37,686 bases of DNA, taken from IMG/VR virus record IMGVR_UViG_3300028585_000049, positions 1 through 37,686 of that record. One strand, written 5' to 3'. Shown here piece by piece: positions 1-37,686 of the stretch (position 1 is the first letter of the stretch; each line of letters begins with the position of its first letter). The notes beneath the pieces are model-generated. The model saw nothing but the letters and a program-made list of their open reading frames with translations, made no database searches and was not told the DNA's origin. A program made the translations under genes and the position numbers. Source of the stretch: a virus. Its lineage: Duplodnaviria > Caudoviricetes.

Positions 1-122
1 TGCCAGATCACCGGCGACGACGTCGAGACCGTCGCGCCCTTCTGCGCCATCGCTGCTGCGGCGACAGGTAGTATAGCCGCCATCGTTGCGCCCCCTTTTA
101 AGATGCCCCCGGTGCTGATCAT
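1..122 (-). CDS. N-terminus of a small protein, possibly holin/lysis-module; runs off the window edge
   Basis: ATG at 122-120 overlaps the upstream TGA (ATGA); reads MISTGGILKGGATMAAILPVAAAAMAQKGATVSTSSPVIW; follows the tail fibre genes. Confidence 0.5.
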   Translation of the reverse strand, partial: MISTGGILKGGATMAAILPVAAAAMAQKGATVSTSSPVIW

Positions 123-652
123 CGCGTTGACACCACCCCGACCGCAGCGAGGAAAGTCCATCCACCGAGCCAGATCATCCGCCTGACCATCGGCCATGCC
201 AGCCACATGTCGATCGGGAACGGCTCTTTGCGCTGCTGCTCGATCATGCCGGGCTCCGAGCAGATGTAGAGCCCGAGGCCTGACAGACCGAAGGTCACTG
301 CGAAGGGATCGAACATCCGCTTGACCGTTGCAAACAAGCCGGAAGTCATCGGATCGCGGGGATCATAACCCCAGAGCGTCAACGCCTCGACACCGCAACG
401 GACTGTAATGCCACACGCGAAGATGATGCCGAGTGCACGATAGATCCAAGCTGGCGACAGCCATGTATCGAGCCGGCGATGCTTCCAAGCATCGCCGGCA
501 AGCTTCACGACCACCATCATGCCAACTAGCGTTCCGATCGTCATGACGGCGAGATTGATGACGACGAGCCACCCCATGCCTTCGAAGCTGGGTTGCGCGA
601 TCGTGCGGGGGCCATTCGCGACCGCCTGAGCCGCGAAGCTGGTATTGCTCAT
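119..652 (-). CDS. Multi-pass membrane protein (about 4 TM), possibly lysis-associated
   Basis: Start revised to the ATG at 652 (MSNTSFAAQ) with an AAGGA SD upstream; four hydrophobic segments. Confidence 0.75.
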   Translation of the reverse strand: MSNTSFAAQAVANGPRTIAQPSFEGMGWLVVINLAVMTIGTLVGMMVVVKLAGDAWKHRRLDTWLSPAWIYRALGIIFACGITVRCGVEALTLWGYDPRDPMTSGLFATVKRMFDPFAVTFGLSGLGLYICSEPGMIEQQRKEPFPIDMWLAWPMVRRMIWLGGWTFLAAVGVVSTR

Positions 653-677
653 GTTGGGTTCCTTGATCGACGGCCAG

Positions 678-1262
678 TCAGGCCGACCAATTCCAGTTGA
701 TGCCGGCATACGCGGCGCGCTTGGCGGCGATCGTTGCTGCCGCCCGGATGTCCCGCTTGGCTTTCTGCGCCACTGCCTCGATCCGGGCATTCTCCGAGGC
801 GGACGTGTTCATGCCGACGTCGTACCGTGCCAGCACAGTCGTCAGCAGTTCGCCCGTCAGCATCGATTCCGTGGTGGCGAACGGGAAGCGCTTCTTTTTG
901 TCGCTAAGCCCGAGCCCATTGAGCACCGATGCGGCGATCGTACGCGCGTCGATCGCCTCCATCGCCTTGCGGTTATAGACGTACTTCTTCGCCCCGCCGT
1001 CGGTGAGAACGGTCATTTGCAGCTTCTCGCGTTCGGCATCCACCGCGGCGAGCAGGCGCGCTTGCAGCTGCTCGATCGTCTCGACCGGCACCACAAGACT
1101 GTCCTTCACGACCTTACCGGATGCCACGCGAAACCCGCGCGGATCGGTCGTCGGGTCATATTCGGCATAGGCATAGCCATCCGCCGGCGCGGGCACGATG
1201 TCAGCCGAGATCGTGCCGCTGACGATGCCAGTCGCGATTTCGTACAGCGCGAGGTTCTTCAT
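678..1262 (-). CDS. Tail fibre assembly/accessory protein
   Basis: ATGA-coupled to the fibre gene; beta-rich N-terminus followed by a helical IEQLQARLLAAVDAERE segment, as in fibre chaperone-like proteins. Confidence 0.65.
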   Translation of the reverse strand: MKNLALYEIATGIVSGTISADIVPAPADGYAYAEYDPTTDPRGFRVASGKVVKDSLVVPVETIEQLQARLLAAVDAEREKLQMTVLTDGGAKKYVYNRKAMEAIDARTIAASVLNGLGLSDKKKRFPFATTESMLTGELLTTVLARYDVGMNTSASENARIEAVAQKAKRDIRAAATIAAKRAAYAGINWNWSA

Positions 1263-4200
1263 AGCGCGGTCCAGTAGACAGAGAGGGCCGGGTCCCGGAT
1301 GATCGACCAGTTGCGCTCGGTCGTCCTGACAGCGACCCTCCAGCGTATGGTCAGTTCACCGAACGTGTTCAAAACCCGGATCGTGTAATTATCCAGGCGG
1401 CCTGTGCTGCCAAAGCCGCTTTCCGGCAGTGGAACCGTAGCCAAGATCCCGTTGTCCGCAGCGTTCAGAATTTCGAACGTTGGCTGGGTGTCGCGGGTAC
1501 CGTTTGTTGTCCCGCCGATGAAGCCTGAGAACGAGATGTATATTGATCCACCGGACCGGATGAACATGTCCGCGCCGAGGTTCGGGATGTATTGTTTGCT
1601 GGCCTGTCCTGCCCCGCCGTACGAACCCGCCACGGAACTGGCGGTGGTCGCGGTCATGGTCGACCGATCCAGCGCGCGGATTGTCACGGTACCGTTGAAG
1701 ATGGCGTTACCGTCGACGACCAGATTGGCGCCAATGTAGAAGACGCCTGCCGTGCCATCCGACTTCGACAGGCTAATCGTCGTACTGCCGTCGGGGGTCG
1801 AGCCGGTGACCGACCAATAAACGCTGGTCCGCCCATCGATGCCGGCAATGGCGCCAGCCTGCTGCGCGATGATCGCGGCGCTACCGTTATATTCGGCACG
1901 CAGCTGCGCGACCGTCGACGCTACACCCCCCGCCCGATCATCGGCGATAGCCGCAGCGCGTTCCTCGATCCGCGCATTGATGGTCCGCTGGAGACCGCTG
2001 TCAGCAGCATTGTTGACCTGCGCTTCCAGCGTGGCCGTCCGCGAGGCCGCGGCGTATCGGTTCGGCAGATCGGCGATCACATCCTCGCTCGACTTGATCC
2101 GCGAATTTACGGCGGTGTCGACCTGCGTCAGGCGATTGTTCACGTCGTCAGTGAAGGTGTTGAGCGCGCTCGGCGCCTGCCGCGACATTTGCGCCTCAAG
2201 CGTGCTCGTCCGGCCAACATAGCCCTGCTGATCAGTCGACAGGCTGGTAATGCGCTGATCGTAGCTGCCGAGCGTGCCGTACACCCCGTCGAAGCGCGTC
2301 GAGACGCTCGTCGACAGGTCTGCGACAGCCTGATTGGCGTTCGCAGACGACGTAGCGACCTGATCGACGCGGGCGTTCGTATTGGCGTCGCGGCCCTGAT
2401 AGTCGGCCGTGACGCTGTCGATGCGCTGACCGATCGCGCGGTCCGCATCGGCCAGCGTGGTTGCCGTCGAACTGACCAGCGCCCTCGTCGCCGCTGCAAC
2501 GCCGCGATCATTGCCAGCGCTGTACGGCACCCAGGTCTTCGTTCCCGGCTTAACCTCGGTCACGAACGGGCGGGAGAACCATGCGTAGCCGTCGACCTCG
2601 ACGTCGTACGACCGCACCGCGATCGTCGCGCGGACCGCGCCGGGCGGAACGACGTATTCCTGCACGCCGGTCAGGTCCCAGCCGTTGATGTCCTGACCAC
2701 CCAGGTTGATGCGGGCGCCGTTGTTCTCACCACCGTAACCGACATAACCGTCGTCATTGAAGAAGAAGACGGTGACCCAGGCACGGCACCGGTGAGAAGC
2801 CGTTATCGCGTAGAACTGGATGCTCGAGCCCGGACGAACGGCAAACGGCGCGCTCTGCGCCTCGTTACACAAGCCGGCGCCGGGATCCGGGCGATGGAGC
2901 GTCAGGTTATTCTCGATACCCCCGATCATGTAGGGCGTGCCGGCCCGGTTAAGGGTCATGGTCGACACGCTGCCCGGGTTGAACGTCAGCACCCAGCCAT
3001 CAAGCGTGCTGAGGCTGCTGTTCGGCACGAGGTTGCCGCCCGAGGGACTGGCCTGCGATTCGAGCACCGACGCGCGCTCGCCGACCGCGGTGGTAGCGCC
3101 AGCCAGCGCTATCGCGGTGTCGGTAATGCGCGTGTTGGTGGCGAGGTCGCGACCCTGATAATCAGCGGTGACGCTATCAATCCGGCGGGCCAGCGCGCCG
3201 TCCGCGTCGGACAGCGTCGTGGCGACCGATGACACGCGTGCATCGACTTGAACCGCGGCCTCGACGTCCTCGACCCAGAAGCTGGTGATCTGGACATAGC
3301 CGCCCGGAAACGGCCCGCCCGCATCCGGGTAGTTCGCCAGGAATAGCGGCCGCACCGAATAAGCGTTTGGCGGAAAGCGGCCACCCGTGCCGTACGATGG
3401 TGCCGGCAGGTTCGGATCAATTCCCTGATAGAGCTCGTCGACGACATACGTGCCGGGCTGCAATATCTGGGTGAACCGAGGCGCATAAATGTTCGCGAGG
3501 AAGCCGCCCGCAGAGTCGAGGACTTGCAGGCCGCAATAGGTCAGCTGCTGGGCTTCGAAGACCCGGAAGTTGGCATGAAGACGGAACGCGCGATTGGCGT
3601 CCAGCAGCGGGATCGCATCACCAAAGAGCGAGCAATAGACGCCCGGCGTGCTGCTCGCGAGCTTGCCATCGCCATAGGAGGGAAAGTCGAAGCCGGTGCT
3701 GAGCCAGTTCGCGCTGCCGGCGCTGAAATCGGCATTCGGCGTGATGCCGCGGACGTATGTCGATTGCAGCGAATCAATGCGCAGACCGAGCGCCTGATCG
3801 GCATTGCTGAGCGCACTGACCTGTTGGGTGATGCGCGTGTTGGTAGCGGTGTCGAGATCCTGATAGGACGTGACGACCGTGTCGATCCTGTTGGCGAGCG
3901 CACGATCGCCATCGGCGCGCGCGGTTTCGGCCCGCTCGATCAGCGCACGGACAGCGGTATCGTCGTAACCGCCACCCGCGGAGATCGCGTTAATCCGCTG
4001 GACGAGTTCTTCGTCTTTGCCTTGCGCACGCGTGATCTCATTGGCGAGGTCTATCACCGCTTGATCCAGCGTGGCCTGCGCGGCCGTCACGCGACCGTTC
4101 GCCGCCTCGATCTGCGCATTCGCTTCAGCCACGGCCGCGGCTGCCTCGCCCGCCGCGGCCGTGATACGCGCATCGGCTTGCGCCACGGCTGCATTCACCG

Positions 4201-5611
4201 CGGGAATGGTCACCGTTTCTAGTTCGGTGATCGACTGAAGAACGTCGCTCGCAGGCTTTCCGCCGACAGCGTTCGTGTCCTTCGACGTGTTCTCCCCAGT
4301 GACGTCGGCATTGTCCGTCGGCTTCGTCCCGATGGGATCCGTGACGTCGGGCCATGCCACCGATCCGCCGGGTGCGAACGGCAGCACCGGCGCCGCCTTG
4401 CTCAAGCCCTCGATCGACAGCGCGAGCTTGCTGACCGTCTCGCCGACCTCGACCGAGAAATCCTTGAAGAACCCATAGACGGTCAGGCTGTCGAGCCCAT
4501 CCTGCCCGATCCAGAGTGACGGCAACGCTCGCACCGCGGCAATGCGCCCGGCGACCAGATCGACGGCATCGGTGCGGATCAAGGCGTTCGCCGTCATCCG
4601 CTTCGCCCATGCGCGCTCGACGATCGTCACCTCGCCAAACTCGTCGACATTCTTACGGCTGAAATCCGTGATCGCGGCCGTTGGCGACGCTTCCGTCATG
4701 CCGAGCGACACAATAGTACCGACCAGCAGCGTACCGATCGCGACGTCGCCGCTGCCCGCGATCGTCACCGTAACCTGTCCACCGGCGCCCGGCAGATCGA
4801 GGAAGGTCACCGCGCCGTCGCCAGCCGGCAACGTGCGATCATAGCCCGGTGCCTGGACGCGGATGGTGTCGGCAACGACGTCGAGCAACGCGACCGCGTC
4901 AGGCGTGCCGGCATCGATTGACACGACGATGCTACCGGCCTGCTGCGTGGCGGTGCCAAGCGCCCGATCGAACATCGCCCAGCGGTTCGTCGGGCCGATG
5001 TCGATCCATTTGCCCGACGCGCCGGCCGGGTCATTACCGACGTTGGCGTCCGCCGCGCTCTCATAGATCCGATGCGTGGCTGCCACGATGACGCGCGCGC
5101 CGAGGGGGTACGTCGTGTCACGCTGCCATTCGGGTGCGTCCGCCTCGGCGACGGTGCTGGCGAGCAGCTGCGCCGAGCCGATCGCAACCGGCCGCAGCAG
5201 CTGCAACGTGGAACCGGCGCCGTCCAGCGCTGGATCCTCGCCGGTATCGACAAATGCTTCGGTCGCGACCAGCCCCTCGATCGTCAGCGTGCAAAGGCTG
5301 AGGGGAGGGGTGGCGAGATCGAGGCTGAAATCCTTGTAGAAGCCCCGGAACGACAGGCTGCCGAAACGCTCGTCAGCAATCCATGTCGCCGGCTGGGCGC
5401 GGAGATCCGCGAGCGTGCGCTGCAATGCGTCCGCCTGATCGAACGGCACGCCCAGCCGGACTGACATGCGCCGCGCAAAGCCACGCTCGACGACCGTCGT
5501 CACGCCATAGTCGTCGGTGACCCGCCGGCTATAGTCGGTGATTCCGATCGTAGGCGCCGTCTCGGTCGTGCCGAGTTCGATCACACCGCCGGTGTCGAGC
5601 ACGACCCTCAT
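1259..5611 (-). CDS. Multidomain tail tip / central fibre (host-specificity) protein, 1450 aa
   Basis: ATGA-coupled directly after the tape measure; duplicated N-terminal domain ending xIEGL, CBM5/12-like WQRDTTYPLGARV motif, coiled-coil repeats, two CBM-like inserts (ITPNADF, NLVPNSSL), gpJ-like C-terminal beta region. Confidence 0.85.
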   Translation of the reverse strand: MRVVLDTGGVIELGTTETAPTIGITDYSRRVTDDYGVTTVVERGFARRMSVRLGVPFDQADALQRTLADLRAQPATWIADERFGSLSFRGFYKDFSLDLATPPLSLCTLTIEGLVATEAFVDTGEDPALDGAGSTLQLLRPVAIGSAQLLASTVAEADAPEWQRDTTYPLGARVIVAATHRIYESAADANVGNDPAGASGKWIDIGPTNRWAMFDRALGTATQQAGSIVVSIDAGTPDAVALLDVVADTIRVQAPGYDRTLPAGDGAVTFLDLPGAGGQVTVTIAGSGDVAIGTLLVGTIVSLGMTEASPTAAITDFSRKNVDEFGEVTIVERAWAKRMTANALIRTDAVDLVAGRIAAVRALPSLWIGQDGLDSLTVYGFFKDFSVEVGETVSKLALSIEGLSKAAPVLPFAPGGSVAWPDVTDPIGTKPTDNADVTGENTSKDTNAVGGKPASDVLQSITELETVTIPAVNAAVAQADARITAAAGEAAAAVAEANAQIEAANGRVTAAQATLDQAVIDLANEITRAQGKDEELVQRINAISAGGGYDDTAVRALIERAETARADGDRALANRIDTVVTSYQDLDTATNTRITQQVSALSNADQALGLRIDSLQSTYVRGITPNADFSAGSANWLSTGFDFPSYGDGKLASSTPGVYCSLFGDAIPLLDANRAFRLHANFRVFEAQQLTYCGLQVLDSAGGFLANIYAPRFTQILQPGTYVVDELYQGIDPNLPAPSYGTGGRFPPNAYSVRPLFLANYPDAGGPFPGGYVQITSFWVEDVEAAVQVDARVSSVATTLSDADGALARRIDSVTADYQGRDLATNTRITDTAIALAGATTAVGERASVLESQASPSGGNLVPNSSLSTLDGWVLTFNPGSVSTMTLNRAGTPYMIGGIENNLTLHRPDPGAGLCNEAQSAPFAVRPGSSIQFYAITASHRCRAWVTVFFFNDDGYVGYGGENNGARINLGGQDINGWDLTGVQEYVVPPGAVRATIAVRSYDVEVDGYAWFSRPFVTEVKPGTKTWVPYSAGNDRGVAAATRALVSSTATTLADADRAIGQRIDSVTADYQGRDANTNARVDQVATSSANANQAVADLSTSVSTRFDGVYGTLGSYDQRITSLSTDQQGYVGRTSTLEAQMSRQAPSALNTFTDDVNNRLTQVDTAVNSRIKSSEDVIADLPNRYAAASRTATLEAQVNNAADSGLQRTINARIEERAAAIADDRAGGVASTVAQLRAEYNGSAAIIAQQAGAIAGIDGRTSVYWSVTGSTPDGSTTISLSKSDGTAGVFYIGANLVVDGNAIFNGTVTIRALDRSTMTATTASSVAGSYGGAGQASKQYIPNLGADMFIRSGGSIYISFSGFIGGTTNGTRDTQPTFEILNAADNGILATVPLPESGFGSTGRLDNYTIRVLNTFGELTIRWRVAVRTTERNWSIIRDPALSVYWTAL

Positions 5612-8600
5612 GCGGCAGCCGCCACGCTGATCGCGTCGCCTCCGCTGGCGCCGGTGACATCGTCCAGTTTCTTCGCCACCCGGCCGGTGTTGCTGACGAT
5701 CGCGGCGTTTGCCGTGTTGGTGTCAGCACGCAGCTGGGCAACCTCCGCCCGCAGCGCATCGATCGCGCTCGCGGTGTCCGCACTGGTCGCGCTCGACCCC
5801 GCCGGCTGCGCCGCGGTGGTGGCAGCAACGACCTGCGCAGTCGTGGCCGGAGCGGTCCCGCCCTTGGCGAGCGCAGTGACGACGCCGTACGTGGCTTCGA
5901 GGCTGGCAGCCGTCTGCGCCTGCACGCGTGCCAGTTCCTGCCGGCTGGTCGCCTGATCGGCCGCAGCGGCCAGCAAGGCCTGACTGAGCGCCGGCAGGCT
6001 CTTGGCAGCGTCCTGATCACCGCCGCGAGCGGCCGTGGTCGCAGCGTTGAATTGACCCATAAGAGCCGCGAAGCCGCCCGGCGTGCCCGCGTCCGTCAAG
6101 CCGCGGATACGCTTGACCTCGGTCATGATGGTGTCGCCGACCGACGTCCATGCGTCGGACAGCGCCTTGGCGGCAGACGCCGCGGCCTGCGCATCCTGAA
6201 TCGCATAGACCTGCTCCTGAAGCCCGCGGTTGCTTGCATCCAGCTTGGCGAGATCGAGCGCCCGGATCGCCGCGGTGTTGCCCTGCAATTCCAGCAGCTG
6301 GCGCTGAAGGTCCTGCCGCTCGCTGGCGATGTCCGCAGCGCTCTTGGCGCCCTCCATGGACGTTTGCAGATCTGCGAAGGCCGGTGCGAGTTTCAGAAGC
6401 GTGGCATAGGTCGCTTGCCCTGCCGCGCTGGTCAGATCCTGCGCTTCAACCAGCTGGCGGAATGCCGCCAGCGTCGACGGCATCGATAGCCCGAGGCCGT
6501 CGAAGACTTTCGCGAATTGCGCCGTCTTGGCAGCCGCCTGTTCCTCTTTCGAATAGAACGCCTCGAAATAGGACTGCGCGGCGCTGGTCAGGTCGGCGAC
6601 GCTGTCGAACTGGTCCGCCAGGCCAAGCTTGGCAGCGATGCCCATCGTCTGCGCGCCCTGACCGAGCAGATCGAGCGACGTGCCGACCGCCTCGATCGTT
6701 GACGCCACGCGCACGAGCGTTTCGAAGACGCCTTCGCCGACCTTCTGGAACTGCTGAAGGCCGGGGAAGGCCGCTGCCGCCATGCCATCGGCCGCGGCGC
6801 CGAACACCGCGGATAGCTTCTCTTCGATCTGGTCGCCGGTCAGGCCCTTCAGATCGATCTTGCCGAGGTTGACCACGAAGCCATTGAGCCGCGCTTGCAC
6901 ATCGCCCGTCGCTACGCCCAAGGGGCCGGCCGCAGACGCGATGGCGTCATTGAACGATCGCAGGATCAGCGTGAACTGGTTCTCGAGTCCGGCGTCCGCG
7001 CCGGCATATTGCGTCGACGTCTTCGTGCTCGTGGTGATGCCGAACAGCTTCTTCTTCTTCTCGATGTCCGAATAGTAGGACGCGTCGAAGCCGCCATTGA
7101 GAATGTCGCCGATCGACTGCGCACCACCATAAAGACCGCTGCCGATCACGCTGGTCTTCGATCCGAACAGGCCACCCAGAATGCCGCCAATGACGGGGAT
7201 CTTGCTGAGGACCGATCCGATCGCGTTCGACTTGAAGCCTTCGTTGACGCCGGTGGACGCATCGATGTTGCCGGCGCGCACGACGAGCGTGGCGACGCTG
7301 CCGATCTGACTGTCGATCGACTTCAGCGAAGCCGCCATCTCACGGGCGAAGGTATTGGTCACGGTGTCTACCTCCTTCAGCGCGTCGATCGCGTTCTTGA
7401 TGCTGTCGCTCTTTGCGGCCGGGTCGCCCAGCACGGTGCCGGTGCCGGTATTGCTCGCCGCCAGCGTGTTCTTGCTGCCGCCAAAGGATCCGGCGATGCC
7501 AACGCCGATCGAGGCGAGGGCGGCGATCGTCGCGGCTCCGGCCGCAAGGTTGAGCGGGAAGGGCAGGCTCTTGATCGCGTTCACCACCGCCTCGGTCGCC
7601 GCGACCGCGGTCCGCGCGACGGTGTTGGCGATCTTGCTGCCCGTCTCGATCGCGTCCTGCGCGATGGCGCGGACGGACATGGCGAACTGGACGATGCGGA
7701 ACGCCTTTTCAGCGGCCGCGAGCGCCTGATAGCCGTCCGAGCCTTCCTTGAAGAAGCCCTTGGCCGCGCTCGCCATGTCGCCGAATGCACCGATCTGCTG
7801 CGATGACGAACGGAGCGAATACAGACGATTCTCGCGGGCGATCCGCGCCTGATCGTCGCCGGCCGCGCGAATGGCCGCGTCGTGCGCCTCCTGAAGCCGG
7901 GCCTGATCGGCATAATAGCCGGTCATGATCGTCAGCGCGTCGCCGATCGCGGACCCGACGCTGCCGAACGCATCGGCCATGCCCTGCGCCGCGCGCTGCG
8001 CGCTCTGGTCGATCGTGTCGAAGAGATCGGCCGTCGCGGTCAGCGAGGCATTGTACGCGTCCTGCGCCTGCCTGTTGCTCTCGCCGGCATCGGCAATCGT
8101 GACCTGTTGCGCGATATACTTGGCAGCGTCCGCACCGACCCAGCCATTGGCAGTTGCTTCCTGCGTCGCCTTCAGCGTGGCGAGCGCACGGACGCGGACG
8201 GCATCCGACGCGCCGATCAGCCGGGTTTCTTCGCGGATCTCGGCAAGCCGGTTCTCGCCGGACGACATCGCGGTCTGGATCGCGGCCCTGCGCTCGGCAT
8301 CGGTCAGACGGTCGCGCGCGGTGCGCTGATCGTCGAGCGCCTGCTCAGCCCGCGCCGCACCATTGATGTCGCCCGTCTTCTGAGCTGCCTCCAATGCTGC
8401 CAGCAACGGCAGATCTGCAATGCGGTCGCGCATCAGTTCGCCTGCGCGCTCGGCCGGCGCGAGGCCAGCTGCCACGGACGCGTTGACCTGCTCCTGAATC
8501 GCCGCCTGATCGCGCATCGTGGCAGTGCCCTTGGCGGCATCCGAAACGCGCTCGGCGACGGCAAGGCGCACCTCGCGCGCGACTGCCGCCTCGATGTCGG

Positions 8601-10545
8601 CGCGCTGCTTGATCGCCTTGCTTTCTGCTTTCACGCGAGCCTCCGCGATCAATGCCGCAGCGCCCGAGACGCCATATGCGGTTGCGAGCAGATACAGGTT
8701 GCGGATCTGGGCTTCGGTCGCCTCGGCATCGCGCGCCAGCTGCTCGGCATGGCGGTCGACCTTCGGAGCCGGGGTGTCATTGAAGCCGATCGACTTGGCG
8801 ATGCGCTCGCGGGCGTTGTCGATCGCGCTCTTTTTCACGCGGGTGCCGAGCTTCGTCAGATACTTGTCGGCGACGTCGTATGCGGCGCCGTACGTCTTCT
8901 CGAGCAGCTTCGGATCGCCTTGCCCGATCAGCATCTTGCCAATCCCGACAATGCCGCCCTTCTCGATCTCGCCGAGATAGGCCTTGGTACCGGCAACGCC
9001 GGCATAGATCCCCGCGAGGGCTTGGCGGGCATAGGACGTCAGATCGTCGAGAACGCCCTTCACGCCCTTCGACATGCCTTTCATGTCACCGACGAAATAG
9101 TCCGAGATGTCCTTGCCGACGACGCTGAAAAGCGCCTTCGACGTGTCCGCCCAGGTGACGGTCTCTTCCTTCAGCTTGTAGAGTTCGGCCTTGGTGGCAT
9201 TGGCGCCCCCGGTGATCTTGCCGAGATCGCGCGTCAGCGTGTCGGTTTTGACGCCATCGTTCACCCACCGCGTGAACAGGGCAAACCCGGCGGTCACGAC
9301 CGCCAAGCCGGCCAGCAGGGGCGCAAAGCGAAGCGCCAGCCCGGCGACCTCCTTGCCGAACCCGCGAAGGCCTCCCTGACCCATCTGGGCGACCTGCACG
9401 ATCTGGAAACCCTGCTGGATGAAGACCTGAAACGGCTTCTGCCCGGTCAGCAACCCTTGCGTGATGTCGGGCAGCTGCACGGCGATCGTCTGCAACGCCG
9501 AACCGCTCTTGCGGGCAGCGCCGGCCATCGCGCCCTGCGTCTGCGTCGCGAGGGCGGCGCGATCGGCAAGCATGGTTTCGGCGCGCGCCAGATCCTCGGC
9601 CGACGCACCGGCCGCGGTCATGACGCGACGCGCCTCGGCCAACTCGGTGTTCAGGCGCGACTGCGCGGCAGCCGCCGGGTCGATCATGGCACGCAGACCG
9701 GCGAGCGCAGCCGCATCCCGCTCGGCTGCCGCCTCGGCATCGCGCATGGCCTGCGCACCACGCCGGGCGGCTGCCTCGAACTGGGCATGCCCGAGCGCGG
9801 CCGACCGGAGCCGTTGCGCTTCATCGTCACGCGCGAGCGCAGCCTGCGCCGCTTCGACCTCACGCAGGGCTGCCGCGCCCTTGCGAGCCGCGGCCTCGAA
9901 CATGTTGAACGCAAACGAGGCCTCACGCAGGGCCTGCGCTTCACGCGCGACGGCTGCCGCCTCGGCATTCTCGGCCGCGCCCTTGTCCTCGGCTGCGCTC
10001 TGCCGGACGGCTTCGAGGTTGCGACGGCTCGCCAGCAGGCGATCATTGGCGTCGCCAAGGTTATGCTCCGCGGCCGTCAGGGCGAGCGTCTCGATCCGCT
10101 GGTCGCGTAGCTGGTCACGCGTCTTGCCGACGGATGCCGCCTCGCGGTCCATGGTCGCGATGAGCCGCTCGATCTCTTTCTCGGTCCGATTGATCTCGCG
10201 GGTGGCCGCTGCCGCATCGCGCGACGTCGCCGGCCCGACGATCGAAATGCCGGCGACCTGACTGGCGGTACGGGCGAGCGCCTCGACCGACAATCCGGCG
10301 CCGTCCAACGCGGTGCGCACCGTGTTCATTTCGCGCGTCGCGGTGCTGGCGAACTGCTTCACGCTGGCGGCTGGGCCATCCAGCTTGACCATGTACGAGG
10401 TGCTGCCCTCGATCTTGGTGGCGCTGGCAAGGATCTTGCCTTCGGCCGACGACATGACCGCGAGCAGCTTCGCCATCTGCTCGAACGACTCAGCAGGGTT
10501 GATCGTGAAATCTACGCCGAGACCGGTAGAGTCGTCGTCGACCAT
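5608..10545 (-). CDS. Tail tape measure protein, 1645 aa
   Basis: Long Ala-rich helical ORF after the chaperones; lambda-type TMP motif QLPDITQGLLTGQKPFQVFIQQG. Confidence 0.95.
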   Translation of the reverse strand: MVDDDSTGLGVDFTINPAESFEQMAKLLAVMSSAEGKILASATKIEGSTSYMVKLDGPAASVKQFASTATREMNTVRTALDGAGLSVEALARTASQVAGISIVGPATSRDAAAATREINRTEKEIERLIATMDREAASVGKTRDQLRDQRIETLALTAAEHNLGDANDRLLASRRNLEAVRQSAAEDKGAAENAEAAAVAREAQALREASFAFNMFEAAARKGAAALREVEAAQAALARDDEAQRLRSAALGHAQFEAAARRGAQAMRDAEAAAERDAAALAGLRAMIDPAAAAQSRLNTELAEARRVMTAAGASAEDLARAETMLADRAALATQTQGAMAGAARKSGSALQTIAVQLPDITQGLLTGQKPFQVFIQQGFQIVQVAQMGQGGLRGFGKEVAGLALRFAPLLAGLAVVTAGFALFTRWVNDGVKTDTLTRDLGKITGGANATKAELYKLKEETVTWADTSKALFSVVGKDISDYFVGDMKGMSKGVKGVLDDLTSYARQALAGIYAGVAGTKAYLGEIEKGGIVGIGKMLIGQGDPKLLEKTYGAAYDVADKYLTKLGTRVKKSAIDNARERIAKSIGFNDTPAPKVDRHAEQLARDAEATEAQIRNLYLLATAYGVSGAAALIAEARVKAESKAIKQRADIEAAVAREVRLAVAERVSDAAKGTATMRDQAAIQEQVNASVAAGLAPAERAGELMRDRIADLPLLAALEAAQKTGDINGAARAEQALDDQRTARDRLTDAERRAAIQTAMSSGENRLAEIREETRLIGASDAVRVRALATLKATQEATANGWVGADAAKYIAQQVTIADAGESNRQAQDAYNASLTATADLFDTIDQSAQRAAQGMADAFGSVGSAIGDALTIMTGYYADQARLQEAHDAAIRAAGDDQARIARENRLYSLRSSSQQIGAFGDMASAAKGFFKEGSDGYQALAAAEKAFRIVQFAMSVRAIAQDAIETGSKIANTVARTAVAATEAVVNAIKSLPFPLNLAAGAATIAALASIGVGIAGSFGGSKNTLAASNTGTGTVLGDPAAKSDSIKNAIDALKEVDTVTNTFAREMAASLKSIDSQIGSVATLVVRAGNIDASTGVNEGFKSNAIGSVLSKIPVIGGILGGLFGSKTSVIGSGLYGGAQSIGDILNGGFDASYYSDIEKKKKLFGITTSTKTSTQYAGADAGLENQFTLILRSFNDAIASAAGPLGVATGDVQARLNGFVVNLGKIDLKGLTGDQIEEKLSAVFGAAADGMAAAAFPGLQQFQKVGEGVFETLVRVASTIEAVGTSLDLLGQGAQTMGIAAKLGLADQFDSVADLTSAAQSYFEAFYSKEEQAAAKTAQFAKVFDGLGLSMPSTLAAFRQLVEAQDLTSAAGQATYATLLKLAPAFADLQTSMEGAKSAADIASERQDLQRQLLELQGNTAAIRALDLAKLDASNRGLQEQVYAIQDAQAAASAAKALSDAWTSVGDTIMTEVKRIRGLTDAGTPGGFAALMGQFNAATTAARGGDQDAAKSLPALSQALLAAAADQATSRQELARVQAQTAASLEATYGVVTALAKGGTAPATTAQVVAATTAAQPAGSSATSADTASAIDALRAEVAQLRADTNTANAAIVSNTGRVAKKLDDVTGASGGDAISVAAAA

Positions 10546-10563
10546 GGCAACCCTTCCTGCTGT

Positions 10564-11028
10564 TTACCCCAGCAGCCTGCGCAGCTGGGCTTCCTCGATT
10601 TCGAGTTCACGCTCGGTGACCGGCGCCTTCCATGGCGGCGGGCACGTCTCGTCTTCGGCACGCCGGCCTTCGGCGAGGTACTGTTTCGACAACTCGCGGA
10701 TCAGCCGCGCTTCCCACGGCGCCAGGCGCACGCTGGTGTTGTCCTGCCATGCTGCCAGTTCACGCGAACTGATCGGCGCGGCACCCATCCCGGCAGCCTC
10801 TGTCAGGCCGATCTCGATCAGCCAGTCGAAGATATGGGGCGCCGGGTTGGGCGGCATTTGCGGCGCGAGTTTGCGCCGTTTGAGATCGTCCATCCGGCTG
10901 AGGCGGGGCTGGTCCTGTTCGATCTTGGCCCGCTTCGAACCCGCTGGCGGCTTCGGCGTGGCGCTAAGCCACGCCAGCTGCCGGACGTAGAGGGTTAGGC
11001 CGCCTTCGATGCGGCGCTGAAGTTTCCC
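10564..11028 (-). CDS. Tail assembly chaperone C-terminal extension (gpGT-like), reached by -1 frameshift
   Basis: The -1 frame is open from the slippery site (LQRRIEGGLTLYVRQLAWLSATPKPP...) into the 10564..10893 ORF. Confidence 0.85.
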   Translation of the reverse strand, partial: GKLQRRIEGGLTLYVRQLAWLSATPKPPAGSKRAKIEQDQPRLSRMDDLKRRKLAPQMPPNPAPHIFDWLIEIGLTEAAGMGAAPISSRELAAWQDNTSVRLAPWEARLIRELSKQYLAEGRRAEDETCPPPWKAPVTERELEIEEAQLRRLLG

Positions 11029-11441
11029 CAGTCACCAAAGAATTTCGCCACCTGTTTGGTGATGAAGCCGAGCGACTGATCGGCATAGAGGGCGCGGAAC
11101 AGGGCATCGCCTGCCAGCGGTTCCGTGACCCCATCGGGCTGATAATCGAAATTCTCGAACCGCACGGTCAATTCGGCGAGATCCTGCGCCGTCTCGGCGA
11201 CACGCTCTTCGCGGGTGGCGGAGGTGATCTTGCCGTCATTGTCCTGCATACGCTTGAGCGTGCGCGCCGACTGGCGGGACTCGATCACGCCGGCAATGTC
11301 GCTGCCGGGACCGTGCAGGTGGATCTTGATGGGCAGCTTGCGCTCGGCGTCGGCATACAGCGGTTCGCCGTTCGGATCCTTGACGTGCAGGGCAGCGGTC
11401 GCGGCAACGGCCAGGGCGGCGATATTGAAAATCTTGGTCAT
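10995..11441 (-). CDS. Tail assembly chaperone (gpG-like)
   Basis: Lies between the major tail and tape measure genes; ends GDWGNF with a slippery heptamer. Confidence 0.88.
   Translation of the reverse strand: MTKIFNIAALAVAATAALHVKDPNGEPLYADAERKLPIKIHLHGPGSDIAGVIESRQSARTLKRMQDNDGKITSATREERVAETAQDLAELTVRFENFDYQPDGVTEPLAGDALFRALYADQSLGFITKQVAKFFGDWGNFSAASKAA
11022..11028 (-). promoter_or_regulatory. -1 programmed ribosomal frameshift slippery site G GGA AAC
   Basis: X XXY YYZ heptamer in the correct phase near the end of the chaperone gene. Confidence 0.85.
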
Positions 11442-11445
11442 GGGT

Positions 11446-11541
11446 CATCCTTCGCGGGAAGATGGTGCGCCGACCTGCCCCGCAACCCGCGATAGCGGGG
11501 CAGGTCGACGCATAGGGTAGAGCCGGCGTCGCGGGCGCCGG
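11446..11541 (-). ncRNA. Putative cis-regulatory three-hairpin RNA element with complementary loops
   Basis: mRNA hairpins with loops CCCGCGA / UCGCGGG / CCCGCGA; the third stem contains the AGGA SD of the chaperone gene. Confidence 0.6.
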
Positions 11542-11548
11542 GAGGGGG

Positions 11549-12004
11549 TTAGGCGGCCGGCGCGCGCACGACCTTCGTGCAGATCTCGACCGTCGGGGTC
11601 GCCATCATGACGGGATCGGCGCCGTCGACCGTTTCCGGCCAGCCGAACACGCGGCCCTGAAAATAGCGCTTGGCACCCGACTGGTAGGTCACGCGCACCG
11701 AATAGAGCGCGTTGGTCTCTTCGTCGGCAGCGGTACGGAACAGGGTCTGCCCCGCATCGCTTTCGTCCAGCGCGAACTGCGGCTGAAGCGAACCATAGTC
11801 GGCGCTGCCCTTCAGCTTCTGCTTGGGGCCTTTGAGCGGCTGGAACTCGGTCTTGGCGAACGTCGCGCCGATCGTGCCGATCTTCTCGCAATTGCCAGCC
11901 TCGGTGTACGTCAGGGCCGCATAGCCGGCGACGTCCTGCGTGGCGGGCGCGGCGACGCTGATCGCGATCGCCGAGCCCGCTCCGGTCTGAAGACCCATAT
12001 TCAT
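11549..12004 (-). CDS. Major tail (tube) protein
   Basis: KLKGSADYGSLQ and DESDAGQ motifs, size and synteny; AGGAG SD. Confidence 0.9.
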   Translation of the reverse strand: MNMGLQTGAGSAIAISVAAPATQDVAGYAALTYTEAGNCEKIGTIGATFAKTEFQPLKGPKQKLKGSADYGSLQPQFALDESDAGQTLFRTAADEETNALYSVRVTYQSGAKRYFQGRVFGWPETVDGADPVMMATPTVEICTKVVRAPAA

Positions 12005-12071
12005 TCTCCTGGGGAATTAGGCCGGCGCGGGCCGGCGCGTGATCCGTCCGGCGGTTGCCGGACGAAAGGGG

Positions 12072-12263
12072 TTAAGCGGCCTTGGCGGCCTGCGGCTCGT
12101 CGGTGCTGACCAGACCGGCCGCTGCATAGTTCGCGAGCGTGGCCTCGTCGGCCTCGACCACTTTGCCGGCGAGGAACGCCTTTTCGGCGCCCGCGTCGTT
12201 GAAATCGCGGGTCGCGTACATTTTCTTGGCGGCCGTCTCGGTCTTGGCAGTGGACATCGTCAT
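12072..12263 (-). CDS. Small hypothetical virion-associated protein, 63 aa
   Basis: AAGGAG SD; within the structural operon. Confidence 0.75.
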   Translation of the reverse strand: MTMSTAKTETAAKKMYATRDFNDAGAEKAFLAGKVVEADEATLANYAAAGLVSTDEPQAAKAA

Positions 12264-12269
12264 TCTCCT

Positions 12270-12671
12270 TCAGGCTGGGGCGTCAAACGAGACGCGGAAA
12301 TCTTGGGTCTGCTCGAAGCTGTTGGCGGGGCCTCCGACGTCCGGACCGAGCCCGGCGGTCAGCACCGACACGTTCACGCAGTCGGCAATCGCACCGGTCC
12401 AACCCGCGCAGCCGGCGCGAATGAGGCGGATCACCGCTTTCTGTTCGGCGTAGCTCGCCGCGCGGACGGCGACCGAAACCCGCTCGGTCGAACGAAACAT
12501 GGCGCCGCGTTTCAGCGGCTGGAAATCGGCAACGCTGACGGTGCGCACGAGGATGGCGGGGAGGGTGACACCGTCCGGCAGCGCGCCGGCCTTGATCCGC
12601 TCGACCGGCACCAACTGCGTCAGCGCATCATATGCGTGCAGCAAACCGCCCACGATCTCGACGCCGCTCAT
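12270..12671 (-). CDS. Tail terminator / completion protein (DUF3168-like)
   Basis: Synteny; RIKAGALPDGVTLPAI and AASYAEQKAV pattern. Confidence 0.8.
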   Translation of the reverse strand: MSGVEIVGGLLHAYDALTQLVPVERIKAGALPDGVTLPAILVRTVSVADFQPLKRGAMFRSTERVSVAVRAASYAEQKAVIRLIRAGCAGWTGAIADCVNVSVLTAGLGPDVGGPANSFEQTQDFRVSFDAPA

Positions 12672-13240
12672 TCATTGCTCCCCCCGTCGCTGCCGACGAT
12701 GCCGGCGCGGGTCACGCGCGATTTGATATATGCCTGCGCCGCGGCGACGGCTTCGGCCTGCTTCGTATCCAGGGCGGGCCGCAGGAACGGGTGCGCAGCG
12801 GCCCCCGGATGATAGACCGTCGTCCCGACCGGCCTGCCGTTGATCATCAGCGTGGCATGGAGGGCGGTATCGCCGCCCTTGACGCGCTTGTTGATCCGTC
12901 GCGCCGTCATGCCGTCCCGGTAGGCCGGGTCGACGCTGATGAAGTGCGGATCCGTACCGTATTCGAGCCAGCGCCCGACATAAGCGCCGGGGCCGTCGAG
13001 CAGCACGCGGGCGATAATCAGGCCACCACGCTTGCGGCCGCGAACCTTGACCGCGTCGGCGATCAGCACCTTGCTGCCACCACCGCCGTCCGCACGCTTG
13101 CCGCCCAGAAGCGTCTTCGCCTCGACCGCGATCACCTTGGCGCCCGCACGAGCGGCGCCGGGCAACACGCGTTCCACCAGCAGGCCGGGGATCTGTTCCA
13201 GCGTTCGCAGCGCACTGGCGCTGCTCCGGCGGGTCGCCAT
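12668..13240 (-). CDS. HK97 gp10-family neck/tail protein
   Basis: WLEYGT ... HPGAAAHPFLRPALD signature. Confidence 0.9.
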   Translation of the reverse strand: MATRRSSASALRTLEQIPGLLVERVLPGAARAGAKVIAVEAKTLLGGKRADGGGGSKVLIADAVKVRGRKRGGLIIARVLLDGPGAYVGRWLEYGTDPHFISVDPAYRDGMTARRINKRVKGGDTALHATLMINGRPVGTTVYHPGAAAHPFLRPALDTKQAEAVAAAQAYIKSRVTRAGIVGSDGGSNE

Positions 13241-13587
13241 CAGGCGGGATTGCCCGCGACGCTGTAATCTTCGACCATGAACTCGAGCCCGTCACGCCGG
13301 CCAAGCTCGGCAGGGCCTGCCACGATCTGCATGATGCGCGAGCCGATCACGAACCGCATCGCGGCGTTGAGATCGTCCCGGTACCGCATCCGGACGCGTG
13401 CCGGCCGCGACGCGACGTTGATGCCATCGGCGAGGCGTTCGGCACGACTCGGCAACGCGTCTTCGACGCTGGCCCAGACAACGGCAACGGGTTCCCATGA
13501 TCCGGAACCGGCGCTCAGCAGCCCCGGCTTGGTCACCGGGCGTTCGATCGCGACGCGGCGATCGAGCTTGCGCGCATCGAGCTTCAT
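13240..13587 (-). CDS. Head closure / head-tail adaptor (SPP1 gp16-like)
   Basis: LDRRVAIE, VWASVE and RVRMRYRDDL motifs. Confidence 0.9.
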   Translation of the reverse strand: MKLDARKLDRRVAIERPVTKPGLLSAGSGSWEPVAVVWASVEDALPSRAERLADGINVASRPARVRMRYRDDLNAAMRFVIGSRIMQIVAGPAELGRRDGLEFMVEDYSVAGNPA

Positions 13588-14129
13588 TAGCCGATCACCG
13601 GCGTGCGGTACTGCGCATCGAGCAGCAACGTGACGGTGGCTGGAACGTCGTTGAGCGAACCGCCGTCGAAGAGATGCTTCATCAGCAACAGGGCTGCGAC
13701 CTGAAGGGCCGGGGCCTCGCTGGCGACATCGTCATAGCCGGCTTCGAATGTCACCGTCACAGCGCTGCCGCGATCGGCGGTGACCGGCCACGTCGTGTTG
13801 ATCGCGGGCAGCAACTGCGCGCCTGCGGTGCGCCACAGCCCATCGCCATTGGCGACAAGTCCATTCTGGTCGACATATGCCAGCGAGACGACGCTGCGCA
13901 CCGGATCACAGGGCAGGCGCATGATGTCGTCGAAACCATCGAACATGGCGACCCAGCGGCGCCGCACGAGCGAGCGGGAAGTATGTTGCTCGACCCATGT
14001 CAGCGCCGTGAGGCGGAAGGCATCCAATAGCGCTGCCTGACCGGCCTCGGGTTTGACGTACTGGTCGACCAGCGCATCAGGGAGAACCGCCGGCCCGTCG
14101 AGCGGGGCGGCGGGTATGATCGTGACCAC
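13587..14129 (-). CDS. Head-tail connector (HK97 gp6-like)
   Basis: WVEQHTSRSL ... WP ... VTVTFEAGY ... ALLLMKHLFD pattern. Confidence 0.88.
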   Translation of the reverse strand: MVTIIPAAPLDGPAVLPDALVDQYVKPEAGQAALLDAFRLTALTWVEQHTSRSLVRRRWVAMFDGFDDIMRLPCDPVRSVVSLAYVDQNGLVANGDGLWRTAGAQLLPAINTTWPVTADRGSAVTVTFEAGYDDVASEAPALQVAALLLMKHLFDGGSLNDVPATVTLLLDAQYRTPVIG

Positions 14130-14141
14130 CGCCCCGTCTCC

Positions 14142-14882
14142 TTACTTGGTACGCGCGGACTTGCCGCCCGGCGCATCGCTCGCGGACTTGGTCGCATCCG
14201 CGAGCAGGCCTTCGAGTTCGAGGATCCGCGCGGCGTCCGTTGCCAGCTGCTCGCGGCTCGCCTGATATTCGAGGACGAGGCCTTCGTGCTGACTGCGCGA
14301 ATCCTTCAGGTCGGCAAGCGCCTGGTCACGTTCGCCGGTCAGAGCGTCGAAATCGCTTTTCACCGTCTCGATCTGCTGACGAAGTTCGTCCTTGTCGGCC
14401 AGATGCGAGTTGTTCATTTCGCGGAACGCGTCGTTCCCGGCCTCGATCAGCCCCTTGAGGCGATCCATCTCGCTTTCGGTGACCGTCTGGCCTTCCTCGG
14501 ACTGACTGACCGACGCCGCGAGGTCGCCACGCAGCTGATCGACCTCGACACCGCCGAGCGTCATGCTGTCCGGCTGGCCGGATAACAGCACCGCGTTGCC
14601 GGGGCCGCTCGTCGCGCGCTGCGGCGCTGCAAGGCCGATGGCTTCGCCCCCGCGGCCGGTATCGGCTGCAAAGCGGCGATCGGCCGTGGCGACGACGATG
14701 ACGGGCTGGCGGATGATCGGCTGGTAGTCCTGATCGACGAGCTTGCCATCGATCAGGTAACCGGCGACGCCGAGGCGGACGAAATACAGTTCGCTTTCCG
14801 CCGAACGCTCGACTTGCTCGCCGTCCTTGAAGGACTCGGGCGGGAGCGCCTTCGTCACATAGTTCTGGATGAACTCGATCAT
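14142..14882 (-). CDS. Hypothetical head-module protein with C-terminal acidic coiled coil
   Basis: GAGGAG SD; lies between the decoration and connector genes; heptad-like C-terminal half. Confidence 0.7.
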   Translation of the reverse strand: MIEFIQNYVTKALPPESFKDGEQVERSAESELYFVRLGVAGYLIDGKLVDQDYQPIIRQPVIVVATADRRFAADTGRGGEAIGLAAPQRATSGPGNAVLLSGQPDSMTLGGVEVDQLRGDLAASVSQSEEGQTVTESEMDRLKGLIEAGNDAFREMNNSHLADKDELRQQIETVKSDFDALTGERDQALADLKDSRSQHEGLVLEYQASREQLATDAARILELEGLLADATKSASDAPGGKSARTK

Positions 14883-14893
14883 GTTCTAGCTCC

Positions 14894-15343
14894 TCAGCTG
14901 ATCGCGGTTGCGGTGGTGCCGAGCTGGTTGGCGCTGCCGGCGCCGTAGCGCGCGTCAAAGCCGGTCAGCGAGGCGGACAGGAAGGTAGCGGCACCGCCGA
15001 CCGCCACAGACACCCGGACGAACTTGAAGCCCCCGTTCTTGTCGAGGTCTTCCTGCCGAACGTTGATGGCGGCCTGACGGTTGTCGCCGCCTGCCTTCGC
15101 CAGCTGCACGATTGCGAGGCCGGGAACGGCCTTGACGCCGGTGCCGTTGGCATCGGTCGCCTGCTCGATCTTGGCGTCGACCGTTCCGGCCGCGCCGATC
15201 ACGCCTACGTTGAGCGACGCGAGCACGGCAAAGAAATTGCGCATGTCCACGAAGCCCGAATTGACCACGCCGGGCGCAGCCTGCTGCGCCGGAATGACGC
15301 CCGCGATAGCGACGCGGGCGGATGGGTCGAGATTACCCAGCAT
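14894..15343 (-). CDS. Probable head decoration / minor capsid protein
   Basis: Directly after the capsid gene; small beta-rich protein (GFVDMRNF, KIEQATD, FKFVRVSV). Confidence 0.7.
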   Translation of the reverse strand: MLGNLDPSARVAIAGVIPAQQAAPGVVNSGFVDMRNFFAVLASLNVGVIGAAGTVDAKIEQATDANGTGVKAVPGLAIVQLAKAGGDNRQAAINVRQEDLDKNGGFKFVRVSVAVGGAATFLSASLTGFDARYGAGSANQLGTTATAIS

Positions 15344-15415
15344 TGTTCAGTCTCCAAAGCTACCGGCCGGACGATCCGACCGGTCCCGCGCTGGGCGCGG
15401 GTCCGGTGTCGAGGA

Positions 15416-16852
15416 TCAGGCGCGCTCGGCGAGCGCCACGAAGTGCGACTTGGTGTTGCCACCGTTCGCAGGAGCCACCGGCTTCGAAAGCACCGGCTGA
15501 CCGCCGATGCGGAACACCCAGCGGAAGGCGCGGATGTTGTAATCGAAGTAGAGGTGGATCGAGTCGGCGAAGCTGACGCCATTCTGCTTGCGGAAGGCCT
15601 CGTATCCGTTCGGGTTGACGAACTGGATGTCGCCGTACTGCCCGACCGAGCGGCTGTGCTCGTTGAACACGACGGGTCGACCGAGCAGGACGCCGCCGGG
15701 GCTTTCCTGATAGTTGCCGAACCACAGCGGCAGCCCCGCGCTGTTCTTCATGTCCATCAGCGTCGGCATGACGTCGCTGTTGACGAGCCAGCTGGCCTGA
15801 CTGGGCATGATCATACGCGCCCACATGCGGGCGACGTTCGACGCGCTGATCGTGGCTGCCGTCTGATTGGGATCCTTCGCGACCGCGATCGTTGCCTTCG
15901 ACTCCATCCAGCCCAGCGGCTTTTCGATGCCGTCGCCGTACATGAAAGCATCGGCTGCCTTCCACCGGATCGCGGCTGCGGCATGGCTGGTCAGCAGCGT
16001 CGCAACACGCGGCGCGTCTTCCAGCAATTCTTCGGTGGCCAGGACAAACGCGTACAGTTCGTTCAGCTTGGTCTCGCGCGGCGTGAGCGACATGCGGCTG
16101 GGCTGCATCTGCTCGCCCTCGGAGCGCCATGCAGCGACGATGCCGCTGTTGCCCCACGGGGTCGTCTCGTCGCCAAGGCCGACGACGCGGTTCGACGCGG
16201 TTGGATCCGGATCGATTAGATCCATGATCGGATCGTTGCCCTCGTTGAACACGAGGTTGACGATCTGCTGCCGGAACTCGGCGGGGACGAGGTAGCTGCC
16301 GGCCGCGTCGCCCTGTTCCATGTGGACGTTGCCCGGAGCCGCCAGACGATCGTCCATGCGGAAGCTCTGCCCGGCCGCGGGGTTTGCGCAGCGAACGGCC
16401 TGCGCAAAATCCGCAAGGTTCGCGAAACCCCCGTTCTCTGCCGTAGCGGTGAACGTGATGCGCGACTGGCGCGGCTCCTGCTGCCCGCCACCGGCAGGAG
16501 GTGGGGTGGTGACGCCGCCAATCGCGGATGCGGCACTGATCGCGGTCTGGGCACGCTCGATGCGCCGGGTCAGGCCGGATAGCTGCGCCATCTCCGCGTC
16601 GTGCGCCGTCTGCTCTTCGGCGTTGAGGTCGCGGTTCTCGGTTTCTGCCGTAGCCAGTCGCGCCTGGATACCGGTGGAGATGCGCTGGGCCTCGGTCCGC
16701 AGGACCGCGATGTTGACCGCCCCGCCGCCCGTCGGATGGCCGTTCGGATCGCGCATATAGCGGCCGTGACGGCGTTCCGTTGCAGTCATGGCGCCGATGG
16801 AGGCGGCCGTCGAACCGGCCGCCAGAAGCATGAACTTCCGCATATCTGTCAT
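15416..16852 (-). CDS. Major capsid protein (HK97 fold) with N-terminal leader and coiled-coil delta domain
   Basis: GSYLVPAEF, TEELLED, LLGRPVVF and AFRWVFRIGG motifs. Confidence 0.95.
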   Translation of the reverse strand: MTDMRKFMLLAAGSTAASIGAMTATERRHGRYMRDPNGHPTGGGAVNIAVLRTEAQRISTGIQARLATAETENRDLNAEEQTAHDAEMAQLSGLTRRIERAQTAISAASAIGGVTTPPPAGGGQQEPRQSRITFTATAENGGFANLADFAQAVRCANPAAGQSFRMDDRLAAPGNVHMEQGDAAGSYLVPAEFRQQIVNLVFNEGNDPIMDLIDPDPTASNRVVGLGDETTPWGNSGIVAAWRSEGEQMQPSRMSLTPRETKLNELYAFVLATEELLEDAPRVATLLTSHAAAAIRWKAADAFMYGDGIEKPLGWMESKATIAVAKDPNQTAATISASNVARMWARMIMPSQASWLVNSDVMPTLMDMKNSAGLPLWFGNYQESPGGVLLGRPVVFNEHSRSVGQYGDIQFVNPNGYEAFRKQNGVSFADSIHLYFDYNIRAFRWVFRIGGQPVLSKPVAPANGGNTKSHFVALAERA

Positions 16853-16942
16853 CCTCTGGCCCGCAGGCCCTGTGTCGGGCGCGCACGCCCACGACGAGCG
16901 ACGCCGGATGGCGTCGCCCTACTCAACCCCAGAAGGGGATCT

Positions 16943-17815
16943 TTAAATCGCTCGCGCGAGATCCAGCGCCGCTGCCTGCCGTCGCATCAGCGACAGGCGG
17001 GCGCGGCCGGTGTTGTACTTGGCGACGACCTCGCGAAGCGTGCTGATGCCGTCGATCGCGCCGTTTGCCAGCGCACGAGACGCCGAGAACGTCTTGCCCG
17101 TGCCATGCACGGCCGCGACGTCGCTGGCCTTCATGCCGCGACCGCGGGCGATGGCAGCGGCGAACGCGACGTTGGACTCGTCGACCGCGGCCTGAACCTC
17201 GGCGCGGTAATCATCGTCGAGCGGCGCATGGCTGTTGCCGGCAATCTTGTCCGGGCTCGACGCGATCAAGGTCGTCTTCATGCCGATCTTCTCTTCGAAG
17301 CCGGACATGTCAGTATGACCCGACCGAACGCCGACCGAACCGACCTCGCCCGACTGGGTACAGAAGAACGCGCTGCACTGCGTCGCCAGCCAGTAGGCGG
17401 CCGAGAAGCAGTAGGGATCGGCAACGGCGATGACGGGCTTGGCATCGCGCGCCTCGAAGATCGCGTTGCCGGCCTCCGCGCAGCCCCAGACGTAACCGCC
17501 AGGCGAACGGATCGCGAGGACGATGGCGCCGATCTTGGTATCGGCCGCGGCCTCACGGACGCGATCGGCGATCGTGTCGTAATAGGTCGTTCCGCTCAGC
17601 CCGCGCGGTGCCAGCATGCCGGTGATCGGCAGGATGATCGTCGAGCCCTCACGGATCGGATCCGCGGGCTTTGCCGCCTGCTGACCGCTCAGCGAACCCG
17701 CGAATGCCCGCAGGGCATCCGGTAGCAGGGCCTCGACGCCGCTTTGCTTCAGCGCGGCTGCGAGAAAGGTCGGGTGCATCGCCCAAAGGGCCGACGACGC
17801 CATGAACTGATCCAT
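16943..17815 (-). CDS. Capsid maturation protease, S49 (SppA/ClpP-like) family
   Basis: IRSPGG, SAAYWLA and VGSVGV motifs; between portal and capsid. Confidence 0.93.
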   Translation of the reverse strand: MDQFMASSALWAMHPTFLAAALKQSGVEALLPDALRAFAGSLSGQQAAKPADPIREGSTIILPITGMLAPRGLSGTTYYDTIADRVREAAADTKIGAIVLAIRSPGGYVWGCAEAGNAIFEARDAKPVIAVADPYCFSAAYWLATQCSAFFCTQSGEVGSVGVRSGHTDMSGFEEKIGMKTTLIASSPDKIAGNSHAPLDDDYRAEVQAAVDESNVAFAAAIARGRGMKASDVAAVHGTGKTFSASRALANGAIDGISTLREVVAKYNTGRARLSLMRRQAAALDLARAI

Positions 17816-17818
17816 CGT

Positions 17819-19081
17819 CTATTCCACCTTGTCTTGCGGCGATGTTTCGCCGCCCGTGAGGGTATCAGCTGCCCGGTTGCTGTTGAGCGGTGCGCGCGGA
17901 TCGTCGGCCCAGTCCGCATCGATGCGCGGCTGGCCGAACCACTGCGTGCCGATCGTGTTGACGCTGAGGATGCCGGCGGTGCGTGCCAGCACGGCATTGC
18001 GCCACTGGGTCGCAGCATCACCGCGCAGCATGCTGTCGAGATTGAACTTCGCGCGGACCTTCTGAAGCCGAAGATCCGGCGGGATCATCCGCACGGTGAT
18101 TGCCTGTTCCATGCGACGGGTGAGCGGTCGAAGCGCCCAGTTCACGAAGGACCGCGTATCCTGCTCGTTGTTGCCGGCGTTGCCGCCATCGTCACCGATC
18201 ATCGACCGCGGAATGCGCCAGTAGCGCCCCATCTCAAGCGTGCGCTGGGCAAAGAGTTCGCGCAGCTGGGCGTCGACGTTGTTGCTGCCGACCGCCGTGT
18301 ATTTGACGCCCTGCTCGAACACCGGGGTTCCGCCGCGCTTCCAAGCCGCGACACCTGTCGCCAGTCTGTCGGCCGATGCATCGGTCAACTTCTGTTCCGT
18401 CGTAACGATGCCGGACGGCCGACGATCGTTGCGGAAGAACGCCCTCGAACCGACCTCCAGCGCCAGCTGGAAGTCGATCGAACCCTTGGCCTGCTTCCAC
18501 GGCACAAGCGGCCGTAGCCCCCCATCCGCCAAGCCGGTGAACCAGAACAGTTCCTGCGGCAGCAGCCGGCGCTGGCCCGTCTCGGACGCATAGTCGACGT
18601 ACATGCTGCGCTCACCCCAGTTGGCCGTGGTGCGCAACGGCGATAGCGGCCAGATCTCCAGCCCGTCGACGCCGACCGTCGGCTCCGCGAACGCCTCGCC
18701 GCGCAGCACGCACGTGAAGGCCATTGCCGCCCAGAATTCGGCGCCGGTCTGCAAGTGGTTCGGCTCGTATGCGAGCACGTTGGCGAGTGGGAAGTCGTCC
18801 CGCGTGCCGTTGTCGTCCTTGAACTCCAGGGCGAGGCTGCCGACCGCCTCCGCAATGATCGACACGCAGAAGAACACGGCCGCGACCCGCGCGGCCGTCT
18901 CGGCGGTGTTAGCCTCCATCGGCATGGCCGCGACGAGTGACGTCCACGTATCGTCGCCGAAGAAGCGGCCGTCCGTCACATTGGACGGGGCAGGGCGCCC
19001 GGTGACCGGCGCTATAGCCATGTGCCCATGGGAGGAATTGACCCCCCCGGCGCGGCTGCGGTAATCGTCTGGACTGGGCAT
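17819..19081 (-). CDS. Portal protein (HK97 family)
   Basis: VFFCVSIIAEAVGSL, EPNHLQTGAEFW, LRGEAFA and LDSMLRGD motifs. Confidence 0.95.
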   Translation of the reverse strand: MPSPDDYRSRAGGVNSSHGHMAIAPVTGRPAPSNVTDGRFFGDDTWTSLVAAMPMEANTAETAARVAAVFFCVSIIAEAVGSLALEFKDDNGTRDDFPLANVLAYEPNHLQTGAEFWAAMAFTCVLRGEAFAEPTVGVDGLEIWPLSPLRTTANWGERSMYVDYASETGQRRLLPQELFWFTGLADGGLRPLVPWKQAKGSIDFQLALEVGSRAFFRNDRRPSGIVTTEQKLTDASADRLATGVAAWKRGGTPVFEQGVKYTAVGSNNVDAQLRELFAQRTLEMGRYWRIPRSMIGDDGGNAGNNEQDTRSFVNWALRPLTRRMEQAITVRMIPPDLRLQKVRAKFNLDSMLRGDAATQWRNAVLARTAGILSVNTIGTQWFGQPRIDADWADDPRAPLNSNRAADTLTGGETSPQDKVE

Positions 19082-20817
19082 CAGAGTATCAACATGCCCC
19101 TTTCCTCATAGACGAAGCCGCCTGCGGCCTCCGGGTTTCTGGTCATCAGCATCACCGCGTTGAACATCGCGGCGAGCGGATCGATTTTCGCACTGGCCGA
19201 AGCCTTCACGATGGCGACCGCGCTCGTGCCGCGCGGCTCCATCTTCGCGTTGCCGACACACCACGACATCATGGCCGAGCCATCGTGCCGCATCGTCCGC
19301 GCTGCGAGTTTTCGTGCCGAACCTTTAACGGCGCTGGACAGCTTGAAGCCCTGCCCGATCGCCGAGAATTGCTCGTCGGTGAAATCCTTGGTCGCCAGTT
19401 CGTCCACGATCGCGGTCACGCCGACCGGATCGAGGCCGATGGCCTCTTTCTCCGGAAAGAGACCGGCGTCGCGGACCTGCACGAGGATCTCCACGACGCC
19501 GCGAATATCCTCGGTCAGTTCTTCCTCGGCATCATCGCGCTCGATGTCGATCGTGGCGTCGTCGGGCATCAGGCACTTGGTCAGGGATCCCTCGCCAACA
19601 AGCTCGTTGAGCTTGGTGGCGATGTCCTGACGGCGCTTCCACACGATCGACCACGCCCAGGCATGGCACCACACCAGCCAACGCTTCGAACCCTTCTCAC
19701 GACCGATCAGGCAAAGCCCGAGCAGATCGTCCAGGCCGCCCCCGTCGACACCGGCCACGATCACCTCGCAGCGGCGTATCAGTTCGGCGACCGACAGCGT
19801 CTTGTCGATCGCGCCATCCCAAAACTCGGCACCGGTCCAGCGATCCCGGCTAAGGCGCGTGCCGATCTCTACGTTGAGATGCTTCGCGAGGAAGATCTGC
19901 AACCCTTCGCCTGCGCCACGCTGCTCCTGCGCGAGTTCGTTCTCGATCCAATCCTCATGCACCGATCGCCCGATGTTCGGGTTGGTGACGTAGAAGTTCG
20001 AGGTTTTGAGGTATTCATCCCGATCCAGCATCGCTGGCGGGTATTCGTAGAGGACGCCCAGACTGGCAGGATCGTTGATCGTGCCGTCGCGGACACCGCG
20101 GAAATGGTCGAGCTCGTCTTTGAAGACGCCCCGTGGCTCTTAGTCGCTGTGCGTCGTCAGGTAGATGACGAAGCCTTCGCGAGCCGACGATAAACCGCCG
20201 GTTGCCTCACGCAGCATTGCCTTGGCGTTGGCGCGTTTGCCGAAGATCCAAAGCTCGTCGATCAGCACGAACGCCGCCTTGGTGCCGCTGACGACATCCT
20301 TGTCAGCGGCGATGATCTTCAGTTCGGCTTCCGTGGTCCGGTGTTTGATGAGCCGCTGGTGGTCAACGACATGCAGCAGCGCGTTCAATTCCGGATCGTG
20401 GCGAACCATGCCGGCAGCGGGGTCGAAGCTGTTGCCAGCGACTTCGATCGTCGGCGCGAGGATCAACAGTTCGGCATTGAACCGCCAGTTGCGGATCAAT
20501 GCCGTGACCATGATCCCCGCGGCGATCGTCGATTTCGAGTTCTTCTTGCTGATCAGCAGCAGAAACTTGCGGATCAGACGCCGTGCGGATTGATGGTCGT
20601 ACGCGCCGAAGATGGCCGACACGAAGTCGAACACCCACTGATCGCACGCCTCGCCGAACGTCGGCTTGCCCGGCAGGTCGACGATATGCAGCGACTTGAA
20701 CACCGCCAGGGCGGCAGCCGCCTCGTCGGGAAACAGCGGGTCGAAAGGTATCAGCGAACGCCGCTGGACGATCCGGTCTTCCCAGTCTCGGCAGGCTGTC
20801 GACCAGACCGGCGTCAA
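19081..20817 (-). pseudogene. Terminase large subunit interrupted by an in-frame TAA at 20142-20140
   Basis: ORFs 20140..20817 and 19081..20031 are in the same frame and read YLTTHSD*EPRGVFKDELDHFRGVRDG across the stop; Walker A ISKKNSKS, Walker B VLIDE, nuclease GVDGGGLDDL and KIDPLAA. Confidence 0.88.
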
Positions 20818-21290
20818 TTGAGCAGCTTCGGCTGGGGCGGCGGGGCGAACTTGCCCGTGACCAGATCAGCCGCAGCCTTCGCCGATGCCTTCTTACCAAG
20901 CTTAGGCTGCGGCGCGGGGGGCCGCGAACCGCGATCTGCAACGCGTTCGGCCAACTCGGCGAGCGCCGCCTTGTCCATCCGCTTGAATAGTTCCTTCTCC
21001 GCAGCGACGTTGCCGGTTGCCGCGGCGTCGTTGAGGCGGGCCAGCTGCGCGATCTCCATCCGGACCCGCGCAGCCTGCCGCTTGGCGACCTCGGCAAAAT
21101 AATGTTTGCGCAACGTCGGGACCGAAACCCCGATCGCCACTGCCGCCTCTTTGACCGTCAGGCCGCGCGCGAACGCGATCAGCACCTTGTTGGAGTTCGC
21201 GAGGGACCACGAATGCTCTGGCCTTCCACGCGCCTCCCGGTCCGGCTGGACGGGATCACCGAAGAGATCGAGACCCGAAAAATCAGCCAT
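20814..21290 (-). CDS. Terminase small subunit (HTH)
   Basis: [22 protein letters not shown]; C-terminal [11 protein letters not shown]; overlaps the TerL start. Confidence 0.85.
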
Positions 21291-21368
21291 GACGAAATAA
21301 AATCTCCGCGTGAGAACGTTAGCGGTCTAGGGGCCGGCGCCCATTGCGGGTTTTGACCCCCCCCCCGG
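21291..21368. other. Probable cos/packaging-initiation region
   Basis: Non-coding gap between HNH and terS with a 10-nt C/G run (21357-21366); this is the usual cos position in HNH-associated HK97-like phages (inference). Confidence 0.5.
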
Positions 21369-21725
21369 TCACCCGAGTCCGCGACGCTCCTGCCGCTGCT
21401 TCGTGCTATCGTGACACGGCTTGCACAGGCATTGCAGGTTGCGTTCGTCCCAGAACAGCCGTTCGTCGCCGCGATGCGGGCGCCGGTGATCGGCGACCAG
21501 CTGCGACGTGTCGCCCTCGACCTTTCCACATCCCGGCATGCGGCAAGTGAAGCAATCACGGACGAGCACGGCCATGCGCAGCTTCTGCCACCGCGCCGTC
21601 TTGTACCAACGACGCCAGCCTTGCTGATCCCGATCCCGATCAAACGCCTGACGATCACCCGGCAGATATGACAACCGGGATGCAGGCGCAGACAAACGCG
21701 GGGGCAGGCTCTTCAGTCGGCCCAT
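21369..21725 (-). CDS. HNH endonuclease (HK97 gp74-like terminase cofactor)
   Basis: CRMPGC ... ADHRRPHRGD ... NLQCLCKPCHD; adjacent to terS. Confidence 0.95.
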   Translation of the reverse strand: MGRLKSLPPRLSAPASRLSYLPGDRQAFDRDRDQQGWRRWYKTARWQKLRMAVLVRDCFTCRMPGCGKVEGDTSQLVADHRRPHRGDERLFWDERNLQCLCKPCHDSTKQRQERRGLG

Positions 21726-21743
21726 GCACGCATGCCTAAACAG

Positions 21744-21779
21744 CGAAGGGCGGCGGGACCTAAGTCGCGCCGCCCTTCG
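21744..21779 (-). promoter_or_regulatory. Strong stem-loop in the late-operon leader
   Basis: CGAAGGGCGGCG / CGCCGCCCTTCG 12-bp perfect inverted repeat upstream of HNH. Confidence 0.55.
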
Positions 21780-21896
21780 AGGGGGGTTTCAACGGTGGGA
21801 GGTACTGCCCTGAACCCGAAGGCCCAACCCAGCGTGTCAATAAATAGGAGCTTTTGGAGCGATAGGACCACAAGAGAATGTTGCGGCCCCGCACTT

Positions 21897-22412
21897 TCAG
21901 CCGGTTGACACGTCCGCGCTAGGTTTTCTGCGGTTCACAGCGTGGCAAATGGCAGTGATGGTGCGAGAGTAGCGCATCTGGACACCAGTCACCCCCATGC
22001 GGATGCCCAGCAGTGGCATTAGCGAGCGCCACGGTATCTCCCGGCGCCCACGCGCCAGTTCACGGATAGCCAGCCCGATCAGCTTGCGATCGTCGGGCGC
22101 AACCGCATCTAGCCATCCGAAGGCTTCGTCCATTTCAGCGATCTCGGCGCGCGTCTGCGATGCAGGCCGGATCGCGACATCGCCGCTAGTCCCGTCGCCA
22201 CCACGCGCGTCATAGTCACCAGCCCAGACATCGCGACTGATCTCTGGCCAGGCGCAGCGCAGCGTCTGCCACCCGCGTTCGCGATCGGGATAGCGCCAGC
22301 ACGTCAGCATCGCCTCGACCAGCCGGTCCTGCACGTCATCGAACGACATGAATCCCAGTGGAAGGAGGCCCCCTTCCACTGGAGAGATCGTGTCACGCCT
22401 CGGTCCTTCCAT
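21897..22412 (-). CDS. Putative late-gene transcriptional regulator (Q position; DUF6362-like)
   Basis: VQDRLVEA ... WPEI ... EMDEAFGWL with C-terminal HTH-like helices; last early gene before the packaging module; start uncertain. Confidence 0.65.
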   Translation of the reverse strand: MEGPRRDTISPVEGGLLPLGFMSFDDVQDRLVEAMLTCWRYPDRERGWQTLRCAWPEISRDVWAGDYDARGGDGTSGDVAIRPASQTRAEIAEMDEAFGWLDAVAPDDRKLIGLAIRELARGRREIPWRSLMPLLGIRMGVTGVQMRYSRTITAICHAVNRRKPSADVSTG

Positions 22413-22657
22413 TGCAACGGTCCTTTGTGTTTGCAGAAATGGCGGATTTCCGCCGTTTGATGATTGTTCGAAGAGAGCGATAAGAGAGAATGGAAGGATT
22501 GGAAGGATAATTCAGGGTCTTTCGTGTGCGCATGCGCGCACACACGCGCACATGACGGGGGGACCAAGCAAAGTTATTCCACCCCTTCCAAACCCGCACA
22601 AATCTGCCATTTTTATCCTTCCAATCGTGCTTCCAGCCGGAAGGCAAACCCCTTCCA
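22359..22657. repeat. Iteron-like CCTTCCA/TGGAAGG repeats, probable replication origin
   Basis: Eight exact copies (22359, 22372, 22405, 22491, 22500, 22584, 22617, 22651) plus near-matches in a lower-GC stretch right after the primase-helicase. Confidence 0.7.
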
Positions 22658-22665
22658 AATTACGA

Positions 22666-25509
22666 TTACAGCGGCATGTCATCCGGGTAGGGTCCGGGAT
22701 CGTCGGCATATTGCGAACGCCCAGCGGCCGTGTCGGCATAGTCGGCCGGCGATTTCGTCATCTCGATGTCGAGCCACTGCATCCCGTTCGACGCCTTCTT
22801 CTCGAAACCGCGGTCCTCCATTGCCTTCGAAAAGCCCTGTGTCTGCCACTCGGCCGCGCCCGTTTCTTTCGACCACGCTTTGAACAACTCGAAGAGCGTC
22901 GACGACTTCGATCGCGCACCGTCGACGGGTTTGGTGCATTCATCCAAGAACCGGCCCAACTGGTCGCTCTGCTCACGATATTTCGCCGTCGCAGCAAGCA
23001 CGCTTTCAGGCTCGACGAGACCGTGCTCGCGCCAGTCTAGCAGCCCTTCGATAAGCCGATTCAGGATGCCGGTCGCCTCCTTCTTCAGCTTTTCCGGCAA
23101 CGCCTTGTCGACCGCCTCTTTGGCGATCTGCACGTCCCACGGCACAAGCATGACGCGCCGCCAGATCCCGTCGTCGTGGCCGGTGATCTTCGGTTTGTGA
23201 TTGCCCGAAATCGTCACCTTGAAGGACGGTAGGAACGAGAAGAAGCCCTTGTTGAGATGACGCGCGTCGATGAGCTCGCCGCCTGTGATCAGCTTGATCA
23301 AGGCCTCGGCAAGCTTGGCGCCCTTTTCCGGTTCCGACGTCCGCAGGAAACGGATGCCAGGCAACCGCGCCAGATCTGGCGTAGCTTCACCGCCTTTACG
23401 GCCGCGGCCCTGATCGAGGAACGTCTCGATGCCGACCGATCCACCATAGTCGCCGGCGATGTAGCTCCATGCGTCGACAAGGGTCGATTTGCCGTTGCGG
23501 CCCTTGCCGTGGAAGAACGCCAGTTTCTGTTCGCTGATGTCCCCGGTGACGCTCAGACCGCCCCACTGGTGAAGGAAGCGCCGCATCTTGTCGTCGGGCT
23601 GCACCACCGCCAGAAAGTTATCGTAGTCCGGGCACACCGCCTTAGGATTGAAGACGACATTGGCGATCTTGCTGATCAGATCCTCCGGGCAATGATTATC
23701 CATACGCATGCCCCAGCGATCGCCCGTCGTGATGAGCTTGAGGACACCCTCGACCATCACCCATCGCTTGCCTGCTTGGGTCAGCCGCAGTGTGCCGTTG
23801 AGCAAGTTGATAGCCATGCGGTCGGCGTCCATCGCATCGGCCCGGATCGCGACGTCGACGAACGACTTCACGAGGCCGGCGATGCATCCGAGGCGCTGCG
23901 AGCCTTCGCTCGACTTTGCGTGGTCGCGCAGCGTGTCGCTGTAATAGACAGGCACCTTGTTATCGCCGCTGCCTTTCCAGCGAACGATGAAGTCGAGCGC
24001 GGCGGTGCGTTGTTCGTCGGTAGCGTCTTCGGGCAGATCCTCCTTCAGCCCGCTCGCCGCGACGAGATCCGCTTCGTGGCGTATCGAGCGCACGGTATCG
24101 AAAACGGCAAGACTGACCTTCCCCGGGATCTTGTCCTTTTCCTCGGACAGCAGTTCCCAGCGCTTCCCGTCCCACACGAACCAACCCAGTTCGTTGCAGA
24201 AACGAAAGCGCCACGCGTGACGCGTCCGGAATCGTTCGGCATTCCCCAGATCGGTAGCCTGATACAACGCGCATTGGCGATCCAGCGCATCGTCCTTAGC
24301 GGGCGCAATGCGCCCCCCTGACCCCCCAGTTTGGTTGGCGGGGCTTTGGGTTCCGCTTTGGAAGGACTCGGAGATTTCTTCTCCCGCGGGTGCGGGTTCG
24401 AACCTGCCGACATCCTCGGCATAGGCATCGAGCGGCGGAACGTCCGAGCCATAAGACGAAGATGATGCAGACCGGCCGCTATCGCGGCCGCGCATTGTCT
24501 GCGCGCCTACGGCGCTGAGGTCGCGAGGCTTTGCGATGCCGTTGGAAAGGCCGTTCTCGATCGCGGCCGCGTGCGCCTGGTAGGCGCCGGGATCAAAACC
24601 TCGCACGGCATCAAGCAGGGAGTGCCGCACGATCGATTCAGATAGGGCACCGGCGCCAACGAACTGGCCCAGGTTGAATGCCGCATGGTAGGCACCCTGA
24701 TTACGGCCACCATGTCGACCGCCACCCTTGGGCGTCCGCATGAGTTCGATGATCTCCGCATCAAGAGCCTTGAGGGCATAACGACGGTGCGCCTCGTCGA
24801 GATCGACAGCGACATGCGACCGATCACCTGACGACGACACTAAGGTCGGGACGACCGTCCGTTCCGGTGGCTTTCGCATCAGGTCGACCAGCGCCGCAGG
24901 AAGCTCGGCGATACGCGACGCGTCGCCGTCTATCAGCCAGCGATAATCGCCGGCAGCGTCGACGTCGTTGCCGGCGAAATGGCTCGGCGCAACTATGACG
25001 TAACCGCCGGCACCGCGAACATCGATATGCTTGGGCAGGCTGCCCACATTGCCGATCGGCACGCCGGCCGGCATCTTGAACCAGTGGTGCTCGCCTTCCG
25101 ACCGCGTAATCCCGACGAGCGTATCAGGCAGGTCGTCGCCGATCTTGTCCGCCAGCGCGGCCTTCAGGCGATCGAGGGTCCATACCTCTTCGCTAAGTAC
25201 CTCGCCGGTAGTTTCATCGGTGACCGTGTCCGTGCGCGGGTCGAAGTCGACGACGAGCAAGCCGGCCTCACCCACGGCGACGCCGATCATCGCCCGCGGC
25301 CATTGATCCCACCACGCGCGGATCAGTTCGAAATCGGTCGACGCCTTCTTGACGCCGCCCGACCCCTTGATCGGCTTGTTGTCCGCATCCTTATCCATCG
25401 GCAGCAACGGCCGTTTGGTTTTCGGGCTGCACGGAAACACCGGCCAACCCCGGCGCGCATATTCGAGCGCCGCCTCAAGCAGAGACGGCGATGTTGTGGT
25501 GACGCTCAC
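22666..25509 (-). CDS. Primase-helicase: PrimPol domain + D5_N + SF3 helicase (P4 alpha/D5-like)
   Basis: GWPVFPC, LLVVDFD, IDVRGAGGYVIVAPS, TDLGNAERF, Walker A GKGRNGKS, GNHKP and GIWRR. Confidence 0.95.
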   Translation of the reverse strand: MSVTTTSPSLLEAALEYARRGWPVFPCSPKTKRPLLPMDKDADNKPIKGSGGVKKASTDFELIRAWWDQWPRAMIGVAVGEAGLLVVDFDPRTDTVTDETTGEVLSEEVWTLDRLKAALADKIGDDLPDTLVGITRSEGEHHWFKMPAGVPIGNVGSLPKHIDVRGAGGYVIVAPSHFAGNDVDAAGDYRWLIDGDASRIAELPAALVDLMRKPPERTVVPTLVSSSGDRSHVAVDLDEAHRRYALKALDAEIIELMRTPKGGGRHGGRNQGAYHAAFNLGQFVGAGALSESIVRHSLLDAVRGFDPGAYQAHAAAIENGLSNGIAKPRDLSAVGAQTMRGRDSGRSASSSSYGSDVPPLDAYAEDVGRFEPAPAGEEISESFQSGTQSPANQTGGSGGRIAPAKDDALDRQCALYQATDLGNAERFRTRHAWRFRFCNELGWFVWDGKRWELLSEEKDKIPGKVSLAVFDTVRSIRHEADLVAASGLKEDLPEDATDEQRTAALDFIVRWKGSGDNKVPVYYSDTLRDHAKSSEGSQRLGCIAGLVKSFVDVAIRADAMDADRMAINLLNGTLRLTQAGKRWVMVEGVLKLITTGDRWGMRMDNHCPEDLISKIANVVFNPKAVCPDYDNFLAVVQPDDKMRRFLHQWGGLSVTGDISEQKLAFFHGKGRNGKSTLVDAWSYIAGDYGGSVGIETFLDQGRGRKGGEATPDLARLPGIRFLRTSEPEKGAKLAEALIKLITGGELIDARHLNKGFFSFLPSFKVTISGNHKPKITGHDDGIWRRVMLVPWDVQIAKEAVDKALPEKLKKEATGILNRLIEGLLDWREHGLVEPESVLAATAKYREQSDQLGRFLDECTKPVDGARSKSSTLFELFKAWSKETGAAEWQTQGFSKAMEDRGFEKKASNGMQWLDIEMTKSPADYADTAAGRSQYADDPGPYPDDMPL

Positions 25510-25594
25510 GAATACCCCCGATCAGACCAGGGCAGACGCTTGTTGCGGTCTGCCAGCGCATGAAGGGCTCTGCGTCCGCGCAGAGCGCGGGACG

Positions 25595-26083
25595 CTAGAA
25601 CGGCACGTCGTCGTCGAGATCGTCGGTAAAGCCGCCACGCGTGCCGCCCGCGCCAGCACCCGCACTGCTGCCACCAGCAGCACCGCCACGCGTATCGCCG
25701 TAACTTGAATAGTCGGTCCGGCCCGGATCAGCTTCACGACGATCGAGCAGCACAAGCGATGAGTTGAACGCGCCAAGCACGATCTCGGTGGACCAGCGAT
25801 CGTTTCCCGTGGTGTCCTGCCATTTACGCGTGCGTAGGGTGCCCTCGATGTATACCTTCGCACCCTTGCGCAGATATTGCTTGGCGATCTTCACCAGCCC
25901 CTCGTTCATGATCACGAGGTTGTGCCATTCGGTCCGCTCTTTCTGCTCACCGGAAGCTCGGTCCTTCCAGCGTTCGGAAGTCGCCAAACTCATGTTGACG
26001 ATCTCGCCACCGTTCTGGAACGTTCGAGCCTCCGGGTCTTTGCCAAGGTGTCCCACGAGAATAACTTTGTTAACGCTGCTCAT
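25595..26083 (-). CDS. ssb: Single-stranded DNA-binding protein
   Basis: SVNKVILVGHLGKDPE, TEWHN, acidic DLDDDVPF tail. Confidence 0.97.
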   Translation of the reverse strand: MSSVNKVILVGHLGKDPEARTFQNGGEIVNMSLATSERWKDRASGEQKERTEWHNLVIMNEGLVKIAKQYLRKGAKVYIEGTLRTRKWQDTTGNDRWSTEIVLGAFNSSLVLLDRREADPGRTDYSSYGDTRGGAAGGSSAGAGAGGTRGGFTDDLDDDVPF

Positions 26084-26565
26084 TAGATCATCCCCAGTGC
26101 TTGCAGGTAGACTTCGAGGATGGCTTCCTCTTCCTGATACTCTTCCTTCCTCTTTTTGCGGATGGAGAGTATTTTGCGGATGGCTTTGGGATCGTATCCG
26201 CGCCCCTTGGCCTCGGCCATGACGTCCTTGATGTCGTCGGCGATGCCCTTCTTTTCTTCTTCAAGGCGCTCTGCGCGCTCGACGAGCAGGCGAAGTTCAT
26301 CGGCCGCGATGTTGTCGCCCTCGGGTATCGGATCATCGCCATCGGGTGCGCCCGGAGAGCTATAGATGACGGTGCCTGCGCGGGTGCGGCCGGCCTTCCA
26401 TCCTGCGCCCATGACCGCACGGACGATGGCTTTGCGGGAGGGTGCAGCGGACCTGATATGCGAGGGCAGACTGTCGAGGACGATCTCGACCGTTACCTCT
26501 TCCTCGCGGCCGTCGAGCAGCTGCCGCACAGCAAGCTCCACTTGGGTGACGAGCTTCTGTCTCAC
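26083..26565 (-). CDS. GapR/DUF2312-domain protein with ~80-aa N-terminal extension
   Basis: [39 protein letters not shown] ... YLQALGM. Confidence 0.9.
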
Positions 26566-27374
26566 GACGCGAGTGCCGCCTTGATCCGTGCAAGTGCCGC
26601 TTCCGCCGCAATCGCCCTGGCTTCCGCATCAGTAGCGCGTTCTACAGCGGCCGCGAGTTCACTTGACTGATCGGGACGGCTCGCTTGCCGCCGCAGGCAC
26701 TGAAGAAGCGTGTCCAGATCGGACATGACCGAGGCGATCGTCAGGCTCTCGCGCTCGGGTTCAACGTTCGATGCGGGCGCCAGCGCCTGCTCGATCAGAA
26801 GCACGGCCGCGCCACCAATCGTGATACCGTTCTTGGCGGAAAGCCGCTCGATCGCATCGATCGCGGTCACAGCGCTCGCGGGCAGACAGATGGTCTTCGC
26901 TGGCATAGGAGCGGGTTCCTTGACGGTCGCCACGGCGACGGGACGCGGGGTAGGGGCATTGCTCGGGCGCGGCGCGGGCGCGGGCGCGGACTTCGTGCTT
27001 GCGGCCTTCATTGCAGCGTCAGCCTGTGCAGCCCGCGCCGAACCTGCGTTGCCACCGCGCGCGACGATCGCCGCGATCTTGGCGACGCCGGCATCGATGG
27101 CCGGATCCGCCCTCTTGGCAGCCGGCAGCGGCCGCGGTGCCGGCGCGAGCGCGGTCTTCGTCCGCCCGAGCGTTATGGTACGCGTCGCACCATAGCCTTT
27201 GATCGTGATTCGACCGGCATCGGCCAGTTCAGCAAGCAGCGTACGCGCGCTCTCTGGGTTATCGAATCCGAAACGTCCCATGATCTGGGCGTCTGTCGGC
27301 TGCGCAACATCGTGTTCAATGTTGCGCTCGATCCAGTCGAGCATGCTCGACAAATTGAGCTTTGCGTGTGCCAT
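26562..27374 (-). CDS. Hypothetical protein with N-terminal winged-HTH-like domain and C-terminal coiled coil
   Basis: [34 protein letters not shown]; Ala/Pro-rich linker. Confidence 0.7.
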
Positions 27375-27377
27375 GGC

Positions 27378-27434
27378 TCAGCGGCACCCTTCATGCGAGT
27401 GGAGCGGCGGGTCGCGGTTGATGACCATCGTCAT
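27378..27434 (-). CDS. 18-aa mini-ORF (MTMVINRDPPLHSHEGCR)
   Basis: ATGA overlap with the upstream stop; ends 3 nt before the next ATG. Confidence 0.35.
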   Translation of the reverse strand: MTMVINRDPPLHSHEGCR

Positions 27435-28003
27435 GACTTCGCCAACCCCGTGATCGCGCCGGTGCCGAGAATGATGACACGCCGATAGGTCGGTGCCGCG
27501 CAACCCAGCACCTTGATCAGGTGGGCGGCGATCATCGCCTCGAGCCCGGCCTTCACCGCGCCCTCAGTCAGCCGCGCCTTGTCGGCGAGTTGCTTGTCGG
27601 TGGGGCAAGGGCGGGCATGCTGCGCGAACCTTTCCAGCACGGGCAGCAACGCGTCGACGATCGCAGCCTCGCCGTCGACCAGCTTGGCGGACGGCGCGGT
27701 CAGTACGGCACGGACTGGCCGCGTCAGCGGCGTAGGCTTGCCAGTGCGCTGCGCTCGATAGTTGAATACGGTCGGATCGATGGTTGATCGCGGACGCGTA
27801 AGCACGACCAGTCCAAGCGCCGCGAGCTCACGCATACGCTTAGCTCCGGCCGAATTCACAGGCAGGCATAACCGGGTGGCATACGTGAAGACGTCGCCCT
27901 GCTTGGCGACTTCCATCCACGCTGCGATCCGGATCGGACTGGCAACGATGCCGGGAGCCTCGTCATGATCGGCGAGCATCTGCACGGTTGCCATCGCGAT
28001 CAC
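27431..28003 (-). CDS. Hypothetical protein with C-terminal winged-HTH-like domain
   Basis: PCPTDKQLADKARLTEGAVKAGLEAMIAAHLIKV; coupled to its neighbours. Confidence 0.7.
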   Translation of the reverse strand: MIAMATVQMLADHDEAPGIVASPIRIAAWMEVAKQGDVFTYATRLCLPVNSAGAKRMRELAALGLVVLTRPRSTIDPTVFNYRAQRTGKPTPLTRPVRAVLTAPSAKLVDGEAAIVDALLPVLERFAQHARPCPTDKQLADKARLTEGAVKAGLEAMIAAHLIKVLGCAAPTYRRVIILGTGAITGLAKS

Positions 28004-28302
28004 GCAGCCCTCCGGTCATGCTCGCGCGGCGCAACTCGATCGAACCAGCCTCCCTCGGGCTTGGCATCCCAGTCGTTGATAGGCACGGCGCAGCGCGTGG
28101 CGGCGAAGATCTGATAGGCGAGCGGCGCATCGGGTACGACGTCGCCCGACATCATGCGCTCCATTGTGATCTGGCCAATGCCAGTCCTGCGCAGCAGCTT
28201 GCCCAAGGCGCCGACCGGCTCGTGCTGGATCCAATGGGCAAGACGGCGCGCGCCCTCGTTCGGCACGATAACGCAGAGCCGCAGAAGGATGTTCGGCTTC
28301 AT
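28000..28302 (-). CDS. Small XRE-like HTH protein
   Basis: LLRRTGIGQITMERMMSGDVVP ... VPINDW. Confidence 0.65.
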   Translation of the reverse strand: MKPNILLRLCVIVPNEGARRLAHWIQHEPVGALGKLLRRTGIGQITMERMMSGDVVPDAPLAYQIFAATRCAVPINDWDAKPEGGWFDRVAPREHDRRAA

Positions 28303-28781
28303 CGGTCACCTCCATGGATTGAGCGAGCAAGAGCCCGCATGCCGACGGCAACACGGATGACGTCGTCCAACTCTCGCTCAAGCTTTGCGGCATCGACCGC
28401 GCAGAAATTACCGTCGGCCAAGCCGGCGCAAACAACGCGGGTGGTGTCATTGAACTCGCCAGAAAGCGCCGCCATCATGCCAAGCACATCGCCTGTTGTT
28501 ACGGGCGTATTTGGTACTGATACGAACACGCCATCAGCCATCGCACACAGTGTTGCCGTCACGACCGGCTCACCTGCCAGTGCTTCCAAATCGCGCACGA
28601 CATCAATCGGAGCGAAGCACTCCGCGTCCGCTTGAACATTGGAAGCGTAGCGTGCGAGCGTGCTCTTCCCGACACGGCAGAATGATGCCGCTGCTTCCAA
28701 TCCGCCGGTCTTGCTGACGAGCTCGCCAAACTTGATCTTGAGCATGCGGCCCTTGACCGCGTCGGATGCAATCACGTTCAC
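28299..28781 (-). CDS. CII-like phage regulatory protein
   Basis: GGLEAAASFCRVGKSTLARY HTH, PIDVVRDLE; directly downstream of cro. Confidence 0.7.
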   Translation of the reverse strand: MNVIASDAVKGRMLKIKFGELVSKTGGLEAAASFCRVGKSTLARYASNVQADAECFAPIDVVRDLEALAGEPVVTATLCAMADGVFVSVPNTPVTTGDVLGMMAALSGEFNDTTRVVCAGLADGNFCAVDAAKLERELDDVIRVAVGMRALARSIHGGDR

Positions 28782-29056
28782 GAAAACACCTGGGGGGAAG
28801 ACTTCTCGGTAATTCCCGGTGACGTGCCATCAGGAGGGTTGATAGTTGGCAGATCGACGCCGCATTCCGCGGCGATGGCAGAGACCTTCTCAGAGGACCC
28901 CTCGTCTTGAGCTATGCGACGCAGATGATCCAATCGGGACGCAGACAGACCGTTCTTCCGCCAATTGTGGACGGTCGAAACGCCGGTGAACGCCTTGTTG
29001 GCAACCGCTGTGGTGCCGCCGAGCGCATCGATGACGAGATTTGCAAATCGATCCAT
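28778..29056 (-). CDS. cro: Cro-like repressor
   Basis: IDALGGTTAVA ... STVHNWRKNG; divergent from cI; start revised to the ATG at 29056. Confidence 0.85.
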   Translation of the reverse strand: MDRFANLVIDALGGTTAVANKAFTGVSTVHNWRKNGLSASRLDHLRRIAQDEGSSEKVSAIAAECGVDLPTINPPDGTSPGITEKSSPQVFS

Positions 29057-29067
29057 AGCGGCCCATA

Positions 29068-29129
29068 TGCCGAAACGGCATTTAACAAGCAAGACATATT
29101 CTGCCGTAATGGCATTTGCCATAATGGCA
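29068..29129. promoter_or_regulatory. Three 13-bp operators (OR-like), consensus TGCCRNAWYGGCA
   Basis: TGCCGAAACGGCA 29068-80, TGCCGTAATGGCA 29102-14 and TGCCATAATGGCA 29117-29, between cro and cI. Confidence 0.85.
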
Positions 29130-29152
29130 GACATGCTCTTGATGCATGGGGT

Positions 29153-29731
29153 ATGGAAATCGCCGAAATCCGTGAGCTAATGCGAGCTAAGGGCTATGAT
29201 CAGAGCGATCTGGCAAACCTGCTCGGCATAGACCCAAGCGCCGTTTCGAAGCGGCTGACAGGCAAACGGCCGTTCAAGCATAACGAGATGGTAAAGACGC
29301 AGGCTTGGCTGCTTGGCGGCGCGCCTGCCGTTAAACTAGGTGGCGAAGCTGTCCGCCTCCTCCCGATCATTGGTCAGGTTGCAGCTGGGACGTGGAGGGA
29401 GGCGGTTCAGCAGCCGTCAGGACATCTGCCACTTGCGGCGTCGACGGCGCCGAAAAATGGCGTCGTGCTAGTTGTGCAGGGCGACTCGATGGATTTAGAG
29501 ATTGAAGAGGGCGGCATGGTCGTCGTCGATCCTGACGACAAAGCCCTATACCCCGGCCACCTGTTCGTCATTCTTAACGAGAATGGCGAAACAACCTTCA
29601 AGCAATTTGAAAATGATCCGGCGCGGCTAGTCCCGAGATCGACGAACGGTTCTCATCGGCCGATTCAAATTGGTGATGGCCAGGCCTTTACGGTGATGGG
29701 GCGGGTGACTGCGCTTTACCGACGCCGCTAA
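29153..29731 (+). CDS. cI: CI-like repressor (XRE HTH + S24 autopeptidase)
   Basis: QSDLANLLGIDPSAVSKRL HTH; Ala-Gly cleavage site VAAG; catalytic GDSM and TFK; start revised to the ATG at 29153. Confidence 0.93.
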   Translation: MEIAEIRELMRAKGYDQSDLANLLGIDPSAVSKRLTGKRPFKHNEMVKTQAWLLGGAPAVKLGGEAVRLLPIIGQVAAGTWREAVQQPSGHLPLAASTAPKNGVVLVVQGDSMDLEIEEGGMVVVDPDDKALYPGHLFVILNENGETTFKQFENDPARLVPRSTNGSHRPIQIGDGQAFTVMGRVTALYRRR

Positions 29732-29947
29732 GGCCACCGCCTCATCATAGGGCATCCACTCAGACTGCTGATCCAAGCCACCAGGCACGGTCAGGAAAAA
29801 GCATCCATACTCGTCGTGCGAGCCTAGCCCTTCAGCGATCAGATCCTCGCGAGCGTAGAGCACGCTCTTGCGCCATGGGCCGACAGGCCGACCGAAGCAC
29901 GTTGCCCGGTACCAGGTCACCATCTTCTTATTGAATGCGTCGCTCAA
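29627..29947 (-). CDS. Small hypothetical protein convergent on and overlapping cI, probably SOS-regulated
   Basis: GGAGGG SD before the TTG at 29947 (alternative ATG at MVTWYRATCFG); LexA box upstream. Confidence 0.6.
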   Translation of the reverse strand: MSDAFNKKMVTWYRATCFGRPVGPWRKSVLYAREDLIAEGLGSHDEYGCFFLTVPGGLDQQSEWMPYDEAVALAASVKRSHPPHHRKGLAITNLNRPMRTVRRSRD

Positions 29948-29973
29948 GCGTCCCTCCGATGACTCACAAACTG

Positions 29974-29988
29974 GAACAAACGCGGAAC
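29974..29988 (-). promoter_or_regulatory. Alphaproteobacterial LexA (SOS) box GTTC-N7-GTTC
   Basis: The minus strand reads TTGATTGC GTTC CGCGTTT GTTC, placing the box just after a TTGATT -35-like hexamer. Confidence 0.75.
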
Positions 29989-30013
29989 GCAATCAATATC
30001 GAAAATGAGAGAA

Positions 30014-30065
30014 TGCCGATACGGCATAAATAGCATTGACTGTATATGCCATATTGGCAGATACA
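30014..30065 (+). promoter_or_regulatory. Two operators (OL-like) overlapping a PL-like promoter
   Basis: TGCCGATACGGCA 30014-26 and TGCCATATTGGCA 30047-59 flank TTGACT (30036-41); possible -10 GATACA at 30060-65. Confidence 0.8.
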
Positions 30066-30102
30066 GGCCTCATCAGGGCAACCCGCCCGATGGGAGTTGC
30101 AA

Positions 30103-30444
30103 ATGCGCCTCGACACCAAACCCGGGCAGGCTGCCGGGCCGTGCTCTTTCGACCAGTTCCTCAACGCGCTCGACAACCCGGCGCCGATGCTCGCTGACCG
30201 ATCCCGGACCGTCCGCTCGCGGGTGACGTTCATAGCGTTTGCGGCGCCCGACAATGTCCCGGTCATGCGTCGCCGCCACTCCGCCATGATGGCGCCCGTT
30301 GAAAGTCCATTCTGGATCGGCGTCGTTCGCTCAATGCGCGCACGGCAGGATCGGATCGGCGTTGCCTGCCTGCTCGTCGCCATGACGCTGTTCATCATGA
30401 TCGCTGGTCGATTGGCCTGGGCGTATGCAGCGGGGGCACTCTGA
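30103..30444 (+). CDS. Hypothetical early protein with C-terminal TM helix
   Basis: GGGAG SD before the ATG at 30103; TGATG-coupled to the next gene. Confidence 0.6.
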   Translation: MRLDTKPGQAAGPCSFDQFLNALDNPAPMLADRSRTVRSRVTFIAFAAPDNVPVMRRRHSAMMAPVESPFWIGVVRSMRARQDRIGVACLLVAMTLFIMIAGRLAWAYAAGAL

Positions 30445-30839
30445 TGCCCTGGTATCACGCGCGCACTGTGACGTCCGAGTTTTGGTTTGGCCCGGCAGAT
30501 ACCCGCGACGAGGCCATTGCGAAGGGCAAGCTGCGTCACGGATCGCGGTTTGCGATCGCAGAAGGAAAGCCGTTCGACAACGATCTCGATGTCTTCGAAC
30601 CCAACATCGCGCCGGTCTTCGATCGTTTCGACTCGCTCAACGATCAGAACTTTGGGGAGAACGGGGAAGGCGGACCGCTGCACTGGAACGATGAGGCATG
30701 CGCGGACCTCTCGCGGCGGTTGAACTGCGTCTTCGCCGAATGGGCGAAAGAGCACGGTTACGAACGCGGCTATCAGCTTGATCTCACCGACGGTGAAGAG
30801 ATCCGGCCGATCCTCACGTTGGCGGAGGTGATTCGCTGA
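30444..30839 (+). CDS. Hypothetical acidic early phage protein
   Basis: Coupled at both ends; GPADTRDEAIA motif. Confidence 0.75.
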   Translation: MPWYHARTVTSEFWFGPADTRDEAIAKGKLRHGSRFAIAEGKPFDNDLDVFEPNIAPVFDRFDSLNDQNFGENGEGGPLHWNDEACADLSRRLNCVFAEWAKEHGYERGYQLDLTDGEEIRPILTLAEVIR

Positions 30840-31144
30840 TGGCGCAGGACGTCCCCCAGCTGATCGCCACGGCTCGCGGCTTCCTCACGAGCATGGCCTA
30901 CAGCGCCGATGAACGGCCCGTGCTGATCGCGATCGTCGATCAACTCGAGAAGACGCGCGCCGCCCTCAAGCCGTTCGCTACCGCCCGGATGGGCGACGAT
31001 CGCGGCGAGACCGTCGCGGACTGGAACGAGCAACACGACAGCGACGGCGTATCGCTCCGTTGGGATCCAGAATTCGACGACGGCTCCACGCTGACCATCG
31101 GTCAATTCAAGCGCGCTCGCGCTGCATTTCAGGGAGAGGCATAA
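30839..31144 (+). CDS. Hypothetical early phage protein
   Basis: GGAGG SD; coupled; ALKPFA ... LTIGQFKRARAA. Confidence 0.75.
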   Translation: MAQDVPQLIATARGFLTSMAYSADERPVLIAIVDQLEKTRAALKPFATARMGDDRGETVADWNEQHDSDGVSLRWDPEFDDGSTLTIGQFKRARAAFQGEA

Positions 31145-31452
31145 TGGCCGCGACCTATTATCAACAGCATCCGCTCAATTTATCGCAACCGAAGACGATG
31201 ACAGTTGGCGATCTACTTGCCAGCCTCGACGGACACGATCGCAATCTCCCCGTAATCTTCCGCTCGCCGACATACGGCTGCTACGGCAGCAACGTCGGTT
31301 ACTCCCTAGACACCGTCTCGCGGGAAACGCTGGAACGACGCGAGGTACATATCCCCGCGACAACGTGGTTCGACGAAGAGGAAGGCGTCGACGTACCGCA
31401 GGAAGCGTACACCGACGTCTTTCCGGCATGGGACGGGGTGGTGATCGCATGA
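31144..31452 (+). CDS. Hypothetical early phage protein
   Basis: TAATG overlap; MTVGDLLASLDGHDRNLPV motif. Confidence 0.75.
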   Translation: MAATYYQQHPLNLSQPKTMTVGDLLASLDGHDRNLPVIFRSPTYGCYGSNVGYSLDTVSRETLERREVHIPATTWFDEEEGVDVPQEAYTDVFPAWDGVVIA

Positions 31453-32381
31453 CCGCCGACAGCCGCATCAAAACGGCCGTAGGGCCGACGATCCTGCTTC
31501 AGGGCGGTACGTACTTCGACTTGCTCGATCCGTCGAACAGCCCCTTCACGATCGAAGACATCGCCCACGGCCTCGCCCACACTTGCCGGTTCGCTGGCCA
31601 GTGCAGCCGGTTCTACTCCGTCGCAGAGCATTGCGTGCTCGCCAGCCACGTCGTCGCACCGGAGTTCGCGCTTCGCACGCTGATGCATGACGCGGCCGAG
31701 GCATTCATTGGCGATGTCACGCGCCCGCTGAAGTCCATCCTGCCGGCGTACAAGGCGATCGAGCGCACGATCGAGGCCGCAATCGCCGAGCGCTTCAAGA
31801 TCGGCGACTGGAACGTCGCCGAGGTCAAGGCGGTCGATCTTGAGATGCTTGCGGCCGAGCAGCAGATGATGATGCCTGCGATCGTCGACGATTGGGCCGT
31901 CTTGGCGGGCGTCATACCCGCACCGATTGAGTTCGCGTTCTGGCGTCCGCATACGGCGCGGCAGGCCTTCCTCGATCGTTACGCCGAACTAACCGGCTGG
32001 GTGGACCCAGCTGGCCTGGAACGTGGGCCACAAAACTACCTCGCCTCGGGTGGCAGCAAAGCGGCCGCTCTGGCTGCGAAGTCGAAGCCGTCATTCATCG
32101 CCCCACAAGAGGGCGAGCTTCCGTCCCGCGTAGGCCAACCCGGATGGCGGGCAATTATCCGCCATCTGATCCCGCGAGCTGAGTGGAACACGTGGTGCGG
32201 CGACGCACTGACGTACGACCCGAATGGCGGCGTGGAATTGCCGGTCGGCTTCATGCGCAGCATGCGCATTGCACAGAGGCTGCCCACCACTACGCCGGAG
32301 CGTGACGAGGTCGTAGGCCGCACGCTCTGCATCCAGTGGTTCGGCCTGATGGTCGAAATCAGCGCCGGGAGGATCCACTGA
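31449..32381 (+). CDS. HD-domain phosphohydrolase (YfbR/YfdR-like 5'-deoxynucleotidase) with C-terminal extension
   Basis: IEDIAHGLA ... RFAGQ ... YSVAEH ... LMHDAAEAFIGD ... PLK; start revised to the ATG at 31449 (ATGA overlap). Confidence 0.9.
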   Translation: MTADSRIKTAVGPTILLQGGTYFDLLDPSNSPFTIEDIAHGLAHTCRFAGQCSRFYSVAEHCVLASHVVAPEFALRTLMHDAAEAFIGDVTRPLKSILPAYKAIERTIEAAIAERFKIGDWNVAEVKAVDLEMLAAEQQMMMPAIVDDWAVLAGVIPAPIEFAFWRPHTARQAFLDRYAELTGWVDPAGLERGPQNYLASGGSKAAALAAKSKPSFIAPQEGELPSRVGQPGWRAIIRHLIPRAEWNTWCGDALTYDPNGGVELPVGFMRSMRIAQRLPTTTPERDEVVGRTLCIQWFGLMVEISAGRIH

Positions 32382-32659
32382 TGGGCGAGCTACTACCCGG
32401 CGTTACCCAACCAACTGGCCTCATCATTGCCGCCGCAGCGTCCGCTAGCGCTGCCGTTACCGATCTTATTGAGGCCAGCCGTGGTGATATCGATCTCGCG
32501 TTCAATCTGCGCAGCCGCGAGATTGCGGAGAACCTGACGGATGCGATCCAGTCGGTGTGCGCGATCGAACTAGAAGCGGACGATCTCGATCCCGAGCGGC
32601 GGGAGGCTGTTGGTGATCTGCTCGCCGCCGCCAGCCGCTTTATCGAGGGTTGGGCATGA
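32381..32659 (+). CDS. Hypothetical helical protein, 92 aa
   Basis: GGAGG SD; TGATG overlap. Confidence 0.7.
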   Translation: MGELLPGVTQPTGLIIAAAASASAAVTDLIEASRGDIDLAFNLRSREIAENLTDAIQSVCAIELEADDLDPERREAVGDLLAAASRFIEGWA

Positions 32660-33687
32660 TGTTCGTCGCTTCTTTGAATGCGGCGTCAGGTTGCGACGTT
32701 CCCTTCAGGAGTGACCTGAAAATGCCCGGTTTCATAGTCGTCACCGCTGGCCGCAAGCTGGAAGTGCGTGAAACGCCTGGTGCCGTCGGCCGAGTCGTAT
32801 CCAATCTCGCCGACGAAAAACAGGCTTGCGGTTCCAGCAATCAGGTCATCGTCGGCAGCCTTGATGCCCGTAATTGTATAACCTCTAACTTCCTTGGTGA
32901 AGCCAACCGGCAAATCACCAAGCGGAACGTGGACTTCATTCCAGAGATTACCTTTAACCGGACCGCTCCAGTACCCTCCGACAAAGCCACGGGCGCGAAA
33001 GCTCACGTTTTTCGCTGGCGTTGCTCCAAAATTCTGGATCTTCAGGTTCAGTGGCGCAGCATCGCCTACCAACCCAACCGATCGCATGCGGCTGAATTCG
33101 GGAATTATCGAGGTCAGGTAGACGTACGGCCTCAGTTGCTGCTCGAGCGCATCACGCGAGATGGCCGCTTGCTCCAAGGCAGCGTTTGCCGAACGCCGCG
33201 CCTCAAAGAGGCCGTCTTCGGCGATCTGTGCCGTACGCCGCGTTTCTCGAAACGTGAGCAAAACCAACCCAGTCCCAATCGCGGTGATGACGGCTCCGGC
33301 AATACCAAGGAACAAGCTCCAGAGCGCGACATCCGCTGCTTTTTCAGTCGCACGAACAGTGCGCCATTCGGCGCTCAGGTCGCGGTTGCTGCGCTGGTAA
33401 GCATGCTTGCGGGCATCAGCATAGCGGGAGCGTACTTGCTCGTCCGGTGGAGCACTGCGAAGCGAATCGGACTGTTGCTTGCCGGCAGTATGACGTTGGG
33501 GGGACTCGCTTGGTGGACTAGCCCCTGTGAGCAGCAGAACAAGACATACGGTCTGGGTGCCGCCACGGCGCCAGCAGGCCTTCAAATTCATAAAACCGCC
33601 CCCTTCGCCAACGTGAGATCGCCGACGGGGAATGAATTGTCGAATCATTGGACAAACGTGGGCGACGCTCTGGGGCCGACGATATGA
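32656..33687 (+). CDS. Possible antisense bridging ORF (343 aa) with two hydrophobic segments
   Basis: ATGA overlaps with both the upstream and downstream operon genes; fully overlaps the minus-strand moron. Confidence 0.3.
   Translation: MMFVASLNAASGCDVPFRSDLKMPGFIVVTAGRKLEVRETPGAVGRVVSNLADEKQACGSSNQVIVGSLDARNCITSNFLGEANRQITKRNVDFIPEITFNRTAPVPSDKATGAKAHVFRWRCSKILDLQVQWRSIAYQPNRSHAAEFGNYRGQVDVRPQLLLERITRDGRLLQGSVCRTPRLKEAVFGDLCRTPRFSKREQNQPSPNRGDDGSGNTKEQAPERDIRCFFSRTNSAPFGAQVAVAALVSMLAGISIAGAYLLVRWSTAKRIGLLLAGSMTLGGLAWWTSPCEQQNKTYGLGAATAPAGLQIHKTAPFANVRSPTGNELSNHWTNVGDALGPTI
32686..33591 (-). CDS. Moron-like membrane protein (signal-like N-terminus, TM helix, coiled coil, beta-rich domain)
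   Basis: Opposite orientation to its operon; DLSAEWR ... TM ... TFRETRR ... EQQLRPYV; start uncertain. Confidence 0.7.
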   Translation of the reverse strand: MNLKACWRRGGTQTVCLVLLLTGASPPSESPQRHTAGKQQSDSLRSAPPDEQVRSRYADARKHAYQRSNRDLSAEWRTVRATEKAADVALWSLFLGIAGAVITAIGTGLVLLTFRETRRTAQIAEDGLFEARRSANAALEQAAISRDALEQQLRPYVYLTSIIPEFSRMRSVGLVGDAAPLNLKIQNFGATPAKNVSFRARGFVGGYWSGPVKGNLWNEVHVPLGDLPVGFTKEVRGYTITGIKAADDDLIAGTASLFFVGEIGYDSADGTRRFTHFQLAASGDDYETGHFQVTPEGNVAT

Positions 33688-34223
33688 CCGATCGCCCCCG
33701 CTTCATCTACGCCTACGCAGAGATGGCACTGGTCGCCGAGGACGTCCGGCGAAACCGCGCGGAAGGCGATGTCTCGCTGGTCGACGCCGGCAAGCTGTCG
33801 CCTGACCTCGCTGCCGCACGGCTCCGCATCTCAACCGCGCTTGCCGTCGATTGGAAGGCGTACGCCCGCATGGAGCTACCGCCACTCGATTCGACGACCG
33901 ACGTCGAGAAAATCGCGGATCTGAAGGCCGTGCTGACCGGCGCCGAGAAACGCCGGGATCAAGCGCGGATGGCGATGATCCACGAATACGGGCCAGCTAT
34001 CGGAGATCTCTCTTTGAACGAGCTATGGCGGATCCACGACTCGCACGACACACGGTCGCTGCGTGTGCTGCCGTACCTCCATTGGGAAGGCTACGCTGCT
34101 GCGATCGAAGCGATGCTCTGGTGGCAAGAGCGCCCCAGGTACGAGAGCCGACGCTTCATCACGATGATCAATCAGCAGCTGCAAGGCATGGGCTATGCCG
34201 CGCAGGAAAGGGCAGCAGCATGA
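33684..34223 (+). CDS. Hypothetical phage protein
   Basis: ATG at 33684; LVDAGKLSPDLAAARL; ATGA-coupled to the next gene. Confidence 0.75.
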   Translation: MTDRPRFIYAYAEMALVAEDVRRNRAEGDVSLVDAGKLSPDLAAARLRISTALAVDWKAYARMELPPLDSTTDVEKIADLKAVLTGAEKRRDQARMAMIHEYGPAIGDLSLNELWRIHDSHDTRSLRVLPYLHWEGYAAAIEAMLWWQERPRYESRRFITMINQQLQGMGYAAQERAAA

Positions 34224-34402
34224 GCGCCGCAGCGCGTTTCAAGGAAGCCGACGTGACGCGCGCGGTACGCGGCGCGACCAAGGCTGGGATGATGGTCGGT
34301 CGCATTGAGATTGATCCGAACGGAAAGATCGTCATCTTGAGCGAATCGGTCGCCCCTCCTGCCGATCCGAACCCTTGGGATATAGTCATTGGCAAAGCCT
34401 GA
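34220..34402 (+). CDS. Putative excisionase / recombination directionality factor, 60 aa
   Basis: ARFKEADVTRAVRGATKAG ... RIEIDPNGKIVI ... NPWD; overlaps the integrase start (function inferred from position and size). Confidence 0.65.
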   Translation: MSAAARFKEADVTRAVRGATKAGMMVGRIEIDPNGKIVILSESVAPPADPNPWDIVIGKA

Positions 34403-35540
34403 CCGAACACGGCGCCGGTTCCTTCCCGAATACGTCAGCAGCTTCAAGGATCGGCACGGCAAGGAGCGGCTACGCTTCCGCCGCAAGGGTTTCGGGGGCG
34501 GCTATTTCAAGTCGGCCCTCGGCACCGAGGATTTCCGCACCGAGTATCGCGCTTTCATGGATGCCAGCGAGACGGTCGCAGTCGCAGTCGACCGTGCCGT
34601 TCCGGGCACAATCGCTGACCTCGTCGCGCGCTACTTCGCGACCCCAACGCGCCTTGGCCCCACCGTGACCACCCAGAGCAAGGTCCGCAGCATCGTCGGC
34701 CGGTTCAGTGAGGAATACGGCAAGCTGCCAGTTGCCCGCGTTGGGTTCGAGCACATCGACGCGATCGTGATGGCGAAGATGCAGCAGAAGATGGTGCAGA
34801 CCTCGCGCGGCCTGCGCCCGATCGGCGGGCCGGTCGCAGCCGGCAAGCTGCGCAAGGAACTGGTGCGGCTATTCAATTTCGCCGTGAAGCTCCGCATGAT
34901 TCCGACCAACCCAGTTTTGCTGGCGGATCATGTCAAGCTATCGGTCGAGCAGCGATCTGCCGGCTATCATACGTGGACCGAAGACGAGATTGATCAGTAT
35001 CGCGCACGCCACCAGCTTGGCACCAATGCCCGTCTAGCGCTCGAACTCCTGCTATGGACCGGCCAGCGCCGCAGCGACGCGATCCGCATGGGTCGACAGC
35101 ACATCGTCGACGGGCGGATCAAGGTTGTACAGGACAAGACAGGGAAGGTCCTATGGATCGCGGTCGCGCCCCAGCTACTTGAGGCGATCGTCGCGATGCC
35201 CGCCGCCAAGAACCATCTGTGCTTCCTGATCAACGAACAGGGGCGTCCGTTCACGCGAGCGGGTTTCGGCAACTGGTTCCGCGATAAGTGCGACGCGGCC
35301 GGGCTCCCACAATGCACGGCGCACGGACTGCGCAAGGCGATCATGCGGCGCATGGCCGAACTCAACCAGGGCAACCAAACCATGAAGGCAGTGTCCGGCC
35401 ATAGGAAGGATGAGGAAGTCGCTCGCTACACTGAAGCGGCCAACCAGCGCAGCATGGCAGACGACGCAATCGGCATCCTCGCGCGCTGGGAGAAGGAAAG
35501 GTCGCGCGATGAAACTGCGGTTCGTGACATCGTTTCCTGA
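34389..35540 (+). CDS. int: Tyrosine integrase
   Basis: TGQRRSD (R), QDKTG (K), HGLRK (HxxR), SGH, VARYT (Y); N-terminal arm-binding-like domain. Confidence 0.96.
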   Translation: MAKPDRTRRRFLPEYVSSFKDRHGKERLRFRRKGFGGGYFKSALGTEDFRTEYRAFMDASETVAVAVDRAVPGTIADLVARYFATPTRLGPTVTTQSKVRSIVGRFSEEYGKLPVARVGFEHIDAIVMAKMQQKMVQTSRGLRPIGGPVAAGKLRKELVRLFNFAVKLRMIPTNPVLLADHVKLSVEQRSAGYHTWTEDEIDQYRARHQLGTNARLALELLLWTGQRRSDAIRMGRQHIVDGRIKVVQDKTGKVLWIAVAPQLLEAIVAMPAAKNHLCFLINEQGRPFTRAGFGNWFRDKCDAAGLPQCTAHGLRKAIMRRMAELNQGNQTMKAVSGHRKDEEVARYTEAANQRSMADDAIGILARWEKERSRDETAVRDIVS

Positions 35541-35976
35541 TCGGCATGGGATAGTCAGGTATCGGTTTCGGCGAAAGGGCCTCCCGAGCCACTATTTCGT
35601 AGCGTCGCCAGGAACGGCTGCCTTTCGGATAGAGTACGATCGCTGCCTCGCCGGCGATAAGCCGCCAACGCGCTACGAGCTCCCGGTCGAAGATCGGCGC
35701 CGTAGATCGCGGAAGCTGAAAGAAGTGGTGTATTTCATCGGCGCAGAGGCCGGACCGATAAAGATTGGTGTATCATGCGATCCGGCCAAGCGGCTCCGGA
35801 CTCTTCAAACAGGGCATCCGGTACCGTTGATGTTGCTGGCGGTCGTGCCAGGCGGCGTCGGGGTGGAACGTGCTCTGCACCGCAAATTCTCGAACCTGCG
35901 CGTGAGGGGAGAATGGTTCGCTCGATCGCCCGAATTGATCGCAGAAATCGACAACGCGGGGCTGTTGAATGTCTAA
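35509..35976 (+). CDS. Fusion protein: integrase arm-binding-like domain + GIY-YIG (T5orf172/MUG113-type) nuclease domain, 155 aa
   Basis: The N-terminus aligns without gaps to the Int N-terminus; the C-terminus has VYFIG ... IKIG ... KRL ... LQTG ... ERALH ... GEWF; AGGA SD before the ATG at 35509. Confidence 0.85.
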   Translation: MKLRFVTSFPDRHGIVRYRFRRKGLPSHYFVASPGTAAFRIEYDRCLAGDKPPTRYELPVEDRRRRSRKLKEVVYFIGAEAGPIKIGVSCDPAKRLRTLQTGHPVPLMLLAVVPGGVGVERALHRKFSNLRVRGEWFARSPELIAEIDNAGLLNV

Positions 35977-36040
35977 CTAGGCAAGAGGTTAAAGGCTAAC
36001 CCTGCCTAAGTCATTGTTTCTCCAAGGTTTTTTCGGTAGA
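35971..36040. other. Phage-side att arm region
   Basis: CTAA(C/G) motifs, imperfect inverted repeat TAGGCA...TGCCTA, IHF-like TAAGTCATTGTTT at 36007-36019. Confidence 0.5.
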
Positions 36041-36117
36041 TGGCGCGCCCGGAGGGAGTCGAACCCCCGACCGAGGAGGTAGAAGCTCCTTGCTCTATCC
36101 AACTGAGCTACGGGCGC
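36041..36117 (-). tRNA. tRNA-Arg(UCU), prophage integration target
   Basis: Cloverleaf: GCGCCCG acceptor stem, GCTC/GAGC D-stem, AGGAG-CTTCTAC-CTCCT anticodon arm, TTCGACT T-loop, encoded CCA. Confidence 0.95.
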
Positions 36118-36175
36118 GCACGGCCACCGATTAGCGCGCATTGCGCGGGCTTGGAACCATGATCATAACCCGGCG

Positions 36176-36925
36176 ATGAATATCGTCGAAAACGATCCCC
36201 CCGCACCCGTCGCGGCGCATGCGGTACAGGGTGGCCGGTTCCGCTATTTCGACTTCGTGATGGCGGCATTCGTCACCATCCTGCTGTTGTCGAACGTCAT
36301 CGGGGCGGGCAAGCGCGCGGTCATCGATCTGCCGCTGGTCGGGGTCTGGCCGTTCGGGTCAGGGATCCTGTTCTTCCCCGTCAGCTACGTGCTCGGCGAC
36401 ATCCTGACCGAGGTGTACGGCTACGCCCATGCACGCCGCTGCATCTGGGCGGGGTTCGGCGCGATGCTGTTCATGGTCGTGATGTCCGCGGTCGTGGTTG
36501 CGTTGCCGCCCGATGCCGGGTGGACCGGGCAGGCCGCCTATGAGTCGGTCTTCGGGCAGGTTCCTCGGATCGTGTTCGCGTCGATCGCCGCCTTCTGGGT
36601 CGGGGAGTTCGCGAACAGCTTCGTGCTCGCGCGGATGAAGATCTGGACGGGAGGCCGCATGCTCTGGACGCGCACGATCGGCAGCACGATCGTCGGCCAG
36701 GCGTTCGACAGCCTGATCTTCTATCCGCTCGCCTTTTACGGCGCGCCCGACTGGCCGGTCGAGGCGATGCTGCTGGTGATGGTCAGCCAGTTCGCGCTGA
36801 AGGTGTCGTGGGAGGTGCTGCTGACCCCGCTGACCTATCTCGCGGTGGGATGGCTCAAGCGCCGCGAGGGGGTCGACGTCTATGACGAAGGGACGGACTT
36901 CTCGCCGTTCCGCACGCGGGTTTGA
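36176..36925 (+). CDS. yhhQ: Queuosine precursor transporter (YhhQ/Vut_1 family)
   Basis: LLSNV, FPVSYVLGDILTEVYGY, RTIGSTIVGQAFDS; multiple TM segments. Confidence 0.92.
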   Translation: MNIVENDPPAPVAAHAVQGGRFRYFDFVMAAFVTILLLSNVIGAGKRAVIDLPLVGVWPFGSGILFFPVSYVLGDILTEVYGYAHARRCIWAGFGAMLFMVVMSAVVVALPPDAGWTGQAAYESVFGQVPRIVFASIAAFWVGEFANSFVLARMKIWTGGRMLWTRTIGSTIVGQAFDSLIFYPLAFYGAPDWPVEAMLLVMVSQFALKVSWEVLLTPLTYLAVGWLKRREGVDVYDEGTDFSPFRTRV

Positions 36926-36929
36926 CAGT

Positions 36930-37014
36930 CCGTCATCCCAGCGGAGGCTGGGATCCAGGGCTACAAACGTTGCCGTTCTTGGTCCTGGATCCTGGGTCGA
37001 GCCCAGGATGACGG
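36930..37014. repeat. REP-like palindromic intergenic repeat of the host
   Basis: CCGTCATCCCAGCGGAGGCTGGGATCCAGG ... CCTGGATCCTGGGTCGAGCCCAGGATGACGG nested inverted repeats between convergent genes. Confidence 0.75.
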
Positions 37015-37030
37015 TCTATGCGCTGACGGG

Positions 37031-37686
37031 TTAGGCGCTGACGGCTTCCATCAGGCCTTCGAACAGGCGACGACCATCGGTGCCGCCGTGCGCGGCTTCG
37101 ATGCGGCGTTCGGGGTGCGGCATCATGCCGAGCACGTTGCCCTTTTCGTTGAGCAGGCCCGCGATGTTGCGCGCCGAGCCGTTGACGCTTTCGGCATAGC
37201 GGAACGCGACGCGGCCTTCGCCTTCGAGGCGGTCGAGCGTCTCGGTGTCAGCGAAGTAATTGCCATCGTGGTGCGCGACGGGGAAGGAGACGCGCTCGCC
37301 CGCCTTGTAGCCCGAGGTGAAGCGCGACTGCGCGGTCTCGACGGTCAGCGCCACGTCGCGGCAGACGAAGTTCAGCCCCTCGTTGCGCATCAGCGCACCG
37401 GGAAGCAGCCCCGCTTCGGTCAGCACCTGGAAGCCGTTGCAGATGCCGAGCACGGGCAGGCCCTTGCCCGCCTGCTCGACGACCGCGCGCATGATCGGCG
37501 AGCGTGCGGCGATCGCGCCCGAGCGCAGATAGTCGCCGTAGGAGAAGCCACCGGGCACTGCGACCAGCCCGACATCCGCGGGGAGGTCCGCGTCACCGTG
37601 CCAGACCATCAGCGGCTTGACGCCGGTCACTTCCTCCAGCGCGACGGCGATGTCGCGGTCGCAGTTGGAGCCTGGGAACACGATGA
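37031..37686 (-). CDS. purQ: Phosphoribosylformylglycinamidine synthase glutaminase subunit (start lies beyond the window edge)
   Basis: [25 protein letters not shown] and MMPHPER. Confidence 0.97.

Follow-up and report, generated by a model that had tools for sequence, protein, structure and literature searches.

The window, i.e., the whole 37,686-nt stretch of DNA analysed here (IMG/VR record IMGVR_UViG_3300028585_000049), carries the late operon of an HK97-like phage or prophage. Its relatives belong to Sphingomonas and kin. The element described below is read on the minus strand as mRNA and lies between the gene of the major tail (tube) protein and that of a tail assembly chaperone (Table 1). 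Elsewhere in the window, the terminase large subunit is represented by two ORFs (20140-20817 and 19081-20031, minus strand), both assigned to phrog_9, which may reflect a split gene, a frameshift or an assembly error. A tRNA gene near the window end (36044-36117, minus strand) possibly marks an attachment site.

The gene that follows the element behaves like a tail assembly chaperone of the lambda G type. The pattern known for lambda G/GT was found, i.e., flanking tube and tape-measure genes and a -1 slippery site leading into an overlapping ORF. The slippery heptamer GGGAAAC or GGGAAAG was present in 108 of 125 loci, any heptamer of the form X XXY YYZ in 119 of these. The predicted structure of the chaperone reached a pLDDT of 88.5. 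Its top fold matches were both weak: YqbN with a Z score of 5.0 and, ranking second, the HK97 tail assembly chaperone (Z 4.5, rmsd 6.0, 97 aligned); Foldseek gave an E value of 2.1. A search of GenBank phages with the chaperone protein yielded no match.

Table 1. Positions of genes and RNA features at the tail locus of the window
Feature	Position	Strand	Basis or remark
Major tail (tube) protein gene	11549..12004	-	PHROG 158 major tail protein, E 4e-14
Tube gene stop codon	11551-11549	-	sequence
H1 hairpin, 6 bp	11523..11541	-	sequence; stem kept in nearly all members
H1 loop (putative decoy), with the sequence of the pre-SD site and complementarity to the H2 loop	11529..11535	-	loop conservation
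H2 hairpin, 18 bp including G.U pairs, 11-nt loop, no U-tract	11466..11512	-	sequence, covariation
Antisense 7-mer in the H2 loop (putative anti-RBS)	11486..11492	-	pairing with the pre-SD site
H3 weak hairpin, 6 bp including one U.G, pyrimidine arm and SD	11446..11464	-	accessory, not universal
Pre-SD partner site, i.e., the H3 loop, 17 to 11 nt 5' of the chaperone ATG	11452..11458	-	sequence
Shine-Dalgarno sequence (AAGGA) of the chaperone gene, 6 nt 5' of the ATG	11448..11452	-	sequence
Tail assembly chaperone gene (lambda G-like), ATG at 11441	10995..11441	-	flanked by tube and tape-measure genes
-1 slippery site G GGA AAC	11022..11028	-	predicted GT fusion; frame open to 10564
H1-like GCCGG...CCGGC hairpin before the tube RBS, variable loop; control, outside the switch	12021..12036	-	comparison of loci

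An earlier note, made from the letters of this DNA, had described three hairpins between the two genes and had read them as a possible switch: a ribosome terminating at the tube stop would melt H1 and set H2 free to open H3, whose 3' arm holds the Shine-Dalgarno sequence (SD) of the chaperone gene. The structural part of this description was borne out on the minus-strand sequence. The three hairpins are at the positions given by the note, the H2 loop is complementary over 7 nt to both the H1 and the H3 loop, AAGGA lies within H3, and the last base of the pre-SD partner site is the first A of AAGGA. The spacer between tube stop and H1 measures the claimed 7 nt, the linker from H1 to H2 10 nt, and a single nucleotide separates H2 from H3. 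The pairings H1-H2 and H2-H3 draw on the same bases of H2 and therefore compete. Computed energies were -40.5 kcal/mol for H2, -10.6 for H1 and -4.0 for H3. A 131-nt region around the element had a folding z score of -2.55, with one of 200 shuffles equally good. The frequent G.U pairs in H2 point to the mRNA strand. In Rfam 15, the whole window returned only a tRNA at the gathering threshold; the best match at the element itself had an E value of 1.3, far below gathering. Thus the Rfam search that the note had suggested left the element without a family match. At the top of the 3' arm of H2 (11478-11484, minus strand) lies a near copy of the loop 7-mer, which could pair with either partner once the upper stem is open. 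Members of the L107 type have a stronger version of this copy, which appears not to covary with the partner.

Conservation and covariation of the element

The upstream regions of 143 distinct related chaperone loci were collected by protein searches of viral, genome and metagenome collections and by one H1 pattern search; in five metagenome loci the upstream DNA was too short. The element was present in 139 of the 143 loci, the four others (L300, L537, L543 and L547) were omitted from later counts. The chaperones of this family are 32-99 % identical. A covariance model matched the window once and held-out members with E values of 1e-17 to 1e-11. Among the deep members, five were matched at about 3e-4 to 6e-4 and L532 and L546 only at 0.5-0.8, while L534 and L536 were not listed among the matches. 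The model also gave a weak match at the same position in Pseudomonas phage vB_Pae_U2 (E 0.006). In a sample of 151 genomes from the same order it matched four, one match being doubtful. A match in L552 (E 1e-4) was treated as chance, since it is not at a tail locus. In the deep member L540, an insert of about 510 nt, by reading probably an HNH-type gene, separates tube stop and H1, and the element is intact. Judged from these comparisons, the element is a conserved RNA family, a new one of a known broad kind, with a putative function.

In all 139 members the H2 loop pairs over 6-12 bp with the pre-SD site, 7-12 nt that abut or overlap the SD of the chaperone gene; the pairing search across the members was motif-anchored. 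Seven core pairs in 139 members give 973 cells, of which 957 are Watson-Crick pairs, nine G.U pairs and seven mismatches, so that 966 of the 973 cells pair. The core loop sequence varies freely provided that the pairing is kept. Double-sided changes in this helix were found in L048, L064, L123, L143, L164, L534 and L536, and likewise in L551, which is outside the 139. At the terminal pair, a change from G-C to U-A occurred in eight loci. By our reading of the chaperone tree, a quick version with many weak forks, these represent about ten separate double-sided events; seven loci scored in a shifted register were excluded as covariation. L060 combines a perfect match to H1 with a terminal mismatch at the RBS site. 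The earlier note had made its proposal depend on loop complementarity that is conserved and covaries in homologs, and both were found. H2 ranges from 16 to 22 bp across the members. In a 64-sequence alignment, 14 of its 18 pairs were changed on both sides with 91.6 % of the cells paired, the lower stem being the most consistently paired part and conserved in sequence beyond pairing needs. The helix between H2 loop and pre-SD site had 97 % of its cells paired in the same alignment. None of 500 shuffles, which ignore kinship, reached these values.

Chance complementarity in GC-rich DNA would be one account of the loop match. The 7-mer is indeed common in the window, with 24 copies observed against 21.2 expected, i.e., not enriched. 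A run of at least seven Watson-Crick pairs to the H2 loop appeared in 1.3 % of the shuffles of the downstream flank and in 3.7 % of those of the upstream flank. What decides in favour of the element is its conservation combined with compensatory change. The repeated double-sided changes and the 966 paired core cells leave chance hardly credible as an explanation, and for the pairing of H2 loop and pre-SD site it is effectively refuted.

The stem of H1 is nearly universal; a C-G to U-A change was seen in three of twelve rows of a hand-picked alignment. A loop in decoy form, i.e., with the sequence of the pre-SD site, was present in 88 of 139 members and missing in 51; this share is biased by 13 loci recovered with the H1 pattern and amounts to 75 of 126 among the protein-found loci. 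On the quick tree the decoy form is scattered and requires nine gains or losses, at least seven of them forced by starred branches. It also occurs in the deepest branch, so the form is old and was repeatedly lost or swapped. Of 74 decoy loci scored, 70 had the identical decoy loop; in this set of loci the look-alike hairpin 5' of the tube gene had 37 versions of its inner sequence. In L526/L535, H1 loop, H2 loop and pre-SD site changed together, a three-way compensatory change in the hand-picked alignment, and in L486 a one-sided change between H1 loop and H2 loop kept a G.U pair. The evidence for the pairing of H1 loop and H2 loop thus amounts to a single double-sided event, confined to one lineage. 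When H1 loops with a change at position 5 were searched for by pattern, 84 matches were obtained, none of them at tube or chaperone loci; a pattern scan for position 1 gave five matches, including one tail locus whose element does not differ in sequence from that of L526. From these compensatory changes we conclude that both loop pairings are under selection. In most members examined, the GCCGG...CCGGC hairpin, an H1 stem with variable loop, stands about 10-20 nt before the tube SD. A second hairpin precedes it, and the stem may be a repeated late-mRNA signal.

Readings of the loop pairings

The interpretation that we tentatively place first, and which falls just short of being probable, takes the H2 loop as an anti-RBS brake and H1 as an optional decoy. 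Pairing of the H2 loop with the ribosome-binding region of the chaperone gene would likely repress translation of G and GT. The H1 loop, having the sequence of the target, would likely absorb H2 loops and so loosen the brake. Loading of the 30S subunit would be lowered, the 18-bp helix being brought into the 30S footprint, and the brake would thereby set the tube:chaperone ratio. We infer the lowered loading from the position of the duplex, whose end is no more than 1 nt away from the SD start in 108 of 139 members and lies further into the SD in 28. In at least 11 members, e.g., L059, L532 and L539, it covers 2-4 nt of the purine stretch containing the SD, which supports a brake and argues against the claim of the earlier note that H2 pairing frees the SD. 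In L041 (2435-2480) a hairpin of about 35 nt is inserted between H2 and the partner site and the pairing is kept, also in support of a brake. The near-invariant decoy loop, compared with the 37 variants of the look-alike loop, supports the decoy role of H1; the single double-sided event behind the H1 pairing speaks against this part. Against the brake stands that in most members the duplex goes no further than the first base of the SD, which is thus left free, as in the activating pseudoknot of ColIb-P9. Four metatranscriptome runs contributed patchy contigs, which gave neither transcript ends nor levels.

The free SD would fit an activator pseudoknot similar to that of repZ, which we consider unlikely. 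Here the H2 loop would capture the pre-SD site in cis, stretch the anti-SD arm of H3 and free the SD, while H1 would hold the H2 loop off until disturbed, e.g., by a terminating ribosome. The layout is the same as in ColIb-P9 repZ, with a loop pairing 5' of the SD and a competing antisense kiss (PMC4705826), and the duplex end within 1 nt of the SD in 108 members agrees with it. In the window, a linker of 7 nt plus 2 nt of loop slack about spans H2, only with H3 melted. H3 itself has at least 4 bp in 88 of 139 members and at most 2 bp in 40, a few loci being mis-registered in these pair counts. Its complementarity was 2.75 bp compared with 2.04 bp in shuffled partners, a value reached by none of 2000 shuffles that ignored kinship. 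Among the 88 decoy members, 69 have an H3 of at least 4 bp. The excess over shuffles and its presence in decoy members fit a role for H3 opening and count against the brake. However, H3 is weak: its energy is -4 kcal/mol in the window and -5 kcal/mol or lower in only four of 138 members. In a model that omits the pseudoknot itself, engagement of the partner eased the opening of the region from SD to start codon by a median of 0.1 kcal/mol and by 0.6 kcal/mol in the window. Members without H3 still keep the pairing of H2 loop and pre-SD site, thus opening H3 is not its sole purpose. The small modelled gain and the SD purines covered in at least 11 members argue against the activator, and the frequent lack of H3 together with the small gain against the earlier claim that H2 frees the SD by opening H3.

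The proposed trigger, a terminating ribosome that melts H1, fared no better. The mRNA channel of the ribosome holds 11 nt past the first P-site base (PMC7282821), so that 6 nt past a stop codon in the A site are covered; H1 begins at the 8th, just outside. Among 86 decoy members, H1 is 6-15 nt from the stop in 75 and 39-78 nt in 11, in which other hairpins are inserted. Together with the 51 members lacking the decoy loop, these distances speak against the trigger, and they also weigh against the gating of an activator by termination. Of the switch as a whole, the two covarying loop pairings were supported, its trigger and its polarity were not; the mechanism of the earlier note is weakly supported.

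Whether the H2 loop can reach its own partners was estimated with A-form helix parameters. Computed groove minima of 10.0 and 16.9 Å matched the usual values, and crossing 18 bp requires about 59 Å in this model. A canonical coaxial pseudoknot over an intact H2 at full stretch is reachable in 35 of 139 members. The full cis pairing becomes possible in 71 members if loop slack is allowed, and every one of the 139 can form a bent core of 5 bp. Since the bent core is within reach throughout and the slack form in 71 members, geometry does not force pairing in trans. In most members the partner is 1-12 nt from the foot of H2. The linker to the 7-mer has at most 4 nt in 12 members and 1 nt in four of the family (L055, L170, L486 and L492). 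To open the foot of H2 by 4 bp would take 9.8 kcal/mol, and by 6 bp 12.3 kcal/mol, compared to -12.6 kcal/mol for the duplex. A kiss between H2 and an intact H3 within one molecule, as the switch had implied, would be impossible by geometry (18 bp against 6 bp with a 1-nt linker). Also the linker between H1 and H2, 6-13 nt across members, is by a hand estimate too short for a straight kiss over an intact H2. Pairing in cis would therefore be strained or need fraying, pairing between molecules would be unstrained, like that of the bicoid dimer (PMC7357161). The limited canonical reach, the 1-nt linkers and the consistent pairing of the lower H2 stem were counted in favour of the brake.

Within the brake explanation, cis and trans are about equally probable. 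The cis version would be a pseudoknot under strain, with H3 melted and the foot of H2 frayed. In the trans version, a late transcript would use its H2 loop to bind the RBS of a second one; a decay fragment that covers only the tube gene and ends at H2 is an optional source of the loop, and negative feedback would rise with the concentration of late mRNA. The linkers are often too short for unstrained intramolecular pairing, so pairing between mRNAs is a live possibility. That late transcripts pair between copies, the rigid 18-bp H2 holding its loop off its own partners, we regard as a minority prospect. It would imply a protein-free, concentration-sensing feedback in which tube-length transcripts silence the RBSs of chaperone genes. 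H1 would then be a titrating decoy that shifts the set point, and mRNA dimers or chains might form at the site of tail assembly.

A protein-gated operator was rated distinctly improbable. Free chaperone or another late protein would bind the paired structure and repress its own translation, H1 and the pre-SD site being two copies of the recognised motif. The autoregulation of the P22 scaffolding protein is reportedly a precedent. The sequence conservation of the lower H2 stem beyond pairing needs and three invariant basic residues of the chaperone (R60, R64 and R80) would suit a bound protein, and a duplicated protein-binding motif could mimic the three-way change in L526/L535. In its favour, gene 32 protein of phage T4 autoregulates via an upstream pseudoknot (PMC10690425). 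The free variation of the core loop sequence with retained pairing is opposed to it; among the weak structural matches of the chaperone model no RNA-binding fold appeared.

Just as doubtful is a function in stability, processing or scaffolding, without direct control of initiation. H2 would protect the 3' end of the tube mRNA or be an RNase III site, and the loop pairings would cluster late transcripts or tune cleavage. A plain hairpin without pairing follows the tube stop in most related Pseudomonas-type loci, the length of H2 is tightly held, and a U-run follows H2 in six deep members. The partner site, held against the SD in all 139 members, is left unexplained by such a function. In these six (L539, L540, L541, L542, L545 and L546) a longer H2 precedes the U-rich run, which suggests that H2 derived from a leaky terminator.

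Further roles were rejected. An intrinsic terminator or attenuator was dismissed, as the window region has no U-tract and a U-run after H2 is found in 6 of 139 members, all deep. Readthrough or frameshifting at the tube stop does not agree with the intergenic length, which modulo 3 is 0, 1 or 2 in 30, 52 and 55 of 137 loci, nor with the variable spacing. A multi-gene antisense function was rejected because none of 68 tape-measure-like starts had 6 bp or more to the H2 loop. A 7-nt match to the H2 loop upstream of the 14882 ORF in the window ends well before the SD of that ORF. Pairing of H2 with the look-alike hairpin before the tube RBS was discarded in view of its variable loop.

Comparison with known systems

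Long-tailed phages need fixed proportions of tube protein, chaperone and frameshifted chaperone. For the ratio of G to GT a mechanism is known (PMC5009743); our literature searches brought up no report of an RNA by which initiation at the chaperone gene is adjusted to the tube. The 100-nt element with its natural variants with and without decoy and its compensatory alleles would open this question to direct tests by reporter assays. Should the element work between separate mRNAs, the feedback would be of an unusual kind and could serve as a compact stoichiometry tool for synthetic operons. Full-text literature searches gave no description of the element; the motifs of Weinberg 2017 (PMC5737381) were compared via Rfam only. 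Fremin et al. 2023 list ten candidate structured RNAs upstream of Phage_TAC genes (PMC10690425, supplementary table 3), likewise conserved RNA structures within 25 nt of tail assembly chaperone genes. None of these ten was among 21 of the 23 Sphingomonadales rows in a comparison by table rows, and one of them may still correspond to the present family; in the main text of that paper no passage on tail genes was found.

Other phages have related layouts. In Vibrio phage 137E35-1 (L173:1605-1700), the tube gene is followed by a terminator-like hairpin. Its loop can pair with an 8-9-nt motif that occurs twice further downstream, the second time at the SD of the next gene. This is another arrangement of one loop with two partners, of unrelated sequence. 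Salicola phage CGphi29 (L174:1960-2055) and the loci L298, L301 and L302 carry branched hairpins with a loop complementary to a 6-7-nt site just downstream, in the latter three after a U-rich run. These look like a separate family of pseudoknotted terminators.

Kissing loops are described for the dimerisation motif in domain III of the bicoid 3'UTR and for the phi29 pRNA (PMC7357161). As in the tail element, a rigid stem carries an apical loop that matches, over 6-7 bp, a site close to the foot of this stem, a layout that can give closed dimers or open oligomers (PMC7357161). Those RNAs serve mRNA transport or DNA packaging, whereas the partner here is a ribosome-binding region and dimerisation is a possibility suggested by geometry. 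OppZ and CarZ are autoregulatory sRNAs derived from 3'UTRs, OppZ being an operon RNA that represses a sub-operonic RBS (PMC7398697). The complementarity of an operon RNA to an internal initiation region of its own operon is shared by the tail element. OppZ and CarZ lower the expression of downstream but not of upstream genes (PMC7398697). They are cut by RNase E from the operon 3' end and depend on Hfq, whereas the antisense of the tail element is a hairpin loop about 35 nt from its target.

The translational pseudoknots of repZ in ColIb-P9 (IncI-alpha) and repA in the IncB plasmid pMU720, both with an Inc antisense RNA (PMC4705826), share two features with the element. The bases directly 5' of the SD are the partner of a hairpin loop, as found here, and for this loop they face a kissing competitor, a second loop of their own sequence. 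The plasmid systems bury SD and start codon in a stable hairpin, whereas H3 is weak and excludes the ATG. Their competitor is a separate antisense RNA, here an optional hairpin in the same mRNA carries the competing loop; a plus-strand sigma-70-like promoter at the element was not found in the window. The leader ORF of repZ and repA ends at the partner site, while the tube stop lies about 90 nt upstream of the partner in the window and its spacing to H1 ranges from 6 to 78 nt among the members. Finally, the pairing in repZ and repA activates translation, whereas a brake is proposed for the phage tail operon.

Follow-up and report, generated by a model that had tools for sequence, protein, structure and literature searches.

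Why would a temperate phage keep, between its integrase gene and its attachment site, a gene whose product joins an integrase-like N-terminal domain to a GIY-YIG nuclease? The question is raised by the window, i.e., the whole stretch of 37,686 nucleotides that was analysed. It holds a lambdoid siphoviral prophage, as judged by PHROGs matches (tail, head, terminase, primase, repressor, and integrase), which ends at tRNA-Arg(TCT) and is followed by host genes. The fusion gene is the last phage gene ahead of this tRNA gene. In the feature list below, empty alleles are relatives of this locus that carry no fusion gene.

34220-34402, + strand: 60-aa ORF directly ahead of int, with no Pfam or PHROG match, in a stretch common to the empty alleles L056 and L057
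34389-35540, + strand: tyrosine integrase (PF00589, phrog_1), its final 15 residues supplied by the cassette
35492-35967 or 35494-35969 (each limit applies to a different empty allele), + strand: inserted cassette of 476 nt with a new 15-codon int tail, an RBS-like stretch and the greater part of the nuclease gene
35509-35976, + strand: fusion gene P0001, 155 aa, from the ORF call
35509-35664, + strand: N-terminal Int-family domain (beta-beta-short beta-helix), the putative arm-site reader
35722-35955, + strand: T5orf172/MUG113 GIY-YIG domain (Pfam profiles, alignment, fold matches)
35970-35977, + strand: arm-like repeat 1, TGTCTAAC, containing the nuclease stop codon
35987-36001, + strand: remodelled second arm site, GGTTAAAGG here versus inverted GGTTAGACA in the empty alleles
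36039-36074, no strand assigned: att core, or at least a portion of it (the 3' part of tRNA-Arg); all 36 nt agree with the empty allele L057, whose contig ends here
36041-36117, - strand: tRNA-Arg(TCT), the integration target, followed by host genes, one of the Vut_1 family and one that we take, from its translation, to be purQ-like

The initial annotation described the gene as overlapping the int stop and ending at the att arm, and both statements hold: the fusion gene shares with int the final 32 nt of the latter, and its TAA stop lies within TGTCTAAC (35970-35977), about 65 nt from the 3' end of tRNA-Arg(TCT) (c36041-36117). An RBS-like purine-rich stretch is located 7 nt ahead of the ATG. 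The copy of TGTCTAAC at 35970-35977 is the sole exact TGKCTAAC within the window, and the remodelled arm site GGTTAAAGG overlaps a direct AGGCTAAC at 35993-36000. The arm repeats were absent from the largest families listed by a repeat search of the whole window, and a promoter and terminator scan gave nothing over chance level. The 60-aa ORF, coupled to int, is a candidate recombination directionality factor, judged solely by its position. A tRNA-Gln called by ARAGORN at 36637-36722 was rejected as probably spurious, as it falls inside the Vut_1 coding sequence.

Elsewhere in the window, the terminase large subunit gene (19081-20817, - strand) is divided by a TAA at 20140-20142 into two in-frame pieces, both matching phrog_9; the prophage may be defective, or else this may be an assembly error. 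A 320-aa ORF at 32686-33648 (- strand), opposed to the direction of its neighbours, with lower GC (53-58%) and no Pfam or PHROG match, is a possible accessory gene.

Both halves of the protein were recognized. An ungapped similarity to the adjacent integrase, counted by hand in the initial annotation, was recovered by BLASTP with 22 of 39 residues identical (E 9e-12; residues 5-43 of the fusion against Int residues 15-53). The proposed GIY-YIG half was confirmed as well: residues 74-146 match MUG113 (PF13455, E 2.5e-12, 47.6 bits against a cut-off of 22.3) and T5orf172 (PF10544, E 6.7e-7, 30.2 bits against a cut-off of 20), both above the Pfam cut-offs. Structure prediction, suggested at the same time, gave an AlphaFold2 model with a mean pLDDT of 90.9 and two confident domains, joined by a low-confidence linker at about residues 51-70. 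The best fold match of the C-terminal domain was the GIY-YIG protein HIGLE (Z 5.2, rmsd 3.7, 78 aligned residues), followed by the GIY-YIG protein Slx1 (Z 4.9, rmsd 4.8, 83 aligned). Foldseek gave no match at E<=0.001 for either the model of the fusion or that of its head.

The architecture is shared by a family of proteins. Among the 150 best hits of a search of 50%-identity cluster representatives, 64 were full-length fusions (counted from the listed ranges), and a profile search added 17 full-length fusion proteins at the 90% level. An alignment of 65 members was made from 63 of the 64 cluster-representative fusions together with P0001 and P0004. All 65 members matched the MUG113 profile at E<=0.01, and 64 of them matched T5orf172. 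Residues Y75, K85, G87, R95, E120, and W136 were invariant in all 65 aligned fusions, and so were G14 and F39. Catalytic roles may be assigned to Y75, R95, and E120 by analogy to Odn and I-TevI, rather than by direct alignment. Two members, P0055 and P0173, look frameshifted. A tree of GIY-YIG domains (258 rows, 77 columns) lacked the resolution needed for counting origins (28 changes, 3 of them forced).

Another member, P0158, shares with the window fusion 39 of 50 residues in the head and 13 of 20 in the linker, and just 43 of 78 in the nuclease. Such a pattern suggests, at the level of sequence, a swap of the nuclease domain behind a common head.

The genomic context of the fusions was surveyed in three collections with a DNA pattern that drew solely on the fusion protein and contained nothing of the integrase. 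It gave 26 loci, of which 15 were fusions; the remaining 11 were dropped as non-fusions (8 had no profile match and 3 were unfused T5orf172 genes). At all 15 fusion loci the gene was located directly behind a same-strand integrase of the Int family of the seed; the initial annotation had proposed to check whether fusions lie consistently next to int/att. Three loci were then set aside, namely the window's own DNA (L024), L014 (the same as L003), and L020 (the same as L001). Downstream of the fusion gene, the 12 distinct loci left had a tRNA gene in five cases (Phe twice, Cys, Arg, and Leu), an attP-like core with a second repeat pair in six, and the contig end in one. The named hosts were Novosphingobium, Brevundimonas, and a Rhizobiales bin. 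In five of the attP-like loci (L001, L002, L007, L012, and L021), two direct repeats beyond the core had a near-constant spacing of 51-53 nt.

The fusion gene is rare. The seed stood alone among 401 family genomes, among 22 Int places, and among 45 head matches in an order sample. In viral contigs, none of the 15 candidates of a single-protein locus search was confirmed, and two relaxed DNA patterns gave no match each. A tblastn search with P0001 gave 69 records in cultured phages, none of them covering 80% of the query, and 71 records in plasmids, with 6 covering 80%, the ones listed among these six being Streptomyces GIY-YIG genes. Unfused T5orf172 genes were seen across attP from an insert-free integrase (L064:2769-3212 and L065:772-1215). 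In phage Pam5 (L100, ON014757.1:24897-25496), an integrase-like gene with the annotation "hypothetical" has an unfused GIY-YIG gene two genes upstream.

Where does the head come from? Its identity to the head of its own Int is 42% over 52 aa, and it reaches 58% for another family member, L046. By sequence, it is related to the head of the adjacent integrase and is not a copy of it; no recent duplication of the adjacent int was found at the DNA level. Of the 45 head matches in the order sample, 42 were in frames of 311-428 aa, and 27 of the 30 head loci examined were integrases with this head, the other three being the seed fusion, L079, and L091. The integrases in question (L034-L097) form a widespread alphaproteobacterial family whose N-terminal domain has no Pfam model. 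In the same family, arm repeats are often encoded inside the C-terminal tail of int (MSN/LAN...RLD), and the repeat sequence is tracked by two residue positions. One locus, L079:1477-2145 (- strand), has a lone integrase head directly ahead of tRNA-Glu and an int-like C-terminal end; it looks like an internally deleted integrase.

The label "arm-binding" given to the head is putative. It draws on the position of the domain on Int and on the covariation between residues and motifs described below, and not on comparisons with known domains. No Pfam arm-binding family matched the head by sequence, a head profile run against the sequences of solved structures gave chance matches only, and profile searches gave no match of RepA_N to the head. 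A protein search with the head by itself returned its own query and nothing else. The fold match to the HPI Int (3jtz; Z 3.4, rmsd 3.2, 49 aligned) was at background level, tied with unrelated chains, and the match to lambda Int (1z1b; Z 2.6, rmsd 2.9, 44 aligned) was at background level too. The PF02920 (Tn916 Int) cluster had a feature score of 0.86 to the head.

The covariation between head residues and arm motifs was studied in the empty loci, 44 of which (out of 55) were readable at both, many of these rows being kin. The residue located two positions ahead of a conserved Asp followed base 5 of the repeat: F went with T in 28 of 30 loci, V, I, or N went with C in 6 of 6, and Y went with T in five loci and with G in three. 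The residues after the conserved Asp followed base 7, with RH accompanied by A in 41 of 41 loci and NR or GG by G in 2 of 2. In tree-independent pairs the traits changed together in 3 of 3 cases (sign test p 0.25) and in 2 of 2 (p 0.5), too few for significance. From these patterns we infer that F9 and R12-H13 are the specificity residues of the fusion head.

The fusion heads appear to be matched to the integrases beside them. At the first motif-tracking residue the fusion agreed with its own Int in 11 of 13 loci, compared to 3.4 expected (p 0.0002 for the best of about 50 columns); the two mismatched loci were F/Y swaps, and F and Y each occur with T. The mean identity of fusion heads at the 13 loci was 45.6% to the cognate Int versus 38.8% to the others (permutation p 1e-5). 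Both results are in line with the covariation with the cognate Int N-domain that the initial annotation had proposed to look for. At the same time, the cognate Int ranked first for the fusion head in just 5 of 13 loci, and the correlation between the matrices of heads and Int heads was weak (Mantel rho 0.19, p 0.09). The GIY-YIG domain compared with the Int core gave a rho of 0.23 (p 0.04). When the 13 fusion heads were analysed together with 29 Int heads, an AU test rejected their grouping in one clade (p 0.0009, on 52 columns and with a long-branch warning), and this rejection points to repeated capture or conversion.

A similar correspondence was seen in the peptides encoded by the repeats. 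Among 78 further fusion proteins, 71 were parsable, and the following counts ignore relatedness. Tail peptides encoded by a CCAAC repeat accompanied 6 of 12 aliphatic heads versus 1 of 59 others, and those encoded by CTAGC accompanied 2 of 4 NR heads versus 2 of 67 others. The CTAAC tail signature, present in 9 of 31 F heads versus 2 of 12 aliphatic heads, was not significantly different (p 0.34).

The motif itself is short. A single arm motif occurs in 16-51 copies in each of five host-type genomes, so that a head reading 8-9 bp would spare the host only by requiring paired motifs or through a preference for the cut site. The exact inverted arm pair was found in 2 of the 5 genomes, once in each, at the att of an element of the family.

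Comparison with empty alleles delimited the insert precisely. Three viral contigs (L056, L057, and L058) encode integrases 99, 97, and 95% identical to that of the window and have no fusion gene. In these alleles int continues through an inverted pair, TGTCTAACC-N9/10-GGTTAGACA, and one of them (L057) reaches the same tRNA-Arg core, identical in 36 of 36 nt. In runs X1 and X2, respectively 3 and 4 contigs depart from the window at 35491/35493 and pass directly into (AA)TGTCTAACCGGGCA, the first repeat; one contig per run joins 35493 to 36039. Both runs hold empty and filled contigs side by side (X1 may be the source of the window). The junction of the cassette is located 0-2 nt ahead of the first arm-like repeat. 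The overlap between int and the fusion gene arises because the insert gives Int a new tail of 15 aa.

In a second Int clade (L007 and L016 versus L066 and L067), the junction, judged by eye, keeps its position with respect to the first arm site. Still, the insertion point varies: the strict motif occurred within 170 nt behind the catalytic Tyr of Int in 6 of 13 filled loci versus 47 of 55 empty loci, and one filled locus (L002) retains the whole inverted pair behind this Tyr. A tree built from 68 integrase cores calls for at least 6 gains or losses of the insert, all forced by well-supported branches, with gain and loss indistinguishable. No gradient of co-conversion was seen, as differences from the three empty alleles were even along int up to the junction; filled alleles with flanks were few.

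The initial annotation named as a possible refutation a one-off fusion of an int remnant, free of purifying selection. This possibility is ruled out by the 64 full-length representatives and by the selection observed on the gene. Compared with the window, the alleles of runs X2 and X3 have pN/pS values of 0.051 (14 synonymous, 2 nonsynonymous) and 0.059 (12 synonymous, 2 nonsynonymous), and these values near 0.05 indicate purifying selection, with the two alleles amounting to about one comparison, since they share most changes. One change in the X2 allele removes the ATG of the fusion gene.

What explains a selected, optional gene at this position? We lean towards the fusion gene being a free-standing homing endonuclease guided by an integrase-derived arm-site domain, an explanation that we regard as probable on balance. 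The fusion protein would be made off the int transcript via translational coupling. Its head would bind arm repeats of the TG(T/G)CTAAC type, probably as a paired array, because single motifs are so frequent in host-type genomes and the inverted pair was found only at att. The GIY-YIG domain would then nick or cut nearby, in the 3' end of int or in the arms of a phage or prophage that shares the cell and has no insert. Repair of the break would use the genome with the insert as template, int providing homology on the left and the att core on the right, and the cassette would be copied in this way. The carrier would be immune because the insert parts the binding site from the cut site; in the window the second arm site is remodelled too. 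Marker exclusion, i.e., loss of unrepaired rival genomes, could come as a by-product.

Homing appears to be supported by the exact empty alleles with 95-99% identical Int, one of them with the same tRNA-Arg core. The patchy distribution of the insert on the Int tree and its homologous empty alleles are, as far as sequence comparison goes, features of a free-standing homing endonuclease, and broken members (P0055, P0173, and the X2 allele devoid of its ATG) may be expected of homing genes. Also in favour are the co-occurrence of empty and filled contigs in X1 and X2, the recurrent junction in a second Int clade, the purifying selection, the invariant Y, R, and E, the matched motif-tracking residue, and the rejection of a single clade of fusion heads. 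Against homing are the even pattern of differences along int, the low frequency of the gene, and the non-uniform junctions. Also, nuclease clades partly follow Int clades, a pattern that vertical descent with loss would give as well. The recognition code draws on few independent pairs, and the fold match of the head to arm-binding domains is weak. Furthermore, the head would bind the carrier's own arms as well, and no cut-site motif was found. Of the three functions offered in the initial annotation (cutting the attP of competitors, homing of the module, and modulation of excision), homing is the best supported, given the empty alleles and the at least six gains or losses, and modulation of excision fits the invariant nuclease residues poorly.

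The same observations can be read in other ways. The gene may be a domesticated nuclease of the Odn kind, with the same predicted binding and cleavage, kept for destroying or blocking attP in phages and islands with integrases of the same family that enter by co-infection or superinfection, its cassette spreading by ordinary module exchange. The borrowed-domain identity of 40-58% and the architecture do parallel Odn (42% to RepA_N), and strong purifying selection, the lack of a co-conversion tract, and a motif class common to many integrases with differing tRNA targets would all suit such a role. We consider it rather unlikely: the phage that encodes Odn targets the origin of another element, whereas the fusion gene sits within its own target site class, which is required only by homing or self-immunity. 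In addition, two genomes (G003 and G002) carry a filled element beside other integrases of the family, one of which has CTAAC repeats (L034), and this co-residence indicates that co-resident relatives are not constitutively destroyed. A role in the phage's own recombination, with the head competing with Int for arm sites or the nuclease nicking or resolving att intermediates and so shifting the balance of integration and excision, would agree with the co-orientation and coupling of the gene with int at all loci, with a head tuned to its own arm motif, and with the second arm site that differs between filled and empty alleles. It is nevertheless improbable, as near-identical modules exist with no fusion gene, showing that the gene is dispensable; competition alone would require no nuclease, but residues of catalytic type are invariant in 65 of 65 members; and a free-standing head with neither nuclease nor integrase was seen just once (L079) among the 30 loci examined.

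The Int-like head could also be a passenger, or a non-specific DNA-binding module, of a generic T5orf172 mobile nuclease accumulating around att, a hot spot of recombination. Near int or attP, T5orf172 genes are indeed also found in unfused form (L064 and L065 across attP, and Pam5), T5orf172 domains combine with many heads, and the similarity of whole heads tracks Int heads only weakly by the Mantel test. We find such an origin decidedly improbable in view of the motif-tracking residue matched in 11 of 13 loci, the CCAAC tail signature of aliphatic heads (6 of 12 versus 1 of 59, relatedness ignored), and the fused form being always beside an integrase (15 of 15). That the gene is a neutral, one-off fusion of an int remnant is hardly credible: the head is of int-family origin and there are a few broken copies, but the 64 full-length 50%-identity cluster representatives, the pN/pS of about 0.05, and the absence of a recent DNA-level duplication in the adjacent int speak against it.

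Returning to the arm-guided homing endonuclease, a wider claim can be put forward tentatively, as one that falls somewhat short of probable: the fusions would be a selfish nuclease family, assembled repeatedly, that hijacks the arm-binding domain of the host Int, with a two-position code matched to the local att arms, and that homes into, or excludes, rival integration modules. If this is true, homing nucleases can take aim from the site-recognition domain of a recombinase, parasitising the int-att module that every integrating phage must keep. The principle of Odn would extend from satellite origins to attachment sites. The reshuffling of integration modules would gain a driving force; att sites would become a class of homing target and a battleground of temperate phages. 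The head, for its part, would be a DNA-recognition module both compact and readable. The window offers a test set of filled and empty alleles with Int 95-99% identical and a base-exact junction, and the natural F, V, and NR heads set against the CTAAC, CCAAC, and CTAGC motifs predict an arm-recognition code for the alphaproteobacterial Int family.

The fusion gene is real and selected, probably mobile, and apparently undescribed in print, and the genomic case for it is strong. We found no literature description of an Int-head/T5orf172 fusion, in agreement with the initial impression that the architecture was not a described one, in a search that covered few subscription papers; the supplementary table of T5orf172 heads in a 2023 preprint might list the fusion.

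Chimeras of T5orf172 as such are an established kind (PMC8263062). The same paper describes Odn (Gp88) of vibriophage ICP1, in which a RepA_N domain 42% identical to PLE RepA is joined to T5orf172 and which cuts the PLE origin. According to a later preprint (bioRxiv 10.1101/2023.03.23.533998), Odn-like chimeras had further origins in coliphages and the heads of T5orf172 proteins are modular; the preprint describes homing by the putative homing genes of ICP1, T5orf172 included, as lacking experimental verification. Free-standing genes that home without an intron are well known, e.g., T4 SegF (PMC6083498). Finally, the attachment-directed inhibitor Adi of ICP1 attacks PLE via the Type II integrase of PLE (PMC12987554).

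The arm-binding domains of lambda Int, HPI Int (3jtz), and Tn916 Int (PF02920) are, like the head, N-terminal on a tyrosine integrase and made of a small beta-sheet and a helix; they differ in giving no sequence match to it, with fold scores at background level. The likeness to free-standing homing endonucleases consists in an optional gene of the GIY-YIG superfamily beside a conserved gene, absent in close relatives and patchy on the tree of the host gene. The fusion differs in its order, with the binding head followed by the nuclease, and in a specificity that would come from an 8-9-bp arm motif of a recombinase, with the att core as right homology.

The Type II integrase of the satellite is a serine recombinase. 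Like the predicted nuclease, Adi is made by a phage and strikes a rival element by way of the latter's integrase system; the difference is that Adi relies on the satellite's own integrase, whereas the fusion nuclease bears its own head from a tyrosine integrase family. The closest parallel in kind is with Odn: a DNA-binding N-terminal domain borrowed from the site-specific protein of a mobile element, a C-terminal T5orf172 domain, and several independent origins. The head of the fusion is an integrase N-terminus and that of Odn is RepA_N, the predicted target of the fusion is the att arms and that of Odn is an origin, and the fusion gene is located in cis within the module that it would target, in a temperate phage whose relatives have empty alleles at this very position. 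By analogy, then, the fusion protein would work like Odn, but it is no member of the Odn group, having an integrase-derived head and sitting in its own predicted target module.
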